Source: an uncultured Planctomycetales bacterium
GTDB taxonomy: Bacteria; Omnitrophota; Gorgyraeia; Zapsychrales; JAHFFX01
Length of the DNA stretch: 64,000 bases
Direction: 5' to 3'
NCBI GenBank assembly: GCA_964372915.1
Contig: CAYJRN010000001.1
Location: 100,305 to 164,304 of the forward strand
The notes under the pieces were generated by a model. The model was not told where the DNA came from and made no database searches. It was given only the letters and a program-made list of their open reading frames with translations. Within the stretch, counting starts at the first letter, position 1. Each line of letters opens with the position of its first letter. Made by a program: the position numbers and the translations under genes. Below, piece by piece: positions 1-64,000 of this stretch.

Positions 1-2
1 TT

Positions 3-407
3 CTGACGATTATTTTGACGAGCCTCATCGGCATTGAGCGGGAAATTCGGCAAAAAGACGCGGGGCTGCGCACGCATGTCCTTGTGGGAGTGGGGTCCTG
101 CCTCATCGTATTGACTTCATTTTACATTTCTGATATATATACAGCCAGTCTCACAGATCCAACCCGCATTATCTCCAACATCGTGACCGGTATCGGTTTT
201 TTGTGCGCCGGCGCCATCATCCGCGGTGGCAGGCAAGTTGTGGGATTGACAACGGCTGCCACCCTTTGGATCGTTTCGGGGATCGGGATGTCGGTGGGAG
301 CGGGAGATTACAACGCGGCGATCGTCGTCACTATCTCGGTCATGCTTGTCCTCATTGGTTTACGCGCGGCCGAACGAATATTGGCTAAAAAATTTCATAA
401 CCAATAA
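3..407 (+). CDS. mgtC: MgtC/SapB family membrane protein, 5'-partial (frame open to window edge; first in-window start-like codon is TTG at 15)
   Basis: The reading frame has no stop back to position 3. The motif SLIGIEREIRQKDAGLRTHVLVGVGSCL matches the MgtC N-terminal membrane domain (ExERE...AGLRT). Hydrophobic segments follow. Confidence 0.72.
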   Translation: MTIILTSLIGIEREIRQKDAGLRTHVLVGVGSCLIVLTSFYISDIYTASLTDPTRIISNIVTGIGFLCAGAIIRGGRQVVGLTTAATLWIVSGIGMSVGAGDYNAAIVVTISVMLVLIGLRAAERILAKKFHNQ

Positions 408-528
408 GTCCCACGCTGCTTCCCACAGGGGACGGCTTCGCGCGCCTACTCGTCGCAGCTTTGGGATAAATTCGCACTTACACCCACTCGTTCAACGACG
501 GGGTGTGTGCTCATTTAGGGAGGTGCTT

Positions 529-1044
529 ATGGCGCTCAGAGACCGCAGAGATGCAAAAGAAAAAGATCTCAAAAGCATCGAGATCAGTGCCCAGATGCAG
601 GGAACGCTTTCCTTCAAAGACCCGGTGAATCTCAAAATCAACGGCAACTTTACCGGAACCCTTGACACCAAGGGCACGCTCACCATCGGCCATTCCGCCA
701 ATGTCGAGGCTCACATCACCGGCGAAAATATCATCATCGAAGGAAAAGTGAAAGGAGACATCGTTGCTAAAAGAATGCTGGTTCTTCTGCCTACCGCCGT
801 TTTGACCGGGAACATTTCTACCCCGAAACTCAATATCGTCGAAGGCGCCACTTTTCAGGGCCGATGCCAGATGATGGAAGATTTTCTTGATCTCGATGAA
901 TTAAGCAAATACCTCGAGATCGACCAGCCAACCATCGTGGAGCTCGTGAATTCCGGTAAAATTCCAGCCACTAAAAACGGTGACAGCTGGGTTTTTGAAC
1001 GTAATCGGATCGACAACTGGGCCGCCGCGGGGAGAATCAAATGA
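529..1044 (+). CDS. Bactofilin-domain protein fused to a C-terminal HTH_17 (excisionase/MerR-like) DNA-binding domain
   Basis: ATG at 529 sits behind GGGAGG, so the ORF-track 346 start is probably an N-extension overlapping mgtC. Repetitive beta-rich segments (NGNFTGTL, TKGTLTIG, ITGENIIIEGKVKGDIV) are typical of the bactofilin DUF583 fold. The C-terminus LSKYLEIDQPTIVELVNSGKIPATKNGDSWVFERNRIDNW matches the excisionase-family HTH pattern. Confidence 0.55.
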   Translation: MALRDRRDAKEKDLKSIEISAQMQGTLSFKDPVNLKINGNFTGTLDTKGTLTIGHSANVEAHITGENIIIEGKVKGDIVAKRMLVLLPTAVLTGNISTPKLNIVEGATFQGRCQMMEDFLDLDELSKYLEIDQPTIVELVNSGKIPATKNGDSWVFERNRIDNWAAAGRIK

Positions 1045-1346
1045 CCTCCGACCAATTCATCAGCGTCCGCGAAACCGCTCAACTCTTGAGGATTTCGGAA
1101 AAAAAAGTCATGGACATGGTCACGGAAGGAAAGCTCAGGGCCTACCGTATCGCGGACCAATTCTTACGCCTTAAAAAAACCGAAGTCATCAGCATGCACA
1201 AAGCCGGAGAGGTTAAGGCCGAAAACTTTCAATTCTCCTATTCCGCCGGTGAAAAAATCAAAGATTTTTTCTATTTCAACGATTTTTACCTATTCTCGAT
1301 CCTCATCATCGCGGGACTTTTGTATCTTATTCTTCATCTCAGTTGA
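1041..1346 (+). CDS. HTH_17 (excisionase-family) DNA-binding protein with C-terminal transmembrane helix
   Basis: The N-terminus SVRETAQLLRISEKKVMDMVTEGKLRAYRIADQFLRLKKTEV is an HTH_17-like motif. The C-terminal FYLFSILIIAGLLYLIL is a predicted TM segment. Its ATG overlaps the upstream stop (ATGA). Confidence 0.5.
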   Translation: MTSDQFISVRETAQLLRISEKKVMDMVTEGKLRAYRIADQFLRLKKTEVISMHKAGEVKAENFQFSYSAGEKIKDFFYFNDFYLFSILIIAGLLYLILHLS

Positions 1347-1705
1347 TTTTTATGAAGACATTCCATTGTATCCTCATTATATTTTTTCTGACCCTAGGCT
1401 TGAGTCTGGGGGGTTGCGCCAGCGACACGAAGGCGCGGAAAGCGGTCGATGTCATCAAAGAGAAACAAAAGAATTACGATGAGCTCATCAAGGCTTTAGC
1501 TGAGGGGGCCCTCCGTAAAGGGACTCCCGCCGTCACCATTAAGACACTCTACGGGAATCCTGATGACACTTTTGCTTCCGGCTCAATGACCGGCAGTACC
1601 GATATCTGGACTTACCATAAAATCCCTGATCCCAAAACCTCTGAGGAAGCGAAAGCCGTTCGACTTTATTTCAGCAACTCCAAATTAATCGATTGGACAT
1701 ATTGA
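1343..1705 (+). CDS. Putative lipoprotein (signal peptide with LGGC lipobox), function unknown
   Basis: The N-terminal hydrophobic leader ends in LSLGGCAS, a lipobox-like L-x-G-C. There is no recognisable catalytic motif. Confidence 0.45.
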   Translation: MIFMKTFHCILIIFFLTLGLSLGGCASDTKARKAVDVIKEKQKNYDELIKALAEGALRKGTPAVTIKTLYGNPDDTFASGSMTGSTDIWTYHKIPDPKTSEEAKAVRLYFSNSKLIDWTY

Positions 1706-1846
1706 TCCCATACAATAGAACGATGATGGCGGCGTCCCAGACTGCTCAAACAAGTGGGACGAGCCCATACAATAGAACGATGATGGCGGCGCCCCGCTAG
1801 TGAACGAAAGGGGGGCGAGCCCAATAGTAGAACGATAACGGCGGCG
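1706..1846 (+). repeat. About 56-bp tandem direct repeat (about 2.6 units), each unit ending in the first 7 nt of tRNA-Met; the last unit runs into the tRNA
   Basis: The units are (ga)gcccatacaatagaacgatgatggcggcg at 1706-1734 and 1761-1791, and gagcccaatagtagaacgataacggcggcg at 1817-1846. GGCGGCG is the 5' acceptor strand of the tRNA that starts at 1840. Confidence 0.8.
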
Positions 1847-1912
1847 TAGCTCAGCTGATAGAGCATTCGGTTCATACCCGACAGGTCAGTGGTTTAAATC
1901 CACTCGCCGCCA
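1840..1912 (+). tRNA. tRNA-Met (anticodon CAT), elongator-type (1:72 G-C pair)
   Basis: Cloverleaf: acceptor GGCGGCG/CGCCGCC, D-arm GCTC..GAGC, anticodon loop TTCATAC, T-arm AGTGG TTTAAAT CCACT. CCA is not encoded. I cannot distinguish Met from lysidine-Ile. Confidence 0.78.
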
Positions 1913-2021
1913 CTCTACTTCCTTAAATTTTTTTTTAGAAAAGTAAGTGGCATGTACTTGTTACCTTAATTTTATACAGAAAAACACGTACGCCACTTTA
2001 AGATCGTGTTTAGAGAAATTT

Positions 2022-2075
2022 GGCGGCGTACCTTCTACCACAATGTAAATGCATAAGAATAGAAGGTACGCCGCC
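2022..2075. repeat. 16-bp perfect inverted repeat (GGCGGCGTACCTTCTA ... TAGAAGGTACGCCGCC) with a 22-nt loop, upstream of the DoxX gene
   Basis: Read directly from the sequence. The left arm starts with GGCGGCGTA, the same 9-mer as the tRNA-Met 5' end. Confidence 0.75.
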
Positions 2076-2115
2076 CCCCGTTACAATATTTCAAAAATCA
2101 GAGGAGGGGAGACTT

Positions 2116-2532
2116 ATGAACTTAAGCAAACATAGAGATCTCGGATTGCTCATACTTCGCGTAGGGATTGGGATCATGTTTGTTCTTCATGGTTATCCTA
2201 AAATCAGCGGTGGTCCGGCGATGTGGGAAAAAATCGGGATGGCCACAGGGGCTATTGGAATCCACTTTGCCCCTGTCTTTTTTGGTTTGCTGGCAGCCCT
2301 TTCGGAATTTGGGGGAGGCATTTGCCTTATCCTGGGATTTCTTTTCCGCCCGGCCTGTTTCTTTTTAACGATCACCATGGCCATGGCTGCTACCATGCAT
2401 ATTCTAAAAGGTGATGGCGTCTTAGTCGCATCTCATGCCATTGAATTAGGGATTGTCTTTTTAAGTCTTATCTTTATTGGTCCCGGATATTACAGTTTTG
2501 ATGAAAAAGTGAACATCTCGATAAAAAAATAA
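2116..2532 (+). CDS. DoxX family membrane protein
   Basis: ATG at 2116 sits behind GGAGGGG. The protein has four hydrophobic helices and the LLILRVGIGIMFVLHGYPK start typical of DoxX. The ORF-track start at 2020 would run through the inverted repeat. Confidence 0.7.
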   Translation: MNLSKHRDLGLLILRVGIGIMFVLHGYPKISGGPAMWEKIGMATGAIGIHFAPVFFGLLAALSEFGGGICLILGFLFRPACFFLTITMAMAATMHILKGDGVLVASHAIELGIVFLSLIFIGPGYYSFDEKVNISIKK

Positions 2533-2540
2533 AGGATGTC

Positions 2541-3083
2541 GTGCAACAGAAAATTTTATCGGCTGTGATCGGCTTGTCTCTGGGCATATTCACAACAAAC
2601 CTTACGATGAGAGAATCGGCAGCAGAATCTCTCTTCGGCCCCTCGGAGACTTATAACAAAGTCCCGGTGGCCCGGGTCCTTACGGTCGATACGTTTCTTT
2701 TGGAAAACGGAGAGAAGATCAAAATGATTGGGCTTAGCGCCCCGGCGAAACCGCGTAAAAAAGAAGTCAAAAAAGATAAATACGGATTTGTGATTGAAGA
2801 ATTCAATCCGGAAACACCCCTGGAGGAGAAGGCTTTTGATTTCGCAAAACAATTGCTGGAAGGCAAGGAGGTCCGGCTGGAATTCGACAACGAGAAAAAA
2901 TCGCCGGATTTCGAAACTTGGGCCTATGTCTTTCTTACCGATAAAACTTTTGTCAACGCCGAAATCCTGCGCCAGGGGTTCGCCAATTTGAATCTTACCC
3001 CTGCCAATCAAAAATACGACAAAGAATTAAGAGGAGCCTACCAGGAAGCCCATCGGGAAAAACGCGGGTTGCAGGGGCAATGA
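2541..3083 (+). CDS. Secreted SNase-like (thermonuclease fold) domain protein, active-site motif apparently degenerate
   Basis: An N-terminal signal-like segment is present. The VLTVDTFLLENGEKIKMIGLSAPA region aligns to the SNase VIDGDT...RLIGIDTPE core. The DTPE positions read SAPA here, so nuclease activity is doubtful. Confidence 0.55.
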   Translation: MQQKILSAVIGLSLGIFTTNLTMRESAAESLFGPSETYNKVPVARVLTVDTFLLENGEKIKMIGLSAPAKPRKKEVKKDKYGFVIEEFNPETPLEEKAFDFAKQLLEGKEVRLEFDNEKKSPDFETWAYVFLTDKTFVNAEILRQGFANLNLTPANQKYDKELRGAYQEAHREKRGLQGQ

Positions 3084-3090
3084 ACTTCGC

Positions 3091-4077
3091 ATGGATCTCT
3101 TTAAAAAAGTTCAACAAGCGATCGTTGACAACCATTTACTGAAAGCCGGAGACCATGTCCTTATCGGTGTCTCTGGCGGACCGGATTCCATGGCCCTTAT
3201 GCATATCCTCAAGGGTCTTCGCTACGAACTGGGAATCCAGATTTCCGTGGCCCATCTCAATCATAATTTGCGCAAAAATTCGGCGCGCGATGAAAATTTC
3301 GTCCGAACTCGCGCCTCAAGACTGAATCTTAAGTTCAGTTCTGGCTCTATCCGCATCAAAAAATCTCCAGGAAGATCTTCTTTAGAGGAAGCTGCCCGAC
3401 AGGCACGCTTCGATTTTCTCATCCACACCGCAAAAAAGCTCAAGGCGAACACGGTGGCCCTGGCGCACACGCGAGATGAGCTTGCCGAAACAGTTCTCAT
3501 GCGAATTCTGCGAGGCAGCGGCCTTGAGGGACTGCGGAGCATCTTGCCGAAGCGAGAGATTAGAGGGATGACATTTATCCGTCCATTCCTCTCGATTGAA
3601 AAAAAAGAACTCCTGGCCTTTCTTAAAAAAAATAGGATTCCGTTCCTCCTCGATTCCACCAACAAGAACACCGATTTTTTTCGCAACAAAATTCGACTCA
3701 AGCTTTTACCGCTTTTAGAGAAAGACTATCAGCCCAATATTAGAGAAGTCCTGTCGAATCTCGCGGATGTCAGTGCGCTCGATTATGATTTCATTGCTGA
3801 AACTGGGAAGGGGCTCTTGAAAAAAACCTTAAAGGCGTCCTCAAATCCTAAAATCACCTACCTCAATACGGAAATTCTGAAACGACAGCATCCGGCACTC
3901 GAGCGGTTTTTGATTCGAGAAACCCTCGCCATTCTTAAAAAAAGTCCATACAACTTCTCTCTTCATCATACCCAACAGGTGCAGAACCTTAGCAATAAAA
4001 AGGCAGGAAGTCAGCTGCTTTTGCCCAATGGCATCCTCCTCACCAAAAAAACCGGCTGTCTTAAATTTGTCGCTTAA
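3091..4077 (+). CDS. tilS: tRNA(Ile)-lysidine synthetase
   Basis: The PP-loop motif SGGPDS is at the N-terminus. The ~330-aa length and position immediately upstream of ftsH match the conserved tilS-ftsH neighbourhood. Confidence 0.85.
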   Translation: MDLFKKVQQAIVDNHLLKAGDHVLIGVSGGPDSMALMHILKGLRYELGIQISVAHLNHNLRKNSARDENFVRTRASRLNLKFSSGSIRIKKSPGRSSLEEAARQARFDFLIHTAKKLKANTVALAHTRDELAETVLMRILRGSGLEGLRSILPKREIRGMTFIRPFLSIEKKELLAFLKKNRIPFLLDSTNKNTDFFRNKIRLKLLPLLEKDYQPNIREVLSNLADVSALDYDFIAETGKGLLKKTLKASSNPKITYLNTEILKRQHPALERFLIRETLAILKKSPYNFSLHHTQQVQNLSNKKAGSQLLLPNGILLTKKTGCLKFVA

Positions 4078-4186
4078 GACCATCGGCTTCACCCGGAGGC
4101 GGACAGGCAGGCGAGCGGGCCGTCAATAGACGGGCCGTGAATAAAAGCTTGAATAAACCGTCTGATACGCTATAATCTTTTAACTT

Positions 4187-4375
4187 ATTGACGATTGTTC
4201 CTCTAAAGAGGGTTCTTCCAAGAGAACAATCGTCGAGATACTGACCTTCCTTAATGTTATTGGAAAGAAAAAGGTCAGTATACGGTAATTTTTATTTGCA
4301 GGAAAAACTACAGGCCTCCGCATAATGTACTGTAATATTTTTCGATTATTCTCGATGAACGGAGGCCAGTACCGT
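4187..4375. repeat. Dispersed intergenic repeat, family R1, copy 1 (hairpin modules)
   Basis: ttgacgattgttcctctaaagagggttcttccaagagaacaatcgtcg plus gagatactgacc...ggtcagta are shared with 24296-24475. The aGGCCTCCGcataa...CGGAGGCCagtac hairpin is shared with 39225-39292. Confidence 0.65.
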
Positions 4376-4386
4376 TCGCTATTGCT

Positions 4387-6306
4387 TTGAAGGATGTCTG
4401 TATGAACATGAACAAAAGTCAAAAACTCAAAATAAAAAGACCACACGGGCGAATCCCTCCTCAAGGCGAGACTCCCCCCAACAACAATTGGTTCTTGTGG
4501 GCGGGAATGGTTTTATTGGCACTGCTTTTTTTAAGCCAGCCGAATTTGAACTCGATGACGCCCAGGCAGGAAATGAAATACAGTGAATTTTACGCGCGCC
4601 TTGAGAAAAACAAAGAGACCAGCGACATTCAAAAGCTCTCCTTGACGGACAATATCATTACCGGAAGCCTCAAAAACGGAAACACCTTCACCGTCCATAT
4701 CCCCACCGACGACAAGGCTATTATGGATCTCATCCGAGAAAACGTGAACGACTTCGAGGTCGTACCAGCCAAGACATTTTGGGCGAACCTTTTCTTTACC
4801 TTTATGCCGGTCCTTGTCTTTGTCGCTTTGCTCTGGTTCGTCTCTTATCGCGGAGCGCAGGTGGGAAACAAGATTTGGTCGTTCGGCAAATCGCGGGCCA
4901 AGATGAACAACAAGAACATGACAATCACCTTCAACGACGTCGCCGGGGTCGATGAGGCCAAGGAAGAGCTGCAGGAAATCATTGAATTCTTAAAAGAGCC
5001 TAAGAGGTTTCAACGGCTCGGAGGAAAGATTCCCAAAGGCGTTCTCTTGATTGGCCCGCCGGGAACCGGCAAGACACTTTTGGCCAAGGCTGTCTCGGGC
5101 GAAGCCGATGTTCCATTTTTCTCTTTGAGCGGCTCAGATTTCGTTGAGATGTTCGTAGGGGTAGGCGCTTCGCGCGTACGCGACCTCTTTGAACAGGGCC
5201 GTAAGGCGTCAAAGACCTCCGGCAAAGGCTGCATTATTTTCATCGATGAGATTGATGCCGTAGGACGTTTACGCTTCTCAGGAATCGGCGGAGGACATGA
5301 TGAGCGGGAACAGACATTAAACGCACTTCTGGTCGAAATGGACGGATTCGACACGCAGCATGGTCTCATCATCGTTGCCGCGACCAACCGGCCCGATACC
5401 CTCGATCCGGCGCTTTTGCGCCCCGGGCGTTTCGATCGACAGATTGTCGTCAGCCTTCCGGACCTTGTAGGACGCGAAGCTATTTTGAAGGTCCACACCA
5501 AAAATATCAAACTGGCCGGGAATGTCGATCTTAAAAAAGTGGCTCGGCAGACGGTTTATTTCTCCGGTGCGGATCTGGCCAATGTTTGTAACGAGGGAGC
5601 TCTCCTCGCGGCCCGTCGCAATAAAGACGCCGTGGGACAGGAAGAAATGGAAGCCGCGATTGAACGCGTCATCATGGGGCCGGAAAAAAAGAGCCATGTC
5701 ATTTCAAAGAAAGAACGGGAGATTACCGCTTATCATGAAGCCGGACACGCGCTCTTATCTTTGCTACTGGAGGAAGTCGATACCTTCACGAAAGTCTCTA
5801 TCATTCCCCGAGGCATGGCCGGCGGCTATACTTTGACTCCTCCCATGGAAGACCGGCATTATTCCAGCAAAAAAGAATTGTTGGGGGCACTGTGTGTGAT
5901 CTTAGGCGGAAGGGCCGCGGAAGAAATTTGCTTACACGACGTCACAACGGGCGCCCAAAGTGATTTTCAAAACGCCACCCACACCGCCCGCAAAATGATC
6001 TGCGTCTACGGAATGAGCGAAAAACTCGGACCCATGACCTTGGGGCACCATCACCATCAGGTGTTCTTAGGCAGAGACATGATGGAGCAAAAAGATTACA
6101 GCGAAGAGACCGCCCGTCTCATTGATGAAGAAATCAAAGCCGTCATCGACTCGGCTTATGCCCGGGCCAAGAAACTATTATCCGACAACCGGGATAAGCT
6201 TGAGATTCTCACAAGGAAACTCATGGAAAAAGAGACGCTGGACATTGAAGAGGTCCGGGTGCTTTTGGGGATTGCAGACACCCAAAAGCAAACCGCCGAT
6301 ACCTAA
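4387..6306 (+). CDS. ftsH: ATP-dependent zinc metalloprotease FtsH
   Basis: N-terminal TM helices, Walker A GPPGTGKT, the AAA second region of homology, and the zinc motif HEAGHA. Confidence 0.95.
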
Positions 6307-6350
6307 TTTTATCTTTCCCGTCTTCCTAAAAACAATTAACCGCTAAAACC

Positions 6351-7277
6351 GTGCCCACCTTTACCCCTTTCAAAAGAAAGTCTTTTCTTTTAAAGGCCGG
6401 AGCTCACCGTATTGCCTTAGGTGAAAAAACCCGAATCATGGGAATCCTCAACCTGACGCCGGATTCTTTTAGTTTAGATGGTTGCCTCGCCCGCGGGAAA
6501 AATGACCCGGCGCGAAACGCTCAGCGGGCCCTTACAATGATTCTTGAGGGAGCCGACATCGTTGATATCGGAGGAGAGTCCACCCGTCCCGGAGCCAAAC
6601 CAATTTCGGCGAATGAAGAAATCCAACGCACGATTCCCACCATCAAACGCTTGAAGAAATTAACAAAGACCCCCATCTCCGTCGATACCTACAAACCGCA
6701 AGTGGCTCAAGCCGCCCTCGAAGCGGGAGCGAGTATCGTCAATGACATCCGGGGCACACAACCTGATCGCAAACTTCTGCGGTTAGTCGAAGGATACAAA
6801 GCGGCCGTCGTCCTCATGCACATCCAAGGGAACTCCAGAACCATGCAGAAAAATATTTCCTACCGGAATCTCATGGAAGAAATCATTTCCGCTTTAGAGA
6901 AATCTATCGAAATTTGCTTGGAAATCGGTATCAAATCGGATAGAATTATTATCGATCCAGGGATCGGATTTGGGAAAACCGTCGAACACAACCTCGAGAT
7001 CATCCGTCGTTTAAGGGAACTGTCCCGTTTGAATTTCCCGGTTCTCTTAGGACCATCACGCAAATCCTTCATCGGAGAAATCCTTAAGAAAGACGTGGGA
7101 GAAAGACTTGAGGGTACCGTTGCCGCGGTTTGTGCCGGGGTGATGAACACCGCGCATATCGTCAGGATCCATGACGTTGCTCAAATCCGGGATGCCGTCA
7201 CAATGATGGATGCCATCTTGAATGACCGGCCTGCCTACCGCAGGCCGGCCTTCGAGTGGGACAAAACCTTAACCTGA
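6351..7277 (+). CDS. folP: Dihydropteroate synthase
   Basis: MGILNLTPDSFS and DIVDIGGESTRPGA are pterin-binding DHPS motifs. It follows ftsH as in many bacteria. Confidence 0.9.
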   Translation: MPTFTPFKRKSFLLKAGAHRIALGEKTRIMGILNLTPDSFSLDGCLARGKNDPARNAQRALTMILEGADIVDIGGESTRPGAKPISANEEIQRTIPTIKRLKKLTKTPISVDTYKPQVAQAALEAGASIVNDIRGTQPDRKLLRLVEGYKAAVVLMHIQGNSRTMQKNISYRNLMEEIISALEKSIEICLEIGIKSDRIIIDPGIGFGKTVEHNLEIIRRLRELSRLNFPVLLGPSRKSFIGEILKKDVGERLEGTVAAVCAGVMNTAHIVRIHDVAQIRDAVTMMDAILNDRPAYRRPAFEWDKTLT

Positions 7278-7292
7278 AAACATTACTATAAA

Positions 7293-8063
7293 ATGCCCGT
7301 TGCCCTTTGGTTCACGATCATCAAACCCGTCATCGAGATTTTTGTTCTGTGGGTGGTTTTTTATCAAATCCTGATTTTCTTTGAAGGCACCCGCGCGTTC
7401 CAGGTCTTGAAAGGAATCACATATGTTTTGATTGCCTTTCTTGTATCTCAGATCCTGGGGTTCGACATCTTAAACTGGCTGTTGACCAAATTCTTCGGCA
7501 TTTCGATCATCGCCGTTCTCATCATCTTCCAGCAGGAATTGCGCCATGGGCTGGCAAGGCTGGGGCAACAACATCTTTTTAACATTACCTTGGAAGAGGC
7601 CGAGATTGTTGCCATCATCGAAGAAATTACCGAAGCGGCGTATCGTCTCTCCAAACGGAAAAATGGATGCATCATCGCGATCGAGCGTGATACCAAACTT
7701 AAGACCTACATCGAGAGCGGTGTCATGATCGATGGCAAGGTGAGCACTGAACTTTTAACAAGTATTTTTAATCCGTTGTCGCCGTTGCACGATGGGGGGG
7801 TTATTACCCGCGGCGAAAGGATTGTCGCGGCCGCGTGTCTTTTCCCGCTTTCGGAGAACCCGAATTTCAACAAGATCATCGGGACAAGGCACCGGGCCGC
7901 CATCGGCTTGACAGAGCAGACAGACGCGGTCGTCGTCTTGGTGTCGGAAGAGACTGGAGAAATTTCGGTTGCCACCGACGGCCGATTCATCCCCATCGTC
8001 AACAAAGAACGCCTCATCAACATTTTGAAGAATCTTTTGGTCGCGCCAAAGAAAAAGAAATGA
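7293..8063 (+). CDS. cdaA: Diadenylate cyclase CdaA (DAC domain, 3 N-terminal TM helices)
   Basis: The DAC core reads IIAIERDTKL...LHDGGVITRGERIVAAACLFPLSE...GTRHRAAIGLTEQTDAVVVLVSEETGEIS. Confidence 0.9.
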   Translation: MPVALWFTIIKPVIEIFVLWVVFYQILIFFEGTRAFQVLKGITYVLIAFLVSQILGFDILNWLLTKFFGISIIAVLIIFQQELRHGLARLGQQHLFNITLEEAEIVAIIEEITEAAYRLSKRKNGCIIAIERDTKLKTYIESGVMIDGKVSTELLTSIFNPLSPLHDGGVITRGERIVAAACLFPLSENPNFNKIIGTRHRAAIGLTEQTDAVVVLVSEETGEISVATDGRFIPIVNKERLINILKNLLVAPKKKK

Positions 8064-8170
8064 TCAAAAAGTGGGTCACGCATAATATTATCCTAAAGCT
8101 CATCGCCCTGGGACTTGCCGTCATCACCTGGATTTATGTCAATGATGAACTGGGCAGGCATATCCGATAG
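8060..8170 (+). pseudogene. cdaR: 36-codon stub resembling the N-terminal TM helix of CdaR (YbbR); CdaR appears truncated
   Basis: MIKKWVTHNIILKLIALGLAVITWIYVN resembles the YbbR/CdaR N-terminus. Its ATG overlaps the cdaA stop (ATGA), as in cdaA-cdaR operons. A stop follows after 36 codons, and no YbbR repeats follow in any frame. Confidence 0.5.
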
Positions 8171-8420
8171 CCGGACCTTCCTGAAAATGGAGCCCCACGG
8201 GCAAGCCCGTGGTACCAAAATATTCTGCTTCGCAGGAATTATCCGCCCGATTCTTTTGAGCTTGGCCGGGGGGGGAAATCTCGCCGAAGCAAGGCTCGCA
8301 TTTCCGCCAAAAATCTTCGATTTTTGGCGAGATCTCACCCCGCTTTGCGGGGCGGACATCCACCCCGCAGTACTTTTGCGGGGTGGTCTTTCGCGAAGGC
8401 GGATAAATTCCAATTCTTCC
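8171..8420. other. GC-rich non-coding segment packed with hairpins
   Basis: CCACGGGCaagGCCCGTGG; ATCTCGCCGAAG...TTTGGCGAGAT; CCCCGCtttgCGGGG; CCACCCCGCagtacttttGCGGGGTGG. No ORF here has recognisable similarity. Confidence 0.45.
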
Positions 8421-8421
8421 T

Positions 8422-9141
8422 ATGCCTAAATTAGGAGTCAATATCGATCACGTTGCCACCTTGCGTCAAGCCAGAAAAGGCTGGGAGCCCGACCCACTGC
8501 AAGCGGCCCGGATCTGTGAACAATCCGGGGCGCACGCTATCGTCGCGCATTTGCGCGAAGACCGTCGACACATCAATGACAGCGACATAACGCGTCTGCG
8601 CAAAACCGTCCGCACAAAATTTAATCTTGAGATGTCGCTCAATCCCAAGATTGTCAAAATCGCCGGCCGCCTTAAGCCGGACCAGGCCACCATCGTGCCC
8701 GAACGGCGCCAAGAAATCACCACCGAAGGCGGCCTCGATACCATCGCGAATTCCGAAAAAATTGAGAAAGTCCTCGGAGCCCTTCGAACAAAAAATATCG
8801 TTGTGAGTCTTTTTGTCGCGCCCGATAAAAAACACATCAAACGCTGTCGAGATTTAGGCATTGAGATGATCGAACTTCACACCGGATGTTACGCGCTGGC
8901 GAAAACGTCCTCCGCTCGTCGACGCGAGCTGAATCAACTCAAAGCCATGACTGAACTCGCCAGCCGATGGGGCATCACGGTGAACGCCGGCCACGGGCTC
9001 AATTATGAAAATACCCCGGCGGTTGCGAGAATTCCCGGAATCAAAGAACTCAATATCGGACACTCGATCATTGCCAGAGCCGTCTTTGTAGGTCTTAAAA
9101 AAGCGGTCCAAGACATGGTCAAACTTTGCGAGGGCAAATGA
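8422..9141 (+). CDS. pdxJ: Pyridoxine 5'-phosphate synthase
   Basis: LGVNIDHVATLRQAR...AHLREDRRHI are PdxJ TIM-barrel signatures; length is ~240 aa. Confidence 0.9.
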   Translation: MPKLGVNIDHVATLRQARKGWEPDPLQAARICEQSGAHAIVAHLREDRRHINDSDITRLRKTVRTKFNLEMSLNPKIVKIAGRLKPDQATIVPERRQEITTEGGLDTIANSEKIEKVLGALRTKNIVVSLFVAPDKKHIKRCRDLGIEMIELHTGCYALAKTSSARRRELNQLKAMTELASRWGITVNAGHGLNYENTPAVARIPGIKELNIGHSIIARAVFVGLKKAVQDMVKLCEGK

Positions 9142-9551
9142 GCAAGATCTTCGGCACCGGTATCGACATCATCGAAATTTCCCGTATCAAAGAGGCCATT
9201 GATCGCTGGGGTGATACTTTCTTAAGCCACGTTTTCACCAAAGAAGAAATTGTCTACGCCAAGAAACACCGCTTTCCTAATCAACATTTCGCCGCCCGCT
9301 TCGCCGCCAAAGAGGCGGTCTTGAAGGCCTTTGGCAATAATGCCCACATCAACTGGAAAGACATTCAGATCACCAACGATAAGCACGGCAAACCCGTCTG
9401 CATTTACCTGCCTTGCCGGCAGGCAGGCCCGCTTCGTCCGCGAAGCGAGGCGAGCCGGCAAAGTAAAGACAAGGAATTCAAAAAACAGATTCTGGTTTCC
9501 ATATCCCACACCAAGAATTATGCGGTTGCCAGCGCCATTATTACGTCGTAA
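9138..9551 (+). CDS. acpS: Holo-[acyl-carrier-protein] synthase
   Basis: GTGIDIIEISRI...FAAKEAVLKAFG are AcpS motifs. The ATG overlaps the pdxJ stop, matching the conserved pdxJ-acpS pair. An internal ~35-aa insertion (PCRQAGPLRPRSEASRQSKDKE...) is present. Confidence 0.8.
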   Translation: MSKIFGTGIDIIEISRIKEAIDRWGDTFLSHVFTKEEIVYAKKHRFPNQHFAARFAAKEAVLKAFGNNAHINWKDIQITNDKHGKPVCIYLPCRQAGPLRPRSEASRQSKDKEFKKQILVSISHTKNYAVASAIITS

Positions 9552-10386
9552 TCCCAATGTCCACAAGAATGACTTCGGCCACGTTTTTGTCCTGGCTGGA
9601 TCGCGCCACATGTTGGGGGCCGCGGCCTTGACTTCGCTCTCGGCCATGCGCTCCGGGGCCGGGCTCGTCACGCTTGGTACACCCCAAAGCTTAAACACAA
9701 CAGCGCAAAAAAAAATTTCTTCCGTCATCATGACCTTATCGTTGCCACAGACACGAGAACAATCGATTTCTTCAAAGGCTTTCAAAACCATTGAAAAAAT
9801 CTTATACCGTTTCGACAGCCTGGCCATCGGCACCGGCCTATCGATCAATAAAGACACGCAAAAATTTATCTTAAAAATGGTAAAAGAATGCGACAAACCG
9901 ATGGTCATTGATGCCGACGCATTGAATGCGTTGGAGGGACACGCGGCCGTCCTCCTTAAGAACCCAACAGAAAAAATCTTGACGCCCCATGTCGGAGAAA
10001 TGGCTCGCTTGACCGGACTCAAGAAAGAATTCATCGAAAAAAATCGCCTTAAAGTTGCCAAAGAGTTCGCGCAAAAAAATCGTTGTGTCATTGTTCTCAA
10101 AGGACACCGAACACTCGTCGCTTCACCGGAAGGAAAAACCTACATCAATACAACGGGAAACGCCGGGATGGCGACCGCCGGCAGCGGCGACGTGCTCACC
10201 GGAATGATTGCGGCGTTGCTAGCTCAAGGCATTGAGGCGTTTGAATCCGCCCGGTTTGGGGTTTATCTCCATGGCTTGGCGGGAGATTGGGCAGCTAAAG
10301 TACGATCAAAAGCAGCTCTTATTGCCACCGACATCATCGAGCAGATTGGTCCAACGATCTTGCGCTTAAGTAAGGAGCATAAGTAA
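9520..10386 (+). CDS. nnrD: ADP-dependent NAD(P)H-hydrate dehydratase (YjeF C-terminal domain)
   Basis: HKNDFGHVFVLAGSRHMLGAAALTSLSAMRSGAGLV and GNAGMATAGSGDVLTG match the YjeF_C carbohydrate-kinase-like fold. The likely start (ATG 9520) overlaps the acpS 3' end by 32 nt. The ORF-track start at 9331 is an out-of-frame overlap of acpS. Confidence 0.78.
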   Translation: MRLPAPLLRRNPNVHKNDFGHVFVLAGSRHMLGAAALTSLSAMRSGAGLVTLGTPQSLNTTAQKKISSVIMTLSLPQTREQSISSKAFKTIEKILYRFDSLAIGTGLSINKDTQKFILKMVKECDKPMVIDADALNALEGHAAVLLKNPTEKILTPHVGEMARLTGLKKEFIEKNRLKVAKEFAQKNRCVIVLKGHRTLVASPEGKTYINTTGNAGMATAGSGDVLTGMIAALLAQGIEAFESARFGVYLHGLAGDWAAKVRSKAALIATDIIEQIGPTILRLSKEHK

Positions 10387-10396
10387 GGAGCAATTT

Positions 10397-10425
10397 TCTT
10401 GACAGTCTATGGGAGACTTATTATA
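10397..10425 (+). promoter_or_regulatory. Near-consensus sigma70-type promoter (TTGACA-17-TATAGT)
   Basis: ttgacagtctatgggagacttattatagt lies 30 nt upstream of the 10457 gene. Confidence 0.45.
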
Positions 10426-10456
10426 GTAGTACCACACTTTAAATGCGGAGAATGAT

Positions 10457-10969
10457 ATGCTAGTATTTTTGTTATTGATCTTCGGAATGTTCTCACGTTT
10501 CATCGTTCATGTTCCCAACTTTACACCGGTCATTTCCATCGCCCTTTTAAGCGGCGCCTACCTTAATAAAAGATACGCCATAGTCGTTCCCGTGGCGTTG
10601 ATGATTTTGTCGGATTTGGTCATTGGACTGCATGAAACAATTCTTTTTACCTGGGGAAGTATGGCGCTCATCGCATTCATGGGCTTCTGCTTAAGAGGCA
10701 AAAAGAATTTTGTGAACATCGCGGGAATCAACCTCTGGTCAGCTATTCTTTTCTTTCTGGCAACGAATTTCGGGACGTGGTTGATGAGCGACTTGTACCC
10801 CAAAAACACTCAAGGCCTTATCGATTGCTTTATTCTGGCTGTCCCATTCTTTAGAACGACCCTTTGGAGTACTTTGATGTACAGCGCGCTTTTCTTTGGC
10901 GCTTATGAAATAATCGCCGCGCGGGTAAAATCATCCCGTTGGGCGACCGTTCTTTTAACCGCTTACTAA
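10457..10969 (+). CDS. Polytopic membrane protein, possibly ECF-transporter S-component-like; function unknown
   Basis: Five or six hydrophobic helices. The NFTPVISIALLSGAYL motif resembles substrate-capture S components. No strong family call. Confidence 0.35.
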   Translation: MLVFLLLIFGMFSRFIVHVPNFTPVISIALLSGAYLNKRYAIVVPVALMILSDLVIGLHETILFTWGSMALIAFMGFCLRGKKNFVNIAGINLWSAILFFLATNFGTWLMSDLYPKNTQGLIDCFILAVPFFRTTLWSTLMYSALFFGAYEIIAARVKSSRWATVLLTAY

Positions 10970-11011
10970 CTTTTTTCTTTCCAATGCGATTGGAAAGGCT
11001 AGTAAAATAAC

Positions 11012-11250
11012 CTATTCGGTGTCCCCCCGCCGTTTGCTTGTTTGCACTTTTTGAACAAATAGGGACAAGCAAACAAGCGGCGGGGGGATCAAAAGGGAAT
11101 CCTGTCCGCCCCAAAATTGGGGCGGGTTCAATCAGGAACGGTCCCGCCGCTGTAACTGAATTCTTTTCCTGTTTAAAGCCATTACTCTTTTAAGAGTGAG
11201 AAGGCAAGGGAAGAGAGTTTCATTCAGAAGTCAGAAGACCTGCCGAGTAG
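11012..11250 (+). ncRNA. Cobalamin (AdoCbl) riboswitch upstream of metE
   Basis: AAAAGGGAATCCTG..., CGGTCCCGCCGCTGTAACTG (B12-box-like GCCGCTG), GAGAAGGCAAGGGAAG and the 3' AGTCAGAAGACCTGCC motif match the Cbl riboswitch consensus from memory. An intrinsic terminator follows. Confidence 0.7.
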
Positions 11251-11313
11251 CTAGAGCGCATTCCTACTGCGAAGACAGTATCAATCGTGCGTATATTCTG
11301 GGATTTAAACGGG

Positions 11314-11350
11314 CCCAGTCCGCCATAATTTTGGCGGACTGGGTTTTTTT
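11314..11350 (+). terminator. Rho-independent terminator / riboswitch expression platform (CCCAGTCCGCC-loop-GGCGGACTGGG + T7)
   Basis: A perfect 11-bp stem followed by TTTTTTT, 23 nt before the metE ATG. Confidence 0.8.
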
Positions 11351-11372
11351 GTTAAAAAAGGATATTGAAATT

Positions 11373-13535
11373 ATGCAAACCTACGCTTACGGATTTCCTC
11401 GGTTAGGAGAAAACCGCGAATACAAAAAGGCTATTGAAAATTTCTGGAACGCTAAAGCTACCGAAACACAAACCAAAAATGAACTCGATCGCTTACAGGA
11501 GGAATTACTGAAGATTTATTCCCGGAGCGTGGACCAATTTCCGGTAGGGGAAATGACGGCTTATGATCCTATGCTGGATACGGCCATTATGCTGGGAATT
11601 CACCGGCCCAAGAACCTCAACGATTATTACAGTCTGTGTCGTGAGGAAAAGGCGCTGGAGATGACCAAATGGTTTAATACCAATTACCATTATTTGGTAA
11701 CTGACTTTGGGAGCATCAAGAAACCCAAATTGCGCTTAAATTGGAACAAATCGATGGAATATCAAAAACGGTTTCAAAAAGGGATTCCCTATCTTATCGG
11801 GCCGTTCACGTTTTTTAAACTCAGTAAAGGGCTTAGCCGAAACCGTTTTTTTGACTTGCTGGATACCGCTGCGGATATTTATGCCAAAATCATCGAGGAT
11901 TTGCCGGAAGTTCACGTCGACGAACCCGCTTTTGTCTTAGACCTCAACCAAGAAGAGATCAAGGCCATCCGCAAGGCTTACAAGAAAATGGACCCCACCA
12001 GCCGTAAAATCAATCTATTCACTTATTACGAGAGCGTTGACTGGATTAAAGACCTGCTTTCCTTACCGGTAAAATCCCTCGGACTTGATTTTATTCATGG
12101 CGCCGAACAATTATCAATGATCAAGAAGTACGGCTTCCCTAATGATAAAACGCTCATCGCCGGAATCGTGGACGGCCGCAGCATCTGGAAAACGAATTTA
12201 ACAAAAGTCATTACATTATTGCATGAACTTTCCCGACACACCTCATCCTTGATGATCAGCAACGCCGCCCCGCTTTACCATCTTCCCATCACACTTAAAG
12301 GTGAAAAGCTACCGACGGAACTTTTACAACGATTGAGTTTTGCGCGGGAACGCCTTGGAGAATTACAAACCATCGCCGAACTTTGGAAAAACGGCAAAAC
12401 ACCCGAAGCCTCTGTGTCTCTATCGCTGGGGGTCAACATGACCGTCCGCAAGAAAGTCGAATCACTTCAAACAAAAGACTTCATAAAAAAAGTTCCTTAT
12501 TCTAAACGGACCTCTTTACAAAATGGGTTACTGCGGCTTCCGCCGTTTCCGACGACCACCATCGGAAGTTTTCCGCAAACTTTCGAAATCCGCAAACTGC
12601 GCAGCGATTACCGCGGTGGTCAAATCAGCAAAGAGGTTTATGACGCGCACATCAAATCCAAGATCGCCGAACTCATCCGATTTCAGGAAGAATTGGGTCT
12701 CGATGTCCTGGTACACGGAGAATTCGAACGTACCGACATGGTGGAGTTCTTCGCCGAAAAACTGGAGGGGATTGCGACGACGCAGAAAGGGTGGATCATT
12801 TCCTATGGAACAAGGGCCTATCGACCGCCTATCATCTTTGGTGATGTTTCGCGTCCCCAGCCAATGACCATTGATGAGATTACTTATGCTCAGAGCCTGA
12901 CCAGTAAACCGGTGAAAGGCATGTTGACCGGCCCCGTGACCATCATTGCCTGGAGCTTTGTACGCGAAGACATTCCCGTCTCGCAAGTCGCCTATCAGAT
13001 TGGTCTGGCCCTCAAGGAAGAAATCCTGGACTATGAGAAAAAGGGGATTAAGATTGTCCAGATCGATGAGCCCGCTCTGAGAGAAAAAACTCCGATCAAA
13101 AGAAAAAAATGGAAAGAATATTTTGATTGGGCCATCAAGGCTTTCCGTTTGACGACCAACACGGACCCGACGACTCAAATCCACGCACACATGTGCTATT
13201 CGGAATTCGGCGATATCATCCGGGAAATTCGTCAGATGGATTTCGACGTTATTTCTATCGAAACTTCTCGTAGCCACGGCGATATCATCAAAGGGTTCGA
13301 AAAAATGAAATTTGACCGTCAGATCGGACTCGGGGTCTGGGATATCCACTCACCGGTTGTACCCAAAAAAAAGGAGATGGTCTCGATCGTGAGACGTGCT
13401 CTCAAAGTCATTCCCAAAGAGAATTTCTGGATCAATCCTGACTGTGGTCTTAAAACACGTAATTGGGAAGAAACCACAGCCTCGCTTAAAAACCTCGTGG
13501 CCTTAAGCCAAACCTTAAGAAAAAGGAGAAAGTAA
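11373..13535 (+). CDS. metE: Cobalamin-independent methionine synthase (5-methyltetrahydropteroyltriglutamate--homocysteine methyltransferase)
   Basis: ~720 aa with two MetE (beta/alpha)8 halves. The C-terminal IQIDEPAL...HMCYSEF zinc-site motifs are present. The ORF-track start at 11196 would run through the riboswitch and terminator. Confidence 0.9.
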   Translation: MQTYAYGFPRLGENREYKKAIENFWNAKATETQTKNELDRLQEELLKIYSRSVDQFPVGEMTAYDPMLDTAIMLGIHRPKNLNDYYSLCREEKALEMTKWFNTNYHYLVTDFGSIKKPKLRLNWNKSMEYQKRFQKGIPYLIGPFTFFKLSKGLSRNRFFDLLDTAADIYAKIIEDLPEVHVDEPAFVLDLNQEEIKAIRKAYKKMDPTSRKINLFTYYESVDWIKDLLSLPVKSLGLDFIHGAEQLSMIKKYGFPNDKTLIAGIVDGRSIWKTNLTKVITLLHELSRHTSSLMISNAAPLYHLPITLKGEKLPTELLQRLSFARERLGELQTIAELWKNGKTPEASVSLSLGVNMTVRKKVESLQTKDFIKKVPYSKRTSLQNGLLRLPPFPTTTIGSFPQTFEIRKLRSDYRGGQISKEVYDAHIKSKIAELIRFQEELGLDVLVHGEFERTDMVEFFAEKLEGIATTQKGWIISYGTRAYRPPIIFGDVSRPQPMTIDEITYAQSLTSKPVKGMLTGPVTIIAWSFVREDIPVSQVAYQIGLALKEEILDYEKKGIKIVQIDEPALREKTPIKRKKWKEYFDWAIKAFRLTTNTDPTTQIHAHMCYSEFGDIIREIRQMDFDVISIETSRSHGDIIKGFEKMKFDRQIGLGVWDIHSPVVPKKKEMVSIVRRALKVIPKENFWINPDCGLKTRNWEETTASLKNLVALSQTLRKRRK

Positions 13536-15532
13536 TGAAAAAAACATCTTGGCGTATAACACTTCTCGTTTTATTAATAATGCCTAAAATGGCATTCGCT
13601 CAAGAGGAACCGTTGACACCCATCGAATTGGAAAAAATTATTGTGACCGCCAGCCGCATGGCGCAGCATGATTATAAAGTCAGCGGCAACGTCAGCGTCA
13701 TTGATCGTTCTCAAATCGAATCCTCCACAGCCCAGAATATTCCCGACATCCTTAAAGACGCTCTGGGCGTTCACGTCGTCAACAACAGCAGCATAAAAAC
13801 GTCGGTCGTGGATATCCGCGGCTTCGGTGACACAGCCTCACGCAATGTGCTGGTCCTGGTCAATGACCGAATCCTTAATACCGTTGACATTTCCGGCCCG
13901 GATCTGCTGCAAATTCCTTTAAGTGCCGTGGAACGCATTGAAATTATCCGCGGGGCCGGCTCCGTTCTGTACGGGGACCGAGCGGTGGGAGGGGTCGTCA
14001 ACATCATCACCAAAAAAGGAAAGGGCAAATTGTCCGGCCGCCTGGGAACTCATATCGGCAGTTATGATGCCCGCGGAACCGACTTGGAAGTCTCCGGATC
14101 TCAAAAAGAATTCTCCTACTTTTTTTACTCCAAATACGACGATGCAAAGGGGTATCGGCAAAACAGCGACGTTTTAAGCAAAGACTTCAACACCCGCCTC
14201 GGATATGATTTGTCTGACAAGCTGTCTGCGGATATTGAATATTCCACCCACCGGGACGATTATGGACTCCCCGGCGGCTTAAGCGGGGCGAACCTCTCGG
14301 CGCTGGGGCCTAGGGCGTCCACGAATCTCAATGATTTTGCCAACAGCCGTGACCAGAACTTAAGATTGGGCTTCAATGTCACGCCTTGGCCGGCGGATCT
14401 TTATCTGGGACAACTGGCTTTGGATTTTTATGTTCGCGACCGCGATGTCTTTGATAGCTTCTCGGGGTTTGACACGACCCGTACCATCGATACCACCGGC
14501 ATTTCGGCGAAATACATTTTTGACCACACGGTTTTTAACAAAGAGGTGAACTTCGTTACGGGAATCGATTTTTACGATACCGAAAACCCGATCAAGGGAA
14601 GCGGCAGCAACACGGATGATTTGACCATTTCCAAAAAAGACATCGGCCTTTACGGTTTGGCCGAGGTTGAAACCCTGGAAAATCTTTTTGTCAACGCAGG
14701 AGGGAGATACTACAAGGCGGATTATGCCTTCAGCCAGCGCAACGGTGTCAACGTCGATGAGAAACAGCATCCGGATGTTTTTGTTTATACCGGAGGGTTA
14801 AAATACGAATATGCCCAGGGCTCCAACGCCCATATCAGCGTGCAGCGGACATTCCGGTTTCTGGCCACCGATGAGTGGTACAGTTCCTTTAGCGGGACGC
14901 TGGATACGAACCTCGATCAGCAAAAAGGGATTCAGTATGAGGCGGGAATTAAACACAATTTTAAAGACGCCATCTCTTTGAGCGTGACTCCCTACCTTAT
15001 TAACACCCATGACGAGATTTTCTTTGACCCGACGACTTTCACCAACAGCAATTACGATAAGACCCGGCGGGCGGGAGTGGAACTTGGGCAAGAGACGAAC
15101 TTGCTGAAATTCATCAACATTCCTCACCTTAACGAGCTGAAGCTTACGACCAACTACACTTATCAAAAACCGTATTTTAACGGCGGGCGTAGTAATAGAA
15201 AGTTGATTCCGCTGGTTCCCCGGCAACAAGTGAGCGGAGGGATCAGAACACAGTTCTTTAAAAATTATCACTTCGCCCTTACGGGCAATTACATCGGCTC
15301 TCAGTTTGCCATCAACGACGTCAACAACATCACCCCTAAGGTCGAGCCATACTTTACGCTGGATACCAAGCTCTCTTACAGAAAGGCAAATTATGAAATT
15401 TACGTAGGGATCAATAATATTAGTAATCAGAGGTATTCAACGACTGTCACCAAATCGGCCTCTTCCAATGCCAAAAGTTTTCTGCCGGCACCGGGAAGGA
15501 ATTTTGATGTGGGCGTCAATTGTAAATTCTAA
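13535..15532 (+). CDS. TonB-dependent outer-membrane receptor (candidate corrinoid transporter, BtuB-like by context)
   Basis: Signal peptide, TonB box IIVTASRM, plug then beta-barrel, C-terminal F. The start overlaps the metE stop (TAATG), so the gene lies under the Cbl riboswitch. Confidence 0.8.
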   Translation: MKKTSWRITLLVLLIMPKMAFAQEEPLTPIELEKIIVTASRMAQHDYKVSGNVSVIDRSQIESSTAQNIPDILKDALGVHVVNNSSIKTSVVDIRGFGDTASRNVLVLVNDRILNTVDISGPDLLQIPLSAVERIEIIRGAGSVLYGDRAVGGVVNIITKKGKGKLSGRLGTHIGSYDARGTDLEVSGSQKEFSYFFYSKYDDAKGYRQNSDVLSKDFNTRLGYDLSDKLSADIEYSTHRDDYGLPGGLSGANLSALGPRASTNLNDFANSRDQNLRLGFNVTPWPADLYLGQLALDFYVRDRDVFDSFSGFDTTRTIDTTGISAKYIFDHTVFNKEVNFVTGIDFYDTENPIKGSGSNTDDLTISKKDIGLYGLAEVETLENLFVNAGGRYYKADYAFSQRNGVNVDEKQHPDVFVYTGGLKYEYAQGSNAHISVQRTFRFLATDEWYSSFSGTLDTNLDQQKGIQYEAGIKHNFKDAISLSVTPYLINTHDEIFFDPTTFTNSNYDKTRRAGVELGQETNLLKFINIPHLNELKLTTNYTYQKPYFNGGRSNRKLIPLVPRQQVSGGIRTQFFKNYHFALTGNYIGSQFAINDVNNITPKVEPYFTLDTKLSYRKANYEIYVGINNISNQRYSTTVTKSASSNAKSFLPAPGRNFDVGVNCKF

Positions 15533-15546
15533 AAGTAAAGAGCAGA

Positions 15547-15587
15547 AAGGGCCGATTCCCCCGCCGACGGCGGGGGAATCGGCCCTT
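15547..15587. terminator. Bidirectional hairpin terminator between the convergent TonB-receptor and pfp genes
   Basis: AAGGGCCGATTCCCCCGCCG|ACGGCGGGGGAATCGGCCCTT, a 20-bp perfect palindrome. Confidence 0.75.
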
Positions 15588-15607
15588 TGAGGATATTTGA
15601 AAAAAAG

Positions 15608-16813
15608 CTATAAATGCCGCTCGACGGGCCCGTTGATCTTCTCAAAATGGAAGGACGTCTTGACCGGCGGGCGTCCGAAGCAAACGCCCAAAGTTTCGTA
15701 GAGTGACACGAGGTTCAAATCGACATAGCGTTGTTTGATGGCATCGGCCGTATTCATATAACGGATGGTATTACCGTTGACACCGGCGACGGTCACCCCG
15801 GTGATATTTTGAAGCAGCAATTGAACGGCCGCCGCGCCCGCTTCCTTGCCGAAGTTGACGTCGTAAGGGGAAGAGCGGCCGCAACGCACCAGATGCCCGG
15901 GCATGACCGCGCGAATCTCGGGAATCTCATTCATGCCCTTGACAAACATCATCGATCTCTTCATCATCTCGGCCGTAGAGGGGTCAGTTTTAAAACGTTT
16001 TGTTAATTCCTGGACCACATATTTCGCAGCGCCGGCGAGACGTTTATGTCCGAAAGAATCAACTCCAGCCGATTCATCCACGATCTCGCGCCCCGAGGCG
16101 TCTTTAAACCCTTCCGCCACGACAATCATGTAGGTGGCCCCGCGGATGTCGCTATTCATAATCTTTTCCCAATATCTGGCCTTGGCGTGGGCGTACAAAG
16201 CGTCAAAGTCGACCGGGACCTCCGGAATGAGCACGGCGTCGGCATCCGCCGCAATGCCTCCCCGAAAAGCGGTGTGCCCGGCATAACGACCGAACACCTC
16301 CATCGCAACGATCCGGCGATGCGTCACAGCGGTTGTTTTTAAATCTTCGATGAAATTTGCGATCCGCGCGATCGCGGAGTCGCCCCCGACCGAATACGTT
16401 TGCAGGTCCAAGTCCATGGTTTTGGGGGCATGAACGCACTTAAACCCTTGTTGACTCAAATCCACCATGACACTTGCGGAATCATCGCCACCGCTAATGA
16501 CTAACCCGTCAATCTTAAATTTTTCTATACCCTTTTTGATCCGTTGATATTTTTTTTCATCTTCGATTTTCTTGACCTTAACCCGGGAATGACCCGCCTC
16601 AGAGCCAGCCAGATTGGCATCAATTTGGTCGATCCTGTGGGCTGTCAACTCGACCAGTTGATCCATATCCACAAGATTGTAAAGCCCGGCATAGCCATGC
16701 GGAATCATAAAACAGGAAAGACCCTGCGAACGCGCCATGAGGGCGGCACCCTTGATGACACCGTTTAAGCCTCCACAATCTCCGCCGCTGGTAAGGATTC
16801 CGATACGCTTCAT
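15608..16813 (-). CDS. pfp: Pyrophosphate-dependent 6-phosphofructokinase
   Basis: PFK fold, GILTSGGDCGGLN. GGDDS (Asp replacing the ATP-PFK Gly) and PKTMD (Lys) are the residues that distinguish PPi- from ATP-dependent enzymes. Confidence 0.8.
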   Translation of the reverse strand: MKRIGILTSGGDCGGLNGVIKGAALMARSQGLSCFMIPHGYAGLYNLVDMDQLVELTAHRIDQIDANLAGSEAGHSRVKVKKIEDEKKYQRIKKGIEKFKIDGLVISGGDDSASVMVDLSQQGFKCVHAPKTMDLDLQTYSVGGDSAIARIANFIEDLKTTAVTHRRIVAMEVFGRYAGHTAFRGGIAADADAVLIPEVPVDFDALYAHAKARYWEKIMNSDIRGATYMIVVAEGFKDASGREIVDESAGVDSFGHKRLAGAAKYVVQELTKRFKTDPSTAEMMKRSMMFVKGMNEIPEIRAVMPGHLVRCGRSSPYDVNFGKEAGAAAVQLLLQNITGVTVAGVNGNTIRYMNTADAIKQRYVDLNLVSLYETLGVCFGRPPVKTSFHFEKINGPVERHL

Positions 16814-16825
16814 GGCAATACTCCT

Positions 16826-16960
16826 TTGATATATTAAATTATTAACCTTTTCTTCCTTAAAGCCGTAAATTTTTTTCCAGTCTCAAGGAGAGAAAAGGTA
16901 ATATTGACTTCCATATACGGCGCTAATAGCGGAAAGGTCAATAGTGAGAATATCGTATCA
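16826..16960. repeat. Dispersed leader repeat, family R2, copy A (immediately 5' of the pfp RBS)
   Basis: ttattaaccttttcttccttaaa...gagagaaaaggtaatattgacttccatatacggcgctaatagcggaaaggtcaata. Near-identical copies lie at 43528-43650, 50095-50170 (partial) and 52328-52510. Confidence 0.7.
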
Positions 16961-17009
16961 AACAATTACCATTTTGTGAAGAAATTAGTGATTTTCATTA
17001 AAATCTTCC

Positions 17010-17038
17010 TATGCAACTTTTGGGAATTCTGGTATAAT
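17010..17038 (+). promoter_or_regulatory. Candidate tRNA-operon promoter with extended -10 (TGgTATAAT)
   Basis: ctggtataat at 17029-17038 lies about 55 nt upstream of tRNA-Thr. The -35 region is weak. Confidence 0.4.
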
Positions 17039-17092
17039 TTTACAGTTTTTCAAACAATGATCGAAAAATTTTCCGGTCATTATTATTTTATT

Positions 17093-17165
17093 GCTGGCGT
17101 AGCTCAGTTGGTAGAGCAGCTGACTTGTAATCAGCAGGTCGGGGGTTCGAAGCCTCTCGCCAGCT
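17093..17165 (+). tRNA. tRNA-Thr (anticodon TGT)
   Basis: GCTGGCGTAGCTCAGTTGGTAGAGCAGCTGACTTGTAATCAGC...GGTTCGAAGCC...CGCCAGCT forms a standard cloverleaf. Confidence 0.9.
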
Positions 17166-17265
17166 TAAATTGAAATTACATAAGGGCAGTCCCCAGATAA
17201 TTTTACGAGTGGGGACAGCCCCTGACTTTTCTTGAGATAAAATTTTTTAATTTCTTGTAGTCAGG

Positions 17266-17348
17266 GGGCAGATACTCAAGTGGTCAACGAGAACAGACTG
17301 TAAATCTGTTGCGCTTGCGCTTCGGAGGTTCGAATCCTTCTCTGCCCA
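17266..17348 (+). tRNA. tRNA-Tyr (anticodon GTA), long variable arm
   Basis: GGGCAGATACTCAAGTGGTCAACGAGAACAGACTGTAAATCTGT + variable arm + GGTTCGAATCC + TCTGCCCA. Confidence 0.88.
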
Positions 17349-17358
17349 TTTTTTGTTT

Positions 17359-17392
17359 GCGGGCGTAGTTCAATGGCAGAACTCCAGCCTTC
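17359..17392 (+). pseudogene. 5' fragment (34 nt) of tRNA-Gly(TCC), identical to the complete copy downstream; not foldable as a tRNA
   Basis: GCGGGCGTAGTTCAATGGCAGAACTCCAGCCTTC equals the first 34 nt of the tRNA at 17473. The sequence then diverges with no anticodon or T-arm pairing. Confidence 0.6.
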
Positions 17393-17419
17393 TCCCGTGA
17401 GCACGAAGTGCGAACGGTA

Positions 17420-17456
17420 TCCCGCTTACCATAAAAGATTTTATGAAAAAGCGGGA
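17420..17456. repeat. Nested palindrome TCCCGCTT acc CATAAAAgatTTTTATG aaa AAGCGGGA
   Basis: An 8-bp outer inverted repeat encloses a 7-bp inner inverted repeat, between the tRNA-Gly fragment and the complete tRNA-Gly. Confidence 0.7.
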
Positions 17457-17472
17457 CAAGCTGGTTTTTATT

Positions 17473-17546
17473 GCGGGCGTAGTTCAATGGCAGAACTCCA
17501 GCCTTCCAAGCTGGTAACGTGAGTTCGATTCTCATCGCCCGCTCCA
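17473..17546 (+). tRNA. tRNA-Gly (anticodon TCC), CCA encoded
   Basis: GCGGGCGTAGTTCAATGGCAGAACTCCAGCCTTCCAAGCTGG...GAGTTCGATTCTCATCGCCCGCTCCA. Confidence 0.9.
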
Positions 17547-17570
17547 AAATATTTTACGAGGGCCACACAC

Positions 17571-18275
17571 ATGAAAGTCACTTTACTTATACCTACCTTA
17601 AATGAAATTGTGGGAATGAAGACCATTATGCCTCTGGTCAAAAAGGAATGGTACGACCAACTCTTGATCGTTGACGGACAATCGACCGACGGCACCATCG
17701 AGTATTGCAAACAGATGAAATATCCACTCGTCATCCAACAAAAGAAGGGAATGCGTAACGCTTATATGGAGGCCCTGCCGCACATCACCGGAGACGTGAT
17801 TCTCACCTTCAGCCCCGATGGAAACTCCATTCCTGAGCTCATCCCCAAATGCATTGAAAAAATGAGAGAAGGTTATGACATGGTGATCGTCTCCCGTTAC
17901 GCCGAAGGCGCCAAGAGTTACGATGATGACGCCGTCACCGCTTTCGGGAACAAACTCTTCACGACCTTAATCAACGTCTGTCACGGCGGGCGTTACACCG
18001 ATGCTATGGTCATTTATCGCGCCTATAAAAAACAACTGATCTACAAGCTTGACCTGCATAAGGATTCCAGCTACGAAATCGAGGAGAAGCTGTTCGGCAC
18101 CAACATCAGTTGGGAACCGCTGTTGTCCATCCGCGCCGCCAAGCGCAGATTGCAATCTGCCGACATTCCCGGAGATGAACCGGCCAGAAGCGGAGGGGAG
18201 AGAAAACTCCAGGTTTTGCGTTGGGGGGCGGCCTACATGTGGGAGGTCTTACGAGAAATCTTTGTCTGGAAGTGA
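17571..18275 (+). CDS. Family 2 glycosyltransferase (dolichyl-phosphate mannosyltransferase-like)
   Basis: LLIPTLNE...LIVDGQSTDGT...VIVSRY follows the GT-A fold DxD-type pattern. Confidence 0.75.
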   Translation: MKVTLLIPTLNEIVGMKTIMPLVKKEWYDQLLIVDGQSTDGTIEYCKQMKYPLVIQQKKGMRNAYMEALPHITGDVILTFSPDGNSIPELIPKCIEKMREGYDMVIVSRYAEGAKSYDDDAVTAFGNKLFTTLINVCHGGRYTDAMVIYRAYKKQLIYKLDLHKDSSYEIEEKLFGTNISWEPLLSIRAAKRRLQSADIPGDEPARSGGERKLQVLRWGAAYMWEVLREIFVWK

Positions 18276-18527
18276 TCTCACTAAAACGGTTCTTCCGGGC
18301 CTCGCTCATCTTTAAAATCGCCCCCAACGTGCTGTTTATCATTAGTTGCTCCCCGTTTCCAGTGGTACCCAGCCCCGTTCAATTAAAAACAAAATGCGCC
18401 TGAGTCGCCCCGAATTTTCCCTTGAATCCAAAGGCTTATCGTATATAATATTACTATTATTTATCTGAAAAATTCGTCGGTAGAACAGGTTTCAATAAAT
18501 TTCAGATTATAAAAAACGGAATATTGT

Positions 18528-19529
18528 GTGCGAGAAAGGTTTAAACATATAGCGATTCTTGGCGATGGTGGATGGGGTACCACTTTGGCTGTCCATCTGG
18601 CCCAAAAACACTTTCGCGTAAAACTTTGGGGGGCCTTCCCCGAATATATCCGCAAGGTTAGAAAAACGCGTCACAACTCTAAATTCCTGCCGGGGATCAG
18701 AATCCCTGCTTCCGTTAAACTCATGGAAGATTTGTCCAAGACGATTGAGGGGGCTGAGCTCATCGTACTGGCGGTGCCCTCTCAATATTTGATAGGGGTC
18801 TTGAAAAAGATTAAAACGCTCGGCCTTTCAAAAAAAGTTTTTTTAAGCGTCATTAAAGGCATCGATCGGGTCTCGCTCTTGCGCATGTCCCAGATCATTG
18901 AAAAGGAATTAGGCAAAGTTCCGATCGCCGTTCTTTCGGGGCCGACGATCGCGATGGAAGTCGCCCATGGAATTCCCACAACCGCCGTCATCGCGGCCAA
19001 AGATCGGCACCTGGCCCGAGAACTGCAGGCGGTGTTTCATTCTAAAAATTTTCGCATTTATACCAATGATGATACCGTGGGTGTAGAATTGGGGGGGAGC
19101 ATCAAGAATGTTATTGCCCTGGCCTGCGGGATCTGCGATGGACTTGGGTTCGGGACAAACGCCAAGGCCGCGGTTTTAACCAGGGGCCTGAATGAAATGG
19201 CGGCCTTAGGCGTCGCGTTAGGCGCTAAAAAACACACATTTTACGGATTGACCGGTCTGGGGGATCTGGTCACAACCTGCGTCAACCCCAGAAGCCGCAA
19301 CCGATCCGTGGGAGAGGCCTTAGGTCAAGGCAAAACCATCAAACAAATTCTGGCTTCGATGGAAATGGTGGCCGAAGGTATTGAGACCGTCAAAGGCGTG
19401 TATGACTTAAGCCGCCGACATAAAGTCCCAATGCCGATCACCGAAGAAATTTTTAAAATCATCTATCAAAATAAAAAACCACGAGCGGCTGTGATGGACT
19501 TGATGAACCGACAGAGGAGGGCGGAGTAA
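18528..19529 (+). CDS. gpsA: NAD(P)H-dependent glycerol-3-phosphate dehydrogenase
   Basis: GTG start. IAILGDGGWGTTLA Rossmann motif and GpsA-like length (~333 aa); the SGPTIAMEVA region is conserved. Confidence 0.88.
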   Translation: MRERFKHIAILGDGGWGTTLAVHLAQKHFRVKLWGAFPEYIRKVRKTRHNSKFLPGIRIPASVKLMEDLSKTIEGAELIVLAVPSQYLIGVLKKIKTLGLSKKVFLSVIKGIDRVSLLRMSQIIEKELGKVPIAVLSGPTIAMEVAHGIPTTAVIAAKDRHLARELQAVFHSKNFRIYTNDDTVGVELGGSIKNVIALACGICDGLGFGTNAKAAVLTRGLNEMAALGVALGAKKHTFYGLTGLGDLVTTCVNPRSRNRSVGEALGQGKTIKQILASMEMVAEGIETVKGVYDLSRRHKVPMPITEEIFKIIYQNKKPRAAVMDLMNRQRRAE

Positions 19530-19536
19530 AAGAATC

Positions 19537-19613
19537 CGGAGCGTAGCGCAGGTGGCTAGCGCACTTGAATGGGGTTCAAGAGGTCGACGGTTCAAATCCG
19601 TCCGCTCCGACCA
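19537..19613 (+). tRNA. tRNA-Pro (anticodon GGG)
   Basis: CGGAGCG TA GCGC..GCGC A CTTGA aTGGGGt TCAAG AGGTC GACGG TTCAAAT CCGTC CGCTCCG A CCA. Confidence 0.82.
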
Positions 19614-19725
19614 TGAACCACTCACTTCGTTCGGGTTCATGGTAAACCATTCTATTATGTTGAGTGGTTCATGAGTCCTATATCCGAGCGAAGCGAGTGG
19701 TATAGGACCATTTTCCCAACTTTAA
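19614..19725. repeat. Cluster of inverted repeats downstream of tRNA-Pro (ATGAACCACTCA...TGAGTGGTTCAT; GTCCTATA...TATAGGAC)
   Basis: A 12-bp and an 8-bp perfect inverted repeat, read directly from the sequence. Confidence 0.55.
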
Positions 19726-19742
19726 CTTAAAAAGAGGATCCT

Positions 19743-20105
19743 ATGAATACACGAGCTCAAGGACCAGAACGAAGACAGCACATCCGTATCAAAAAACATT
19801 TCATCCTAACCTATTACGACAAAGCAAACCCCCAAAAAAAGCGCGACGCGACCCAGATTAAGAACATCAGTGTTGGGGGAATGTGCATCCTGACTGCAGA
19901 GCAATTTCAATCTGGGGCAATCATCGGCATTGAGATGAAAACGCCGTATCTCTCGGGCACCGTCTCCCTGGAGGGGAAAGTCCTTCAATCGCACGAACGC
20001 TTGGCAGGTATTGTGTATGAAACACGCCTTACTTTTCAAAATTTGAACGCGCAGGCAGAATTTGTTCTTAAAAAAATCGTGGAATACTATAAAGAAAAAG
20101 GTTAA
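19743..20105 (+). CDS. PilZ-domain protein (putative c-di-GMP receptor)
   Basis: The RxxxR motif (RRQHIRI) and the D/NxSxxG motif (NISVGGM) are at PilZ-typical spacing; 120 aa. Confidence 0.65.
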   Translation: MNTRAQGPERRQHIRIKKHFILTYYDKANPQKKRDATQIKNISVGGMCILTAEQFQSGAIIGIEMKTPYLSGTVSLEGKVLQSHERLAGIVYETRLTFQNLNAQAEFVLKKIVEYYKEKG

Positions 20106-20107
20106 AT

Positions 20108-21403
20108 ATGAATCGACTCAACGTCGGGCTGATCGGTTATGGTGTTGTGGGCCAAGGGGTCACCAAACTCTTGAGGGTCCGGGAGAATTTCTTCTCTAAT
20201 AAATTCAACAGCGAATTTAACTTGAAGATCATCTGCGACCGGAGTATCCATAAAAAGAATACCCGGGGCCTGGGCAAGACCATCTTGACCACAAAATACG
20301 AAAATGTCTTGAAACAGAAAGACCTGGATGTGGTCATCGAACTCATCGGCGGCATCCATCCGGCCAAAGAAATAGTCCTCAGGGCCCTTAATGCCGGCAG
20401 ACACGTCATCACGGCCAACAAGGCGCTTCTAGCACAGCATGGGGAAGAACTCTTTCGCGTGGCCAAATCCAAAAACCGGAACATTTATTTTGAATCTTCC
20501 GTTGGGGCGGGAACGCCCATCATCAAGCTCATCACCGAGGGTATCGCCGGAAACAAATTCAATGGCTTCTACGGCATCATCAACGGCACATGCAATTTTA
20601 TCCTGACGGAGATGACGCGCACTCATTGCACGTTTTCCCAGGCTTTGCGCGAGGCGCAAAAACGCGGCTATGCCGAAAGAAATCCTTCGCTGGATGTCAA
20701 CGGCATGGATTCGGCTTATAAACTGGCAATCCTTGTCTTCTTGGCTCTGGGGAAATCCATTAAGATTTCCGATATGCACATTGAAGGGATCACGCACATT
20801 TCCCACGTCGACATTGACTACGCAGAAAGCCTGGATCTTTCCATTAAGTTGCTGGCGATCGCTAAACGGGTCAAGAACGAGATTGAGGTTCGTGTGCAAC
20901 CCACCCTCATTCCCAAAGAACATCCTTTGGCGTCGGTGAACGGCATCTTTAACGCCATTTTTCTCGATACGGATCCCTTGGGGGATATCCTCCTTTATGG
21001 ACAGGGAGCCGGACAAATGACGGCGGCCTCGGGTGTTATTAGCGATTTGATCAACTTGGCCGCGCGGCACGACGACCTTTTTGCCATGACGGTCGGAAAT
21101 TTGTTCCAGGACATCGCCACTTTTAAATTAAGAAAAATCGAAAAGGTTTACACAAAATACTATCTAAGATTTATGGCGGTGGATAAGCCCGGGGTCTTGG
21201 CCACGATCTCCGGAATCTTAGGCAAACACGGGATCAGCATTGAATCCGTCACGCAGAAAATCCAGGAGCGATCCTCGGTCGTTCCGGTTATCATTTTAAC
21301 AGATTGGGCACAAGAAAAAATGCTCCGGCTGGCTCTTGAGAAAATCTACAATCTCTCGGTCGTCAAAAGCAAACCCGTCGCCATTCGTATGGAGAAACTC
21401 TAA
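20108..21403 (+). CDS. hom: Homoserine dehydrogenase (with C-terminal ACT domain)
   Basis: VGLIGYGVVGQGV Rossmann motif, central catalytic domain, ACT-like C-terminus; 431 aa. Confidence 0.9.
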   Translation: MNRLNVGLIGYGVVGQGVTKLLRVRENFFSNKFNSEFNLKIICDRSIHKKNTRGLGKTILTTKYENVLKQKDLDVVIELIGGIHPAKEIVLRALNAGRHVITANKALLAQHGEELFRVAKSKNRNIYFESSVGAGTPIIKLITEGIAGNKFNGFYGIINGTCNFILTEMTRTHCTFSQALREAQKRGYAERNPSLDVNGMDSAYKLAILVFLALGKSIKISDMHIEGITHISHVDIDYAESLDLSIKLLAIAKRVKNEIEVRVQPTLIPKEHPLASVNGIFNAIFLDTDPLGDILLYGQGAGQMTAASGVISDLINLAARHDDLFAMTVGNLFQDIATFKLRKIEKVYTKYYLRFMAVDKPGVLATISGILGKHGISIESVTQKIQERSSVVPVIILTDWAQEKMLRLALEKIYNLSVVKSKPVAIRMEKL

Positions 21404-22453
21404 ATGGCTTGGGCCGGACTCATCCATCGGTATCGGGAATATCTCTGTGTCTCGGATAAAACTCCCATCGTGACCTTGAACGAAGGCAACACGCCTTTGA
21501 TTCATTCCACTGTGCTTTCTAAAAAATTGGGACTGGAGGTTTATCTCAAGTGCGAAGGCCTCAATCCCACGGGATCGTTTAAAGACCGTGGAATGACGAT
21601 GGCCATTTCCAAAGCAAAAGAGGCAAGGACCGAAACCGTCATGTGCGCCTCGACGGGCAATACCTCCGCCTCCGCAGCCGCCTACGCGGCCCGTTGTGGG
21701 ATGAAATGTATTGTTCTTATTCCCGAGGGTAATATTGCCCTCGGCAAATTGGCGCAGGCGATGATTCACAGCGCCCAAGTCATTGCCATCAAGGGAAATT
21801 TCGATGAAGCGCTCAACCTTGTGAAAGAGATCACTTCGAAATATCCTGTGGCGCTGGTCAATTCCCTCAATCCGCACCGCATTGAGGGCCAGAAGACCGC
21901 CGCGTTTGAAATTTGCGACGCGCTGGGGGACGCGCCGGAGTTCCATGCGATCCCCGTCGGCAATGCCGGCAACATCACGGCCTATTGGAAAGGATATAAA
22001 GAATATAAGGCTGCCGGTAAAGCCAAACAACTTCCCAGAATGCTTGGTTTCCAAGCCGCGAAAGCGGCGCCGATTGTTAAGGGCAAGATTGTGCAACATC
22101 CTGAAACGATCGCCACCGCCATCAAGATCGGAAATCCGGCCAGTTGGAAACACGCCGAGGCCGCCCGCGACGAATCCAAGGGACTGATTGAGGCCGTTAC
22201 CGATAAAGAAATCATCGCGGCCTATAAAATTTTAGCGGCGGAAGGGGTTTTCGTTGAACCAGCCTCGGCGGCCTCCGTTGCCGGAATTTTAAAGCTGTAT
22301 AAAAGCGGTTATTTCAAAGAAAAGCGGGGGAGCATCGTTTGCACATTGACCGGGCACGGGCTCAAAGACCCTGACATCGCCATCAAAAACATCCGAAAAC
22401 CCACGCTCATAAAAGCAGAACTCAGGGCGATCCTGAAACACATTGGCTATTAA
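21404..22453 (+). CDS. thrC: Threonine synthase
   Basis: PLP-enzyme motif GSFKDRG, ~350 aa, adjacent to hom. Confidence 0.9.
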
Positions 22454-23090
22454 ACATTCATTGAAAAATAAAAAGATCATGGTGACCTGCGGACCCACCT
22501 GGGTACCCATTGATCCGGTGCGCGTCATTAGTAACCGCTCGAGTGGGGAACTGGGACACCGTATTGCCAAGGAACTGAAAAGAGCCGGGGCGAAGGTGAC
22601 CCTCATCGAAGGACCAGTTACCGATGCATTAAAAGCGAAGAGCATTAAAATCATTAAATTCAACTTCTTTGCTGATTTGAAGAAAGTGCTTCGCAAGGCC
22701 TTGCAGCGGCCCTGGGACTGCATCATTCACGCCGCGGCGGTTTCGGATTATCAGCTTTCGAGAGTGTTCTTAGGCAAGTTAAACTCTCAAACGCCGGAAC
22801 TTACTCTCAGGCTCATCCCAACGGAGAAGCTCATCCAGCTTATCAAACGCATTGATCCCAAGGTCTTTCTTGTAGGCTTCAAGCTGGAGGGAGGAAATAA
22901 ACAATCTTTACGTCGCGAAGCTCGTAAACTTTTTGAAGAAGCGGATTGTGATTTGGTCGTCGCTAACACAAGCCGTAATGCGAAATATTCGGGTTTTATT
23001 TTTGATAAAAATACGAAGCTCGTAAAGAAAGCTCAATCCAGAACTCAGATGGCAAAAACATTGGTAAAAGTACTCAAAAAAAATCTATGA
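22443..23090 (+). CDS. coaB: Phosphopantothenate--cysteine ligase (stand-alone CoaB domain)
   Basis: [25 protein letters not shown] and the C-terminal DLVVANT match the DFP/CoaB C-terminal domain. There is no CoaC flavoprotein domain. The start may be the internal ATG near 22479. Confidence 0.65.
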
Positions 23091-24289
23091 AATACGTCGT
23101 GATCGTCCCTGACGGGATGGCGGATGAACCCGTGAAAATCCTAAAAAATAAAACTCCTCTGGAAGAGGCGGATACGCCGAACATGGATTATTTGGCCCAA
23201 AATGGATTGACGGGACTCGTTAAAACCATTCCCGATGGCATGGACCCTGGTTCGGAGATCGGGAATTTGGCGCTGTTAGGCTATAACCCTCAACAATGTT
23301 TCTTTGGCCGTGCTCCGCTGGAGGCGGCCAGCCAAGACATCATGCTGGCCGAAGATGAAGTCGCGTTTCGCTGTAATCTTGTGACCGTTCAGGATGACAT
23401 TATGATGGATTACAGCGCCGGTCACATCACCACCAAGGAGGCCGCGGTTTTTATCGATGAACTTAATAAAAAACTGACGCTTCCCAACATTAAATTTTAC
23501 CTTGGGAAAAGTTATAGGCATCTCCTGATCCTTAAGACAAAATTTGCCAAGGACTTTTTTGAGATCCACTCCACGCCTCCGCACAATATCCAGGGACAAA
23601 ATATCAAGAAATATGTGCCGCGCGGTAACCGGTCGGAACTCTTGGGTGATCTTATGGAAAAATCCCGATCGATTTTTGCAGGACATCCCATTAATCAGGT
23701 CAGGATTGACCTTAAAGAAAATCCGGCCACCATGATTTGGCTCTGGGGGCAGGGGATTAAACCTAAGCTTCCTCAATTCACTGAGAAGTTCGGCGTTAAA
23801 GGCGGGATCATTTCCGCCGTTGACCTGGTGACGGGTATAGGGAAACTCACCGGACTGAAAGTCATTAACGTCCCCGGCATCACCGGATATTATGACACCA
23901 ATTATTTGGGCAAGGCAGAATATGCGCTTAAGTTTTTACAAAAAAATGATTTCGTTTACATCCATATCGAAGCGCCGGACGAGGCAGGGCACAATGGGGA
24001 TGTGCGCATGAAAATCGCTTCCATCGAACATATTGACAAAGACATCGTAGGCACTATACTAAAATATTTCAAAGACAAAGAGAATGTCCGGATCCTCGTT
24101 GCCTCGGATCATCCCACTCCGGTGGAAAAACGCGCGCATACCCGTGAACCCGTCGGGTTTGTGATGTTCGGCAAAGGCATTACGCCCGATGGCGCGGCCA
24201 AGTTCAGCGAGTCCCTCGCAAAAGAAAAGGGACTCAAATTCCAAAGCGGCGAAGAACTGATGCGGCATTTTATGCGTAAGCCCTATTGA
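23087..24289 (+). CDS. Cofactor-independent phosphoglycerate-mutase-like protein (ApgM family; member of the clade proposed to act as homoserine kinase in thr operons)
   Basis: [15 protein letters not shown] metalloenzyme N-terminus, 400 aa, ApgM-type. It sits between thrC and lysC, and no thrB is seen in the operon. Confidence 0.7.
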   Translation: MKYVVIVPDGMADEPVKILKNKTPLEEADTPNMDYLAQNGLTGLVKTIPDGMDPGSEIGNLALLGYNPQQCFFGRAPLEAASQDIMLAEDEVAFRCNLVTVQDDIMMDYSAGHITTKEAAVFIDELNKKLTLPNIKFYLGKSYRHLLILKTKFAKDFFEIHSTPPHNIQGQNIKKYVPRGNRSELLGDLMEKSRSIFAGHPINQVRIDLKENPATMIWLWGQGIKPKLPQFTEKFGVKGGIISAVDLVTGIGKLTGLKVINVPGITGYYDTNYLGKAEYALKFLQKNDFVYIHIEAPDEAGHNGDVRMKIASIEHIDKDIVGTILKYFKDKENVRILVASDHPTPVEKRAHTREPVGFVMFGKGITPDGAAKFSESLAKEKGLKFQSGEELMRHFMRKPY

Positions 24290-24295
24290 CGATTG

Positions 24296-24475
24296 TTCCT
24301 CTAAACAGGGTTTTCTTAAGAGAACAATCGTCGCCCCTGTTTTCCTTAAAATATATTCAGAGGAAACTGGGGCAGTCCTCGCTTCTTCTAAAAAATTTTC
24401 AAAGGAAAGCGAGGGCGAGATACTGACTACCACAAATGCTATTGGTAAAGAAAAGGTCAGTAAACACTATTTTCA
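24296..24475. repeat. Dispersed intergenic repeat, family R1, copy 2 (5' leader of lysC)
   Basis: ttgacgattgttcctctaaacagggttttcttaagagaacaatcgtcg ... gagatactgac...ggtcagta, with an ~80-bp insertion relative to copy 1. Confidence 0.65.
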
Positions 24476-24497
24476 AAAAGGAATTATAGAAACACTG

Positions 24498-25721
24498 ATG
24501 GAAAAGCAAATCATCGTCATGAAGTTCGGCGGGTCTTCGGTGGCCAACCCCGAAAGAATCAAGGTCGTGGCCGAACGCGTCATCAGTTATAAAAAACCCC
24601 AGTATGATTTGGTTGTCGTGGTATCGGCTCTAGGCGACACAACCGATGAGTTGATCGATCTGGCCGCACAAGTCACTTCCGATCCCCCAAAAAGGGAAAT
24701 GGATATGCTGATGGCAACCGGCGAACAGATTGCTTCCGCGCTCTTGGCCATGGCCATTAAAGATCAAGGACATGATGCCGTGTCCTTGACCGGTGGACAA
24801 GTGGGAATCAAAACGGACAAAGCCCATACGCGCGCGCGCATTCAAAGGATTGAAACCAAACGCATCAAAAAAGCGATCAGCAAAAATCAAATTGTCATTG
24901 TTGCGGGATTTCAAGGGGTCACTCGCGACGATGAAATCACGACCTTAGGACGAGGCGGTTCGGACTTAACCGCGGTCGCATTGGCTAAAACCTTGAGCGC
25001 TAAGGTCTGCGAAATCTACACGGACGTTGAGGGCATTTATACTACCGATCCGCGCATCGAAAAGTCAGCCCGAAAGATCAAAGCCATCACCTTCGATGAA
25101 ATGCTTGAAATGTCGGCTCTGGGCGCGCAAGTGATGCAATCCAGATCCATTGAAGTCGCCAGAAAATATAACATTCCGCTGCATGTCAGATCCAGTTTTT
25201 CCAAGGAGGAAGGAACCATGATCGTCAAAGAAACCGATAAGATGGAAGAGGTCGTTGTTCGCGGCATTACCTGCAATAAAAACGAGGCCAAGCTCACGAT
25301 TTGCAGCGTTCCCGATAAACCCGGGGTCGCGGCAAAAATCTTTACAGAAATCTCCAAGGCCGGCATCAACGTCGACACGATTGTTCAAAACGTCAGCCAC
25401 ACGCGCCTCACGGATATCTCCTTCACCGTCCCCAAGGGATCGTTACATAACGCCATCGCCAGCACCCAGGCGATTGCCAAAAAAATTGGGGCGGGGGAAG
25501 TTCTGCACGACAAGAACATCGCGCGCGTTTCGATCGTTGGCGCCGGGATGCGTTCGCATCATGGGATCGCCGCCAAGATGTTCCGGACACTGGCTGAAAA
25601 TAAAATCAACATTGAAATGATCACGACGTCGGAAATCAGTATTTCGTGCCTCATTAATCAAGCCTTGGCCGACCAAGCGGTCAAGACCTTACACAAGACG
25701 TTTAATCTGGATCAATACTAA
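24498..25721 (+). CDS. lysC: Aspartate kinase (two C-terminal ACT domains)
   Basis: KFGGSSVAN amino-acid-kinase N-terminus, 407 aa, ACT repeats at the C-terminus. Confidence 0.9.
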   Translation: MEKQIIVMKFGGSSVANPERIKVVAERVISYKKPQYDLVVVVSALGDTTDELIDLAAQVTSDPPKREMDMLMATGEQIASALLAMAIKDQGHDAVSLTGGQVGIKTDKAHTRARIQRIETKRIKKAISKNQIVIVAGFQGVTRDDEITTLGRGGSDLTAVALAKTLSAKVCEIYTDVEGIYTTDPRIEKSARKIKAITFDEMLEMSALGAQVMQSRSIEVARKYNIPLHVRSSFSKEEGTMIVKETDKMEEVVVRGITCNKNEAKLTICSVPDKPGVAAKIFTEISKAGINVDTIVQNVSHTRLTDISFTVPKGSLHNAIASTQAIAKKIGAGEVLHDKNIARVSIVGAGMRSHHGIAAKMFRTLAENKINIEMITTSEISISCLINQALADQAVKTLHKTFNLDQY

Positions 25722-25788
25722 CTTTTTCCTTTAAGGAAAAAGTAGTACTGCCTTCCTCTAAAAAACGGTTAAGGAAAAGGCTAGTAAA

Positions 25789-27447
25789 ATGTCAAAAATC
25801 ACCATCTACGACACGACCCTCAGAGACGGTTCCCAAACCGAAGGTGTGTCGTACAGTGTCAATGATAAAATGAAGATCGCCCAGAAACTCGACGATCTGG
25901 GTGTGCATTATATCGAAGGAGGATGGCCCGGATCGAACCCTAAAGATCAAGAGTTCTTTCGTCGGATGCAATCGGTCAAACTTAAAAATTCGATACTGGC
26001 CGCCTTTGGTTCCACTCGCCGGGCCCATATCCAGGCGAGCGAAGATCAGAACCTGAACGAGCTTATCGCCTCCCAAGCTCGGACGATCACCATCTTTGGA
26101 AAATCCTGGGACTTGCATGTCACGGACATTTTAAAGGCAACGCTCGAGGAAAATCTTCAGATGATTCACGACTCCGTCAACTTTTTGAAAACTAAAAAAC
26201 GCGAGGTTTTTTATGACGCGGAACATTTCTTTGACGGATACAAGAGAAACCCTCAATACGCGCTCAAGACCATCGAGGCCGCGCACCAAGGGGGAGCGGA
26301 GTGCATCATTTTATGCGACACGAACGGCGGTTCGCTGCCGGAAGAGGTGCGTCGCATCGTGACGCAGGTCCAAGAAAAAATCCCTACGCCTTTGGGAATC
26401 CATACCCATAACGATATGGGACTCGCCGTTGCCAATAGCCTTGCGGCCGTCGAGGCGGGCTGCGTTCAGGTTCAGGGAACTTTGAACGGTTTTGGCGAAC
26501 GCTGCGGCAATGCCGATATCGGCATTATCGTGGCGGTTCTCGCTACAAAAATGAAACAAAAAACCATTCCCGATGCGAATCTCAAAAAATTAACGGAAAC
26601 CTGTTATTACTTAAGCGAGGTGAGCAATATCAAACTCGCGGACAATCATCCATTCGTCGGACATTCGGCGTTCGCGCACAAAGGTGGGGTGCACATTGAT
26701 GCGATGCTCAAGAACCCTCTGGCGTACGAACACCTCGAACCCGATGCCATCGGGAATCATCGCCGGTTTGTGACCTCCGAGCTCGCCGGCAAGATGCCGA
26801 TCGTCCTTAAGGCAAAGGCGTTTGGGTTTGAATTGGACAAAAAATCCGCGCAGACAGCGGACTTGTTGAAAGCCCTTCAGCTTAAAGAACACGAAGGTTA
26901 TCAATTTGAAGCGGCGGACGCGTCGTTCGAACTTTTTCTTAAACGAAAATTAAAACGCTATGTCGAGTTCTTCAAACTCGAAGGCTTTAAAGTTCATACG
27001 GAAAAACGTTACGACGGTAAAGTCTTTGCCGAAGCGACCGTGCGCATCAATGTCCGCGGCAAGGAAGAGTTCCGCGCTTCCGAAGGCCAAGGGCCCGTCG
27101 ACGCGCTGGATAAGGCCCTTAGAAAAGCCCTCACCAAATTTTATCCGACCCTGGCGAAGATGTATTTGACGGACTACAAGGTCCGGGTCCTTGATACAAA
27201 ATCCGGGACCGCCGCTAAAGTCCGCGTTCTTATCGAATCCCAGGATGAAACCGACGCCTGGACGACCGTCGGCGTGCATGAGAACGTCATCGAAGCCAGC
27301 TGGGAGGCTCTAATCGACTCTATCGAATACAAGCTCCTTAAGGACGGAAAATCCCCTCCTAAGCCCAATCCTTCGACTCCGCTTAAGGTAGGCCTGAGCA
27401 AGCAAAGCGCGTCGAAGGCCAAAGCACTTTCCAAGAATAAAAAATAG
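25789..27447 (+). CDS. cimA: Citramalate synthase / LeuA-family HMGL-like enzyme with LeuA-type C-terminal dimerisation domain
   Basis: IYDTTLRDGSQ and HTHNDMGLAVAN are pyruvate carboxyltransferase motifs. The 552-aa length with a C-terminal regulatory domain fits CimA. Discriminating it from LeuA would need alignment. Confidence 0.7.
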   Translation: MSKITIYDTTLRDGSQTEGVSYSVNDKMKIAQKLDDLGVHYIEGGWPGSNPKDQEFFRRMQSVKLKNSILAAFGSTRRAHIQASEDQNLNELIASQARTITIFGKSWDLHVTDILKATLEENLQMIHDSVNFLKTKKREVFYDAEHFFDGYKRNPQYALKTIEAAHQGGAECIILCDTNGGSLPEEVRRIVTQVQEKIPTPLGIHTHNDMGLAVANSLAAVEAGCVQVQGTLNGFGERCGNADIGIIVAVLATKMKQKTIPDANLKKLTETCYYLSEVSNIKLADNHPFVGHSAFAHKGGVHIDAMLKNPLAYEHLEPDAIGNHRRFVTSELAGKMPIVLKAKAFGFELDKKSAQTADLLKALQLKEHEGYQFEAADASFELFLKRKLKRYVEFFKLEGFKVHTEKRYDGKVFAEATVRINVRGKEEFRASEGQGPVDALDKALRKALTKFYPTLAKMYLTDYKVRVLDTKSGTAAKVRVLIESQDETDAWTTVGVHENVIEASWEALIDSIEYKLLKDGKSPPKPNPSTPLKVGLSKQSASKAKALSKNKK

Positions 27448-27457
27448 AAATAAAGCA

Positions 27458-30106
27458 ATGACCGAATTATCCACGCGTTACAATCCGCAGGAAGTCGAAG
27501 ACAAATGGCGTCATTACTGGGAAGAGCATAATCTCTTTCAGGCTGTTCCAAATTCTCAGAAGAAACCTTTTACGATTGTCATTCCTCCTCCTAATGTGAC
27601 CGGCATCCTGCACATGGGACACGCCCTCAACAATACGCTGCAGGATATCCTCGTACGCTATAAACGCATGAAAGGGTTTGTTACCCTCTGGATGCCGGGC
27701 ACCGACCACGCCGGTATCGCCACGCAGAATGTCGTTGAGAAGCAACTGGCGAAAGAGGGGAAGCAACGCCAAGACTTGGGCCGCGAAGAATTCTTGAAAA
27801 AACTTTGGGAATGGAAACGCCAATACGGCGACACGATCATTCATCAGTTAAAAAAACTCGGCGCTTCCTGCGATTGGTCCCGCGCGCGCTTTACCATGGA
27901 CGATCCCTATAGCCAAGCTGTTACTCATGCTTTTGTCGAACTTTACAAGCAGGGCCTTATCTATCGCGGGCGGTACATCATCAACTGGTGCCCGCGCTGC
28001 CAAACGGCGCTTTCCGATGAAGAAGCCGAACACAAAGAGATTAAGGGGCACCTTTATCATTTGCGTTATCCTTTTAAAGATGATCCAAAAAAATTTGTGA
28101 CGGTGGCCACAACCCGTCCGGAAACCATGCTGGGCGACACGGCGGTTGCGGTTAATCCCAAAGATAAACGCTACAAAGGCCTTATTGGCAAAACGCTGAT
28201 TCTTCCCTTCTTGAAGCGGGAAATCCAAATCATTACTGATAGTTTTGTCGATCCCAAATTCGCAAGCGGAGCGGTTAAAGTCACGCCGGCCCACGATCCC
28301 AACGACTTTGCGATGGGCATCCGACACAAATTACCATTCATCAATATCCTGCATCCCGACGCGCGTCTGAACGAAAACGCCGGGGCGTTCGCGGGCAAGG
28401 ACCGTTTCGAAGGCCGTACGGCCGTCATCGAAGCCCTCAAGGAAAAAGGATTGCTGGAAAAAATCGAACCGCACACGCACGCCGTCGGACACTGTTACCG
28501 CTGCCATACGATCATCGAACCTTACCTGTCCAAACAATGGTTCGTCAAAATGAAACCTCTGGCCAAGCCGGCAATCGAAGTGGTCAAAAAAGGGAGGATC
28601 AAGTTCCATTCCAGCCGTTGGACTAAAGTCTACTTGAACTGGATGGAAAATATCCGCGACTGGTGTATTTCCCGCCAGATTTGGTGGGGCCATAGAATTC
28701 CGGTGTGGTATTGCGTGGGGGATTCGGCATGCAAATTGGAATGCCATCAGCCAATCGTTACTGAAACCAAACCCGAACGATGTCCTCATTGCGGATCTAA
28801 AAATCTCCAACAGGACGAGGATGTTTTAGACACGTGGTTCTCATCGTGGCTCTGGCCTTTCACGACACTCTATTGGCCGCAAAAAAGCAAAGACCTTGAG
28901 TATTTTTATCCGACCTCAGCGCTTTTCACGGCGCCGGAAATCATTTTCTTCTGGGTCGCGCGCATGATCATGGCAGGAATAAGATTCATGGGCGATATCC
29001 CATTCTCCGATGTCTATATCCACGGAACGGTGCGCGACAAAGAAGGCCGCAAGATGTCGAAGTCTTTGGGCAACGCCATCGATCCATTGGAAGTTATCAA
29101 AGAATTTGGGGCGGACGCGCTGCGCTTTAGCCTTATCGTCAACTCCGGCCAAGATATTTTTATCTCGAAAGAAAAATTTGAGATCGGTCGGAATTTCGCC
29201 AATAAAATCTGGAACGCCTCGCGGCTTGTTTTGATGAACGCCTCCCCCAAAGCACTTCAAAAAGACGCCTTCGAAAAACTCGACATCCAGAAGCTCGATA
29301 TCTACTCGCGCTGGATCATTTCGCAACTCCACTCGACGATTGAGAAGGTGAGTAAGTCCATTGAAAAATACCGTTTCTCCGAAGCGGAGACACTGCTTTA
29401 CGATTTCTTCTGGAAAAATTTCTGTGACTGGTATCTCGAAATGGTCAAGGATCGATTCGCAGAGATACAAACCCAAGCGGTGGCGGTGTACATTCTCAAA
29501 TCCTCGCTCAAACTCATGCACCCCTTTACGCCCTTTGTCACGGAAGAAATTTTCAACAAATTTTCATCTCAAAAAGGTTCGCTCGTTAAAGAAGAATGGC
29601 CGGCCGTTCAGAAAGAATTGATTAATAAAAAAATCAACGCGCAAATCAACCGGTTGATTGAAATCATCACCGTCATTCGAAATTTACGCTCCCAGTGGAA
29701 TATCGCCCCGCAGGAAAACATCGATGTGACGCTGGCTTGTTCGACAAAATCCGAAATCGCGTTCTTGAAAGAAATCTCCTCCAGTATTCAAAAACTCGGA
29801 AAAGTCAGGAACCTGTCGCTGACGAAAGAAATCCCGGCTCCCCCAGAAAGCGCTACCGGCCTCGTGGGAAAATTTAAAATCTTCATCCCCTTAAGCGGCA
29901 TTATTGATCTGGCCCAAGAAAAAGAAAAAATCTTGGGACAGCTCCAGGAGCAAAGGCAGGCGAGTAAAAACCTCTCTAACCGTCTCAAAAATAAAGAGTT
30001 CCTTAAAAAAGCCCCCCCGGAGGTGGTAAAAAAAGAGAGGGACCGCCTTACCACTCTCCAAACCAGAATCAAAGAACTCGAAAAAATCATCCTGGGCCTA
30101 AACTAG
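27458..30106 (+). CDS. valS: Valine--tRNA ligase
   Basis: HMGH (HIGH) and KMSKS motifs, ~880 aa, C-terminal coiled coil. Confidence 0.95.
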   Translation: MTELSTRYNPQEVEDKWRHYWEEHNLFQAVPNSQKKPFTIVIPPPNVTGILHMGHALNNTLQDILVRYKRMKGFVTLWMPGTDHAGIATQNVVEKQLAKEGKQRQDLGREEFLKKLWEWKRQYGDTIIHQLKKLGASCDWSRARFTMDDPYSQAVTHAFVELYKQGLIYRGRYIINWCPRCQTALSDEEAEHKEIKGHLYHLRYPFKDDPKKFVTVATTRPETMLGDTAVAVNPKDKRYKGLIGKTLILPFLKREIQIITDSFVDPKFASGAVKVTPAHDPNDFAMGIRHKLPFINILHPDARLNENAGAFAGKDRFEGRTAVIEALKEKGLLEKIEPHTHAVGHCYRCHTIIEPYLSKQWFVKMKPLAKPAIEVVKKGRIKFHSSRWTKVYLNWMENIRDWCISRQIWWGHRIPVWYCVGDSACKLECHQPIVTETKPERCPHCGSKNLQQDEDVLDTWFSSWLWPFTTLYWPQKSKDLEYFYPTSALFTAPEIIFFWVARMIMAGIRFMGDIPFSDVYIHGTVRDKEGRKMSKSLGNAIDPLEVIKEFGADALRFSLIVNSGQDIFISKEKFEIGRNFANKIWNASRLVLMNASPKALQKDAFEKLDIQKLDIYSRWIISQLHSTIEKVSKSIEKYRFSEAETLLYDFFWKNFCDWYLEMVKDRFAEIQTQAVAVYILKSSLKLMHPFTPFVTEEIFNKFSSQKGSLVKEEWPAVQKELINKKINAQINRLIEIITVIRNLRSQWNIAPQENIDVTLACSTKSEIAFLKEISSSIQKLGKVRNLSLTKEIPAPPESATGLVGKFKIFIPLSGIIDLAQEKEKILGQLQEQRQASKNLSNRLKNKEFLKKAPPEVVKKERDRLTTLQTRIKELEKIILGLN

Positions 30107-30211
30107 CCTTTCACTAAAATACTTCAAAATACTTCTAGCTTTTCAAATCCGCAGATGTTTTTATTTATTTCTATATGCTATACTTACAGCAGATAATAAA
30201 AGGCAAACTGC

Positions 30212-30239
30212 TTGAAAGAGCAGGACATCCCGCTATAAT
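30212..30239 (+). promoter_or_regulatory. Strong sigma70-type promoter (TTGAAA-16-TATAAT) with an AT-rich UP-like tract upstream
   Basis: cttgaaagagcaggacatcccgctataata. No protein-coding gene follows before the terminator at 30397. Confidence 0.5.
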
Positions 30240-30245
30240 AAAAAT

Positions 30246-30434
30246 GTTAGGTGGGATCGCTCCGATAGAAAAATGGAGTGGCAAAGCCACAGGTCTTCAA
30301 ACAGGATTGTGAATTAAGACAGCTGGGTTGCATTATTGAATAAGGTCTTCCATTCAACAGATTTCTACTGAATGGAAACGGAGTCTTGATAAACACAATC
30401 CTGTCCGGCAATAAAAAATGGACAGGATTTTTTT
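30246..30434 (+). ncRNA. Candidate small RNA (~190 nt) bounded by the promoter at 30212 and the terminator at 30397-30434
   Basis: Inference from a consensus-like promoter plus an intrinsic terminator with no ORF between them. Internal hairpins include ACAGGATTGTG...CACAATCCTGT. There are several GGA-containing motifs (CAGGATTG, ACGGAG). Confidence 0.35.
30397..30434 (+). terminator. Rho-independent terminator (AATCCTGTCC-loop-GGACAGGATT + T7)
   Basis: A 10-bp stem followed by TTTTTTT. Confidence 0.72.
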
Positions 30435-30526
30435 ATGAGCACTTAAGTTACGGAGCCTATGGCGACGGGACTTAATCGTGCGAATAACCCTCGAAGAGGG
30501 TTACACCATGGGAGAAAACGAGTTTA

Positions 30527-30913
30527 ATGTTTCGCGTAAAAAGAAAAATAGGATTCAGCCTCGCGGAATTGCTCATGGCAGTATTCATTCTATCGATTGG
30601 GATTGTGAGCTCGCTTTTTTTCTTTACGAGCGCGCTGATATCATCGGAATTCGCGCGGGACATGACGGAGGCCACAACCCATACGGAACATGTTCTGGAA
30701 GAAATGAAGACGCGCAGCTCTTTGTCGAACATCACGGGCACCAATTGGAGCAGTTGGGCATCGGGACAAAACGTGTTCACTCTGCCTAGTGAAACTTTAA
30801 CGGTGGCTTACGTGAACTCATCTGCCGATCCTTTAGACGTCCAGGCAACAACCTCCTGGACCAAGAAAAACAGGACGAACAACGTCTCTTTGAGAACACA
30901 GGTTCACAAATAA
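30527..30913 (+). CDS. Prepilin-type N-terminal cleavage/methylation domain protein (type IV pilin / pseudopilin-like)
   Basis: KIGFSLAELLMAVFIL is the class III signal peptide motif (G|FxLxE) followed by a hydrophobic helix. Confidence 0.7.
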   Translation: MFRVKRKIGFSLAELLMAVFILSIGIVSSLFFFTSALISSEFARDMTEATTHTEHVLEEMKTRSSLSNITGTNWSSWASGQNVFTLPSETLTVAYVNSSADPLDVQATTSWTKKNRTNNVSLRTQVHK

Positions 30914-30917
30914 GGTT

Positions 30918-31394
30918 ATGAACATCAAAAACGAAAAAGCCGTAACGCTCATTGAATTGATGGTCGCCACCTTGATTTTCAGCTTCCTGGTGGCCGGCAT
31001 CTACGCCGCGTTTCTAGCCGGGAACAGATCCTGGTCAACGCATGAGAACAACGTGGCTTTACAGCGAGATGCGCGGGGAGCCCTTTGGGTCATGGTGCCT
31101 GACTTAAGAGAGGCCAAGAGTGTTGTCATCACCCAAAGCTCAGGAAACACGGCGATCAGTTTTACAACTTTAACTTTGGGAAGCGTGTCGTACGCATGGA
31201 GCAACACGGGCGCCAGCGCCAACCAGATTATCCGAACCGTTGGTTCGAACACAAGAATCCTGGCAAGAAACATTAGCGCCATGGCCTTTACCGATCTGTC
31301 CAGCGCTATTCTCGTTGATATTACCTCCACGCGATCTGATTCGCTGGGAAAATCGGCAAACTTTAACTTAAAGGAAAAAATAGCGTATCGATAG
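30918..31394 (+). CDS. Pseudopilin-like protein with variant prepilin motif (Ala at -1)
   Basis: KAVTLIELMVATLIFSFL resembles the prepilin N-terminus, but the -1 position is Ala rather than Gly. Confidence 0.5.
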   Translation: MNIKNEKAVTLIELMVATLIFSFLVAGIYAAFLAGNRSWSTHENNVALQRDARGALWVMVPDLREAKSVVITQSSGNTAISFTTLTLGSVSYAWSNTGASANQIIRTVGSNTRILARNISAMAFTDLSSAILVDITSTRSDSLGKSANFNLKEKIAYR

Positions 31395-31416
31395 AACATA
31401 TTGAAGAAAGGAAGGA

Positions 31417-32553
31417 TTGTTGAATATGAAAAAAATTAATGATAAAGGTGTCGCGCTCATCTTTGGTTACTTTGTCATCTCGGCGCTTCTGACGCTCTCG
31501 GCTGGGTTTGCCTTATCGACAGTCAATGAATTGAACAACGCCCGCCGGTACAAGGATTCCGCAACCGCCTTTTGGACCGCCGAAGCGGGCCTCAACAAAT
31601 TCCTTGCCGATACGAATTTACTCAATACCACCAACCCGCAATCTTTTAGCGTTGGAAATTATTCGGTGACCCTGACTAAAACCGATGCCTCGAACAAACG
31701 CACGCTTGTGGCCACCAGCACCGCGGCGGGAAGCACGCGAGATTTGCAGATGGAATTTCCCGCCAACCCGCCTCCTATTTTTGATAACACTATGTCTTCC
31801 GGAGGAAATATCACCTTGAGTGGACTTCTGGGACAAATCAGCGTTTATGACAAAACCCGCCTGACCGGAAGTTTCTCAAAATCTGGCGCGGGAACATCGG
31901 CTTATTTCGAAGATAAAGTGGAAGGGGTCGCCAGCAGTTCGACGACCTTGACCTATCCAGATTCCGACAACAACGGGACCGCCGATCAATTCAACGATTT
32001 TGTTACGTTTAACCGGAATCTCCTTTCCACCTATAGTCCCAGCGAAGTCCTGTATATCCAAACAAACTCCACAACGACGATTACGCCCAGTCCCGCGCTG
32101 GCCGGAAAAAAAATCATTTATGTGGAAGGGACCTCCGCGGGAGCTGCGGACGTCAACCTCATTTTCGGCGCCACCTGGGCCGACAATCAAAATCTAACGG
32201 TTATTACAACGGGAACCCTTAATTACATTCAGCCCCTAACGGTTGCCACCAATTCGAAACTCAACACGATCGGATGGGAACGATATTATGAACCGTCCAT
32301 TCTTTTGAGCACTCACAAAGGTGTCACATACTCGCACGGTTCCGCCGATTATAAGGAACTTTTTGCTATCTCCACAACCATAGGAAGCGTTATCGGCAAG
32401 ACTGGTATAACCGCCAACGAAACAATCGCTCATAAAAAATTCTATTATGACCCGGCCCTCCAAGGCTCAGTTGTCCCTCCCGGCTTTGAAGGGCTGGTCA
32501 CCACCAGTAGCTCTGGCTATCAATCAACGCCGAGCACATGGAAGGAAATTTAA
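31417..32553 (+). CDS. PilX-N-like minor pilin / pseudopilin, Thr/Ser-rich, 378 aa
   Basis: KGVALIFGYFVISALLTLSAGFALS resembles the PilX N-terminal domain; the remainder is low complexity. Confidence 0.45.
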   Translation: MLNMKKINDKGVALIFGYFVISALLTLSAGFALSTVNELNNARRYKDSATAFWTAEAGLNKFLADTNLLNTTNPQSFSVGNYSVTLTKTDASNKRTLVATSTAAGSTRDLQMEFPANPPPIFDNTMSSGGNITLSGLLGQISVYDKTRLTGSFSKSGAGTSAYFEDKVEGVASSSTTLTYPDSDNNGTADQFNDFVTFNRNLLSTYSPSEVLYIQTNSTTTITPSPALAGKKIIYVEGTSAGAADVNLIFGATWADNQNLTVITTGTLNYIQPLTVATNSKLNTIGWERYYEPSILLSTHKGVTYSHGSADYKELFAISTTIGSVIGKTGITANETIAHKKFYYDPALQGSVVPPGFEGLVTTSSSGYQSTPSTWKEI

Positions 32554-32581
32554 ATTAAAAAAGTAACGCTGCCCCCAGAAT

Positions 32582-33124
32582 ATGTTTAAAAAAAACCCGA
32601 TTGCTTTATTATGCCTCGTCACCGTTGTGATCCTTTTTGCCACGCTTATTATCAATTCTTTGATCGAAAAGAATATGGCGCCCACTGCCGTGTCCCAATC
32701 CGCCATTCCTGTCTTGAAGGAAAAAGAACCTAAGGCCACCGGAGCCCAACAACCGGTTACGCATGAACTCATAGCTGAAAAAGATCCAGCCAAATACGGA
32801 ATCATTATCCAAGACGCGGCGGAGGTTCCCCGGACTCCAGCTCAATGGGACCGGTTTATGACGGAAGCCATCATCAAAAATAAGGTCCTGGAGCAACCCG
32901 GGGCTCAGCCGGCCGTTGAAGTGATGAAAAAGTCTCCGGAAGATTTCGAGGCTAGACAAAAAGAAATTGATGATCGGATCGCTCTATTTGAGAAAAAAAC
33001 ACAGGAAAATCCCAGCGATGCGGATGCCGAACATCATTTACAAACTCTTTACATGTTAAAAGCCTTAGGTAAAGTTCTCAAAAATAAGGTCACCGAGCCG
33101 CCTCTCAACTTACCCTCGCCTTAA
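32582..33124 (+). CDS. Membrane-anchored hypothetical protein (N-terminal TM, acidic coiled C-terminal region)
   Basis: ORF with an N-terminal hydrophobic anchor, co-directional with and close to the pilin-like genes. Confidence 0.35.
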   Translation: MFKKNPIALLCLVTVVILFATLIINSLIEKNMAPTAVSQSAIPVLKEKEPKATGAQQPVTHELIAEKDPAKYGIIIQDAAEVPRTPAQWDRFMTEAIIKNKVLEQPGAQPAVEVMKKSPEDFEARQKEIDDRIALFEKKTQENPSDADAEHHLQTLYMLKALGKVLKNKVTEPPLNLPSP

Positions 33125-33167
33125 CCCGCCATCACGGTATTGACTTCTCTCTCCATGGAGAATTATC

Positions 33168-34094
33168 TTGAAAGAACCATTCCCCGATACTATAATCCCT
33201 CTAAACCAAAAATTTCTTTCCATGAATAAACTCAACATCGATGAAATCATTACGCGGGCGCTCAAAGAAGACATTGGGGCCCGTGATATTACAACTGAGC
33301 TTTTAATCCCGCCTCAAAAAATTTCACGGGGTTTTATTATCTGCAAAGAAGAGGCGGTGATCTGCGGGCTTGAGATCGCCCGTTTGGTCTTTCAAAAGCT
33401 TGATCCTCGAGTAAAATTCCACTCTCGCTTTCGGGACAGCGACAAGGTTCCGGCATGGACAAAGGTTGCGGATCTGGAAGGAAAAACCCGGGGTCTCTTG
33501 ACGGCAGAAAGAGTCGCCTTAAATTTCTTGAGCTACCTTTCCGGCATCGCCACCAAGACCAGAAAATTTGTTGAACGGACTCGTCTTTATAAAACAAAAA
33601 TTTTGGATACAAGAAAAACCACGCCCACGCTGCGGGCCCTAGAGAAGTTCGCCGTAAAAAAGGGGGGAGGCACCAACCACCGTTTTGATTTAAGTGAGCA
33701 AGTCTTCCTGAAGGATAACCATTGGACAGCGTTAAAAGGGGCCGCCTCCCTTGCAGGGCTCGTTCAGAAAATCAAGAATTCCTCCTCAAAATCCATTTGC
33801 ATTGAGACCGCCAATCTCAAAGAATTCAACAAAGCTTTAAACGTAAAACCGGAAATTATCCTTCTGGATAATATGGATTTAAAATCAATGAAAGCAGCCG
33901 TGAAGATAGTAAGATCCATCAAAGGAAAAAAACCGGCGCTCGAGGCCTCAGGCGGGGTTACGCTTTCGAATGTCCGTTCAATCGCCCAAACCGGAGTAAA
34001 CCGTATTTCCGTTGGTGGACTGACGCATAGCCGAGAGGCCGTCGACTTTTCTCTGGAACTTGACCCATTCGACGTTGCTCAGGGTCAATCCTGA
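33168..34094 (+). CDS. nadC: Nicotinate-nucleotide pyrophosphorylase (quinolinate phosphoribosyltransferase)
   Basis: ALKEDIGARDITT N-terminus and QAPRTase fold length. The true start may be ATG 33222 (MNKLNIDEI...). Confidence 0.85.
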   Translation: MKEPFPDTIIPLNQKFLSMNKLNIDEIITRALKEDIGARDITTELLIPPQKISRGFIICKEEAVICGLEIARLVFQKLDPRVKFHSRFRDSDKVPAWTKVADLEGKTRGLLTAERVALNFLSYLSGIATKTRKFVERTRLYKTKILDTRKTTPTLRALEKFAVKKGGGTNHRFDLSEQVFLKDNHWTALKGAASLAGLVQKIKNSSSKSICIETANLKEFNKALNVKPEIILLDNMDLKSMKAAVKIVRSIKGKKPALEASGGVTLSNVRSIAQTGVNRISVGGLTHSREAVDFSLELDPFDVAQGQS

Positions 34095-34139
34095 GCGGTA
34101 CAAGTGTTTACGACAAGAGTCGAAGGATTGACTCATAAA

Positions 34140-34829
34140 ATGAATAATATCAAATACATATTTTTTTCCTTAATCTTCTTGGCAATGAGCATCGTCCCGC
34201 TGGGGGCCGAGAAAGCGGACCCGGCGGAAGGCGCCGGAACTGCTTCGAACACCGTGTTCGACGACAAACAGCTCCTGGATGGATACGCTCAAAGGTTTGA
34301 AAATGAACCTAAGGAAATCATCCTCGCGATGATCAAGGATGACACGCTGGCCTCGTACAAAACAGCCGCGGCCGTGAGGGTATTCAGACAAAAATACAGC
34401 GGCGAAGTTTTCCGTCGAGAAAAAAACTTGATCGAAAAATATTTACTGCGCCGGCTCAACATTACGGATTCCAGTTTTGTCCAAGTCGAAATCATGAATA
34501 CCCTTTGCGTTATGGATCGTTATAAGTACTTCAGTTCGATGGTCCCGGCCTTGCTGCAAAAGCTGGATCACTACAACAGCACGGTCAACGAGCTGGCTTA
34601 CAACGGCTTGACGGATATTTTTGAGAAAGGCAACAACCGGGCCGCGGAAGCGAAGCTTGTTTTTAATACTCTGCGAAAAGTTCTTTTCTTATCGCGCAAG
34701 CGACTCGCCAACATCAAGGAACCCACCCCCAGACTAAAACAGAAACTGGAGCTCCTGCGCTGGTCAATCAAAATTTTAGGCACTGAAGAACTTCAGCGTC
34801 TCCCTCCAGAGGTCATTAATCTCCTATAA
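34140..34829 (+). CDS. Secreted hypothetical protein (helical, function unknown)
   Basis: The signal peptide MNNIKYIFFSLIFLAMSIVPLGA begins at an internal ATG of the 34104 ORF. Confidence 0.35.
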   Translation: MNNIKYIFFSLIFLAMSIVPLGAEKADPAEGAGTASNTVFDDKQLLDGYAQRFENEPKEIILAMIKDDTLASYKTAAAVRVFRQKYSGEVFRREKNLIEKYLLRRLNITDSSFVQVEIMNTLCVMDRYKYFSSMVPALLQKLDHYNSTVNELAYNGLTDIFEKGNNRAAEAKLVFNTLRKVLFLSRKRLANIKEPTPRLKQKLELLRWSIKILGTEELQRLPPEVINLL

Positions 34830-34928
34830 AAATCTCAAAGATATAGTAAAATTTTACTACTTTTTCCTTGCAAAAACCGTTAATTCTGTTATATTTAGTT
34901 CAATATTTAGAAGATTCTTATCATCAAA

Positions 34929-35783
34929 ATGCTACTGAACCCCTTAACATTTTATGCCCCGCGGACGCTGCCTGAAGCCACCCAGCTCTATTCGAGCTTA
35001 GGGGAGGTCCGCCTACTGGCAGGCGGAACATTTTTACTCAACAGCCTCAAGCTGCTTAAAAAAAGGGGCATCAAAACACCTAAAAATATCATCAGTTTAA
35101 GGAAGCTTGAAGAACTCAAAGGCGTTTCGAGCGATGGCAATACGCTCTTAATCGGCTCCATGACGGTCATTAACGACCTTTTTAGTTCGCCTTGTCTTAA
35201 GGATAATCTCGCTGTCCTTAAGATCGTCTGCAGGAATATTTCGACGAACCCTATAAGAAATATGGCCACCGTGGGAGGGAACTTGACCAGCCGCTACACT
35301 TGGACCGAGCTTGGGAGCCCTTTAATCGCCTTGGAGGCCATGATGCATTTTGTCGGTCCCAATAACGAAAAAGAGGAATTGAGCGTCGAACAATTCTTCA
35401 AGAATGCGGCCAAAACCAACAAGATCTTGACGCATTTGACCATTGAGCGCGATGAGACAGCGACAGTGCGTTATCAACGCGTAAAAAAGTTGTCCGATGT
35501 TGATGTTCCGCTTTTAGGGGTGTGCCTAAGAACCCATTTTGACAAGAACCGTTTTACGAACACCCGGGTTTCTATTAACAGTGGCGTCATTTTCGCTAAA
35601 AGAGATTTGATTTTGGAAGAGTTCTTGAATGGTAAAACAGCCGATCCCAAGATTGCCCTTGAAGCCCTTGACCATCTCGACGTTTCGATTTATGATAACC
35701 GTAGCGACGATTACAAAAAAGCCATGTTTCGCGTAGCCATCAAAAATGTCATTTTGGATACGGTAAAGGGGAGGACATCATGA
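34929..35783 (+). CDS. Molybdenum hydroxylase FAD-binding (medium, CoxM/XdhB-like) subunit
   Basis: RLLAGGTFLL...ATVGGNL are FAD_binding_5 motifs; ~285 aa. Confidence 0.8.
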   Translation: MLLNPLTFYAPRTLPEATQLYSSLGEVRLLAGGTFLLNSLKLLKKRGIKTPKNIISLRKLEELKGVSSDGNTLLIGSMTVINDLFSSPCLKDNLAVLKIVCRNISTNPIRNMATVGGNLTSRYTWTELGSPLIALEAMMHFVGPNNEKEELSVEQFFKNAAKTNKILTHLTIERDETATVRYQRVKKLSDVDVPLLGVCLRTHFDKNRFTNTRVSINSGVIFAKRDLILEEFLNGKTADPKIALEALDHLDVSIYDNRSDDYKKAMFRVAIKNVILDTVKGRTS

Positions 35784-36280
35784 TTCTAAATATCAATAAA
35801 AAACAATTTACCGTGGACATCTGTGGCCACGAGACACTCCTTGAGGTCTTGCGCGACAAACTGGGAATGACCGGAACAAAAACCAGCTGCATGGAATCCG
35901 AATGCGGAGCCTGCACCGTCATCATCAATGAAAAGGCGGTCCTTTCCTGTATCACACTCGCGGCCAATGTCGCTGGGGAGGAGATCACCACCATCGAAGG
36001 CCTCGCTGAGGGAGAGAATCTTCATCCGGTCCAGCAAGCCTTTTTAGACAAAGGGGCTGCCCAATGCGGATTCTGCATTCCCGGGATGATCATGTCATGC
36101 ACAGCTTTGTTAGACCGAAATTCTCGGCCAACCCAGGAAGAGATTGAATACGCATTGGATGGAAACATTTGCCGCTGCACCGGCTATTTGAAGGTCTTCG
36201 AAGCCATCCGGGACGCCGGCGGGAAGATGCAGCACATTGAAGAGCCCAGAGAAGCCACACTTTATCAATATACTCCTTAA
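35780..36280 (+). CDS. Molybdenum hydroxylase [2Fe-2S] (small, CoxS-like) subunit
   Basis: CxxGxCGAC (CMESECGACT) plus the second cluster motif CGFCxPG...CRCTGY. Confidence 0.85.
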   Translation: MILNINKKQFTVDICGHETLLEVLRDKLGMTGTKTSCMESECGACTVIINEKAVLSCITLAANVAGEEITTIEGLAEGENLHPVQQAFLDKGAAQCGFCIPGMIMSCTALLDRNSRPTQEEIEYALDGNICRCTGYLKVFEAIRDAGGKMQHIEEPREATLYQYTP

Positions 36281-36318
36281 AATCTCTTCCTCTCGATAAT
36301 CAAAATAAGGACCAGCTC

Positions 36319-38643
36319 ATGATCCAAGCCATTAATAAAGATTTTGTCAACCCCGTCGGCAAAAGCGTCCCCAAAATCGATGGCAAGGCGATTGTCACGG
36401 GACAGGCAAAATACGTTTTTGATCTCAGCCTCCCCAATATGCTCGTTGGCAAAATGCTGCGTAGCCCTCATCCGCACGCCCGTATCCTCACTATCGATAC
36501 TTCCAAAGCCCAAAAACTGCCCGGTGTCAAGGCCATCATCACCTCCAAAGACACGCATCTTATCAAATACGGATCCAATGAATATTTTTTCCCCCACACG
36601 GTCGATCAAATGCCGCTCGAAGACGAGAAAGTTCGCTATATCGGCGATGAGATCGGCGCTGTGGCCGCTGTTGATGAAGAGACGGCCGAAGAAGCATTGA
36701 AACTTATTGACGTCAAATATGAAATTTTGCCGGCCGTTTTTGATATGGTGGAGGCGATGAAGCCGAACGCCCCTCAGATCCACGAGGCGATGAACAATAT
36801 TGCCGTCATTTTGCCGGTGAATTTCGGCAACGTGGATCGCGCGCTTAAGGAATCGGATTACGTACGGGAAGACACTTTCTATTCCCAGGCGGCCTCCCAT
36901 TGTTCGATGGAGCCGCATGTTTGTGTCGGACAGTTTGAAATGTTTTCCAATAAAGTGACCCTTTGGTCCTCCAGCCAGGCGCCGTTCAAATGCCGTGAGG
37001 CCTTGGCCAAATGTTTAAAGATGGATTTAAACGACGTGCGCGTCATCAAGCTGGCGGTGGGAGGAGGGTTTGGAAGTAAATTAGAAATGCTTCCCATGGA
37101 TTTTGCTTCCGTGTTGCTGTCGAAAAAATGCGACGGACAACCGGTCAAAATTACCTATACCCGCGAAGAGGAATTTTCTTTCTCACGCCGCAAACACCCG
37201 ATGATCTACAAAGTCAAATCCGGCGTCAAAAAAGACGGCACCCTCATGGCCATCTCCGGAGAAGTCATTGCCGATGGGGGCGCCTATTGCAGCTACGGAC
37301 CGACGGTGATCGCCGCGGCCATCATGCGCATCTTCATGGTTTATAAGATCAAAAATTTTCGCGTTAACGGTTATCGCGTTTATACCAATAACCCCATTAG
37401 CGGAGCGATTCGGGGATTCGGCGGTGTTCAGTCCGGATTTTCCATCGAATCGCACATGGATTTACTGGCGCAGGGCATCGGAATGGATCCGGTGGAATTC
37501 CGTCTTAAGAACATCACGGAACCCAACATGATCACCATCAACAAAATGGTCCTGACCTCCAATGGCCTTAAGGAATGCATCGAGAAGGGCATTGAGGCGG
37601 CGGACTGGAAGAATAAGCGGGGAAAAATGAAACATCTTTGCCGCGGGATCGGGATTGGCATCGCCGCGGACGTCATGGGTTCTAAAATGTACAAGTCCCA
37701 CGAGTCCGCCGGGGCCATTGTCAAAGTGGAAGAGGACGGGTCCGTCTACCTTTTTACCGGCGCGGCCGACACCGGGCAGGGTTCCAATACTGCCTTGGCC
37801 CAAATCGCCGCGCACGAGCTGGGAGTCAGCTACAGCCGCATCCGTATCAAATCCGGGGACACAGAGATCACTCCTTTTGATACCGGAAGCTTTGCCAGCC
37901 GCGTCACCTTCATCTCCGGGAATGCCGCCAAAAAAGGCGCGGCGGACGCCAAGAAACAAATCTTAAGCGTGGTCGCTGAAGAACATAAACTCTCGCCAGA
38001 TGATTTGGACATTATTGCCGAGCAAGTGGTGAACAAAAAAGACGATTCAGTCCTTATGAATTTCGACAAAGCATTGGAGCTGTGCTACTCCTTCAATTAC
38101 GGACGGCAGATCATCGGCCGGGGAAGTTACAACCCCAAGACGACTCCCGTGGATTTCCGTACCGCCGAAGGAAACGTTTCAGGAAGTTACGGCTTCGAAG
38201 CGCAAATCGCCGAGGTGGAAGTCAACAAGGAAACCGGCCATGTCAAAATTCTTAAAGTCTGGGATGCCCATGATATCGGCAAAGCCATCAATCCTCAAGG
38301 GGTCGAGGGGCAAATTGAGGGCTCCATAGCCATGGGGATCGGTTACACTCTCTACGAAGACCTCAAGTTCAAAAACGGCCGGGTGGTCAATCCCAATTTT
38401 GCCAATTACCGACTACCCAAATCCATCGGCACGGTACCGGTCGAAACAATTCTGATTGAGACCAACGACCCCGAAGGCCCTTTCGGGGCCAAAGGAATGG
38501 GGGAGGCCTCGCTCTTGCCTACCGCCGCAGCCATCGCGAACGCCATTGAAGATGCGGTGGGTGTACGGATGAAGGAATTGCCGATCACTCCCGACAAAAT
38601 CCTCAAAGCCCTCCGCGAGAAGGAAAAACGTGATTTTTCTTAA
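36319..38643 (+). CDS. Molybdopterin-binding large subunit of a xanthine dehydrogenase / aldehyde oxidoreductase family enzyme (substrate unknown)
   Basis: 774 aa with the Ald_Xan_dh_C / C2 architecture. The active-site loop reads GAIRGFGG rather than the CO-dehydrogenase VAYRCSFR motif. Confidence 0.8.
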   Translation: MIQAINKDFVNPVGKSVPKIDGKAIVTGQAKYVFDLSLPNMLVGKMLRSPHPHARILTIDTSKAQKLPGVKAIITSKDTHLIKYGSNEYFFPHTVDQMPLEDEKVRYIGDEIGAVAAVDEETAEEALKLIDVKYEILPAVFDMVEAMKPNAPQIHEAMNNIAVILPVNFGNVDRALKESDYVREDTFYSQAASHCSMEPHVCVGQFEMFSNKVTLWSSSQAPFKCREALAKCLKMDLNDVRVIKLAVGGGFGSKLEMLPMDFASVLLSKKCDGQPVKITYTREEEFSFSRRKHPMIYKVKSGVKKDGTLMAISGEVIADGGAYCSYGPTVIAAAIMRIFMVYKIKNFRVNGYRVYTNNPISGAIRGFGGVQSGFSIESHMDLLAQGIGMDPVEFRLKNITEPNMITINKMVLTSNGLKECIEKGIEAADWKNKRGKMKHLCRGIGIGIAADVMGSKMYKSHESAGAIVKVEEDGSVYLFTGAADTGQGSNTALAQIAAHELGVSYSRIRIKSGDTEITPFDTGSFASRVTFISGNAAKKGAADAKKQILSVVAEEHKLSPDDLDIIAEQVVNKKDDSVLMNFDKALELCYSFNYGRQIIGRGSYNPKTTPVDFRTAEGNVSGSYGFEAQIAEVEVNKETGHVKILKVWDAHDIGKAINPQGVEGQIEGSIAMGIGYTLYEDLKFKNGRVVNPNFANYRLPKSIGTVPVETILIETNDPEGPFGAKGMGEASLLPTAAAIANAIEDAVGVRMKELPITPDKILKALREKEKRDFS

Positions 38644-39213
38644 GTGCTTCAAATTCTTCCTCTGTGCTGAAGGTCTCCAAAATCCCACGGTCATCCACCG
38701 GAAATAAAACAATCTCCGATTCAAACTTATGCTCAATGGCGTTGACGCCTGTGTCCACATCCATTTCATTGAAGACTTTTCTCATACCCGCATCAAAAAT
38801 AGGCGGATGGCCTTTCTTACGTTCATACGTCGGGATAAGAATACGAGGCGAAGTCGAAAGAGAACAATCAACGAGGGCATCGATGGTAGCGCCTGCAATG
38901 AAGGGAAAATCGATCGGCAGAAGCATGATACCCAGAGCATGACTGGAAACGGCTGCCACACCGGTCTTAAAAGACGAAGTTTGTCCAAGATTGTAATCTT
39001 TGTTATAGACAGAAGTTACCTTCTTGTGGTTTAATATATGCGGCTTGATTTCCTCGACGTGAGCGCCTAGAACCACAATGATTTCAGCAAGTTGTGTGGG
39101 GACCAATCGAAAAATCAACTGTTCTATGAGGATTTGTCCATTAACAGGGGCAAGTGCCTTGGGGCTCCCAAAGCGCGAACTGAAACCGGCAGCCAGAAGA
39201 ATGCAGGAAATCA
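38603..39213 (-). CDS. mocA: MobA-like NTP transferase (molybdenum cofactor cytidylyltransferase MocA-like)
   Basis: ILLAAGFSSRFGSPKAL is a nucleotidyltransferase motif. I place the start at the internal ATG at 39213; the ORF-track N-extension covers the repeat hairpin. Confidence 0.65.
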
Positions 39214-39224
39214 TATTCCCATTA

Positions 39225-39292
39225 TACAGGCCTCCGCATAAGTAACGCCAATATTTTCCTGTATTATTATCAAAGAGCGGAGGCCAGTACTG
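39225..39292. repeat. Family R1 hairpin module (aGGCCTCCGcataa...CGGAGGCCagtac), third copy
   Basis: The same arms and flanks as 4307-4372, in the same + orientation, although the neighbouring gene here is on the - strand. Confidence 0.55.
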
Positions 39293-39371
39293 GCTACCAC
39301 TACTTTTTTTAGGAAAGTCAGTAAATATCTTCAAAAAAAAGTCAACCCTTCGACAAGTTCAATAGGACCCT

Positions 39372-40304
39372 ATGGATAATTTTTATTTATATGCATCAGT
39401 CATCGGCATTGGAGTTGGTATCGTGCTTGTCCTTATGGTCATTGAGCTAACTAAGGAAAAGAAAACAAGCCTTTCCAAACCTGCTTCAAAACCTACTCAA
39501 AATAAGGGGCGTTCTCCTTTAGATATTTTAACCAAACTGGGATTGCACCATAAACAATCACCCCAATTACCTTCCCAGTTGCGTAAAGACATGGAACCTC
39601 AAAACACCCTGAACACCATAGCGACACCGGAAGAGATCTCCCGCCCCGCATCTTCTACAAAGATGGAACCGGTCATTATCACCCAACCTGCCACAGAATC
39701 TGAGGAATATTTGGATCTCAAAAACAAATATGAGAAGCTGGAAAGTCTCTTTCAAGAAAAAAGCAACGAGCTGGAAAAAAAAGAGATAGCGTTTGTCAAT
39801 GAATCCAAAATTCGAAAAGACTTTAATAAAGTTAAGGATATCCTAGAAAAGGAGCTCAAGGACACAAAGGACAAGTGCCACAAGATCACCTTGGAGCTGG
39901 CGGCCGCTAAACCAGAGATCGAAAATCAGAAAAACCGCATCGATCAGCTCCAAGAGATGATCAACAGGAAGAATAAAGATATTGTGGAAAAAGAACACAG
40001 CATATCTGAATTGACCAAGCAACTGGCAAATATTACGGCTAAGGCTGCGGAGCCCACGGTACCACCATCAGCTCAACCTGAGCCTCCGGCGCCTTCTGAA
40101 ATGCCGCCGGCCGATCTTGCACCAGTTCAAGAATCATCGCCGCCGCTGGAACCTCAGGCTCAACCTCAAATTCAAGAACCAAAAGTCATTGCTAAACCTG
40201 CGGAGGAATCTGTGCCTGCTACGCCTGTACCGGAAACCCCAGCGGAACCAAACAAACCACAAGCTGAACAGCCACCGCCTACTGCAGATGAGAAACCAGC
40301 TTAA
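39372..40304 (+). CDS. Membrane-anchored coiled-coil protein with Pro/Ala/Glu-rich C-terminal tail
   Basis: N-terminal TM helix, heptad-rich middle (KNKYEKLESLFQEKSNELEKKE...), PEPPAPSEMPPADLAP... tail. Confidence 0.4.
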   Translation: MDNFYLYASVIGIGVGIVLVLMVIELTKEKKTSLSKPASKPTQNKGRSPLDILTKLGLHHKQSPQLPSQLRKDMEPQNTLNTIATPEEISRPASSTKMEPVIITQPATESEEYLDLKNKYEKLESLFQEKSNELEKKEIAFVNESKIRKDFNKVKDILEKELKDTKDKCHKITLELAAAKPEIENQKNRIDQLQEMINRKNKDIVEKEHSISELTKQLANITAKAAEPTVPPSAQPEPPAPSEMPPADLAPVQESSPPLEPQAQPQIQEPKVIAKPAEESVPATPVPETPAEPNKPQAEQPPPTADEKPA

Positions 40305-40330
40305 AATCCTAACATCCTAACAATTGAACA

Positions 40331-41131
40331 ATGGAAGACCTTTTTCTAAAAGCCTATCAAGCCGCCCTTAAAGGCCAGAGTTACGCCTTTGCGACCATCA
40401 TAGACTCCACCATCAAAGGTACCCCCCGTAAAACAGGTGCAAAAATGGTGGTCTTGGAAGATGGCTCCATTTGGGGATCGATAGGAGGGGGGCGTAATGA
40501 GAAAAACGCCCAGCTTGAGTGCTTCAAGGCCATCAAGAGTCGAAAACCCTCCGTTGTGACCTATAAATTCGATGAAAAACCGGGGAACTCCATCTGCGGA
40601 GGGGAAATCAAAGTCTTTATCGAACCTTTTGCCGGCAAAAAACACCTCATCATCTGCGGGGCCGGTCATATTGCTTTGCCGCTTTCTGCCATCGGCAAAA
40701 TGCTCAATTTCAAGGTTTCCATCTTAGATAACCGGCCGGAGCTGGCCAACATCAAGAGATTTCCGCATGTGGATGACATTCACCTGGGAGAACATGCCCA
40801 AGAGCTCAAAAAACTCAAGGTCACGCAGGACACGTTCGTTGTCATTGTCACGCAGGGTTATGAACATGATTTAAACGCCCTTTTGGTGGCCCTCAAAACC
40901 AAGGCGTCTTATATTGGATTCATTTCGAGCAAGGTCAAGAAGGTCAAATTCTTTCGTCGCTTACGCGAACAAGGCATCTCTGAAAAAAACATCAGCCGGA
41001 TCCATGCGCCTATGGGGATTGATATCGGGGCCCAGACACCGGAAGAAATTGCGGTGTCTATCGCCGGTGAATTGATTGCGGTCAACAACAACGATTTTAC
41101 GGGATCAAGCAAGTATAAGGTCAATTATTGA
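40331..41131 (+). CDS. xdhC: XdhC/CoxI-family molybdenum-hydroxylase maturation factor
   Basis: N-terminal XdhC_CoxI domain (ATIIDSTIKGTPRKTGAKMVV...GSIGGG) plus a C-terminal Rossmann domain (LIICGAGHIA). Confidence 0.78.
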   Translation: MEDLFLKAYQAALKGQSYAFATIIDSTIKGTPRKTGAKMVVLEDGSIWGSIGGGRNEKNAQLECFKAIKSRKPSVVTYKFDEKPGNSICGGEIKVFIEPFAGKKHLIICGAGHIALPLSAIGKMLNFKVSILDNRPELANIKRFPHVDDIHLGEHAQELKKLKVTQDTFVVIVTQGYEHDLNALLVALKTKASYIGFISSKVKKVKFFRRLREQGISEKNISRIHAPMGIDIGAQTPEEIAVSIAGELIAVNNNDFTGSSKYKVNY

Positions 41132-41167
41132 TAAAAATACAACGCTTCGATTCGATAGGGAGGTTTT

Positions 41168-41608
41168 ATGGACAACAAGGATGTTTTGAAAAGAAATTGG
41201 ATTATCGACCTCATTAAAGATGCCGGGTTTGGATGCATGGCAACCTCGGAAGGGAATCAGCCACGCGTGCGTCCCATGATGCCACATTTAGCGGATGATG
41301 GAACGCTTCTTTTGGCGGTTTTAGGGCAGGCTCGAACCATCAAACAGATCAAAGAAAACCCCCGGGTTGAAATCTGCTATATTGACCGCAAAATGTGCTA
41401 CTGCCGGGTCACCGGAACTGCCAAAGTCAGCGAAGATCCGAGTAAAAAAGAAACCGTCTGGAATAATATCCCAATGTTGAGGCAATACTTCGGCAGCCCG
41501 AGTGACCAAAATTTCATCCTTTTGGAAATCGATTCCAACTCCATCGAATCCATGACACCCGCCCAAAAAGCCCCCGATATCGTCAACTTTAAACTGGTAT
41601 CCGAGTAG
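41168..41608 (+). CDS. Pyridoxamine 5'-phosphate oxidase-like FMN-binding split-barrel protein
   Basis: 146 aa; GFGCMATSEGNQPRVRPM...LLLAV follows the PNPOx-like fold pattern. Confidence 0.6.
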   Translation: MDNKDVLKRNWIIDLIKDAGFGCMATSEGNQPRVRPMMPHLADDGTLLLAVLGQARTIKQIKENPRVEICYIDRKMCYCRVTGTAKVSEDPSKKETVWNNIPMLRQYFGSPSDQNFILLEIDSNSIESMTPAQKAPDIVNFKLVSE

Positions 41609-41634
41609 CTTTAGACCTATAAAATACTGCAAAA

Positions 41635-41673
41635 AAACACCATTTCTAAGAGTTAGAAAGGGTGTTTTCGTTT
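41635..41673 (+). terminator. Rho-independent terminator (AAACACC-loop-GGTGTTT + T-rich)
   Basis: A hairpin then TTTCGTTT, 27 nt after the stop at 41608. Confidence 0.6.
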
Positions 41674-42035
41674 ATTCGACTTTTCTTCTTTTCTTCATCA
41701 AAATCCGCAAGACATCTCAATAAAAGGCCAATTCTAGCAAGAAGAAAGCATAATGCAGTACTTTTCTAGAAAGGACAAGAATTTCTGCCAGAAACCTGTT
41801 TAAGGCAGGAAATGGACTATATTCTAAGTAAGTTTAAAAGCACTTTTCCACAGGAAAATCCCTAACTAACCTAAAATAAGCGAATCTAGCCCCTTACAAG
41901 AGTATTCTCTAATTCATATAGTTGACATAACATATATTATAGGAAGTTATAATAATAGTTAAAATAGAACAAAAATCGCACATACGAGCTCCCGTTAAGG
42001 AACTCTTTGAAGCAAAGCTTTCAATTGATCTCTTT

Positions 42036-42341
42036 CTATTTTTTCGACTGCACATTTCCACCGGCAATGCGGATGATTTTCCCATTAACAACAGCATCAG
42101 CGATACGCCTTCTGGCCTCTCTCAAAATCCTCCCCAAAGTGGCTCTTGAAACACCCATTTGCTGGGATGCCTGAGCCTGATCGAGCCCCTGATAGTCAGC
42201 CAATTTTAAAGCCTCCCAATGGTCAAGTCTAAGCTCAAGTTCATCAGGCCTGCCTGGCTTACCTCTGGGGCTAAATTGCACAATCTTCGGCTCATCAGAC
42301 ACATACCTAACCTTTTGCGGCCTCCCGAAGCTTGCCATCAC
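42036..42341 (-). CDS. DUF134 / UPF0251 family putative DNA-binding protein
   Basis: 101 aa; RPQKVRYVSDEPKIVQFSPRG...LELRLDHWEALKLADYQGLDQAQASQQMGVSRATLGRILREARRRIADAVVNGKIIRI matches the DUF134 pattern from memory. RBS AAGGAGAGG. Confidence 0.7.
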   Translation of the reverse strand: MMASFGRPQKVRYVSDEPKIVQFSPRGKPGRPDELELRLDHWEALKLADYQGLDQAQASQQMGVSRATLGRILREARRRIADAVVNGKIIRIAGGNVQSKK

Positions 42342-42359
42342 ACCTCTCCTTAAAGACTA

Positions 42360-42413
42360 AAACAACCCCTATGTTATTATGAACATATGCTCATAATAAC
42401 ATAGGGGTTGTTT
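42360..42413. repeat. 23-bp perfect inverted repeat with 8-nt loop (AAACAACCCCTATGTTATTATGA acatatgc TCATAATAACATAGGGGTTGTTT)
   Basis: Read directly from the sequence. It lies between the GAF-gene stop (42436) and the DUF134 RBS. Confidence 0.85.
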
Positions 42414-42435
42414 AAATCAAATCAATTTTATCAAA

Positions 42436-43512
42436 TTAAGTGGTGGTGGAAGTTTTTTGCTGCAAATTGAGCATAGCGACTGCGGTCAATTTGGAAAGAT
42501 GCGAAAGAATTTCGAGGCTTTCCTGATCCGATATGATATCTTCCGTTTTTTTGGTGTGAAGATTCATGATGCCGAAAACATTGTTTTGGGAAAAAAGCGG
42601 CATCACAAGAGCCCTTTTAATATCCGGGCGTTTTAGAAGATGCTTGATCTTATCATCCCCGTCTGTCCCGCTAATGACAAAAAGTTTTTTCTGCTTAAAG
42701 GCAACCCCCGCCACCCCCTCCCCGAATTTCAACCTGGTGTTTCGAGCCCGCGACTTATCAATGCCCCTGGAAACCTTAATGACGAGGTCTCCTTTCTCAT
42801 TGTCTAACACCATAATCGATCCGCATTCGGCCTTGGTCATACTCAGGGCCACATCCAAAAGGGTCACCAAAAGTTCATCAAAATAAATAGAAGAATAAAT
42901 GTCCTGAGCTGTCTCATTAGCCTCCTGAGACAAGACCTCCTTATTAAGGCACATTTTTTCCAACCCCTGCCTTTGCAGGTTAAGTTCAATGCCATATTTC
43001 ACTATCTCTGATAAAAGATCCAAGATCGACTTCAAGGTAATGCTGGATAAGGCTCTCACCTCATTGAGGGTGTCTAATATTTCGGTAACCGGCAGATTCA
43101 GAGTTTTAGCTATTTTTTGATATTCTTGCTGATCCAAACGTTCATTCAGGATGATGGGGCCTAGAATGAAATAAGCAAAGACACTTTCCTCCGTGTCTTT
43201 GGCTGTGATAGGAATGGCAAAGCTATGCAGATTAAAAGTGAACTGATGCTCAAGGTAAGACCCGTATTTTCGAAACTTAGAAATGAGAATTTCCGGTTCA
43301 TTGAATAGATTAGCGGTCACGGCCGGCTTATTGAAAAATTCGCTGCCATAGCGTCCCTTAACCGGAGGCAGAAGGATACGGCCCTCAAAGTCGACAATAA
43401 AAATGTTGATTTTGAGAACCTCAATGAAATGGGTCAAAATTCCAGACCATTTTTCGCGGTTCCCCATGTTCAAAATGTTCAAAACCAACTTTTTAAGTTC
43501 TTCTGGCTTCAT
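42436..43512 (-). CDS. Sensor protein with C-terminal GAF domain and N-terminal PocR-like region; no output domain
   Basis: The C-terminal ~150 aa (LLDVALSMTKAECGSIMVLDNEKGDLVIKVSRG...GEGVAGVAFKQKKLFVISG) looks like a GAF domain. The N-terminus is uncharacterised, and a PocR-like assignment is tentative. Confidence 0.55.
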   Translation of the reverse strand: MKPEELKKLVLNILNMGNREKWSGILTHFIEVLKINIFIVDFEGRILLPPVKGRYGSEFFNKPAVTANLFNEPEILISKFRKYGSYLEHQFTFNLHSFAIPITAKDTEESVFAYFILGPIILNERLDQQEYQKIAKTLNLPVTEILDTLNEVRALSSITLKSILDLLSEIVKYGIELNLQRQGLEKMCLNKEVLSQEANETAQDIYSSIYFDELLVTLLDVALSMTKAECGSIMVLDNEKGDLVIKVSRGIDKSRARNTRLKFGEGVAGVAFKQKKLFVISGTDGDDKIKHLLKRPDIKRALVMPLFSQNNVFGIMNLHTKKTEDIISDQESLEILSHLSKLTAVAMLNLQQKTSTTT

Positions 43513-43527
43513 TATGAATAAATAATA

Positions 43528-43650
43528 AATGAACTATTAACCTTTTCTTCCTTAAAACCATAAGCTTTTCTCCAACTTTGAGGTTTGAGGAGAGAAAAAG
43601 TAATATTGACTTCCATATACGGCGTTAATAGTAGAAAGGTCAATAATATC
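43528..43650. repeat. Family R2 leader repeat, copy B (5' of the GAF gene)
   Basis: ctattaaccttttcttccttaaaaccataagcttttctcc...gagagaaaaagtaatattgacttccatatacggcgttaatagtagaaaggtcaata. Confidence 0.7.
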
Positions 43651-44590
43651 TATTTTTAAAATATTCAACCGTCTTTTTAAGACCATTTGTGAAACTCACG
43701 AGCGTCTTATACTTCAAGATCCGGCTGATCTTAAAAATATCCGCATGGGTCCTAAAAACGTCGCCGGCTCGCACAGGCAAAAACTTAGGTGCAATTGTTT
43801 TGCCGATAATGCGGTTTAAATCCGCGACCAATTCCAAAACGGTGCTGTCCTTACCGTTGGCCACATTAAACACTTCATGTTTGATGCCGGGCGTGGTCGC
43901 GGCCAAAATATTCGCGCTGATGACATTGTCAATAAAGGTGAAATCCCGCGATTGCTGACCCGTACCGAAAATGGGCGGCGGCTCATCATGCAAGACGCAA
44001 TGAATGAATTTTGGGATGACGACCGCATATTCATCGTCCAGCGCTTGTTTGGGACCGAAGACATTGAAGTAACGCAAAGCTACGGTTTCTACAGCAAAGA
44101 ATTCAGAAAAAATCCGGCAGTAATATTCGCCGGTCAACTTGCTTAAAGCATAAGGAGAAATCAAAAGCGGCAGATGTTCCTCTTTTTGCGGAAATTTGTC
44201 GGTGTCCCCGTAAATGGAGCTCGAGGAAGCAAAAACAAAACGCTTCACCTTCTGTTTGGAAGCCGCCTGTAGCATGAACAAAATCCCGTTAATGTTGACG
44301 TTGTTGTAGCTCTCTGGATCGTTCATGGATTTAGGAACCGACCGAAGCGCGGCTTGGTGAAGAACATAATCCATGCCCCGAGCGGCCTTCTGGCAATCTT
44401 CTTTGTGACGAATGTCACCCCTCATAAGCTCGAACTTATCCTTGCCAAGCCCTTGGGCAAATTCGAGGTTGGACTCTTTTCCTGAATAAAAATTATCCAA
44501 CACTCGGACGAAATGGCCTTGCTTTATCAACTGTTCTGCGATGTTAGAACCGATGAATCCGGCTCCGCCCGTAATCAAAAATTTGGACAT
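43640..44590 (-). CDS. NAD-dependent sugar-nucleotide epimerase/dehydratase (GalE/WbpP-like SDR)
   Basis: ITGGAGFIGSN Rossmann motif and a YxxxK-type SDR; 316 aa. Confidence 0.8.
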   Translation of the reverse strand: MSKFLITGGAGFIGSNIAEQLIKQGHFVRVLDNFYSGKESNLEFAQGLGKDKFELMRGDIRHKEDCQKAARGMDYVLHQAALRSVPKSMNDPESYNNVNINGILFMLQAASKQKVKRFVFASSSSIYGDTDKFPQKEEHLPLLISPYALSKLTGEYYCRIFSEFFAVETVALRYFNVFGPKQALDDEYAVVIPKFIHCVLHDEPPPIFGTGQQSRDFTFIDNVISANILAATTPGIKHEVFNVANGKDSTVLELVADLNRIIGKTIAPKFLPVRAGDVFRTHADIFKISRILKYKTLVSFTNGLKKTVEYFKNRYY

Positions 44591-44611
44591 TTCTCTTCTC
44601 TCCTGCTTCTG

Positions 44612-44968
44612 TTACTTTCGCTCGTAATCATCCTGTAGACGCACAATATCATCTTCCGCCAGGTAGCTGCCGGTCGCGACCTCTATAAAAATGAGAAGGT
44701 CCTGGCCCTCATTGCCCATGCGATGAACCGCGCCCAAAGGAACATCCACAACGCTCCCGCGCTTGACCGTCATTTCCTCACCGCCTACCACCGCCAATCC
44801 GTGACCTTGAATAATGATCCACTTCTCGGATCGTTGATTGTGTTTTTGTAAACTCAAGCGGCATCCGGGATTGACCTCGACTCTTTTCACCCACACGCCG
44901 GGCTCTTGAAAAAGCTTCCTGTAGTTTCCCCAGGGACGGACAACGCAATGAGATTCGGGATTGCTCAT
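44612..44968 (-). CDS. Cupin-domain protein (mannose-6-phosphate isomerase type II C-terminal-like)
   Basis: 118 aa with cupin_2 motifs (QKHNQRSEKWIIIQGHG...GAVHRMGNEG). Confidence 0.55.
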   Translation of the reverse strand: MSNPESHCVVRPWGNYRKLFQEPGVWVKRVEVNPGCRLSLQKHNQRSEKWIIIQGHGLAVVGGEEMTVKRGSVVDVPLGAVHRMGNEGQDLLIFIEVATGSYLAEDDIVRLQDDYERK

Positions 44969-46263
44969 AAGATCCTCACGGAGTTCATACGAAAAAATCT
45001 TTTCAAGGCCTGCGACAAATAAACGAGATCCTGGTCGCCATGCGCTCCCGAAATAAAAAATGCTTCCAAATCCGCGGGTGGCCAGTAAATCCCTTGCTTC
45101 AAAAGCCGCCAGAACAAATCACTGTACATTCGCGGGGACGAAGCGGCCTGCGCTTGGCCATAATCCGTCACGGGCCCGGCTTTAAACCGGATACTCATCA
45201 TGGATTTGTAGGCCGATAGATAGGCTGGAACTTTTTGGAAAACGAAATATTGATTGAGCTCTTGAGCAAATTTCTCGCCTTTACGATTCAATTGCCGGTA
45301 AAAAGAAGTATTGAGGTTTTTCAATGTAACCAACCCTGCATTTAAAACAACCGGATTGCCGGAGAACGTCCCAGCCTGATAAACGCCGCCTAAAGGTGCC
45401 AGGCATTCCATAATATCCTTTCTTCCTCCATAAGCCCCGACCGGAAAGCCGCCGCCGATAATTTTTCCCAGACACGTCATGTCCGGAACGATGTTCAGTT
45501 CGGACTGAACACAACCTAAACTCGTTCGAAAACCCGTCATGATTTCATCAAAGATTAAAACGATATCATGCTTCTTGGTAAGATACCGGAGGACCTTGAG
45601 AAAATCTTTGCTCGCCGGAACCACCCCCATATTGCCCGCCACCGGCTCAATGATAACACAGGCGATTCTCTTATGAAAACGCTTCAGCGTGTCTGTCAAA
45701 ACAGCCGTATTATTATAAGGAAGGCTGATGGTATTTTGAATATGATTCTTGGGTATCCCCTGACTTGAGGATTCCCGCAGTTTGGCGACCCCCGATCCCG
45801 CTTTGATTAAAAGATCATCAAAATGTCCGTGGTAGCAGCCATCGAATTTAACGATCCTGCTCTTTTGAGTAAACCCGCGGGCCACCCGGATAGCGCTCAT
45901 CGTCGCTTCGGTACCGGAATTGACAAAGCGAACCAGATCGATCGAAGGAACGTGTTTGACAATGAATTGTGCGATTTCTATCTCAAGGCGAGTGGTCGTC
46001 CCAAAACTGGAACCGCCTGCCATCGCGGCGTTGACTGCCTTGACCACATCTTTGTGCGCATGTCCTAAGATCAACGCGCCCCAGGACAGACAATAATCCG
46101 TATAGGCGTTGCCATCCACATCAAAAAATCGCGCCCCCTCCCCTCTCTCCGCCACAAAGGGATTACCGCCCACGGAAACAAAGGAACGCGCCGGACTGTT
46201 AACGCCGCCAACCATCACTTCTTTGGCTTGTTGAAAAAGTTTTACGGACCTTCGGTAAGCCAC
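44965..46263 (-). CDS. hemL: Glutamate-1-semialdehyde 2,1-aminomutase
   Basis: Class III aminotransferase; the N-terminus GGVNSPARSF and 432-aa length are typical of HemL. Confidence 0.9.
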   Translation of the reverse strand: MAYRRSVKLFQQAKEVMVGGVNSPARSFVSVGGNPFVAERGEGARFFDVDGNAYTDYCLSWGALILGHAHKDVVKAVNAAMAGGSSFGTTTRLEIEIAQFIVKHVPSIDLVRFVNSGTEATMSAIRVARGFTQKSRIVKFDGCYHGHFDDLLIKAGSGVAKLRESSSQGIPKNHIQNTISLPYNNTAVLTDTLKRFHKRIACVIIEPVAGNMGVVPASKDFLKVLRYLTKKHDIVLIFDEIMTGFRTSLGCVQSELNIVPDMTCLGKIIGGGFPVGAYGGRKDIMECLAPLGGVYQAGTFSGNPVVLNAGLVTLKNLNTSFYRQLNRKGEKFAQELNQYFVFQKVPAYLSAYKSMMSIRFKAGPVTDYGQAQAASSPRMYSDLFWRLLKQGIYWPPADLEAFFISGAHGDQDLVYLSQALKRFFRMNSVRIL

Positions 46264-47210
46264 CGCATCGCCTCCTGGGCGTAATAGGTAATGATGATGT
46301 CGGCCCCGGCGCGTTTCATCGCCGTCAGGGATTCCAGAACCGCGTCTTTCTCATTCAACCACCCGGCCATCGCGGCGGCCTTGATCATGGAGTATTCGCC
46401 GCTGACGCTAAAAGCGGCTATCGGAAGAGTGGTGTGATATTTGATCAGGGAAATGACATCGAGGTAAGCCAAGGCGGGTTTGATCATCAAGATATCCGCC
46501 TCTTCGCAGACATCCTGCCAGGCTTCTTTGAGAGCCTCTCTTGTGTTGGCATAATCCATCTGATAGGATTTGCGGTCCCCGAATTGCGGAGTGGAATCAA
46601 CAGCCGCGCGAAACGGCCCATAAAACGCCGAGGCATATTTTACCGCGTACGAGAGAATCGGAATGTGAATAAAATTATTTTTATCCAGACCTTGACGAAT
46701 CTCTTTCACCCTCAAATCCATCATGTCCGATGGCGCGACAATGTCGGCGCCGGCTTCGGCATGAGAAAGGGCGATCTTGGCTAAAACCGGTAAGGTTCTG
46801 TCGTTGTCCACTTGGCCGCCAACCACAATCCCGCAGTGACCATGGGTGGTATAGGCGCATAAACAAACATCGGTGATGACGAGGAGTTTCGGAAAAGTTT
46901 TTTTGATGGCTTTGAGGGCTTTTTGTACGATGCCGCCGGCAGAATAGGCCTGGCTTCCTTTAAAATCTTTCTTACTGGGAATGCCAAAAAGGATAACGGC
47001 TCGCCCGCCGACGGATTGATAGTGTTCAACGGCCCTAAGCAATCGATCGACCGAATAACGGTTAATGCCCGGCATGGAGTCGATCGCCTGTTTTTTTTGT
47101 TTTCCTTCCATAACAAAAAATGGCTGGATAAGCTCTGCGGTCGAGAGCCTCGTTTCCCGTACTAATGCGCGCAATGTTTCGGTTCTTCTTAATCTTCTAA
47201 ATCGTGACAT
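46242..47210 (-). CDS. hemB: Porphobilinogen synthase (delta-aminolevulinic acid dehydratase)
   Basis: RRLRRTETLRALVRET N-terminus, active-site lysine region, ~320 aa. Confidence 0.9.
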   Translation of the reverse strand: MSRFRRLRRTETLRALVRETRLSTAELIQPFFVMEGKQKKQAIDSMPGINRYSVDRLLRAVEHYQSVGGRAVILFGIPSKKDFKGSQAYSAGGIVQKALKAIKKTFPKLLVITDVCLCAYTTHGHCGIVVGGQVDNDRTLPVLAKIALSHAEAGADIVAPSDMMDLRVKEIRQGLDKNNFIHIPILSYAVKYASAFYGPFRAAVDSTPQFGDRKSYQMDYANTREALKEAWQDVCEEADILMIKPALAYLDVISLIKYHTTLPIAAFSVSGEYSMIKAAAMAGWLNEKDAVLESLTAMKRAGADIIITYYAQEAMRWLTEGP

Positions 47211-47257
47211 AAATTCTTACCCTTCATTGGGCTACCCAGTTAAATTCTCCTTTAAAA

Positions 47258-49375
47258 TCATCCGTAAACAACGGCAGAATTTTTATAGCCGGCTTGCCTT
47301 AAGGCTTTGCTTGTGGTCGGCCCTTTACTTAAAATCCGCCAGCCTGGGGGGATGGATCCATAATCCGCCAAAAAATTTTTAACCGTCGAAGGACTGGTAA
47401 AAAATATGGCATCGATTTCTTTAAGCGGCAAATCTTTTTTCCCGGGCTTAGTATTCTTGTAAATAGTCAGCTCCGTCACGTCCGCTCCGCGTTTAGTCAA
47501 TTCATTTTTAAGAAATGGATTGGGAAGCGAAGACCTTGGGAAAAGGATTTTCTTATCCTTAAGATTATACTTTTTAATCAGCTCTTCCAACAACCCTGCG
47601 CTCGTTTGAACGGCCGCAACAACCTTAGGCGTGACGCTGTGTTTTTTTAAAGCTGCGGCCGTCCCCTCGCCGATGACCGCAAAGTCAAACCTTAGAAGAT
47701 TGGCCAAATCCCCAGCGCTTCTTTTCAAAAATTCAAAAAAATGTTGGACAGCGTAAGGGCTGGTCAAAAGGATCAGGTCATACTTCTGTAACCTGTTGAC
47801 GATTCTTTGCGAGGTCCTGCGATCAACTTTCACGCTGGAAATCTTGATCAGCGGAAAATGAACGATGTGTCCCAGGGAACGGTACCTCTTAGGATGTGTT
47901 CCCAAATAAAGGATGTGATGATTGGGGAAAAGATTTCTCTCGCGCCCTTCGCGACCTCTCATTTCTACAACCGGCGGAACAATCGGGCGGCGCGAGAACT
48001 TAACCGTTTCTCCCACAATAATAAGAGCCGGCGGTTCAAGCTTATGTTCCAAAACAATCTTTTCAATATCAGCAATGCAGCCGGAAACGATTTTTTCTTG
48101 AAGAGTTGTGCCTTTGGAAACCACCATAACCGAAGCTTGAGAGCTCCAGCCGTTGCTCAAAAGTGACTTCACAATGATATTGAGTTTCGTGAGTCCCATT
48201 AAGAATACAATCGTATCGGCCGACGGGATCTTGACCTGTTTGGGATTCGCGCGGTCTTCGGCCTCTTCATGACCGCTGACAAACGCCACGGAGGAAGCCA
48301 CGCCCCGGGCGGTCAAAGGAATCCCTAACCCCGACGGAATTCCGGTCGCTGAACTGACTCCCGGAACGACTTCCACCTCAATGAAAAAAGAGCGCAGGTA
48401 ACCGAGCTCCTCCGCCCCGCGGCCAAAGATCAAAGGATCGCCGCCTTTTAGGCGCACCACATTCTTCCCGGCCATGGCCTTTTCTTTGAGCATCCGGGAA
48501 AGCTCCTCTTGCGGCAAGGCATGCTCTCCCTTTCTTTTACCGACGTAAATTTTTTGAGCTTTCTTGGCGTACCGCAAAAGCCTTTGATCAATCAGATAAT
48601 CATAAAAAACACAATCGGCGTGTTTCAAGGCGTTGATACCCTTGAGGGTGATGAGATCCGGGTCTCCGGGGCCGGCGCCGACAAGGGAAACCTTTCCATA
48701 GGTTTTACAAACATCAATAGCGGAGACTTTCGCCATCAAAATCCTATCGGCCGTACGGCCCACCACTGCCAACTGCCCTTGCAAAGGACTTGCCTCCCAC
48801 GGCATAATTTCGGTAATCAAATGCTCTAAGCCCAAACGTTTTAAAGCACAGGCGGCCACAATAAGCCCCTCAACAACACCGTGATCTAAAAGCGCCAGCC
48901 GTTCTTCAATCGTCCCGCGTACATCCACAAGTTGAACACCCGGATTCACGGCTTTCACGGCCCGCTGCCTTAAAAGACTGCTCGCCCCTACTTTCGCCCC
49001 GGCGGCCAATTGTGACAATTTCTTTTTTCCCACAAAGGCATCGGTCTTATCCAGCGCGGCAGTTAAAGCGAAAAGGCTCAAATCCGCTCTTAAGACCTCC
49101 GGCAAATCCTTGGCACTGTGAACCGCCAAGTCAATTTCGCCTTTTAAAAGCGCCTCATCCAAAGTATCGGTAAAGAAATCATCCGCCGGGCTCAAAGAAA
49201 GTGGCGTTGTTTTATCCCTATCCCCTTTCGTTTGATAAACCACGTGTTCGAAAATGAGTTTGACGCCCTTAGCCTTCAAAAAAGACAAAACTTCCTTGAC
49301 CTGCAGACAAGCCAGATGGCTGTCGCGCGATCCGATTTTGACAATCTTGGAGAGATTGATAAGGCCAGGACGCAT
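47258..49375 (-). CDS. Fusion protein: HemC-like N-terminal domain + uroporphyrinogen-III C-methyltransferase (CobA/SUMT) + uroporphyrinogen-III synthase (HemD)
   Basis: HemC-like part: KIGSRDSHLACLQ...GASSLLRQRAV...PLQGQLAVVG. SUMT part: GKVSLVGAGPGDPDLITLKG...VVRLKGGDPLIFGRG...VPGVSSA. C-terminal HemD part: ~245 aa. I place the start at the internal ATG 49375, because the 49504 start would overlap the upstream gene. Confidence 0.7.
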   Translation of the reverse strand: MRPGLINLSKIVKIGSRDSHLACLQVKEVLSFLKAKGVKLIFEHVVYQTKGDRDKTTPLSLSPADDFFTDTLDEALLKGEIDLAVHSAKDLPEVLRADLSLFALTAALDKTDAFVGKKKLSQLAAGAKVGASSLLRQRAVKAVNPGVQLVDVRGTIEERLALLDHGVVEGLIVAACALKRLGLEHLITEIMPWEASPLQGQLAVVGRTADRILMAKVSAIDVCKTYGKVSLVGAGPGDPDLITLKGINALKHADCVFYDYLIDQRLLRYAKKAQKIYVGKRKGEHALPQEELSRMLKEKAMAGKNVVRLKGGDPLIFGRGAEELGYLRSFFIEVEVVPGVSSATGIPSGLGIPLTARGVASSVAFVSGHEEAEDRANPKQVKIPSADTIVFLMGLTKLNIIVKSLLSNGWSSQASVMVVSKGTTLQEKIVSGCIADIEKIVLEHKLEPPALIIVGETVKFSRRPIVPPVVEMRGREGRERNLFPNHHILYLGTHPKRYRSLGHIVHFPLIKISSVKVDRRTSQRIVNRLQKYDLILLTSPYAVQHFFEFLKRSAGDLANLLRFDFAVIGEGTAAALKKHSVTPKVVAAVQTSAGLLEELIKKYNLKDKKILFPRSSLPNPFLKNELTKRGADVTELTIYKNTKPGKKDLPLKEIDAIFFTSPSTVKNFLADYGSIPPGWRILSKGPTTSKALRQAGYKNSAVVYG

Positions 49376-49397
49376 TGGGAAGGCTTTAAAATAGATT

Positions 49398-50081
49398 TTA
49401 CGCCTGCTCTGCTTTAGCAGGGATGGGTTCATGTGTACAACCGCGATGAGCGCAAAAAAGAGGAAAGGCGATGCCGCTGGCACAGCAAGGGACCATGACG
49501 GCAAAAACTACAATGATAAGAACTATTCCTAGGGAATGGATCCAATCCTGGACCCCAAAGGCCGTGAGATAAAGAATCGCCGAGAGACTGCTAAAAAGCA
49601 CATGGCCTGAATGCGAATACTCCGTGGATTTTTCAATGGCGCCCGGAATAAGAAAGCCCGTAATGACGCCCATCATCGCGAAAGGAACAACGATCCCGGG
49701 ATGTTCAATAAGGCAGATATGAACGGCCATATCCCCGTGGAGCAAAAAACGTCCGCCCAGATAAGGGAAGACGGCATCGCTCAAACCGCACACCACCAAC
49801 GACCCGCAGAATCCGACGAAAACGGCCTTTAAGAACCTCTTCTCATGTTTCCAGAACATGGCGGTCGTTGTCACCGCACTCAATAAAATATGACTCGCGT
49901 GAGAGACATGAAAGAATTCGCGAGCGGCATCTGCCAGAGAATCTTCCGCCCGCATCAGTATAGCGAAAAAGGTAAAAATCCCCATGAGCATGAGTCCCAT
50001 GGTAACCCCAAAGATGGTATAGGGAAGATGATGCCCCAGTTCCAGCAGAATATAGTTGAGTTTACTGTCCTTGCTGTTCAT
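49398..50081 (-). CDS. His-rich polytopic membrane protein, first gene of the heme-branch operon; function unknown
   Basis: Six hydrophobic helices with conserved-looking His/Cys (GHHLPYT, HVSHASH, HGDMAVHICLIEHPG). No confident family call. Confidence 0.35.
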   Translation of the reverse strand: MNSKDSKLNYILLELGHHLPYTIFGVTMGLMLMGIFTFFAILMRAEDSLADAAREFFHVSHASHILLSAVTTTAMFWKHEKRFLKAVFVGFCGSLVVCGLSDAVFPYLGGRFLLHGDMAVHICLIEHPGIVVPFAMMGVITGFLIPGAIEKSTEYSHSGHVLFSSLSAILYLTAFGVQDWIHSLGIVLIIVVFAVMVPCCASGIAFPLFCAHRGCTHEPIPAKAEQA

Positions 50082-50094
50082 TGACGCTCTTTTT

Positions 50095-50170
50095 GATTAT
50101 TAACCTTTTCTTCCTTAAAACCGTAAGCTCTTCTCCAGCTTTAGAGAGAGAAATTGAAATAATGGTGTCT
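50095..50170. repeat. Family R2 leader repeat, copy C (partial; 5' of the His-rich membrane protein gene)
   Basis: attattaaccttttcttccttaaaaccgtaagctcttctccag, then divergent. Confidence 0.6.
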
Positions 50171-50241
50171 ATTCTATTAAAAATCCCTTCCTCTTGCAAT
50201 GGAAACCTTGAGACGCCCATTGCCGCAAATTCGTGCAAAAT

Positions 50242-52326
50242 TTATTCCGCGATGAGTTTTTTAATTTCCGGCAGGGCTTTATAAGCGGCTTCTTCTCCGG
50301 CTCTTAAGAGCTTGTTGACTTGATAAAGCTCAAACCAATTAATGCCGGAAAGATCGGGATGGATGATGATGTCGGCCTGAAGGGCGCTTTGCTGGGCGAT
50401 GACATATTCAGTAGCCTGGAGCGTACGCACGATAATATCAGGGATGTTCGGCCAGAACACCCTGTAAAAAAATCTATTGATCCGAAAGCTCAGGTATTGT
50501 CGCGGCGATTTCAAAAATGGGATTTTCTCTTCTTCCTGGGCTTTTGCCCTGGCGAGCTCGTAGCCCTTCGCCACATCCACGGGCGACTGCAAGACATTGA
50601 CGGCAATGATCTTCTTGATGCCTAAAGCGGTCAGGACATTGGTCGGCAAAGGATTTAAAACGCCCCCATCGATGATGAGCCGATTTTTCTGCAAGACCGG
50701 TTTAATAACGCCCGGAATGGAAACACTTTTACGAACGGCATCAACCAGCTGTCCCTCTGAAATCACCAGCTCCTCCCGGTGCAAAAGGTCATAGGCTATG
50801 ACTTTTAAAGGAAAACGCGTGGAATGGAAGGTTTTATTCCCTAAATGTTTCTTAAGCCAACGCTCAATGCCCCGGCCTGACACAAAACCGGCTTTTGAAA
50901 TGACCAGATCAACGATCTTCCCCATTGCCTTTTTGCTTTCGAATTCTCGGGCTATTGTTTCCAGCTCATCGGCATTATTGCCAACGGCCCAAAGACTGGC
51001 GAGCAGAGCGCCCATACTGCTGCCAACGACGACATCGATAGGAATTTTTTCCTTTTCAAGAACGCGAATGACCCCAATATGGGCCACCCCCAAAGCCGCG
51101 CCGCCGCCTAAAACCAATCCCACGAGGACCCCTCCCACCCGACGGGCCAGTTGGGTCAGGGTCTTTGCGTATTCGCTCTGGGGGCTCGGCGTCAAAACCG
51201 TCATCAGATTTGAAACAACCGGTTGATTCAATTCGCCCGGGCTGATAAAAGGCAGCACGGCTGTGACTTGATAGTCGAGGACTTTGTTGACTTCTTCAAA
51301 GGAAAGATAACACTGGAGCTTAAGGCCACTGGTCAGCACCTGCACTTTTTCTTTATCGAAGTTTCCCTTTAGGACTCCTTTAAGCCTTTTGATGACATGC
51401 CCCGCCAGAAGTAAATCCTCTTTCTGATCGATGGTAATCAAATAAACATAGTCCGACTGCGTCAAGGTCTCCAGAACGACATCGTCCATATCATTGGGAA
51501 GGTCCACGACGACATAATGGTACTCATTGGCGAGGCTGCTGATAAATGTGCTGATCTGCCGAACTATTCTTTCATTTTGCGGGTTGATGAAGACGTTCAA
51601 GAGATCGACTTCGATATCGGCCTTGGTAATAGCCTGAGCGATTTTTTGATAATCCCCCACGATATCTTCGAGGTTAACGGCCGCCTTTTTCCATCGAGGA
51701 GTCGCGTCCGTCTTTTGAGAATTTTCTGTAGAAAACACATGCGGGCCGTTAGAGATGCTGACAAAAATAATTTTCCGAGTGGTTTCTTTCGCCAAAGCCA
51801 GAGCCAGGTTGACGGCGAACGTGGAGCTCCCCGAGCCTTTCACCGGACTGTACACGGAAATGACGGTGCTTTCGAAAATGGATTTGGAACGAACCACCTG
51901 ACTGCGGACCCGGCGGGAAAGACTACGGCTGAATTCAATGCCAAGATGGGGAATACTTTTGAGGATATTGAGAAAATCATCCTTGTTGATTTTAAGGATC
52001 ACGGAATCGTTGAGGGCCTCAAAGGTCAAAGAATGCTCTTCCCCGGTCAAAAGCGAGATGATCCCGAAATGCATTCCGCGCAAGAGAAGCTCAACGTTTT
52101 CTTTGCTACCGTTGGGGCGGGTCTTGTAAGCCTGCAGACGTCCCGAGACCAGGCAATACAGAGCATCCGGGGGCGCCCCCTCCCGGGAGATGATCTCGCC
52201 TTTTTTATATTCCGCAAAACTGCATTTGGCGGCAACCGCGTGCAACTCAAACCAATTCAATTTGCTGAAAATGGGTATTTGCTTGACGACGGAATATTTA
52301 TGAGTGATTTGTAAAAAAGAGGACAT
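50242..52326 (-). CDS. Three-domain protein: cyclic-nucleotide-binding domain + degenerate ParA/CpaE-like domain + patatin-like phospholipase
   Basis: N-terminal cNMP motifs (FAEYKKGEIISREGAPPDALYCLVSGRL). Middle domain: VISVYSPVKGSGSSTFAVNLALAL with a non-canonical P-loop, plus YVVVDLPND. C-terminal patatin motifs: GLVLGGGAALG...GSSMGAL (GxSxG), with the catalytic Asp further on. Confidence 0.72.
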   Translation of the reverse strand: MSSFLQITHKYSVVKQIPIFSKLNWFELHAVAAKCSFAEYKKGEIISREGAPPDALYCLVSGRLQAYKTRPNGSKENVELLLRGMHFGIISLLTGEEHSLTFEALNDSVILKINKDDFLNILKSIPHLGIEFSRSLSRRVRSQVVRSKSIFESTVISVYSPVKGSGSSTFAVNLALALAKETTRKIIFVSISNGPHVFSTENSQKTDATPRWKKAAVNLEDIVGDYQKIAQAITKADIEVDLLNVFINPQNERIVRQISTFISSLANEYHYVVVDLPNDMDDVVLETLTQSDYVYLITIDQKEDLLLAGHVIKRLKGVLKGNFDKEKVQVLTSGLKLQCYLSFEEVNKVLDYQVTAVLPFISPGELNQPVVSNLMTVLTPSPQSEYAKTLTQLARRVGGVLVGLVLGGGAALGVAHIGVIRVLEKEKIPIDVVVGSSMGALLASLWAVGNNADELETIAREFESKKAMGKIVDLVISKAGFVSGRGIERWLKKHLGNKTFHSTRFPLKVIAYDLLHREELVISEGQLVDAVRKSVSIPGVIKPVLQKNRLIIDGGVLNPLPTNVLTALGIKKIIAVNVLQSPVDVAKGYELARAKAQEEEKIPFLKSPRQYLSFRINRFFYRVFWPNIPDIIVRTLQATEYVIAQQSALQADIIIHPDLSGINWFELYQVNKLLRAGEEAAYKALPEIKKLIAE

Positions 52327-52327
52327 G

Positions 52328-52510
52328 ATTTATTAACCTTTTCTTCCTTAAAACCGTAAGCTTTTCTCCAGCCGCCAGAAGAGAAAAGGTAATACATGGC
52401 TTCCCTAGAAACATATTGTGGAAGCCAGTACTGCCTTCCATAAATTCCTTTTTTGAGAGAAGGCATGTATTGACTTCCACATACGGCGCTAATAGTGGAG
52501 AGATCAATAA
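52328..52510. repeat. Family R2 leader repeat, copy D, with a nested R1-type hairpin insertion (GGCTTCC...GGAAGCCagtac)
   Basis: atttattaaccttttcttccttaaaaccgtaagcttttctccag ... (insertion) ... gtattgacttccacatacggcgctaatagtggagagatcaata. Confidence 0.65.
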
Positions 52511-52513
52511 AGG

Positions 52514-54358
52514 CTATTTGATGATATCGTTCTCAAGCCAGATGAACTCATCGAGCAGGACTTTTTTAGCGACCTGTAAATTGTCTTTTTCAGTCGAATT
52601 GCCTTCATATTTGAAATGCTCTTCGATGCGTTGACGCGCTTGTTGACAAAAAAGATCGGCAAGCTCCAAAGCATTCGCCTGCCCTTTTTTTATCAAATGG
52701 TCGGCGTAGGTACAAACCGAAGAGATGGCAAAAAGCTCGCACCCTATATCGACAACGCGGTTGAGAACGCTTTGCCGGCTTTCCAATTTTTTCTGATAAC
52801 GCAGCATCTGATGAAAGATATTCCTGGCCAAATGTCGAGAGGCAGAAGCGGCATAAGTCATGTGACGAGCCAAGGGTTGAGGCAGATCGTAATGAGGAAA
52901 GGATGGCAGCCATAGTTTTGGATACCAGGTCGCGTAATAAACGGCCGCCGCCCAAAAGGCTTTCAATTTCTCGCCGCCGGAAGTCCTTGAGCTTAAAAAA
53001 ACCTTGCCGCGCGAAAGATGCGGGTCCAGCGCTTCGCGGGCAATGAAAAGATGCATAATCTCCGAAGTTCCTTCAATGATAAGATTGATGCGAACATCGC
53101 GCATCACCCTCTCCACGGGCCAATAATCCGCGCCGCGGCCCTTCAGCGATGAAGACTGTTCATATCCCGAGCCGCCGCGGATCTGCAAAGTCTCGTCGAC
53201 AATCTTCCAACTGTGCAGCGTGCAGAAATATTTGGCGATCGCCGCCTCAAGACGAATATCTTTTTTCTTATCATCGGCCATGGCGGAGGTAAGCCAGTTC
53301 ATGGCATCCATCGCGAAGGTGTGGCTGGCGATAGTACCGATCTTGAGCGCAATACTTTCGTGTTCGCCGATCGCGGCTCCCCATTGTTTGCGTTTCTTGG
53401 ACCACTGACGGGCGACGTACAGACACCATTTCGAAATTCCCGTTGAGGCAGCCGGAAGCGTGAGTCTGCCCGTATTGAGCGTCATCAAGGCAAGCCTTAA
53501 CCCTTCTCCTTCGCCGAGGATAATATTCTCCCTGGGGACTTTCACGTTTTTAAAACGGATGAGCCCATTTTGGATGCCGTGCAAACCCATGAACTGGCAA
53601 CGGTGCACAATTTCAAAGCCCGGAGAATTGGTTTCGACAATAAAAGCCGTGATTTGTTTTTGTTCTTTGCCGTGAATGATTTTGGGAGGGGTCACGGCCA
53701 TGACGACAATAACGCCCGCCACCGGGCCGTTGGTACACCAGAGTTTTTCTCCGTTAATGAGGAAAGATTTGCCGTCTTCGGTTGGGATGGCGGTGGTTGT
53801 CATCTGACGAGGGTCTGACCCCGCCTCTAACTCAGTCAAGGCAAAGGCGGAAATCACCCCATCGCCGAACATCGGTAGATATTTATGTTTTTGCTGGGGG
53901 GAACCAAAAAGTTTCAAAGGCTGCGGGACGCCAATACTTTGATGAGCGGATAACAGAACGGCCGTGGAGCCGCAGTAGCTCGCCACTAGATGAATGGCGC
54001 GGTTGTAATTGATTTGACTAAAGCCCAGGCCTCCGTATTCTTTGGGGATCTTGATGGCAAAGGCCTTAAGACTCCCTAGACCCTTATAAACTTTTTCCGG
54101 GATAAGACCGGTGCGATCCACTTCATCGGGGTCAAGGTTTTCTCTTAAAAAAGCTTCAAGTTTTTTAAGATACACATCACCGGCCCGGCGATCGTCGGCG
54201 GGTTGTTCGGGGAACGGGTGAATGAGCGGCCAATCGATAATGCCGTGAAAAAGTTTTAAGGCAAAACTGGGATACTTCCATTCGGTTTCCCTGGATGCCT
54301 CGGCGAATTCCAAGGATTCTCTTTTCTCGGCGCTGATATTCTTGTCGAACATGCTCAT
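52514..54358 (-). CDS. Long-form acyl-CoA dehydrogenase (FadE/AidB-like, 614 aa)
   Basis: ACAD N, middle and C domains, plus an extended C-terminal region. Confidence 0.78.
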   Translation of the reverse strand: MSMFDKNISAEKRESLEFAEASRETEWKYPSFALKLFHGIIDWPLIHPFPEQPADDRRAGDVYLKKLEAFLRENLDPDEVDRTGLIPEKVYKGLGSLKAFAIKIPKEYGGLGFSQINYNRAIHLVASYCGSTAVLLSAHQSIGVPQPLKLFGSPQQKHKYLPMFGDGVISAFALTELEAGSDPRQMTTTAIPTEDGKSFLINGEKLWCTNGPVAGVIVVMAVTPPKIIHGKEQKQITAFIVETNSPGFEIVHRCQFMGLHGIQNGLIRFKNVKVPRENIILGEGEGLRLALMTLNTGRLTLPAASTGISKWCLYVARQWSKKRKQWGAAIGEHESIALKIGTIASHTFAMDAMNWLTSAMADDKKKDIRLEAAIAKYFCTLHSWKIVDETLQIRGGSGYEQSSSLKGRGADYWPVERVMRDVRINLIIEGTSEIMHLFIAREALDPHLSRGKVFLSSRTSGGEKLKAFWAAAVYYATWYPKLWLPSFPHYDLPQPLARHMTYAASASRHLARNIFHQMLRYQKKLESRQSVLNRVVDIGCELFAISSVCTYADHLIKKGQANALELADLFCQQARQRIEEHFKYEGNSTEKDNLQVAKKVLLDEFIWLENDIIK

Positions 54359-54414
54359 GCGGGGGACCCTTTTATGTTCAGTATAGAAGCTTTGAGGATA
54401 AAATCAACGCTGGC

Positions 54415-54705
54415 CTACTCTTTCTTTAAATACTGTTGGGCGAGCTGCGGCACATCTTCTATTCTCACGCCGCTGTGCCAAACGTCATCAGGATAACTCA
54501 TGATGTTGACGCCTAGGCTGCATTGGCCTAAACATTTGGCTTGGGCCACACGCACTTTGGGGTGAAGCCCTCGTTCTTTGGCAATCCGACGGAACTCTTT
54601 AAAGACGGCCTCGGCTTGATGATCGCCACAGCTGGGGCTTTCTCCTTTGCGGTCATTGGTGCAGACGAAGATCTGTTTTTGGAAAGGAACCTTGTCGGTT
54701 TTCAT
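54415..54705 (-). CDS. Thioredoxin-like [2Fe-2S] ferredoxin
   Basis: 96 aa; CTNDRKGESPSCGDH...CLGQCSLGVNIM fits the thioredoxin-like Fdx cysteine pattern (C..C...C..C). Confidence 0.55.
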   Translation of the reverse strand: MKTDKVPFQKQIFVCTNDRKGESPSCGDHQAEAVFKEFRRIAKERGLHPKVRVAQAKCLGQCSLGVNIMSYPDDVWHSGVRIEDVPQLAQQYLKKE

Positions 54706-54720
54706 TCGTTCACCTCGATT

Positions 54721-55785
54721 TTAGCGGTTAGCCTGCCGGACGGGCAGGCTAACCGCTTTTTGTTTCAGCCATACTAGCGTCTCGATATGCTTCGTCTTCG
54801 GAAAAAAATCAAACGGCATAACCTGCACAATCTTCCAGTTACCATTCATGAGAACTTTAAGATCTCGCAGGAGGGTTTGAGGATGACAGGAAAGATACAG
54901 GATATTGTTTAAGGCCGCCGACTCATTGAGAGTCTTCAGGACCTCCGGCGATAAACCAGCCCGAGGCGGATCGATCATCACAGCCTTGGAATTTCCGGCC
55001 TCATGCGCAAGAACAGACGGCAATTCGTCTTCAACTCGACCGGCCTTCATCGAAACATTTTTAAAATCCTGATACTGAAGATTATGCTGTGCCAGCTTGA
55101 AAGAAGCCTTCGATTCCTCAATCATAACAACCTTTCTTACTTTGTCCGCCAGCATCAAGCCAAAGAACCCGACCCCTGAGTACAAATCAAAAAAAACTGT
55201 TTCCGAAGACCAGATGTTGAGGGCTCGAATCCTTTCAATCAGCAGCGGTAAAATCGACAAATTCGCCTGAAAAAAAGTGTCCAGAGAATAGAAAATCCGC
55301 CGGCCGTTCACTTGGGTCCAAAGATAATCCTGCGGATCAAGTCTTAACGAGTGCCGTCCAACCCCGCCCCAGAACACACGATTGTCATCGCCGGTTCGCA
55401 CAACCAGATTGGCCACATGGTAACGGCTGGGCAGTTTTTCCGTAATCTCTTGCTTAAGCGCCGGGATAAACCCTGAGATCGATTTTTTGGCGATAGAACA
55501 AGCGCTAATGGGAACCATCCGATTGCGGCCTGGGGGTGAAAACCCGACGAAGATCTGATTTTCTTTGGTCTTCAAGAGCTTGAGATCCAGACGATTGCGG
55601 TAATGATACGCTTGAGGAGACGGCAAGATCGGTTCGAGAAAATGGGCTTCTAACCCAATTTCTTCTTTAAAAAGCGATTCCAGCTGGATTTGTTTGATGT
55701 TAAGCTCATCCTCATAAGCAATATCCTGATACTGGCATCCACCGCATTCACCAAAAACCGGACAAAGAGGTTGAGTATTCGTCAT
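54721..55785 (-). CDS. rlmD: 23S rRNA (uracil-C5)-methyltransferase RlmD/RumA family (TRAM + Fe-S + MTase)
   Basis: N-terminal CPVFGECGGCQYQ cysteine cluster; SAM-MTase motifs LYSGVGFFGL; C-terminal nucleophile region. Confidence 0.78.
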   Translation of the reverse strand: MTNTQPLCPVFGECGGCQYQDIAYEDELNIKQIQLESLFKEEIGLEAHFLEPILPSPQAYHYRNRLDLKLLKTKENQIFVGFSPPGRNRMVPISACSIAKKSISGFIPALKQEITEKLPSRYHVANLVVRTGDDNRVFWGGVGRHSLRLDPQDYLWTQVNGRRIFYSLDTFFQANLSILPLLIERIRALNIWSSETVFFDLYSGVGFFGLMLADKVRKVVMIEESKASFKLAQHNLQYQDFKNVSMKAGRVEDELPSVLAHEAGNSKAVMIDPPRAGLSPEVLKTLNESAALNNILYLSCHPQTLLRDLKVLMNGNWKIVQVMPFDFFPKTKHIETLVWLKQKAVSLPVRQANR

Positions 55786-55799
55786 AGAAACCGCGGGGC

Positions 55800-56363
55800 C
55801 TATTTTGTTAACCGGAAAGAATTGACCATCCCCATCACCGCCAAGAGATTGTCATCGAATTGTTGGGATTGAGCGGTGAAAAATATGGAATAAAAGGAGT
55901 TCTCCCCCGCCATGATAACCACCGTCATTATCTTAAGCGGACTATTTTCCTTGGCCGCGTAGATGATCCTGTAGGCCGAAAGACCGTTAACATTAACAGG
56001 AATGTTTTCGATGATATTCATGTCCTGGAAGGTGGCGCTCAGCTGACTCACCGCTCGATCCGCAAACTGCTTTAAGGTCAACGGATCCGCCGACATATCC
56101 TGATAGACAATGTTCACGTTCTCCAGGAATTGATCCATTTCCGTTTCCTTAGGAGAAACAAAAGCCACAATGGTGCCCCCTTCCCCTTCTACAATTGAAT
56201 AACCGCTAGGATATTTCATGCTGAAACCATAATCCTTATTTTCATAAATGGCATAGCCGCCCAAGAACTTCGAATACAAATATATCCCCACAATGAAGAA
56301 TAAAATTATGAGCGGAACAATGATATAAATGTTCGTTATGGGACTCTTGTTTTTCTCAACCAT
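55800..56363 (-). CDS. Membrane-anchored hypothetical protein (DcrB/PsbP-like fold suspected)
   Basis: N-terminal TM helix then a ~150-aa beta-rich domain; no motif I recognise. Confidence 0.3.
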   Translation of the reverse strand: MVEKNKSPITNIYIIVPLIILFFIVGIYLYSKFLGGYAIYENKDYGFSMKYPSGYSIVEGEGGTIVAFVSPKETEMDQFLENVNIVYQDMSADPLTLKQFADRAVSQLSATFQDMNIIENIPVNVNGLSAYRIIYAAKENSPLKIMTVVIMAGENSFYSIFFTAQSQQFDDNLLAVMGMVNSFRLTK

Positions 56364-56374
56364 AAGACGAACCC

Positions 56375-58519
56375 TCAGCTCTTAAAAAACTTCTCGTTTT
56401 TCTCATTTAAGATTAAAAGATAGCGGCAGGGCTTAAATCGCTCGGCCTGCAGCTCAAGGGCCAAGCGTTCCAAATCCTCAACGACGTTCTTAATACCAAC
56501 ACGATCCGCGTAACGCAGAAGCCCGCCGCGAAACGGCGGAAAACCCGTACCCATTATCATCCCGATATCCACCGCGCCCGGATCATCGACGATTTCTTCC
56601 TCCAGACATCGTGCCGCTTCGTTGATCATCACGTACATCATTCGCTTAAGACTCTCCTGGGAATCGAATCGGCGCCGGTTTTTGACAGCTACCAAAGGAC
56701 CAATCATCGGATTGACGGAACGATTCCGGCCGTAAAGATAAAAACCTTTGCCTGATTTTTTGCCCAAAAGCTTTGCCTCAAAAACGCGCTCAAACGTTTC
56801 AACGGCCTTGAATCGGACTCCCAGGCCATGTTCAAGAATATGCAAGACCTTGAGCCCTACGTCTAAGCCCACCTCATCACTTAACGCCAAAGGCCCCATC
56901 GGCATCCCGAAAGCCGTCACTACTTGATCAATGGTTTGAATGGCGGCTCCCTCCTCCAGCAGATGTCCCGCCTCGTTCATATAGGCAAGAAGAATTCTGT
57001 TGACCAAAAACCCACAGGAATCTTTGACGAGAATCGGTGTTTTTCCTAAAAGCTTGACGAGAAACAGCGTCAAAGCAATCGTTTCTTTAGAAGTTACCTC
57101 GGTCTTGATGACTTCAATCAAAGGCATCCGGTGGACGGGATTGAAAAAATGCAGACCGATGACCTGGGAGGGATCGCGCGTCTCTCGGGCCATCTCGGTG
57201 ACGGAGAGTGCCGAGGTGTTTGTGCACAGAATGGTATCCGCGCTGACAACACCGCTTAGTTCGTGAAAAATTTTTTTCTTAACCTCCCTATTCTCAACAA
57301 CCGCCTCGATCACAACGTCCGCATTCTTGAATCCGCTGTAGTCAAGAGTCGCGGTGATCGCGGACATCCTCACATTGGCCTGCGCCTGGGTCAAACGTTT
57401 TTTCTGCACGGCTTGGCTGGTGATTTTACTCGCCGCCTTCAAGCCTTGCGCGATCGCCTCATAATGAACATCCTTCAAGCGAACACGAATACCGTTGTCA
57501 CTCAACAACTGTGCGATGCCCCCTCCCATGACCCCCGCTCCCAATACGGCAGCCTTGCGAATTTTCTTCAAGGGAAGATTCTCGGTGCCGGGGAAGGTCA
57601 GTTTCTTATATTTCTCCGAGAGATAAAACACTTTGACCAAATTTTTTGAAACCTCCGTGATGACCATTTCACTAAAACCTTTGGCTTCCAGATCCAGAGC
57701 TTGCTGACGGGGACGGCCGTAAGCCTTTTGCATGACCTCAAGCGCTTTTAAAGGCGCCGGATAAAACCCTTGAGCGGCCTGCAGAATCGACTTGCGGGAT
57801 TCGCTAAAAAGAAGCCTGCGGCCGATGGAAAAATCCTCAAGAAGCTTTTGCCGAAGATTCTCTTTGGGCTTTTGAGGAAGTCTGTTTTCCTTAATATCTT
57901 TCAAAAATTGGCGCAACTGACTCTCGATCCCTTTTTGCGGCACCAAACGGTCAACGAGCCCCATCTTCAGAGCTTCCTGGCTCGAAACAACTTTGCAGGT
58001 GACGATCATCCGGATGCCCCGTTCCAGCCCCACAACTTTCGGCAGGCGGTATGTGCCGCCGAACCCGGGAATGATGCCTAGGTTCACTTCCGGCAGTCCG
58101 ATTCTTACCTTTTCACTGAAGGTCGCGACGCGGTAACGGCAGGCGAGCGCCAATTCGCAGCCTCCTCCCAACGCCGCGCCGTCAATCACGGCCACCGTCG
58201 GGATGGAAAGATCCTCGAGTTTATTGAAAATCCTTTGTCCGGCCCTGGATTTACCTTCGCCATCCTCACGGGTCACGATCCCATCGATCTCTTTGATGTC
58301 CGCTCCGGCAATGAAGATGTCTTTTTTCTTGCTGACAAAAAAAACGGCTTTTAGAGACGCGTTGTTTTTCACTTGATCGAGAGTTTCCTCCAATCGCTTT
58401 AAAACCTCCGAGGTCAGGATATTGACCTTGGCCTCAGGGTGATCGAACTCGATGGTGCCGATGTTATCGTCTTTGTAAAAATTAACGGACATTGTTATTT
58501 CGCTTACACCTATTGTCAT
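56375..58519 (-). CDS. fadB: Fatty-acid oxidation complex alpha subunit (enoyl-CoA hydratase / 3-hydroxyacyl-CoA dehydrogenase)
   Basis: Crotonase N-domain and 3HCDH Rossmann (AAVLGAGVMGGGIA). I place the start at the ATG (58519) overlapping the fadA stop (ATGA). Confidence 0.85.
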   Translation of the reverse strand: MTIGVSEITMSVNFYKDDNIGTIEFDHPEAKVNILTSEVLKRLEETLDQVKNNASLKAVFFVSKKKDIFIAGADIKEIDGIVTREDGEGKSRAGQRIFNKLEDLSIPTVAVIDGAALGGGCELALACRYRVATFSEKVRIGLPEVNLGIIPGFGGTYRLPKVVGLERGIRMIVTCKVVSSQEALKMGLVDRLVPQKGIESQLRQFLKDIKENRLPQKPKENLRQKLLEDFSIGRRLLFSESRKSILQAAQGFYPAPLKALEVMQKAYGRPRQQALDLEAKGFSEMVITEVSKNLVKVFYLSEKYKKLTFPGTENLPLKKIRKAAVLGAGVMGGGIAQLLSDNGIRVRLKDVHYEAIAQGLKAASKITSQAVQKKRLTQAQANVRMSAITATLDYSGFKNADVVIEAVVENREVKKKIFHELSGVVSADTILCTNTSALSVTEMARETRDPSQVIGLHFFNPVHRMPLIEVIKTEVTSKETIALTLFLVKLLGKTPILVKDSCGFLVNRILLAYMNEAGHLLEEGAAIQTIDQVVTAFGMPMGPLALSDEVGLDVGLKVLHILEHGLGVRFKAVETFERVFEAKLLGKKSGKGFYLYGRNRSVNPMIGPLVAVKNRRRFDSQESLKRMMYVMINEAARCLEEEIVDDPGAVDIGMIMGTGFPPFRGGLLRYADRVGIKNVVEDLERLALELQAERFKPCRYLLILNEKNEKFFKS

Positions 58520-59790
58520 CTCTCCACGATCGCCGCCGCCCCTTGCCCGCCGCCGACGCACAAGGAAATGAGACCCACGTTGAGATTTTTTCTTTTGAGA
58601 TGTTTGAGCATCGTCAAGATAAGGCGCGAGCCGCTCGCCCCTACGGGATGACCCAGCGCAATCGCTCCTCCGTTCACGTTCAAAATGCCGCGGTCAATGG
58701 GGCCTGCGTATCCTTCGTAACCAAACTCGCGGGCGAATTCATTGGAATCCAGAGACCGCAGGACGGCGAGCACCTGCGCGGCAAACGCTTCATTGATCTC
58801 GATGGCCTGCATCTGTCTTAAACTCATTCCCGATTTTTTAAGGACTTTGGGAATCGCGTGCGCCGGGCCGATTCCCATCCGCGCGGGCTCCACCCCGGCA
58901 AACGCGAAGGCTTTTAAATATCCCAAGGGTTCCAATCCCAATTCGCGAGCGCGCCCCTCCGAGGTGACCAAAAGCGCCGCCGCTCCATCGGTCACCTGAC
59001 TGGAATTGCCGGCCGTTACCGTACCACTGTATTTGTCAAAAATGGGCTTAAGTTTAGCCAAAGCCTCCAGCGTTTGATTCTCGCGCGGGCCGTTGTCGAA
59101 CTCGACGACTTGTTTGAATTTGGGGGAGGGAATAACCGGAACAATTTCTTCTTGAAGTACCGCTCGTCCCCTCATGGCCCGTTGATGGCTCATCAAAGCA
59201 AATTCATCCTGTTCTTCTCTGCTGATTCCGAACTCCTTGGCCAAAACTTCCGCGGTCTGGCCCATATTCAATCCGCAGACGGGATCGGTGAGTCCCAAGT
59301 TGAGCCCAATCCGAGGAGAAAAATGTTTCGGCCGCAATCGGATGATGGCTTGAAATTTTTCCAGCACCGATTTGGCGCGGTTGACTTTGGTCAAAATTTC
59401 CTGCAAGTCTTTGCTTAAAAAAAATGGAATGTTGCTCATCGATTCCGTCCCGCCGGCCAAGAGGCATTGCGCTTCGCCGGCCTGAATCCGCAGAGCCGCC
59501 GTGACCAGGGATTCAAGGCCCGAGGCGCAATTACGGTTCACCGTAAAGGCCGGCGTTGTTTTGGGAATTCCGCTCAACAAGGCAATGACTCTGGAAATAT
59601 TAGCCGCGTCCGGCGGCTGCGCGACGTTCCCGAAGATGACCTCATCGATATTTTGAGGCTCAAGGCCGGTGCGCTCCAAAAGTTCACGGGTGGCCGCGAC
59701 CGCCAGTTCCTGCGCGCTCATATCGTTAAAAAGCGTCCCCATTTTGCAGAAGGGAGTTCGTATGCCGTCGACAATCACGATGCGTTCCAT
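58516..59790 (-). CDS. fadA: Acetyl-CoA C-acyltransferase (3-ketoacyl-CoA thiolase)
   Basis: Thiolase N- and C-domains with the active-site Cys region (NRNCASGLE) and C-terminal GLISLCVGGGQGAA. Confidence 0.9.
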   Translation of the reverse strand: MERIVIVDGIRTPFCKMGTLFNDMSAQELAVAATRELLERTGLEPQNIDEVIFGNVAQPPDAANISRVIALLSGIPKTTPAFTVNRNCASGLESLVTAALRIQAGEAQCLLAGGTESMSNIPFFLSKDLQEILTKVNRAKSVLEKFQAIIRLRPKHFSPRIGLNLGLTDPVCGLNMGQTAEVLAKEFGISREEQDEFALMSHQRAMRGRAVLQEEIVPVIPSPKFKQVVEFDNGPRENQTLEALAKLKPIFDKYSGTVTAGNSSQVTDGAAALLVTSEGRARELGLEPLGYLKAFAFAGVEPARMGIGPAHAIPKVLKKSGMSLRQMQAIEINEAFAAQVLAVLRSLDSNEFAREFGYEGYAGPIDRGILNVNGGAIALGHPVGASGSRLILTMLKHLKRKNLNVGLISLCVGGGQGAAAIVER

Positions 59791-59800
59791 AGTCGTATCT

Positions 59801-59870
59801 CCTCAGCGGTAAGCGTATAGCGGTTAGCGGATAGTACAACAAAAAGAATTAATTCACTGACCGCTATTCG
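59801..59870. promoter_or_regulatory. Imperfect 19-bp inverted repeat (AGCGGTAAGCGTATAGCGG ... CCGCTATTCGCTGTCCGCT) upstream of fadA
   Basis: 16 of 19 positions complementary with a 32-nt spacer, in the fadA promoter region. Confidence 0.35.
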
Positions 59871-59884
59871 CTGTCCGCTGTACG

Positions 59885-61369
59885 CTATTTCGGCCTCGTG
59901 TCCAAAATCCTTTTCTCTTTATTCGCCGTCTCCAAATCAAGGCGTTTGACAAGTTCATCCAGAGGCAAGAAGACGATGCCGTTGGGCGCGACTTCTGTCC
60001 CTATCTTGATTTTATTGCGGACATCCGACTCCAGCTTCAGGCGATCCGCGTCCGGTTTGGAAGCAATATAAACAACCAGCTCATCAACCTCATGGGGATC
60101 ATTGTTTTTCTTCCGGATTTCGATCTGCCATTCCACAATCGAACCAAAATCATTCAAGATGGCGGCAAAGTCATTAAGATTGACCAGAGACCCTTTGATC
60201 TTGGAAAGTTGCAGGCCTTGAATATCGGAAATGCGCGTGATGTCACTCGAGAGTCTCGCGACGGTACGCCCACAGTAGGAACAAGGCGCGTAAGAGACCC
60301 CGCCTTTCAGGTAATCCCCCGTGCGGTAACGGACGACCACAGAACAGCGGGAATTCAAAGCTGTGTAAACGATCTCGCCGTCCTGGCCTTCGCCTTTCAC
60401 CTCGCCGGTCTTAGGATCGATGATCTCAATGATCTCTTGATCCGGATAAAGATGATAGCCGCTGGAGATTCCGGGCTTCGTGGGGCATTCGGCCCACGCG
60501 GCGCGCGCTTCGGTAAAACCATAGGTTCCAAACACTGAAACGCCGGTGGCTCCCATAGATTTTAGAAGCTCGATGATCTTTTCCTTAAATCCTTCCGTGA
60601 CCCGGGCCGCCCCCAGAACGATTTTCTTCACGTACTCCATTCGGCAGCCTTTTTCCTGCGCGAGTCTCAAGACGTGATAGACGTAACTGGGAACACCCAA
60701 AATCACCGACGGTCTCATCCGCACAATAGCCGAAATGTTCCCTTCCGTTCCCATCACCTTCCCGCCGCCGGAGCTAAAGATCATGACACAGGAGGAAAGT
60801 CCGCCAAAAACCACTTGCCAGAAAGCCAGGTGCGGGGCGTACGGGAAGATGTTCATCACGCGCTCATCGTTCTTGATTTCAAAAAGGCTGAGCATTCTGG
60901 AACCAGAGAGATGAAGGTTCTGCATGTCATGGTGGCTGTAAAGAAAGGACACCGGCTTATTGGTGGTGCCGGTGGTGAAGGTGATGAAACATGGCCGATA
61001 CTGTCGGGACAATTTCTCCTGAGCTTCGGCTCTTCCCAAGATAACGGAATCAGTCAACAAACCCAGTTTCTTCTCAATGGGCCAGAACCGCGTGATCTTT
61101 TCCTGATCCGGCTGCAGGACAAATTCCTTGAATTTTTCGGGATGTGCGGGGGTGGCGATAAAATCGTTTTTGCTGGTGAAAGGAATGTGTTTCAGATCTT
61201 CGACGGTACGAATGTCGCGAGGATGAATCTTGTGATCATCGAAAAGCTTGCGGTAATAAGGACTGAAGGGATAAACTTCTTCATTGATAAACTCACGGAG
61301 CTTTCTATTTTGTAAAGCACGAATCTCTTCTTTGTTAAGACCTGCCAGTGTTCCCCATGGATCCAGCAT
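59885..61369 (-). CDS. Adenylate-forming enzyme of the phenylacetate-CoA ligase (PaaK) / coenzyme F390 synthetase family
   Basis: 494 aa; N-terminal LQNRKLREFI, AMP-binding core TSGTTNKP-like (TTGTTNKP) and the family hinge region. Confidence 0.65.
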   Translation of the reverse strand: MLDPWGTLAGLNKEEIRALQNRKLREFINEEVYPFSPYYRKLFDDHKIHPRDIRTVEDLKHIPFTSKNDFIATPAHPEKFKEFVLQPDQEKITRFWPIEKKLGLLTDSVILGRAEAQEKLSRQYRPCFITFTTGTTNKPVSFLYSHHDMQNLHLSGSRMLSLFEIKNDERVMNIFPYAPHLAFWQVVFGGLSSCVMIFSSGGGKVMGTEGNISAIVRMRPSVILGVPSYVYHVLRLAQEKGCRMEYVKKIVLGAARVTEGFKEKIIELLKSMGATGVSVFGTYGFTEARAAWAECPTKPGISSGYHLYPDQEIIEIIDPKTGEVKGEGQDGEIVYTALNSRCSVVVRYRTGDYLKGGVSYAPCSYCGRTVARLSSDITRISDIQGLQLSKIKGSLVNLNDFAAILNDFGSIVEWQIEIRKKNNDPHEVDELVVYIASKPDADRLKLESDVRNKIKIGTEVAPNGIVFLPLDELVKRLDLETANKEKRILDTRPK

Positions 61370-61468
61370 TTTGTTCTGATCTCTCTCGTTTTATTGATTA
61401 ACGGCTACTGCCGGTGTTTGAAAGTGGTTTTATTATAACAATATCCGAAGAGAGTCACAAACAAATCA

Positions 61469-61894
61469 TTAAGATTCTACGCCAATTCCGTATTCATAGA
61501 CCAGGCGCCCGCCGTTGTAGGCGGCCAGGGAAACCGAGGCAACGATCATGGCCAGCAAAATCAAAAACACAACTCTAAAGTATGGGGTGATTTTCTTTTT
61601 AAAGAGCCACAAAATCGGCAAGGAAAGAAGAGAGGTCCACATCGTCAGGTAGGCGAATCTCTGATGGGTATCCAGAACCGGATGGTGGATTTTATGTTCT
61701 TGCGCCTCTTGTAAACCGGTCCAGACCACCAGAGGAGTAACGATGACCGCGAGAATATAAAGGCAAAATGCAGTCTGATGAAGAACTTCCCTTCGAGTGA
61801 TCCAACACATCAACTCGAACAACAGCGCGCTGATAAAAAGGGCTATCGGGAAATGCACCACCGCCGGGTGCAGGTGAATGTCAATGCCGAACAT
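61469..61894 (-). CDS. DUF2231-like membrane protein
   Basis: HPAVVHFPIALFISALL motif. The start is the ATG at 61894, behind AAGGAGGGG; the ORF-track start at 61921 abuts the terminator hairpin with no RBS. Confidence 0.5.
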   Translation of the reverse strand: MFGIDIHLHPAVVHFPIALFISALLFELMCWITRREVLHQTAFCLYILAVIVTPLVVWTGLQEAQEHKIHHPVLDTHQRFAYLTMWTSLLSLPILWLFKKKITPYFRVVFLILLAMIVASVSLAAYNGGRLVYEYGIGVES

Positions 61895-61920
61895 CGTGTC
61901 CCCTCCTTTAAATAAGCACA

Positions 61921-61960
61921 TAAGTTACGTCGTCCGCCTTTGGCGGACGACGTAACTTAT
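61921..61960. terminator. 18-bp perfect inverted repeat hairpin (TAAGTTACGTCGTCCGCC tttg GGCGGACGACGTAACTTA)
   Basis: It lies between the stop of the 62009-62353 gene and the start of the 61469 gene, both on the - strand. Confidence 0.7.
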
Positions 61961-62008
61961 AAGTACGAATTTACCCCAAAGCTGCGACGAGTAGGAGCAG
62001 CGTGGGGT

Positions 62009-62353
62009 CTAATACTTCCCATGATCGTGATCATGGGCGTCCGCTGCCGGGGCTTCTTTGCTCAGTTCCTCCAATTTCTTAATGGCGGCTTCGGGATCCT
62101 TTTTAAAATCCTTCTCGCACATCTGGCAGCAAAGGTTGTAGATTTTGCCGTTGTGTTCCATCTTGCCGGCCTTGGCAAGATCCTTGATCTTCTCGCCGGT
62201 GATCGGACAGATTGCGTTGCCGACCTCAACGGGTACAGCCGTTTCCACAGCCGGGGCCATGGTCGTGGCATCGCCAGCCTTTTCCTCCGCGTACAAAAAA
62301 CCAGCGGAAGCACATAATAGAATTGCTGCTAGAACCAATGAACCATACTTCAT
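62009..62353 (-). CDS. Small secreted Cys/His-rich putative metal-binding protein (YHS/TRASH-like)
   Basis: Signal peptide; CPITGEKI...KIYNLCCQMCEKDF; C-terminal HDHDHGKY. It is downstream of an RND pump gene. Confidence 0.4.
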   Translation of the reverse strand: MKYGSLVLAAILLCASAGFLYAEEKAGDATTMAPAVETAVPVEVGNAICPITGEKIKDLAKAGKMEHNGKIYNLCCQMCEKDFKKDPEAAIKKLEELSKEAPAADAHDHDHGKY

Positions 62354-62406
62354 GTCGCTACTCCTTCCATTAACTTCTGCCTCCTCTTGTTTTCTAAAAC
62401 AAGATA

Positions 62407-64000
62407 TTAAGAAGCAGTTTTCTTCATTTCAAAGTTCCATTTCCAAATAGCGTAGATGACCGGATACACTAACAATTCAAGGATGAATGACGTGAAAAGC
62501 CCGCCGACCATCGGAGCCGCGATCCTTTTCATTAAGTCCGCCCCCGCTCCCACCGACCACATAATAGGCAGAAGCCCGATGAACGCCGCCATCACCGTCA
62601 TCATTTTGGGGCGCACGCGCTTGACCGCGCCATAGACGATGGCCTCTTCCAAATCCTTTTCCGTCTTCATCTTTCCGGCTCTTTTAGCTTCTTCATAAGC
62701 CAGGTCCAAAAACAGCAACATAAAAACACCCGTTTCGGCATCCAGTCCCATTAAGGCGATCATCCCCACCCAAACGGCAATGGAGACATTATACCCCAAT
62801 ATCCACAAAAGCCAAACAGCGCCGATCAAAGAAAAAGGAACCGCCAGAAGAACAATCAAGGTCTTGACCATCGACCGTGTATTGAAATATAACAGCATAC
62901 AAATGATAAAAAGAGTCAGAGGAAGAACAATTTTTAAGCGTTCTTTGACACGGAGCATATTTTCGTATTGGCCGCTCCAGATCAACCCATAACCTTGGGG
63001 AAGTTTGAGTTCTTTGGTGACCTTGGCCTTGGCTTCCTCGACATAACTGCCGATATCACGACCCGTCATGTCCACAAAAACATAGCCGGCCAGGAGTCCG
63101 TTTTCGTTACGGATCATCGACGGCCCCGAACGCACCACAATGTCGGCAATCTGGGCAAGAGGAATCTGCTGGCCTGAAGGTGTTGGAACCAAAACTCTTT
63201 TCAAATGTTCAACGTCGTCACGCAAATCGCGCGGATAGCGAACATTGATGGGGTACCGTTCCCTCCCTTCGATCGTTGTGGAAATATTCTCTCCGCCGAT
63301 TGCCGATAGTATGACCATCTGCGCGTCCTCAACTGAAAGGCCATAACGCGCGAGCTCTTCGCGTTTAAGGTCAAAGTCTAAGAAATATCCTCCCACCGCG
63401 CGCTCGGCAAAAACACTTCTAGTTCCCGGAATATCCTTGATGATCATTTCGACGCGAGCGCCAATCTCTTCGATCTTTTTGAGATCATCTCCAAGGATCT
63501 TAATGCCAACGGGAGTGCGTACGCCCGTTGATAACATATCGATCCGGTTCTTGATGGGCATGGTCCAGGCATTGGTGGTCCCTGGAATCTTGAGCGCCTT
63601 GTCCATCTCATCAATCAATTCTTCATGCGAGATATTGTCCGGCCAAAACCGACGGAACAACCCCTGTGCCCCATTCGGCAGTCCAGAGTAAAAGCGTTTT
63701 ACCTTGCGCCACTCTTCTTTGGGTTTGAGCATCACCACTGTTTCCATCATGGAAAATGGGGCCGGGTCCGTAGAACTTTCAATCCGGCCGGCCTTACCAA
63801 AAACTTTTTCAACTTCCGGAAAACTTTTGAGGATTTGGTCCTGTGTTTGTAAAAGCTTTTGAGCCTCGGTCACGGAAATGCCCGGCAAGGTGATCGGCAT
63901 GTAAAGAATATCCCCTTCCCATAACGGCGGCATGAATTCCGATCCTAATTTCAGATAAACGGGAATCGTCGTGAGAACCAGAATCAACGCCGTAATGATG
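62407..64000 (-). CDS. RND efflux permease (AcrB/CusA/CzcA superfamily), C-terminal ~530 aa; N-terminus beyond window
   Basis: The ORF is open to the window end. Periplasmic subdomains and TM7-12 are typical of RND permeases. Confidence 0.8.
   Translation of the reverse strand, partial: IITALILVLTTIPVYLKLGSEFMPPLWEGDILYMPITLPGISVTEAQKLLQTQDQILKSFPEVEKVFGKAGRIESSTDPAPFSMMETVVMLKPKEEWRKVKRFYSGLPNGAQGLFRRFWPDNISHEELIDEMDKALKIPGTTNAWTMPIKNRIDMLSTGVRTPVGIKILGDDLKKIEEIGARVEMIIKDIPGTRSVFAERAVGGYFLDFDLKREELARYGLSVEDAQMVILSAIGGENISTTIEGRERYPINVRYPRDLRDDVEHLKRVLVPTPSGQQIPLAQIADIVVRSGPSMIRNENGLLAGYVFVDMTGRDIGSYVEEAKAKVTKELKLPQGYGLIWSGQYENMLRVKERLKIVLPLTLFIICMLLYFNTRSMVKTLIVLLAVPFSLIGAVWLLWILGYNVSIAVWVGMIALMGLDAETGVFMLLFLDLAYEEAKRAGKMKTEKDLEEAIVYGAVKRVRPKMMTVMAAFIGLLPIMWSVGAGADLMKRIAAPMVGGLFTSFILELLVYPVIYAIWKWNFEMKKTAS

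What the first reader, a model, noticed from the sequence alone, without database searches (positions are those of the whole stretch)
529..1346. Bactofilin domain fused to an excisionase-type HTH, followed by a second HTH_17 protein with a membrane anchor
Bactofilins are cytoskeletal scaffolds and are not normally DNA-binding. Here the beta-helical bactofilin core (about residues 20-130) is followed by a clear HTH_17/MerR-like motif. The next gene, overlapping by ATGA, encodes another HTH_17 domain plus a TM helix. A polymer-forming, DNA-binding, membrane-tethered pair could act as a DNA-anchoring or segregation module. I do not recall a characterised bactofilin-HTH fusion.
Basis: partly seen in the sequence, partly recalled or inferred. 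Interest (0 to 1): 0.6.

Follow-up and report, generated by a model that had tools for sequence, protein, structure and literature searches.

The report
Bactofilin fused to HTH, with membrane-anchored partner
A filament-forming scaffold protein (bactofilin) carrying a DNA-binding-type domain, always followed by a small membrane-anchored protein of the same DNA-binding type, is a conserved and so far unstudied gene pair in Omnitrophota bacteria; it may tie DNA to a membrane-bound polymer.

Summary
Gene A (529-1044, 171 aa) scores well above the Pfam cut-offs for Bactofilin (86.9 bits) and HTH_17 (39.9 bits). Its AlphaFold model is a beta-helix followed by a winged helix-turn-helix. Gene B (1041-1346, 101 aa, ATGA overlap) is an HTH_17 domain, a linker and a C-terminal transmembrane helix.

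The pair is not a one-off. About 1000 protein clusters and 170 GTDB species genomes carry the fusion. Every record whose title names a phylum is Omnitrophota, and 79 of the 80 loci kept have gene B directly downstream. The flanking genes are housekeeping and no integrase was seen, so an excisionase role is rejected. I found no paper describing such a fusion.

The DNA-anchor reading remains an inference. B's HTH keeps a conserved basic surface and resembles Xis, BldC and RacA. A's HTH is acidic (net -2 to -6) and has no basic residues on its recognition helix, so it may dock a protein instead of DNA.

Best model (about 0.4): a membrane-associated bactofilin polymer plus a tail-anchored HTH protein that holds or organises DNA at the membrane. 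Rivals are a BacR-like regulatory switch and a DNA-free adaptor pair.

Rating: new variant of a known kind, moderate interest.

The parts
518..523 (+). Shine-Dalgarno sequence GGGAGG of gene A
   Evidence: Read directly from the sequence. GGAGG lies 9-15 nt upstream of the start in most of the 84 orthologous loci.
529..1044 (+). Gene A: bactofilin-HTH_17 fusion protein, 171 aa
   Evidence: ORF and sequence. Pfam and NCBIfam hits. 976 homologues, and the best 120 listed all carry both domains. AlphaFold2 model with mean pLDDT 79.7.
529..549 (+). N-terminal tail motif M-A-[L/F]-[R/N]-x-[R/K]-[R/K], resembling the bactofilin membrane-targeting sequence
   Evidence: 78 of 82 distinct orthologues start with M, one small residue (sometimes none), then a hydrophobic residue. 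Positions 4-8 hold a mean of 2.5 basic residues. The published global consensus is MFSKKKK (PMC12448750). Membrane binding is inferred and was not tested.
577..870 (+). Bactofilin beta-helix domain (residues 17-114)
   Evidence: PF04519 at 86.9 bits. The profile matches C. crescentus BacA 2n3d and Thermus bactofilin 6ria. Foldseek gives 6rib at TM 0.88 and rmsd 1.8. The invariant F109 aligns with BacA F130 and TtBac F105, the residues changed in the F130R and F105R variants; F130R is stated to be polymerisation-deficient.
883..1032 (+). HTH_17 (excisionase / MerR-like winged helix-turn-helix) domain of gene A (residues 119-168); acidic
   Evidence: PF12728 at 39.9 bits and TIGR01764 at 32.5 bits. 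The model has helices 122-129, 133-141 and 158-166 and a hairpin at 148-157. Structural neighbours are RdfS, BldC, CbpM, RacA and Xis. Net charge is -2 to -6.
1041..1044 (+). ATGA start/stop overlap of genes A and B
   Evidence: Read from the sequence. The same 4-nt overlap occurs in 28 of 84 orthologous pairs; in the rest the gap is at most 120 nt.
1041..1346 (+). Gene B: tail-anchored HTH_17 protein, 101 aa
   Evidence: Pfam and NCBIfam hits. 682 homologues, the 120 listed being about 100 aa long. Directly downstream of A in 79 of 80 GTDB loci. AlphaFold2 model.
1059..1190 (+). HTH_17 domain of gene B (residues 7-50) with a conserved basic surface
   Evidence: PF12728 at 31.7 bits. Matches Pukovnik Xis 4j2n at E = 0.001 by sequence and at TM 0.80 by fold; BldC gives TM 0.84-0.88 and RacA 0.62-0.64. 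R10 and R43 are invariant; K21, K22 and K45 are 85-95% conserved; position 36 is always R or K and position 46 nearly always.
1239..1289 (+). Conserved aromatic/acidic juxtamembrane motif Y-x3-E-[R/K]-x2-DFFYFNDFY (residues 67-83)
   Evidence: Conservation is 74-99% at Y67, E71, D75, F76, F77, Y78, F79, N80, D81, F82 and Y83. Residues 69-79 are modelled as a helix. Its role is unknown.
1284..1340 (+). C-terminal transmembrane helix of gene B (residues 82-100); only one residue follows it
   Evidence: Hydropathy 2.37. Helix 81-100 with pLDDT about 90. Hydrophobic in all aligned orthologues, and also in the partner of a 31%-identical fusion (L089).

Best explanation
Genes A and B form a conserved two-gene housekeeping module in Omnitrophota.

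Gene A most likely polymerises like other bactofilins into nucleotide-independent, non-polar filaments. It probably lies on the cytoplasmic face of the membrane, held by its short hydrophobic-then-basic N-terminal tail. [quoted passage not shown] In a filament built from head-to-head and tail-to-tail contacts, these domains would emerge in pairs at every tail-to-tail junction.

Gene B is made in step with A, by operon linkage and often by translational coupling. It is inserted in the membrane by a C-terminal tail anchor, and its basic wHTH faces the cytoplasm.

Together they would form a membrane-attached array of wHTH domains that holds or organises chromosomal DNA at the membrane. B would be the main DNA-contacting subunit. 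A would be the polymer that clusters the system. A's own acidic wHTH would contact either the DNA backbone through its wing or B's wHTH.

Shown here: the domain content, the folds, the conserved polymerisation residue, the membrane helix, the strict A-B linkage, the housekeeping context and the restriction to Omnitrophota.

Inferred only: polymerisation, membrane binding by A's N-terminus, DNA binding, A-B contact and the cellular role.
For: - Domains score above the curated cut-offs.
- The AlphaFold2 model of A is a beta-helix at 15-118 followed by a wHTH at 122-166. It superposes on Thermus bactofilin at TM 0.88.
- The invariant F109 aligns with BacA F130 and TtBac F105. BacA F130R is polymerisation-deficient (PMC12448750).
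- The N-terminal M-A-[L/F]-R-x-[R/K]-[R/K] motif is present in 78 of 82 orthologues. The published membrane-targeting consensus is MFSKKKK.
- B has a wHTH at 6-55, a linker and a transmembrane helix at 81-100. Its nearest folds are the DNA-binding wHTH proteins Xis, BldC and RacA.
- B keeps basic residues at the BldC contact or wing positions K26 (K21), R41 (R36), R48 (R43) and R50 (K45). These are 91-100% conserved.
- B has no periplasmic part. It therefore looks like an anchor and not a sensor.
- B lies directly downstream of A in 79 of 80 species-level loci. The one exception is a contig end. 28 of 84 pairs share the 4-nt overlap.
- The pairing survives at 31% identity of A (L089).
- The flanks are housekeeping genes and they vary between lineages. 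A strong Shine-Dalgarno sequence is conserved upstream of A.
- Precedents for bactofilins linked to DNA or HTH proteins are BacNOP-PadC-ParB (PMC5703909) and BacR-BacEF (PMC13649987).
Against: - A's wHTH is acidic in all 33 aligned orthologues, with a mean net charge of -4.
- At the BldC recognition-helix contact positions K26, R30 and K33, A has Pro, Glu and Asn.
- The exposed recognition-helix positions 133, 135, 137 and 141 of A are among the least conserved in a protein that is about 70% conserved overall.
- B has Asp at the position of BldC's base-reading Arg30.
- No par, smc or other nucleoid gene is linked to the pair.
- No candidate DNA target was identified.
- Paired co-variation gave no signal for an A-B contact.
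- Nothing here is experimental, and the A-B complex could not be modelled.
Confidence: 0.4

Rival explanations
1. Regulatory switch of the BacR type. One or both HTH domains act as a transcription factor, and the membrane-bound bactofilin polymer controls access to DNA. Assembly state or envelope status would decide whether the HTH is held at the membrane or free to act on promoters. The output is gene regulation and not DNA architecture.
For: - In B. subtilis the HTH protein BacR is encoded with the bactofilins BacE and BacF. It binds them, loses DNA binding in their presence, sits at the membrane, and moves to the nucleoid when bactofilins are depleted (PMC13649987).
- Here an HTH gene is likewise locked to a bactofilin gene.
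- BldC, a close structural neighbour of both HTH domains, is a transcription regulator.
Against: - B is an integral tail-anchored protein, so it cannot leave the membrane without proteolysis.
- A's HTH is covalently attached to the polymer.
- No conserved operator-like motif lies upstream of A across 84 loci. Only the Shine-Dalgarno sequence is shared, and in many loci the upstream gene abuts A.
- Neither protein hits DUF4004 at E <= 1.
- No sensor domain is present.
Confidence: 0.22
2. DNA-free adaptor pair. The two HTH_17 domains have been turned into protein-protein modules. A's acidic HTH docks on B's basic HTH, or on another client, so that B is the membrane receptor for the bactofilin. 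The module then serves cell shape, division or envelope functions, as other bactofilins do.
For: - The charges are complementary: A-HTH averages -4 and B-HTH +2.
- A's recognition helix has no basic residues.
- MerR-type wHTH folds can bind proteins. CbpM bound to the CbpA J-domain (3ucs) is among the structural neighbours of both domains, and A gives a weak MerR_2 hit.
- Known bactofilin clients are mostly membrane proteins, for example PbpC.
- Upstream neighbours in several lineages are envelope-related: an S41 peptidase, a polysaccharide deacetylase, and in L089 a SPOR protein.
Against: - B's conserved residues (R10, K21, K22, R/K36, R43, K45, K/R46) form the pattern expected of a DNA-binding wHTH. 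B's best structural matches are DNA-bound proteins.
- Paired co-variation shows no enrichment of HTH-HTH pairs: 1.38-fold, against 1.22-fold for bactofilin-HTH pairs, at an effective sequence number (Neff) of 56.
- A already has its own membrane-targeting-like N-terminus, so a separate receptor seems unnecessary.
Confidence: 0.22
3. Remnant of a mobile element. The HTH_17 domains are excisionases or recombination directionality factors of a prophage or integrative element next to tRNA-Met.
For: - Both proteins pass TIGR01764 'excisionase family'. JGI names several homologues that way.
- A tRNA-Met gene lies about 500 nt downstream, with short direct repeats in front of it.
Against: - The gene lists for eight of the fetched loci show no integrase, phage or conjugation gene next to the pair.
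- The pair sits in a conserved housekeeping neighbourhood: gatB-ctpA-tsaD-mgtC upstream and SNase-tilS-ftsH downstream.
- It is present at 60-80% identity in 170 species genomes.
- One of the HTH domains is fused to a cytoskeletal domain.
Confidence: 0.02

Closest known systems
Canonical bactofilins (C. crescentus BacA, PDB 2n3d; Thermus thermophilus bactofilin, PDB 6ria/6rib)
   Same: The same Pfam domain and beta-helix fold. The Phe at the polymerisation interface is conserved (F109 = BacA F130 = TtBac F105). A short N-terminal tail has hydrophobic then basic residues, like the membrane-targeting sequence.
   Different: Canonical bactofilins end in a short disordered tail. Gene A ends in a folded 50-residue wHTH domain and always has a tail-anchored wHTH partner gene. 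Close standalone relatives (about 50% identity) have Lys-rich tails in that place.
BacR (YhbD, DUF4004) with the bactofilins BacE/BacF of Bacillus subtilis (PMC13649987)
   Same: An HTH protein is genetically locked to bactofilin genes and is located at the membrane through them. The interplay between polymer and DNA binding is the central theme.
   Different: BacR is a soluble DUF4004 dimer, encoded upstream, that can move to the nucleoid. Here one HTH is fused to the bactofilin and the other is an integral membrane protein. Both are of the HTH_17 type, with no DUF4004 match. The phylum is also different.
BacNOP-PadC-ParB scaffold of Myxococcus xanthus (PMC5703909)
   Same: A bactofilin polymer positions chromosomal DNA in the cell.
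   Different: In Myxococcus the link to DNA is indirect, through the ParB-parS complex and the ParB-like adaptor PadC with ParA. Here the DNA-binding-type domain is part of the bactofilin, and no par genes are linked.
RacA-DivIVA chromosome anchor of B. subtilis (PDB 5i44)
   Same: A MerR-like wHTH without an effector domain, used architecturally to attach DNA to a membrane-associated scaffold. RacA is a structural neighbour of both HTH domains.
   Different: RacA reaches DivIVA through a coiled coil. Here the scaffold is a bactofilin, the attachment is covalent for A and through a transmembrane helix for B, and A's HTH is acidic.
BldC / Xis / RdfS family of small wHTH proteins (PDB 6ama, 4j2n, 8dgl)
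   Same: The same HTH_17-type fold. These proteins bind DNA as cooperative head-to-tail multimers without a dimerisation domain. An external polymer could mimic that behaviour.
   Different: Those are free 50-70 residue proteins acting in transcription or site-specific recombination. A and B sit in housekeeping context with no recombinase. Both lack the base-reading Arg30 of BldC.

Membership tests
Bactofilin (PF04519) | Profile score above the Pfam gathering threshold | tested here: met
   86.9 bits against a cut-off of 27.9, covering residues 17-114 and profile positions 3-98 of 98.
Bactofilin (PF04519) | Right-handed beta-helix fold as in solved bactofilins | tested here: met
   AlphaFold2 pLDDT is about 90 over residues 21-80. 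Foldseek gives 6rib at TM 0.88 and rmsd 1.8, and 2n3d at TM 0.72.
Bactofilin (PF04519) | Conserved hydrophobic residue at the terminal polymerisation interface (BacA F130 / TtBac F105) | tested here: met
   F109 aligns with both residues and is invariant in 33 orthologues.
Bactofilin (PF04519) | Nucleotide-independent polymerisation into filaments | not testable with these tools
   Needs purified protein with electron microscopy, or in vivo imaging.
Bactofilin (PF04519) | N-terminal membrane-targeting sequence (consensus MFSKKKK) | tested here: inconclusive
   The motif M-A-[L/F]-[R/N]-x-[R/K]-[R/K] occurs in 78 of 82 orthologues. It has a similar character but is not identical to the consensus. 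No membrane-binding test was possible.
HTH_17 / excisionase-family wHTH (PF12728, TIGR01764) | Profile score above the curated cut-offs | tested here: met
   A: 39.9 against 27, and 32.5 against 28.8. B: 31.7 against 27, and 30.8 against 28.8.
HTH_17 / excisionase-family wHTH (PF12728, TIGR01764) | Winged helix-turn-helix fold (helix 1, helix 2, beta-hairpin wing, helix 3) | tested here: met
   The secondary-structure order appears in both models. Foldseek neighbours are RdfS, BldC, Xis and RacA.
HTH_17 / excisionase-family wHTH (PF12728, TIGR01764) | DNA binding through the recognition helix and a basic wing | tested here: inconclusive
   B keeps conserved basic residues at several BldC contact positions. 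A has Pro, Glu and Asn at K26, R30 and K33 and carries a net negative charge. No binding assay was possible.
Excisionase / recombination directionality factor (functional class) | Encoded in a mobile element next to a cognate integrase | tested here: not met
   The listed neighbourhoods hold no integrase. The conserved context is housekeeping.
BacR / DUF4004 | Match to the DUF4004 profile | tested here: not met
   Neither A nor B lists a DUF4004 hit at E <= 1.
MamR (NF040990) and MADS1 (NF047737) | Score above the NCBIfam equivalog cut-off | tested here: not met
   MamR: 15.6 bits for A and 24.7 for B, against a cut-off of 100. MADS1: 43.7 bits for A and 22.7 for B, against a cut-off of 80. 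These hits reflect generic HTH_17 similarity only.
ParB / Noc type membrane-DNA tethers | ParB N-terminal CTPase domain and ParB-type HTH | tested here: not met
   Neither A nor B has a ParB-family hit in Pfam or NCBIfam. The resemblance is functional only.

The most novel reading that the evidence does not exclude
Omnitrophota possess a phylum-specific cytoskeletal system with two wHTH-bearing parts: a bactofilin polymer carrying its own wHTH, and a tail-anchored wHTH partner. Together these bind chromosomal DNA directly and attach the nucleoid to the membrane. That would be a covalent cytoskeleton-DNA link working independently of ParABS-type adaptors.
Probability: 0.3. Interest if true: 0.75.

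Novelty: new variant of a known kind. Interest (0 to 1): 0.55.

Why it matters
Bactofilins are known as scaffolds that recruit client proteins. Their documented links to DNA go through separate proteins: ParB and PadC in Myxococcus, and BacR in Bacillus.

A bactofilin with a built-in DNA-binding-type domain and an obligatory tail-anchored HTH partner, widespread among sequenced Omnitrophota, would be the simplest known candidate for a direct polymer-membrane-DNA connection. It would also give a first handle on nucleoid and cell organisation in a largely uncultured phylum of very small cells.

Both proteins are small (171 and 101 aa), so the idea can be tested by heterologous expression and in vitro assays. 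If A's acidic HTH turns out to be a protein-docking module, that would instead be a clear case of a wHTH fold re-used to recruit cytoskeletal clients.

Tried and rejected
1. **Paired co-variation.** I ran mutual information with APC correction on 82 distinct A-B pairs (Neff 56). The top inter-protein pairs are dominated by one B column (Q40). HTH-HTH pairs are enriched only 1.38-fold, against 1.22-fold for bactofilin-HTH pairs. This is uninformative.

2. **Conserved operator upstream of A.** Across 84 loci only the Shine-Dalgarno sequence is shared. The promoter and terminator scan of 300-2100 was at background level.

3. **Direct similarity of the two HTH domains.** BLASTP finds no alignment. 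A profile of A's HTH detects B only weakly. They are divergent members of one family, not recent duplicates.

4. **Genome scan with a diverse alignment (A4).** It failed because no conserved stretch was available. I repeated it with the closer alignment A1, so very divergent fusions in other phyla could have been missed.

5. **Foldseek against AFDB50.** This was meant to survey the architecture across UniProt, but the library was unavailable.

6. **Modelling of the A-B complex or of A oligomers.** This was not possible because the tool predicts single chains only.

7. **Repeated DNA motif in the window as a possible HTH target.** The only repeated element found (four copies, described under noticed in passing) has no demonstrable link to A or B.

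8. **MamR, MADS1 and Rv2175c readings.** These were rejected because the hits fall far below the cut-offs.

9. **Excisionase or mobile-element reading.** This was rejected on genomic context.

10. **Further bactofilin or HTH_17 genes in the window.** Profile searches of all six-frame ORFs found none.
Full report
**1. What is in the sequence**

The region holds two co-oriented genes.

Gene A runs from ATG 529 to TGA 1044 and encodes 171 aa. GGGAGG lies at 518-523. The longer TTG-initiated ORF from 346 is not used, because the homologues aligned here begin at the MAL... start.

Gene B runs from 1041 to 1346 and encodes 101 aa. Its ATG overlaps A's stop codon as ATGA.

Pfam gives these scores:
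- A: Bactofilin 86.9 bits (cut-off 27.9, residues 17-114) and HTH_17 39.9 bits (cut-off 27, residues 119-168).
- B: HTH_17 31.7 bits (residues 7-50).

Both proteins also pass TIGR01764 'excisionase family DNA-binding'.

B's last 19 residues are strongly hydrophobic, with a Kyte-Doolittle mean of 2.37.

The only adjustment is that the bactofilin core ends at about residue 114, not 130.

**2. Structure**

The AlphaFold2 model of A has a mean pLDDT of 79.7, rising to about 90 across the beta-helix. It shows beta-strands from 15 to 110. A helix, helix, beta-hairpin, helix unit follows directly at 122-166.

Foldseek against the PDB places the N-terminal part on Thermus bactofilin (6rib, TM 0.88, rmsd 1.8) and on C. 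crescentus BacA (2n3d). It places the C-terminal part on the RdfS excisionase, BldC, CbpM, RacA and phage Xis proteins.

A profile of 33 orthologues matches BacA and TtBac by sequence. In those alignments BacA F130 and TtBac F105 both fall on F109 of gene A. BacA F130R is described as polymerisation-deficient, and an F105R mutant of TtBac has a deposited structure (6ria). F109 is invariant.

The model of B has a mean pLDDT of 69.8. It shows a wHTH at 6-55, a poorly ordered linker, a short helix at 69-79 and a confident helix at 81-100. Its nearest folds are Pukovnik Xis (TM 0.80, 30% identity), BldC (TM 0.84-0.88) and the RacA DNA-binding domain. Pukovnik Xis is also found by sequence at E = 0.001.

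**3. Distribution and linkage**

A has 976 homologous protein clusters in the word-indexed search. The 120 best are all 168-190 aa long, carry both Pfam domains and are 68-100% identical.

An exhaustive HMMER scan of cluster representatives at 50% identity finds 20 clusters at E <= 1e-30. Further full-length fusions reach down to 27-31% identity.

Where records carry organism names, they say Candidatus Omnitrophota or Omnitrophica.

A scan of one genome per GTDB species found relatives in 170 genomes. Of the 80 best, about half are titled Omnitrophota, including Candidatus Aceula, an Omnitrophota genus. Most of the others carry a generic 'uncultured Planctomycetales' label on third-party assemblies, and two are titled only 'bacterium'.

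In 79 of these 80 loci a gene B homologue (48-74% identical) lies directly downstream on the same strand. The single exception is a contig that ends 2 nt after A.

Across 84 extracted pairs the spacing is the same 4-nt overlap in 28 cases and at most 120 nt otherwise. B is 97-102 aa long in all but one case.

The flanks are not constant. MgtC lies upstream in 42 of 80 loci. An SNase-family gene, tilS and ftsH lie downstream in 38, 36 and 23 of 80. In one lineage a response regulator replaces MgtC.

A 31%-identical fusion (P0273, locus L089) is again followed by a 97-aa HTH_17 protein with a C-terminal hydrophobic helix. There it sits next to a SPOR-domain gene.

The unit under selection is therefore the A-B pair itself.

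B's 682 homologues are likewise about 100 aa long among the 120 listed, and those with organism names are from Omnitrophota. The window holds no other bactofilin or HTH_17 gene.

**4. Not a mobile element**

The neighbours in the window are MgtC, a lipoprotein-like gene, tRNA-Met, DoxX, SNase, TilS, FtsH, FolP, CdaA and PdxJ. Related contigs add gatA/gatB, an S41 peptidase, a polysaccharide deacetylase and tsaD upstream. No listed neighbourhood contains an integrase or a phage gene. The 'excisionase' label reflects the fold family only.

**5. Do the HTH domains look like DNA binders?**

*Charge.* Across orthologues A's HTH domain has a net charge of -2 to -6 (mean -4). B's has 0 to +5 (mean +2).

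*BldC contact positions.* The BldC-DNA structures define the contact residues. On the recognition helix they are K26, T27, T29, R30, W31 and K33. On the wing they are H46, R47 and R48 (PMC5859096). Profile-to-sequence alignments then give the following:
- A has P134, A/T135, a variable residue at 137, E138, L139 and N141 at the helix positions.
- B has K21, K22, M24, D25, L26 and E28 at the helix positions, and R36, R43 and K45 at BldC R41, R48 and R50.

*Conservation.* The pattern points the same way:
- In B, R10, E11, E20 and R43 are invariant in the 81 sequences scored. K21, K22, D25 and K45 are 85-95% conserved. Position 36 is always R or K, and position 46 nearly always.
- In A, the exposed recognition-helix positions 133, 135, 137 and 141 are only 20-48% conserved. 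The core residues and the wing residues (K/R149, W154, F156, E157, R158) are fixed.

B therefore has the signature of a conserved nucleic-acid-binding surface, although it lacks the base-reading Arg of BldC and RacA. A's HTH might contact the DNA backbone through its wing, or it may have become a protein-docking module. The MerR-like protein CbpM, which binds the CbpA J-domain, is a structural neighbour of both domains.

**6. Membrane attachment**

B's transmembrane helix sits at the extreme C-terminus with one residue beyond it. B is thus a tail-anchored protein whose HTH faces the cytoplasm, and it has no periplasmic sensor part. A strongly conserved aromatic/acidic segment, Y-x3-E-[R/K]-x2-DFFYFNDFY, precedes the helix. 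Its role is unknown.

A's N-terminus reads M-A-[L/F]-[R/N]-x-[R/K]-[R/K] in 78 of 82 orthologues. This resembles the hydrophobic-then-basic membrane-targeting sequence of bactofilins, whose global consensus is MFSKKKK. That sequence binds membranes cooperatively with polymerisation (PMC12448750). Membrane binding by A is an inference.

**7. Mechanism proposed**

Bactofilin filaments are non-polar. From established structural work on TtBac, they are built from head-to-head and tail-to-tail contacts. A's HTH domains would therefore emerge in pairs at each tail-to-tail junction, and its N-terminal tails in pairs at each head-to-head junction.

The linker between the two domains is short in the main clade. 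It is longer and variable in divergent members, and two orthologues carry an 8-residue insertion. The HTH is thus a separately folded appendage. It occupies the place where relatives carry a disordered tail.

The closest standalone relatives, at about 50% identity in the bactofilin domain, start with MF-x-K or ML-K-K. They carry Lys-rich C-terminal tails, and one has a PilZ-like C-terminal domain. This bactofilin subfamily therefore appears to vary its C-terminal 'client' end.

I propose that A forms a membrane-associated polymer that presents wHTH domains and works with the co-expressed tail-anchored wHTH protein B. Together they would hold or organise DNA at the membrane, with B as the main DNA-contacting part. 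I give this a confidence of about 0.4.

The rivals are as follows:
- A BacR-like regulatory switch (0.22). Against it are B's permanent membrane anchor and the lack of any conserved upstream operator.
- A DNA-free adaptor pair in which A's acidic HTH docks on B's basic HTH (0.22). The charges support it, but B's DNA-binding-like surface does not. Co-variation analysis did not resolve the question.
- A mobile-element excisionase (0.02), refuted by genomic context.

**8. Comparison with what is known**

- *Bactofilins.* The tested membership features are met: profile score, fold and interface residue. Polymerisation was not testable.
- *HTH_17.* Both proteins are members by profile and fold. DNA binding is unresolved.
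- *Not members.* The proteins do not belong to DUF4004/BacR, MamR, MADS1 or ParB/Noc.
- *Functional parallels.* The nearest are BacR-BacEF in Bacillus, BacNOP-PadC-ParB in Myxococcus and RacA-DivIVA. In BacR-BacEF an HTH protein is encoded with bactofilins, is recruited by them to the membrane and has its DNA binding reduced by them. RacA is a structural neighbour of both HTH domains.
- *Differences.* Here one HTH is fused covalently to the polymer, the other is an integral membrane protein, and no adaptor or par genes are linked.
- *Literature.* Full-text searches for bactofilin with helix-turn-helix, Omnitrophota, excisionase, or domain architecture plus DNA-binding found no description of such a fusion. 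The two recent bactofilin survey papers I read do not mention one either.

**9. Verdict**

The module is a new variant of a known kind: a bactofilin with a built-in wHTH and an obligatory tail-anchored wHTH partner. It is widespread in Omnitrophota and was not seen outside that phylum with the searches that were possible. A second, small fusion lineage in the same phylum lies next to Volactin and ParA-like genes.

Interest is moderate, at 0.55. The architecture is unusual and easy to test, but its function rests on inference, and A's HTH does not look like a typical DNA reader.

Noticed in passing
window 1704-1850: Three direct copies of a roughly 35-nt unit (GAKCCCATACAATAGAACGATGATGGCGGCG...), spaced 57 and 55 nt apart. 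The third copy is 66% identical and overlaps the 5' end of tRNA-Met(CAT) at 1840-1913. The tRNA's leader and first bases therefore appear to be partly duplicated twice upstream. Tandem Repeats Finder reports nothing.
   Followed up: partly
window, minus strand; identical 23-nt cores at plus-strand positions 16840, 43535, 50098 and 52331: Four near-identical copies of a roughly 65-nt element lie 5-30 nt upstream of the start codons of four unrelated minus-strand genes. These are phosphofructokinase (15608-16813), a PocR+GAF sensor (42436-43512), an unknown 227-aa protein (49398-50081) and a cNMP-binding + AAA_31 + patatin protein (50242-52326). The outer arms form an inverted repeat (TATTACCTTTTCT / AGAAAAGGTTAATA). 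The RNA fold is not significant (z = -1.0) and no Rfam family matches. It could be a shared operator, promoter or leader.
   Followed up: partly
L088:1-5848 (JGI 3300009777, Ga0105164_10002154): A second, small Omnitrophota lineage of bactofilin-HTH_17 fusions (P0406, P0322, P0407) is 27% identical to gene A. It lies downstream of a Volactin-family (PF25216) actin-like gene, a ParA/CbiA-like ATPase with an AMPK1_CBM domain, and unknown genes. Its downstream gene is not an HTH protein. This may be a cytoskeletal gene cluster.
   Followed up: partly
proteins P0274, P0276, P0279, P0289 (loci L093, L094): Standalone bactofilins about 50% identical to A's bactofilin domain start with MF-x-K or ML-K-K. 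They have Lys-rich C-terminal tails where A has the HTH. P0289 (253 aa, 39% identical) instead carries a C-terminal region with PilZ-like motifs (RRQWPR ... NISTGG), read by eye only.
   Followed up: partly
window 1352-1705: The gene after B encodes a 117-aa protein with a lipoprotein-type signal sequence (LSLGGC). It has no significant family match and is detectable downstream of the pair in only 23 of 80 loci. It does not seem to belong to the core module.
   Followed up: partly
window 11061-11261: A cobalamin riboswitch (Rfam RF00174, 74.6 bits) lies upstream of the cobalamin-independent methionine synthase MetE (11196-13535). This is an ordinary arrangement.
   Followed up: no

Follow-up and report, generated by a model that had tools for sequence, protein, structure and literature searches.

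Why a bacterial chromosome should carry the 5′ end of one tRNA gene three times in tandem is the question raised by the locus analysed here, which belongs to a 64-kb stretch of Omnitrophota DNA (the window). A three-copy repeat family occupies positions 1704–1738, 1761–1795 and 1816–1850, with spacings of 57 and 55 nt according to the repeat finder, and each copy is closed by GGCGGCG (1728–1734, 1785–1791 and 1840–1846), the third of these motifs being nucleotides 1–7 of tRNA(CAT) (Table 1); the preliminary description of three tandem units ending in this motif, the last entering the tRNA, is borne out. Copies A and B are 94% identical across 35 nt and have in common the exact 28-mer CCCATACAATAGAACGATGATGGCGGCG (1707–1734 and 1764–1791), a duplicate of which there was none in 100 shuffles. 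Copy C aligns to A with a gapped local score above that of all 2000 shuffles, and the leaders of all three units are mutually homologous. Within the 600 nt flanking tRNA(CAT) there are four occurrences of GGCGGCG/CGCCGCC, versus 25 in the other 63 kb. The copies are separated by 22–29 nt, and these spacers are hairpins; the array went unreported by Tandem Repeats Finder because the spacers are too dissimilar.

Table 1. Features of the tRNA(CAT) locus and of two further tRNA loci in the window
Feature	Position	Strand	Description
Bactofilin + HTH_17 fusion gene	529–1044	+	Context, outside the repeat; Pfam PF04519 and PF12728 on the identical gene in L001
Small HTH_17 protein gene	1041–1346	+	Context; hydrophobic C-terminal (membrane) tail; translation, weak PF12728 match
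Lipoprotein-like gene (117 aa)	1352–1705	+	Signal peptide, lipobox-like LGGC (translation); gene call in L001/L002
Unit A core	1704–1734	+	Leader-like 24 nt (with TACAAT) and GGCGGCG, copy of tRNA nt 1–7
Hairpin A	1733–1761	+	CGTCCCA/TGGGACG, 15-nt loop
Unit B core	1761–1791	+	28 nt identical to A
Hairpin B	1790–1817	+	CGCCCC/GGGGCG; doubles as a fourth, degenerate unit copy (leader + GGCGGCG)
Unit C	1816–1846	+	Working tRNA leader and tRNA nt 1–7; 66% identical to unit A
Intact tRNA, anticodon CAT	1840–1913	+	ARAGORN; Rfam RF00005 at 1840–1912, 64.3 bits
Hairpin P1 (imperfect)	about 1946–1998	+	3′ arm GTACGCCAC + TTT resembles tRNA 3′ end plus trailer
Hairpin P2 (perfect)	2022–2075	+	Arms 2022–2037 and 2060–2075, 16/16 complementary, 22-nt loop
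tRNA-Tyr stub and insert	17184–17265	+	GGGCAG (= tRNA-Tyr nt 1–6), 76-nt two-hairpin insert, then the real tRNA-Tyr
tRNA-Gly relic	17351–17464	+	Leader, tRNA-Gly nt 1–34, 64-nt double hairpin, CAAGCTGG

The two spacers differ in character. Hairpin A (−16.6 kcal/mol, z = −2.1), once outer GGC/GCC pairs are added, becomes a two-tier hairpin that takes up five of the seven stub bases, and it resembles neither the repeat unit nor the tRNA interior (p = 0.52). Hairpin B (−20.4 kcal/mol, z = −2.2) aligns locally to unit C (CCCGCTAGT-GAACGA-AAGGGGGG versus CCCAATAGTAGAACGATAACGGCGG; p = 0.0015 by shuffling), and its reading as a degenerate unit copy implies a sub-period of ~28 nt. The two hairpins are unrelated to each other (p = 0.23), and neither has a further copy in the window or among the 516 kb of Omnitrophota DNA searched. 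Derivation of both, and of the tRNA-Tyr insert hairpin, from a tRNA interior was considered and is unsupported (p = 0.5–0.9). The end of the unit C leader, AACGATAAC followed by GGCGG, is found again in a stub of L011 (AACGATAACTGGCGGGG), and this leader-end motif is similar to the −10 region of L005.

The tRNA itself has an elongator-type G1–C72 pair; its T-loop, TTTAAAT, is unusual, and its D-loop lacks GG. Two hairpins follow it. The first, P1 (−12.9 kcal/mol, z = −2.6), has a homologous block 3′ of the tRNA in L049, recognized by eye as AAAGTAAGTG..CTTGTTACC..CGCCGCCACT, and is linked to the P2 region by the direct repeat D4/D8. The second, P2, is the perfect 16-bp inverted repeat that had been placed some 110 nt beyond the tRNA, and indeed begins 109 nt 3′ of it; its 5′ arm consists of GGCGGCGTA (identical to tRNA nt 1–9) and CCTTCTA, its 3′ arm of TAGAAGG and TACGCCGCC, including the 3′ acceptor strand CGCCGCC. 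P2 folds with −33.3 kcal/mol (z = −9.1), is reproduced in a Logan contig (L003) and is not followed by a T-run; judged by its arms, it has the form of a putative tRNA-derived ‘minihelix’ relic.

Unit number, which the preliminary description proposed to compare across related genomes, proved variable. The array is missing from the closest relatives (L033, L056 and L005, with neighbouring-gene protein identities to the window of 80, 77 and 79%), which have one tRNA each and no 5′ stub, and likewise from some 30 further syntenic loci; the tRNA is identical in L033 and L025, neither of which has the array. The triplication is private to this lineage, and a stable promoter array, with the identical triplication in relatives, is accordingly unsupported. 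Related events are seen at the same tRNA in other species. L034 has three copies of tRNA nt 1–12, an independent array of the same kind in which tRNA nt 1–12, hairpins and a 27-nt leader are tandemly duplicated as whole units that are 100% identical. L053 carries a near full-length pseudo-tRNA (29.1 bits) next to the intact tRNA, and in L004 two double-hairpin inserts split an old tRNA(CAT) into pieces 1–18, 19–42 and 43–57, and inside one of the inserts, between TCCCGAC and GTCGGGA, lies a new chimeric tRNA(CAT). Between L034 and L043 a 37-nt hairpin module is 89% identical, versus 66–71% for coding DNA, and lies on opposite sides of the tRNA. A divergence of L015 from L016 exactly at the tRNA 3′ end is due to an extra membrane-protein gene and not to an integrase.

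The two genes that had been described as lying immediately upstream, with excisionase-family domains, do encode HTH domains, but a lipoprotein-like gene intervenes, whose stop codon abuts unit A and which is present in some relatives (L004, L005) and missing from the closest ones (L033, L056). The link to excisionases does not hold either. Homologues of the bactofilin–HTH_17 protein (41–80% identity) precede tRNA(CAT) in Omnitrophota loci L004–L060, the C-terminal coding motif of the small HTH_17 protein is visible 5′ of the tRNA in most relatives, and the order of HTH_17 gene pair then tRNA(CAT) is kept at 21 of the 23 Omnitrophota loci from genomes and at 19 of the 27 from metagenomes. Since the pair accompanies this tRNA in ~40 loci, we regard both as conserved chromosomal genes, and a mobile-element context is rejected on this synteny and on the failure to find a recombinase in the window: Pfam scans and precomputed annotations of 62 of the predicted protein ORFs in the 64 kb yielded housekeeping families only, with no integrase or other recombinase. 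Considering also that the copies lie only 22–29 nt apart, the initial judgement that this is no classical attL/attR is supported.

The tRNA(CAT) gene is not the only one in the window to have been disturbed. At tRNA-Tyr, the first GGGCAG (17184) lies 18 nt 3′ of tRNA-Thr, which is where tRNA-Tyr starts in the ‘clean’ relative L185, so that by position match this stub stands at the ancestral start of the gene; the insert behind it is similar to the tRNA-Gly 3′ end plus trailer (p = 0.0013), and its two-hairpin architecture recurs in L190 with different stems. At tRNA-Gly, nt 1–34 of the relic fall within a 42-nt copy that is 95% identical (repeat family D11), and the 64-nt double hairpin, which is similar to the tRNA-Gly 3′ half plus trailer (p = 0.004), sits between anticodon positions 35 and 36 of the copy (z = −6.4); the intact tRNA-Gly (17473–17546) follows 8 nt later. 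Hairpin modules occupy the same 35/36 position in L184, L188 and L190, and at this position L184 and L190 have a new tRNA-Thr, bordered by CCCCTCGGCC/CCTCGGGG, inside an old tRNA-Thr. More generally, relics consisting of a tRNA stub and a GC hairpin occur in relatives at Thr, Gly and Tyr genes as well. The double-hairpin module can be written TCCCG(A)C..G(T)CGGGA plus YCC(C)GCC..GGC(G)GGR and was met at tRNA loci only in the 516 kb sampled, in which hairpins of the first type number 12, all at tRNA loci, where 1–3 would be expected by chance. Inserts start with TCCC/TSCC and finish with GGGA/GGSA, and are flanked by direct repeats of 0–42 nt (6 nt at tRNA-Tyr, 7 nt in the tRNA(CAT) array, 12 nt in L034). 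Some genomes are ‘messy’ at several tRNAs (Met, Gly and Tyr in this window; Met, Thr and Gly in the L004/L184 contig), whereas the L033/L185 species is clean at both loci examined, which suggests a genome-level propensity. GCA_964464475.1 and GCA_023247705.1 count among the messy genomes. The L184 contig has an assembly gap inside a similar repeat.

We suggest that repeated duplication in situ at the tRNA(CAT) 5′ boundary left the array as a relic, specific to this lineage and most likely without function, a reading to which we give a probability of about 0.45. It looks like a scar of unusually unstable tRNA loci in these Omnitrophota, and the triplication looks like neither a mobile-element attachment site nor a conserved promoter array. 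A segment of ~28 nt (the last ~20 nt of the leader and tRNA nt 1–7) would have been copied at least three extra times, the additional copies being A, B and the degenerate one that now forms hairpin B. The route that we infer is slippage during replication, or a switch of template, from one short GC-rich repeat (GGCGGCG, CCC/GGG) to another, perhaps stimulated by hairpin-forming DNA at a structure-prone tRNA gene, and unequal recombination between the resulting direct repeats would amplify the array. By now a GC hairpin locks each 5′ stub, and this closure may be tolerated or even favoured (a putative ‘insulating’ role) because the live tRNA precursor could mispair with an acceptor-strand copy left free. 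The downstream hairpins P1 and P2, with their tRNA 3′-end-like sequence, may be relics of the same process.

Several observations point this way. The homologous leaders, and hairpin B as a degenerate copy of the unit, indicate that the copies are of local origin, and duplication followed by decay is seen directly in the degenerate tRNA-Gly copy beside its intact gene and in the L053 pseudo-tRNA. The comparative data agree with the earlier proposal that recombination on the 5′ side of the tRNA recurred and left a scar, given the absence of the array from the closest relatives and the independent arrays elsewhere. The slippage origin proposed with it fares less evenly, the wholly identical units of L034 being in its favour and the situation here against it: cores are 66–100% alike, as in slippage repeats, but the spacers are mutually unrelated. 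In particular, the cores of A and B are identical over 28 nt and yet hairpins A and B are unrelated, so that plain tandem duplication with drift is insufficient and the explanation is incomplete; the identical cores need core-limited gene conversion, selection on the cores or separate origins of the spacers. A second point against duplication is that modules with identical stems stand at non-homologous positions in different species and at different tRNAs, which looks like mobility rather than local slippage. A bacterial parallel exists in tyrT of E. coli, where tandem 178-bp repeats, each with a copy of the tRNA 3′ end, follow tRNA-Tyr and contain an open reading frame. Both arrays abut a tRNA gene and have units that carry a terminal tRNA segment; the tyrT array lies on the 3′ side and has longer units, whereas the one described here lies on the 5′ side, with units of 55–57 nt and hairpin spacers. 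Taken alone, the triplication is a small, probably neutral scar, and it matters as a pointer to an Omnitrophota clade in which Met, Gly, Tyr and Thr tRNA genes are flanked or interrupted by a stub and a GC hairpin and in which some genomes contain new tRNAs within old ones.

The signs of mobility lead to a different account, doubtful in our view, in which small replacement cassettes (each with a GC hairpin, a leader and either a whole new tRNA or only its 5′ end) were inserted twice at nt 7/8, displacing old 5′ stubs upstream and old 3′ stubs downstream. Such a cassette would be a tiny non-coding mobile or horizontally exchanged unit, moved by some enzyme or by tRNA-anchored illegitimate recombination. 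The nesting of a new tRNA inside an old cognate one is directly seen in L004 (tRNA(CAT)) and in L184 and L190 (tRNA-Thr); in the window, two upstream 5′ stubs are mirrored by two downstream 3′-end-like stubs with similar junctions (AGAAAAACACGTACGCC and AGAATAGAAGGTACGCC), and the tRNA-Tyr insert is bounded by its 6-nt direct repeat, the first copy of which stands at the ancestral start. The module shared by L034 and L043, which are distant species, and the confinement of the TCCCG(A)C..G(T)CGGGA hairpins to tRNA loci fit as well. Against this, homology ties the leaders in the window to the native leader, hairpin B has its origin in the unit, neither hairpin A nor hairpin B was found elsewhere, no candidate enzyme was found in the window, the inserts show no consistent target sequence or terminal repeat, the two downstream stubs are short, and D4 is a weak repeat (13 of 17 positions).

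Taken further, cassette insertion would mean that Omnitrophota harbour undescribed tiny non-coding double-hairpin elements, some enclosing a whole replacement tRNA, that enter the loops of cognate tRNA genes (the D-loop, anticodon position 35/36 and the T-loop), which we consider unlikely. The resident tRNA would be disabled while the new copy takes over, and the triplicated 5′ end in the window would be the eroded trace of two such events. With respect to MITE/REP families, hairpins A and B are not dispersed and related modules occur at tRNA loci only; the likeness to REP/BIME and other small palindromic repeats extends to short intergenic GC-stem hairpins, sometimes paired, with conserved stems and variable loops, whereas the modules here are restricted to tRNA loci in the 516 kb and no RAYT-type transposase was seen. 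Parallels also come from archaea. In Caldiarchaeum a 5′ tRNA-Thr fragment lies upstream of a new tRNA-Thr copy with a recombinase-bearing insert between them (PMC3293823), and Thermoproteales have ‘transposing’ short tRNA introns at non-canonical positions (PMC4090602). The common ground is a 5′ tRNA fragment upstream of a working copy, near-identical short structured inserts at varied positions (mostly loops) of varied tRNA genes, and heterogeneity at the population or lineage level; unlike those archaea, Omnitrophota are Bacteria, the inserts are gene-free and the hairpin-bearing copies are unspliceable. Indeed, in every insert-bearing tRNA copy (the window Gly relic, L004, L053, L184, L188 and L190) the T-arm, the 5′ half or the 3′ acceptor strand is missing, so that none could be spliced into a working tRNA. 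If they are real, such elements would be selfish cassettes for tRNA replacement or else the bacterial counterpart of ‘tRNA genes in pieces’ as known from archaea. Should the relics be the product of an active process, bacteria would have a new way of turning over or exchanging essential tRNA genes, and the origin of split and intron-bearing tRNA genes in archaea, long debated, could be compared with a bacterial case.

A functional array seems to us improbable, whether as a set of tandem weak promoters or as a structured leader in which mimics of the acceptor stem direct how the tRNA precursor is folded, processed or insulated. A TACAAT box does stand 11 nt before GGCGGCG in units A and B, and L056 has TACAAT 8 nt upstream of its tRNA; no −35 element, however, lies 16–18 nt from any TACAAT box, and a sigma-70 scan of the plus strand from 1700 to 1840 found no −35/−10 pair, TACAAT being the only −10-like sequence. 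By eye, a canonical TTGnnn-17-TAnAAT promoter precedes the tRNA in many relatives and is missing in the window. Tandem promoters, the other origin put forward in the preliminary description, thus find no support in the promoter scan, nor in the relatives, since the array is absent from the closest ones that carry the same tRNA. Other points speak for function. Compensatory changes distinguish the stem of hairpin A from that of hairpin B; a stub-plus-hairpin unit of L007 and L043 is conserved at 33 of 36 positions (~92%) versus 77% for coding DNA, with a sole stem change that preserves pairing, which hints at constraint; the two-hairpin architecture of the tRNA-Tyr leader is maintained between the window and L190 with different stem sequences; and in L043 and at tRNA-Tyr a strand complementary to the stub could pair with it or with the real tRNA 5′ end. 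Fold-back copying, though, would yield complementary arms automatically, so that covariation is no proof of selection, and the folding of hairpins A and B reaches z-scores of only about −2.1. The Rfam search (E ≤ 1 on positions 1–5000 of the window and six related loci; gathering thresholds for the whole window) returned only tRNAs and one cobalamin riboswitch.

Classical integrase-mediated att scars, with elements that repeatedly entered and left the tRNA and stubs that are worn attL/attR cores, are very improbable, even though integrative elements (genomic islands, prophages) in tRNA genes do split the gene and leave displaced fragments (Islander database, PMC4383910; PMC9897764). The similarity is that an intact tRNA stands beside short direct partial copies at a locus that is variable between relatives, the array being present or absent between related genomes. 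Moreover, in L034 a tyrosine integrase gene (Pfam Phage_integrase, 1e-33) begins 90 nt 3′ of the same tRNA and adjoins an inverted tRNA fragment, and L005 and L043 have displaced tRNA 3′ fragments, of 14 and 18 nt respectively, downstream of the tRNA. Here, on the other hand, what has been duplicated is no 3′ segment but the first 7 nt, at the extreme 5′ end, together with a non-tRNA leader of native origin; hairpins alone, rather than kilobases of foreign DNA with genes of their own, separate the copies, and no integrase was found among the 62 ORFs scanned in the 64 kb. Neither the unit nor the TCCGCC hairpin had a match in scans of viral contigs, and the same was true of the tRNA 3′ end, which includes the unusual T-loop. 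The 14-mer GTCGGCATCCCGAC had >120 chance matches in high-GC phages, and its fuller pattern hit only a phage coding region (L177 and three others) that is irrelevant here.

Further readings were considered. The repeats of 28–31 nt recall a CRISPR array, which is rejected: the spacers are self-complementary, one is repeat-derived and no cas family was found in the window. A tRNA intron (group I or archaeal bulge–helix–bulge) finds no support in Rfam, which reports only tRNA here at E ≤ 1, and TGATGGCGGCG, complementary to the mature tRNA 3′ end at 10 of 11 positions as a primer-binding site would be, is not above chance when A and B are taken as one event. Finally, an assembly artefact or chance is scarcely credible: no independent contig spans 1748–1866 (Logan contigs of the identical strain cover 1–1747, where those of two samples end, and, in a further run, 1867 onward), and the L184 contig breaks in a similar repeat, but independent assemblies reproduce unit A (in L001 and L002), hairpin A in part and the downstream region in full, the exact repeat of 28 nt is shorter than usual assembly k-mers, and the shuffles never returned the 28-mer duplicate. 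In practical terms, stub–hairpin relics of this kind break assemblies and can be mis-called as tRNAs; the mis-annotation of displaced tRNA fragments has been reviewed (PMC9897764).

The analyses presented here show that the array preceding tRNA(CAT) stems from duplication of the tRNA 5' boundary, which took place recently and in this lineage only, and that it is one case of a recurrent rearrangement of tRNA loci in this Omnitrophota clade, the window itself coming from an Omnitrophota genome. The three tandem units of the preliminary description, each ending in GGCGGCG with the third entering the tRNA, and its 16-bp perfect inverted repeat some 110 nt past the tRNA were all found. Its interpretation stood only in part: repeated rearrangement is supported by the recurrence of the pattern in the clade, whereas tandem promoters are not.

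Features of the window and their positions
Feature	Position	Description	Source
Lipoprotein gene	1352-1705	between HTH_17 genes and repeats	
Repeat family, copies A, B and C	1704-1738, 1761-1795, 1816-1850	3 copies, spacing 57 and 55 nt	repeat finder
Hairpin A	1733-1761	CGTCCCA/TGGGACG, spacer between units	
Hairpin B	1790-1817	CGCCCC/GGGGCG, spacer between units	
tRNA, anticodon CAT	1840-1913		ARAGORN; Rfam 64.3 bits
P1, imperfect hairpin	~1946-1998	carries GTACGCCAC, tRNA 3'-end-like	
P2, perfect 16-bp inverted repeat	2022-2037/2060-2075	109 nt past tRNA; starts GGCGGCGTA (tRNA nt 1-9)	
tRNA-Tyr nt 1-6 (GGGCAG) duplication	17184-17265	around 76-nt two-hairpin insert before real gene	
Partial tRNA-Gly(TCC) copy	17351-17464	leader + nt 1-34, 42 nt at 95% identity	

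Copies A and B share the exact 28-mer CCCATACAATAGAACGATGATGGCGGCG (0 recurrences in shuffled sequence), copy C shares 66% identity with A, and GGCGGCG closes every copy (3/3), the third being nt 1-7 of the tRNA. Since the leaders of the three units are homologous to one another and to the native leader sequence of relatives, the copies are local in origin. Hairpin B aligns with the unit C leader plus GGCGG (CCCGCTAGT-GAACGA-AAGGGGGG versus CCCAATAGTAGAACGATAACGGCGG, p = 0.0015), and the ~28-nt unit is therefore present in the array four times or more; judged by this alignment hairpin B is not foreign, its stem combining one copy's CCC start with a G-enriched GGCGGCG end. For hairpin A, no similarity to the unit or the tRNA interior and no second copy elsewhere were found. 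Each stub (a short copy of the tRNA 5' end) is predicted to fold as a two-tier hairpin, GGC..CGYCCC(A)-loop-(T)GGGRCG.GCC, and the real tRNA to be bracketed by a 6-bp leader/trailer pairing, AGTAGA/TCTACT. Fold z-scores are modest for hairpins A and B (about -2.1), and -9.1 for P2 (-33.3 kcal/mol), which consists of tRNA nt 1-9, a stem-loop, TA and a 3' acceptor strand. P1 ends in GTACGCCAC+TTT, and a P1-homologous block was seen by eye downstream of the tRNA in the related locus L049; the P1 and P2 junctions are alike only weakly (13/17 positions).

We also show that the array is not linked to the HTH genes. Two HTH_17 genes are present, as described, but not immediately adjacent, the lipoprotein gene intervening. 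The order bactofilin-HTH_17 fusion, small HTH_17 gene with a membrane tail, in some cases a lipoprotein gene, then tRNA(CAT) is kept at 21/23 species-level genome loci and 19/27 metagenome loci (loci recovered via the bactofilin-HTH_17 protein, the rest being mostly truncated contigs), so that the pair is a conserved chromosomal neighbour rather than the excisionases of a mobile element. Downstream of the tRNA lie DoxX, a staphylococcal-nuclease-like gene and a TilS-type gene. No integrase, as already noted, and no transposase or Cas protein occurs among 62 of the window's predicted protein ORFs (Pfam and precomputed annotations), whose families are housekeeping only.

The closest relatives (L033, L056 and L005) have one tRNA and no 5' stub, and the tRNA of L033, like that of L025, is identical to the window's. 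On comparison of these loci the array is private to the window's lineage. A TTGnnn-17-TAnAAT promoter was noted by eye 40-170 nt upstream of the tRNA in many relatives; the window has no canonical promoter between 1346 and 1840, and by sequence criteria the array is not a promoter array. By itself the array amounts to a minor scar, of interest for the pattern that it revealed across the clade.

The locus is disturbed in several other species, differently in each. In L034, tRNA nt 1-12 occur in three copies, each followed by the hairpin TCCGCCataaagcatGGCGGA, a second hairpin (5' arm CTCGCCA, the tRNA 3' end) and a 27-nt leader, two units being 100% identical. The stub of L011, AACGATAACTGGCGGGG, has the same leader end as unit C; L053 carries a second, decaying tRNA whose D-loop is broken by a double hairpin; and displaced 3' fragments lie ~100 nt downstream in L043 (18 nt) and L005 (14 nt).

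Relics of this kind also precede other tRNA genes of the window. The partial tRNA-Gly copy of the window is interrupted at anticodon 35/36 by a 64-nt double hairpin resembling the 3' half of tRNA-Gly together with its trailer (p = 0.004), followed by CAAGCTGG and the intact gene. At tRNA-Tyr, the first GGGCAG lies 18 nt past tRNA-Thr, which is where tRNA-Tyr starts in a 'clean' relative, and the insert resembles the tRNA-Gly trailer. Among the relatives' Thr-Tyr-Gly clusters, obtained via the neighbouring glycosyltransferase, L185, from the same species as L033, is clean, as is L189, and in L184, L188 and L190 partial copies of tRNA-Gly carry a double hairpin at this 35/36 position too. L184 further contains (1496-1925) a tandem array of at least three tRNA-Gly-derived units (7 nt of anticodon arm, double hairpin, tRNA-Gly 3' half, trailer), which broke the assembly, leaving a run of N inside; L190 has further inserts in a T-loop and a tRNA-Thr D-loop.

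The inserts have a common form, TCCCG(A)C..G(T)CGGGA then YCC(C)GCC..GGC(G)GGR, with conserved stems and variable loops. In 516 kb of Omnitrophota DNA the first element was counted 12 times (1-3 expected), 12/12 at tRNA loci. L034 and L043 share a 37-nt module at 89% identity, placed upstream of the tRNA in the former and downstream in the latter, against 66-71% in coding DNA. Some of the module seems to come from a tRNA: its second hairpin resembles a tRNA-Gly 3' end plus CCA and trailer, closed by a 5'-acceptor-like strand. Abutting or hairpin-enclosing acceptor strands are found among the relics at L034, L056, P2 and tRNA-Tyr.

Considering how the array arose, we favour, with a probability of about 0.45, slippage or template switching in situ at hairpin-prone DNA, which would have been followed by unequal recombination and then decay of the copies. 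We prefer this since the copies are native and the array has a ~28-nt sub-period, since L034 carries fresh tandem copies, and since duplication and decay are visible at tRNA-Gly and in L053. What counts most against it is that the hairpins lying between cores A and B are unrelated, whereas the cores themselves match exactly.

The strongest competing account, in which small replacement cassettes bounded by hairpins inserted in a nested fashion, seems to us rather unlikely. Nesting is directly seen. In L004 (7287-7600), the most striking of the disturbed loci, the old tRNA lies in pieces (1-18, 19-42 and 43-57, the first two exactly the window tRNA sequence) with two double-hairpin inserts between them, the first of which holds a whole new tRNA(CAT), a chimera of two tRNA types, between TCCCGAC and GTCGGGA. 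A new tRNA-Thr is likewise nested at 35/36 of an old one in L184 (760-1240; same contig as L004) and L190 (340-760), all these new tRNAs being flanked by short GC inverted repeats. Cassettes would also explain modules common to several species. A functional leader or promoter role is less probable still; it would account for the unit shared upstream of the tRNA by L007 and L043 (GGCGGCG + TCCCT..AGGGR + CAACTCGCCAAT), conserved at 33/36 positions against 77% identity in coding DNA, and for the tRNA-Tyr leader element of L190, which keeps the architecture with different stems. Classical integrase scars fit poorly and are improbable. L034 has a tyrosine integrase gene (5247-6181) 90 nt downstream of tRNA(CAT), of which no homologue was found at the other related loci. 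An assembly artefact or chance is very improbable. Independent Logan assemblies match 1..1747 and 1867 onward, none spanning 1748-1866, and contigs of two samples end at one base, 1747, in the hairpin A loop, those of a further run beginning at 1867 within the tRNA; a heterogeneous population or a drop in coverage may lie behind this.

Ahead of the L034 integrase gene lies an inverted fragment resembling a tRNA D-arm (GCCCTCTAACCACACGAGCTACCCC), and after the gene comes a weak Rep-like ORF.

Among known systems, the array comes closest to the displaced tRNA fragments left by integrative elements (PMC4383910, PMC9897764), from which it differs in using the tRNA 5' end plus leader, in its tiny spacing and in having no integrase. 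For the wider pattern, archaea offer a closer analogy: there, a 5' piece of a tRNA precedes a new copy (PMC3293823), and short inserts turn up at numerous positions in tRNAs (PMC4090602). We do not claim membership of that kind, since the interrupted copies here cannot be spliced into working tRNAs. The array is also the formal mirror image of the E. coli tyrT locus, where repeats reportedly lie on the tRNA 3' side.

In the tRNA(CAT), the T-loop is TTTAAAT, with T where C56 is usual, and the D-loop lacks the GG pair, possibly a 19-56 covariation. This tRNA is not an initiator, since the G1-C72 pair is present; Met and lysidine-Ile identities are indistinguishable, and the TilS-type gene (3091-4077) lies 1.2 kb downstream. 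Two strong hairpins after tRNA-Pro (19614-19710; ATGAACCACTCA..TGAGTGGTTCAT and GTCCTATA..TATAGGAC) contain no tRNA-derived sequence. A ~100-nt dispersed intergenic family containing TATTGACTTCCATATACGGCGCTAATAG (16839-16943, 43534-43645, 50097-50161, 52330-52509; 71-93% identity) has one copy just upstream of the tRNA-Thr/Tyr/Gly cluster, and other intergenic repeats (4186-4372, 24284-24473, 39225-39290; 76-90% identity) lie upstream of ftsH, an aspartate kinase gene and another gene. A REP-like palindrome, CCCACGCTGCT..GCAGCTTTGGGR, forms a 39-nt inverted pair (410-480 and 61960-62006, 92% complementary), its 5' end resembling the hairpin A start (CCCAGACTGCT). Finally, in the region 11022-11261 a cobalamin riboswitch (74.6 bits), whose 5' end is overlapped by a 23-bp hairpin (11022-11088), precedes a cobalamin-independent methionine synthase gene.

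Follow-up and report, generated by a model that had tools for sequence, protein, structure and literature searches.

A helix-only CdaR homologue after cdaA in Omnitrophota and an adjoining transposase-less element of apparent IS200 origin

The stretch of DNA analysed here, 64,000 nucleotides long and referred to below as the window, carries the diadenylate cyclase gene cdaA, followed by a very short open reading frame (ORF), a hairpin-rich spacer and pdxJ, the gene for pyridoxine 5'-phosphate synthase. The joint reading of this arrangement, held with high though not complete confidence, is that the short ORF encodes a functional, transmembrane (TM)-only form of CdaR (mini-CdaR), and that the hairpins belong to an adjoining, unrelated element of the IS200 group that carries no transposase. 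On sequence comparison, the short CdaR is the lineage-wide, normal Omnitrophota form and not a deletion scar. The insertion of the element is a recent event and is separate from the short CdaR. The features of the locus are collected in Table 1.

Table 1. Features of the cdaA-pdxJ locus, with positions in the window
Feature	Position	Strand	Basis or remark
cdaA, membrane-anchored diadenylate cyclase, 256 aa	7293..8063	+	Pfam DAC E=2e-40; CdaA_N (N-terminal TM domain) E=6.6e-7
mini-cdaR, predicted one-helix microprotein of 36 aa and homologue of the CdaR/YbbR N-terminal TM helix	8060..8170	+	ATGA overlap with the cdaA stop; kept in relatives
Left remnant of the original short spacer	8171..8186	.	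Between the mini-cdaR stop and the sharp element boundary ATGGAG
Putative transposase-less IS200/IS605-family element (PATE/MITE-like), 222 nt	8187..8408	-	Family-identical first 30 nt; sharp ends; LE/RE homology
RE-type subterminal hairpin CCCCACGGGCAAGCCCGTGG plus TACC	8193..8216	+	Stem 8195-8202 / 8205-8212; inverted repeat I18
Long-range closing helix, TTATCCGCC (8239-8247) / GGCGGATAA (8398-8406)	8239..8406	+	Inverted repeats I13, I1, I5; MFE fold
LE-type terminal module: CATCC, hairpin CCACCCCGCA...TGCGGGGTGG (8360-8386), TCTTTCGCGAAGGCGGATAAA	8358..8408	+	Covariance model of the family 3' module
Right remnant of the original spacer, directly 5' of the pdxJ start codon	8409..8421	.	From the element boundary GGATAAA to the pdxJ ATG
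pdxJ, conserved gene 3' of mini-cdaR	8422..9141	+	Pfam PdxJ E=1.5e-96; ATG at 8422
Junction predicted for an empty site: CCTTCCTGAAA / TTCCAATTCTTCCT, with or without TTTAT			

The initial annotation correctly described cdaA as retained and followed by an ORF with an overlapping start. The ATG at 8060 overlaps the cdaA TGA (8061-8063), and the frame continues for 36 codons to a TAG stop at 8168-8170, giving the translation MIKKWVTHNIILKLIALGLAVITWIYVNDELGRHIR. The CdaA of the window is 60-81% identical to CdaA from approximately 55 metagenome-assembled genomes (MAGs) of Omnitrophota. The conservation count took in Omnitrophota cdaA loci with sequence past cdaA, and in all of the approximately 55 loci examined an ORF of 31-48 aa (mode 32 aa) fills the slot. 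Its length is 31-37 aa in 53 of 57 sequences, with the ATG start and the stop at the same place. The ATGA overlap with cdaA is found in 33 of the 57; its presence in most genomes therefore suggests translational coupling with cdaA. The next gene after the micro-ORF is pdxJ in all Omnitrophota loci except L012 and L051, in whose available DNA there is no pdxJ match.

The first reading of this DNA took the 36-aa ORF for the remnant of a recently truncated cdaR, and the hairpin DNA for the scar of a deletion or insertion that removed the YbbR repeats. Its observation that the ORF is CdaR-like and that no YbbR repeats follow was borne out by profile homology to the CdaR N-terminus and by the absence of the YbbR domain (PF07949) from every frame of 8171-8420. 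When six YbbR-bearing CdaR proteins and P0262 were searched by tblastn against the 64-kb window for an intact CdaR, the only match was at 8057-8263. The non-coding gap between mini-cdaR and pdxJ in the window (8171-8421, 251 nt) is also the longest among the relatives, whose spacers range from -13 to 113 nt, with 170 nt in L006 and a median of about 20. However, the same short ORF, with a mode of 32 aa, occurs in approximately 55 other Omnitrophota species with spacers of -13 to 113 nt and no element, and the ORF has a coding substitution pattern. The hairpin DNA did not truncate cdaR, because it begins 16 nt past the stop, with sharp ends of its own, and because in element-free relatives the ORF is equally short. 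A private scar is thus extremely improbable, and the accompanying suggestion that loss of CdaR changes the control of c-di-AMP in this genome does not hold, since the short form is the conserved Omnitrophota state.

The differences per codon position 1/2/3 in the micro-ORF are 0.37/0.17/0.61, and third positions are 3.6 times more variable than second positions. As far as an alignment can tell, this is the substitution pattern of a translated gene. It could be argued that the micro-ORF is untranslated, and that its DNA or RNA is kept as a 3' regulatory or terminator region of cdaA or as a leader of pdxJ. The ORF is very short, Pfam gives no match for the 36-aa protein at E<=1, and NCBIfam gives no useful match. 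This explanation is nevertheless very improbable given the codon-position bias, the retained placement of ATG and stop, the frequent ATGA overlap and the homology to the N-termini of longer proteins. Conservation is also visible at the amino-acid level, in the pattern of an amphipathic, hydrophobic helix. Neither a canonical terminator nor a plus-strand promoter was found in the spacer between mini-cdaR and pdxJ.

The AF2 model of mini-CdaR consists of one helix spanning residues 2-35 (pLDDT 91), and hydropathy peaks at residues 9-28. In a database of 5.8 billion proteins, the family comprises 411 clusters at 90% identity, and the best 120 of these 411 are all 32-54 aa long. Some members are labelled 'YbbR domain-containing protein' by IMG despite having no YbbR domain. 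Partners as short as 32 aa are overlooked or mislabelled by gene callers and annotators.

The relationship to full-length CdaR was established with a profile of the micro-ORFs searched against 1.84 billion representatives. Its matches (E=1e-5 to 6e-10) fall at the N-terminus, in residues ~1-35, of proteins in two size ranges, 131-156 aa and 252-323 aa. Ten of the long proteins matched in this way were tested, and all match YbbR PF07949, P0228 (20.1 bits) lying under the Pfam cut-off. Six residues do not vary between the short and long forms: N9, L12, K13, L17, A20 and W24. The two long forms that were looked up, P0156 and P0209, both occupy the slot between cdaA and pdxJ in more distant genomes: the gene orders are folP-cdaA-(147 aa)-pdxJ and cdaA-(323 aa)-pdxJ-acpS, respectively, and the accompanying CdaA proteins are 51% identical to that of the window. 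In a Kiritimatiellota locus, cdaA is followed by a YbbR protein of 349 aa. The conserved TM helix is simple in composition, a property that could inflate profile matches. The common syntenic slot and the invariance of the polar and aromatic residues N9, K13 and W24 speak against such inflation. Lacking any YbbR domain, mini-CdaR falls outside the YbbR domain family and is a homologue of the N-terminal segment of CdaR only.

CdaR (YbbR) is a membrane-anchored regulator of CdaA, encoded in Firmicutes in cdaA-cdaR-glmM operons. [quoted passage not shown] Omnitrophota CdaR would have shed its extracytoplasmic YbbR domains long ago, leaving the N-terminal single-pass helix. By analogy with Firmicutes CdaR, as treated in the Listeria and Bacillus literature (PMC8573169), mini-CdaR may dock on the N-terminal transmembrane domain of CdaA, which is the binding site of full-length CdaR. 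Its role would then be that of a small, constitutive subunit or modulator of the cyclase in the membrane, without an external sensing domain.

It is quite possible, and is proposed here tentatively from this analogy, that mini-CdaR, reduced to its TM segment, works as a partner of CdaA, and that the essential c-di-AMP cyclase of a whole phylum is run with a membrane peptide of 32 aa where other bacteria employ a multi-domain sensor. If this is true, the regulatory or structural core of what CdaR contributes would be an intramembrane helix-helix contact, and the YbbR domains would be a dispensable input module. A helix-only CdaR across the phylum would argue that the YbbR repeats serve as an added sensor. 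Such a protein, conserved in the phylum and overlapping the cdaA stop, would also offer a clean minimal system for the effect of a helix on cyclase activity and oligomerisation. A loose literature search combining CdaR with Omnitrophota and PVC names gave no mention of CdaR among the matches listed.

The spacer itself was described in the initial annotation as approximately 250 bp of GC-rich DNA with at least four strong hairpins. At least five perfect or near-perfect hairpins are present in 8171-8421, and this stretch folds far better than shuffled sequences (z = -4.9 and -4.7 on the two strands; 0 of 200 shuffles as good). It ranks among the most structured stretches of the window, together with a cobalamin riboswitch and tRNAs. 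The GC content is indeed above that of the window, but the excess is modest (0.53-0.59 against ~0.48). The strain is present in the samples ERR4904390-93 and ERR3478686-87. The spacer sequence is the same in independent Logan assemblies, and the Logan contigs all break at the 30-mer 8187-8216; the assemblies break at this locus because the element is of the IS200 ends-only type. Together, the two remnants on either side of the element amount to approximately 29 nt, inside the spacer range of the relatives. In L006 and L010, the closest genomes, the spacers do not align and hence define no empty site. The element is absent from the mini-cdaR/pdxJ spacer in all other Omnitrophota loci.

The strand of the element that corresponds to tnpA sense (the 'top' strand) is the minus strand of the window, with the right end (RE) at 8187 and the left end (LE) at 8408. 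Read as its reverse complement, the RE hairpin of the window is nearly identical to the RE hairpin GTACCACGGGCATGCCCGTGGG of the autonomous elements L206-L210. The closing helix encloses private hairpins (8270-8288/8323-8341, 8305-8315/8319-8329 and 8338-8343/8347-8352). This closing-helix architecture is also present in other family members, and the interior at 8217-8360 has no similarity to other copies. The LE module scores 27.8 bits (E=1e-4) against the covariance model of the family 3' module, the window copy being in the training set. Its stem departs from the family consensus by compensatory changes, and the terminal 3' ~22 nt are close to that consensus. The covariance model of the 3' hairpin also matches the 5' hairpin (18.3 bits); the subterminal hairpins thus resemble each other. 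The element has no second copy within the 64 kb by blastn-short, motif scans or a filter-free covariance-model search, and ORFs across its 222 nt give no Pfam match.

Outside the window, exact copies of the 24-mer 8193-8216 are carried by metagenome contigs, at least 120 of them, whose flanks are unrelated. The flank profiles of 63 copies reveal ends that are sharp and different from each other (ATGGAG...GGATAAA). These 63 copies lack a target-site duplication, and at no offset are direct repeats enriched; inverted terminal repeats are likewise missing from the element. When the flanking ORFs were clustered all against all, no protein family was tied to the element. Family members measure 119 to 269 nt and are sparse, at about one copy per locus retrieved. 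Another Omnitrophota MAG (L047) carries a second, variant copy at the 3' end of pdxJ. In one homology search on the copies, the label 'Deltaproteobacteria bacterium' came up once, at 82% identity. Many sediment and groundwater metagenomes contain the family, which probably extends over more than one phylum. Viral contigs and phage records gave no match to the element, and nothing was found in the literature on its sequences.

The strength of the fold could point to a structured cis-regulatory RNA, that is, a riboswitch or leader for pdxJ, or to a separate small RNA gene. The stems of the family covary (pairing in 85.5% of cells; a score as high as the observed one in 0 of 500 shuffles), and the 3' end of the element has two alternative covarying partners. 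The distribution of the element speaks against a dedicated RNA: the region is missing upstream of pdxJ in all other Omnitrophota, and copies lie beside unrelated genes in both orientations, with all four arrangements represented. No upstream promoter is conserved across the family copies, and none lies on the plus strand at the window copy. Mismatches of the G:T and A:C types are equally frequent in the stems (32 vs 28), and therefore there is no strand signal. Rfam gives no match for the window copy (E<=10) or for canonical copies (E<=0.5). All 4227 covariance models gave nothing better than E=3 in 7900-8600, and at the gathering threshold the whole window contains only the cobalamin riboswitch and tRNAs. 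Furthermore, the ends are homologous to the IS200 ends that flank tnpA. A cis-regulatory RNA or small RNA gene is decidedly unlikely. The first reading had left room for an embedded structured RNA or a small element; the small element stands, in the form of a 222-nt IS200 derivative, and the RNA is unlikely. In relatives the ORF is kept as a small membrane protein in its own right, and no Rfam RNA lies in the region; this is the outcome that the first reading had itself named as refuting a remnant. It may still be that the interior of these IS200-derived elements, a covarying mosaic with two alternative partners for the 3' end, encodes a functional RNA and not just a DNA structure for transposition, but this is less likely than that mini-CdaR is a working partner of the cyclase. 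The element serves as a caution that a hairpin cluster can resemble a regulatory RNA.

The connection to IS200 transposons was made through Vibrio plasmid DNA, to which the 3' module of the element aligns over 49 nt at 88% identity (E=2e-7, 7.3 Gb searched). There, the LE module lies 8 nt upstream of tnpA (Y1_Tnp E=1.5e-31), and a Vibrio copy lacking tnpA has the same layout as the window element. In twelve tnpA-bearing loci, including three further TnpA proteins that are 70-77% identical to the Vibrio TnpA, the LE and RE match the family ends as reverse complements. A tblastn search with three TnpA/RAYT queries, among them the Vibrio TnpA, found no TnpA in the 64-kb window. With the same queries no tnpA was found next to the at least 120 copies, the sole match being a RAYT-like ORF at L089. 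At the level of its ends, the element is a transposase-less IS200/IS605 derivative with an LE and RE homologous to those of autonomous tnpA elements. The sequence TTTAT is invariant at the LE junction in autonomous and ends-only copies alike, and it may be either the element end or the target sequence. Members of the IS200/IS605 family are expected to insert 3' of a specific tetra- or pentanucleotide.

REP-associated tyrosine transposases (RAYTs) are relatives of IS200 TnpA. A related explanation would have the element as a REP/BIME-type repeat mobilised by a RAYT and not as an ends-only derivative of IS200. The conserved short motif followed by a palindrome, the mosaic modular interior and the low-density intergenic dispersal would suit such a repeat, as would a RAYT-like Y1_Tnp ORF 3 kb from the copy at L089. 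Both ends, however, can be aligned with the LE and RE of genuine IS200-group elements that carry tnpA, including the terminal TTTAT and ...TC(T/C)A(T/C), which makes a RAYT-mobilised repeat unlikely. The L089 ORF belongs to a type I restriction operon, with none of the hairpins on either side of it; its proximity to the copy was judged coincidental.

For the preferred origin from IS200, the hairpin-bearing ends that have been retained would be those recognised on single-stranded DNA by the Y1 HUH transposase (TnpA). Indirect support for mobilisation in trans by TnpA comes from the separate insertions in the window and L047 genomes. The element would have inserted, in antisense orientation relative to the operon, into the approximately 29 nt between mini-cdaR and pdxJ. 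Its present effect is likely passive: it parts two genes that were once close-packed and adds stable hairpins to the polycistronic mRNA.

Compared with the CdaR (YbbR) of Firmicutes, mini-cdaR likewise lies directly 3' of cdaA, usually overlapping it, and the N-terminal single-pass TM helix with N9, L12, K13, L17, A20 and W24 is common to both. The differences are that mini-CdaR has no YbbR domains, measures 31-36 aa against ~300-480 aa, and has no extracytoplasmic portion able to sense. The downstream genes in Omnitrophota are pdxJ-acpS, in contrast to glmM in the Firmicutes cdaA-cdaR-glmM operon. The one-domain P0156 (147 aa) and the three-domain P0209 (323 aa) share the syntenic position and the homologous TM helix with mini-CdaR but, unlike it, retain one or more YbbR domains. 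They look like intermediate and ancestral stages of CdaR reduction.

The element is comparable to palindrome-associated transposable elements (PATEs), which are ends-only, transposase-less derivatives of the IS200/IS605 family (PMC7290912). Like PATEs, it is short (222 nt), has no ORF, keeps both hairpin-bearing ends, lacks inverted terminal repeats and target duplication, and is dispersed between genes. Both ends have homologues in the LE and RE of ISSod23-like IS200 elements. In contrast to PATEs, its interior is not a simple tnpA deletion product: extra hairpins form a variable mosaic there, and the closing helix is conserved. With the IS200 group, represented by the copy on the Vibrio plasmid NZ_CP033147.1 and by an NCBI annotation 'ISSod23 family', it has in common the LE module ...CAGAA(A/G)ACCACGGGTTTACCCGTGGATGAATG... 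and the RE hairpin GTACC-ACGGGC(A/T)TGCCCGT-GG; it differs in having no tnpA and in measuring 222 nt against ~650-700 nt for the full IS.

The genes of this locus run in the order ftsH, folP, cdaA, a small ORF, a non-coding spacer, pdxJ and acpS (table), and the source genome belongs to the Omnitrophota: about 55 MAGs of this phylum encode a CdaA with 60-81% identity to its own. The initial annotation described a 36-codon ORF overlapping cdaA, the lack of YbbR and a hairpin-dense spacer. This description is accurate, because each of its parts was verified: the ORF begins within the cdaA stop at 8060 and ends at 8170, no YbbR domain follows it in any frame, and the spacer folds far better than shuffled sequence (z = -4.9 and -4.7 for the two strands) and contains several perfect hairpins. 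Of the interpretation attached to it, the CdaR-like nature of the ORF and the reading of the spacer as a small element stand, while the reading as a scar does not.

Features of the cdaA-pdxJ region and of two metagenomic loci
Feature	Sequence	Position	Strand	Remark
cdaA	window	7293-8063		
small ORF (micro-ORF)	window	8060-8170	+	ATG overlaps the cdaA stop codon as ATGA
spacer	window	8171-8421		non-coding
inserted element	window	8187-8408	-	strand is that of tnpA sense
pdxJ	window	8422-9141		
acpS	window	9138-9551		
insertion in acpS	window	9408-9464		57 nt, 19 aa, in frame; LPCRQAGPLRPRSEASRQS; two GC-rich hairpins
long perfect hairpin	window	~11020-11085		immediately ahead of the riboswitch
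cobalamin riboswitch	window	11061-11261		Rfam RF00174, 74.6 bits; upstream of a methionine-synthase-like gene
variant element copy	L047	5584-5705		in the last codons of pdxJ; 5' hairpin CCCCCGCGGGCTAAAGCCCGCGG
RAYT-like Y1_Tnp ORF	L089	5729-6316		195 aa (Pfam E=1.5e-5)

The cdaA loci of relatives were fetched with one genome per species. Each Omnitrophota locus that reaches past cdaA gives exactly one match to a profile of the small ORF, always immediately 3' of cdaA, and pdxJ is the next gene in all Omnitrophota loci except L012 and L051. The micro-ORFs encode 31-48 aa, with a mode of 32, and in 33 of 57 loci their start codon shares an ATGA with the cdaA stop codon. Over all pairs, differences at codon positions 1, 2 and 3 amount to 0.37, 0.17 and 0.61, the signature of translated sequence. 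The proposal of a cdaR stub left by a deletion or insertion conflicts with this retention, and the comparison of sister loci suggested along with it showed the stub not to be private to this genome. Judged by its retention and codon pattern, the micro-ORF is a conserved gene and not a scar. A profile search of a 5.8-billion-protein collection yielded 411 micro-protein clusters, and the best 120 of these 411 are all 32-54 aa long. AlphaFold2 predicts one continuous helix over residues 2-35 (pLDDT 91), with a hydrophobic core at residues 9-28 and lysines ahead of it. Several micro-proteins of 32-48 aa without YbbR (e.g. P0030, P0047, P0052, P0062) carry the IMG/JGI label 'YbbR domain-containing protein', which is an annotation artefact.

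The relation to full-length CdaR was examined with a profile of the window ORF and 120 database members, searched against 1.84 billion cluster representatives. The 234 matches are mostly 30-70 aa long, and the same profile aligns with the N-terminal ~35 residues of longer proteins (131-156 aa and 252-323 aa), with library-wide E-values between 1e-5 and 6e-10. All ten long proteins tested match Pfam YbbR in one to three stretches each, P0228 with 20.1 bits, under Pfam's cut-off. Residues N9, L12, K13, L17, A20 and W24 are invariant in short and long forms. The two long forms whose loci were inspected also occupy the slot of the micro-ORF, as folP-cdaA-(147 aa)-pdxJ and cdaA-(323 aa)-pdxJ-acpS-kinase, in genomes whose CdaA is only 51% identical to that of the window; in a Kiritimatiellota locus, a 349-aa YbbR protein follows cdaA. 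Long and short forms in one syntenic slot thus make a graded series, from three or more YbbR domains to one and then none. In tblastn searches, six YbbR-confirmed CdaR proteins and P0262 match the 64-kb window at 8057-8263 only; no further match was found there. Taken from profile, residues and synteny, the micro-protein is a CdaR reduced to its membrane helix, and this TM-only state is fixed across the sampled Omnitrophota. CdaR is reported to contact CdaA by way of the latter's N-terminal transmembrane region (PMC8573169, PMC8316131); by analogy, the micro-protein may still dock on the membrane domain of CdaA.

The micro-ORF stop and the pdxJ start are 251 nt apart in the window and -13 to 113 nt apart in relatives (median ~20), plus 170 nt in L006; no alignment was obtained with the spacers of the two closest genomes. 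Logan contigs from at least six sequencing runs of this strain (L001-L005, L066-L071) share one break: upstream contigs all stop at 8216 and downstream contigs all start at 8187, so that the two sets have exactly 30 nt in common. Such breaks arise where a k=31 de Bruijn graph meets a repeated 30-mer, and this one is an assembly artefact of a multi-copy IS end in the community. A metagenome scan with the 24-mer at 8193-8216 found at least 120 contigs with unrelated flanks. Removal of 8187-8408 leaves a spacer of 29 nt, typical of relatives. The hairpin DNA is a separate insertion, unconnected with the length of cdaR.

Copies of this family begin sharply at (A/G)TGGAG, six bases ahead of the invariant hairpin CCCCACGGGCAAGCCCGTGG, and end sharply at GGTCTTCTGCGAAGGCGGATAAA, following a second hairpin similar to the first; neither target duplication nor terminal inverted repeats were found at the copies. 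The interior, a mosaic of additional hairpins that differs between copies, accounts for the size range of 119-269 nt, and predicted folds show three domains in series. The copies adjoin unrelated genes in all orientations, with a 2:1 bias, and the fetched DNA seldom contains another copy (2/120). The window copy is identical to the family over its first 30 nt and shares both the closing helix TTATCCGCC/GGCGGATAA and the last ~22 nt; compensatory changes set its 3' hairpin apart, and its interior is private. In the 3' module of the family, 85.5% of cells are paired, with double changes at 10 of 14 pairs; neither the 500 shuffles nor any shifted register came near this level. G:T and A:C mismatches are about equally frequent (32 vs 28), so nothing points to a role confined to one transcribed strand. 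The suggestion of a structured RNA found no counterpart in Rfam, where no family matched the window copy or canonical copies, and searches of the accessible literature did not retrieve the family sequences. In L085, L087, L089, L096 and L126, a nested GC-rich hairpin unit (CCTGCACGC...GCACGCAGGCG) lies within the 3' terminal hairpin stem and is an insertion inside an insertion. Two different upstream partners covary with the 3' terminal GGNGGAT, namely TTATCCNCC and (A/C)ATCCNCC-GAAGCA (for example in L098, L095 and L148; window 8239-8247 and 8398-8406), and the helix formed with the latter contains a symmetric GAA/GAA loop. These pairings exclude each other and may represent alternative conformations of DNA or RNA, or a module that was duplicated.

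A covariance model of the 3' module located the variant copy of L047 (Omnitrophota MAG ERP119705_co25_670), which lengthens the pdxJ ORF to 265 aa, versus 239 aa in the window. Together with the window copy, it indicates that the family entered this operon at least twice, independently. The window element lies antisense within the operon. Neither a canonical terminator nor a + strand promoter was found in it, so pdxJ is probably still co-transcribed with the upstream genes, although its close spacing to the upstream ORF would have been lost through the insertion. Further downstream, the acpS insertion is identical in independent Logan contigs and absent from 52 of 52 other Omnitrophota AcpS orthologues. 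Its first hairpin, CCTGCCTTGCCGGCAGGCAGG, is a member of the short palindrome CCTGCC-loop-GGCAGG, which occurs ~25 times in 647 kb of metagenome loci bearing the IS200-type element and was not found in other Omnitrophota cdaA loci. The acpS insertion resembles a palindromic insertion of REP-like or Rickettsia-RPE-like type that is tolerated within a loop of the protein.

To identify the family, a canonical copy was compared by BLAST with annotated plasmids. Over 49 nt, the 3' module of this copy has 88% identity (E=2e-7) to 14 Vibrio plasmid records, with a 33-nt match in two more. In the record examined, 8 nt separate the match from a downstream tnpA annotated as IS200/IS605-family (Pfam Y1_Tnp E=1.5e-31), and the opposite end of the insertion sequence has a hairpin in the flank context of the family's 5' hairpin; a tnpA-less version of ~150 nt with unchanged layout is present on a second Vibrio plasmid. 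Homologues of the Vibrio TnpA, 70-77% identical, include some named by NCBI as Pirellulales, Pseudomonadota and Geovibrio, the last annotated 'ISSod23 family'. A protein neighbouring one metagenomic copy shares 82% identity with a MAG protein labelled 'Deltaproteobacteria bacterium'. In L089, the RAYT-like ORF lies 3 kb from an element copy, inside a type I restriction-modification operon, where the genes for the specificity and restriction subunits flank it. Element ends were read around twelve copies of tnpA: left ends have the form TTTATGCGG...AGAA(T/C)ACCACGGGTTTACCCGTGGATGAATGAG, and right ends of five loci (P0460 set, L206-L210) read GTACCACGGGCATGCCCGTGGGAATCTAC. As reverse complements, the left ends correspond to the 3' end of the family and the right ends to its 5' end. 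By this match of both ends to tnpA-bearing elements, the family derives from an insertion sequence of the IS200 group, of which its members keep the ends but no transposase gene; derivatives of this kind are PATEs, whose definition and family traits are given in PMC7290912.
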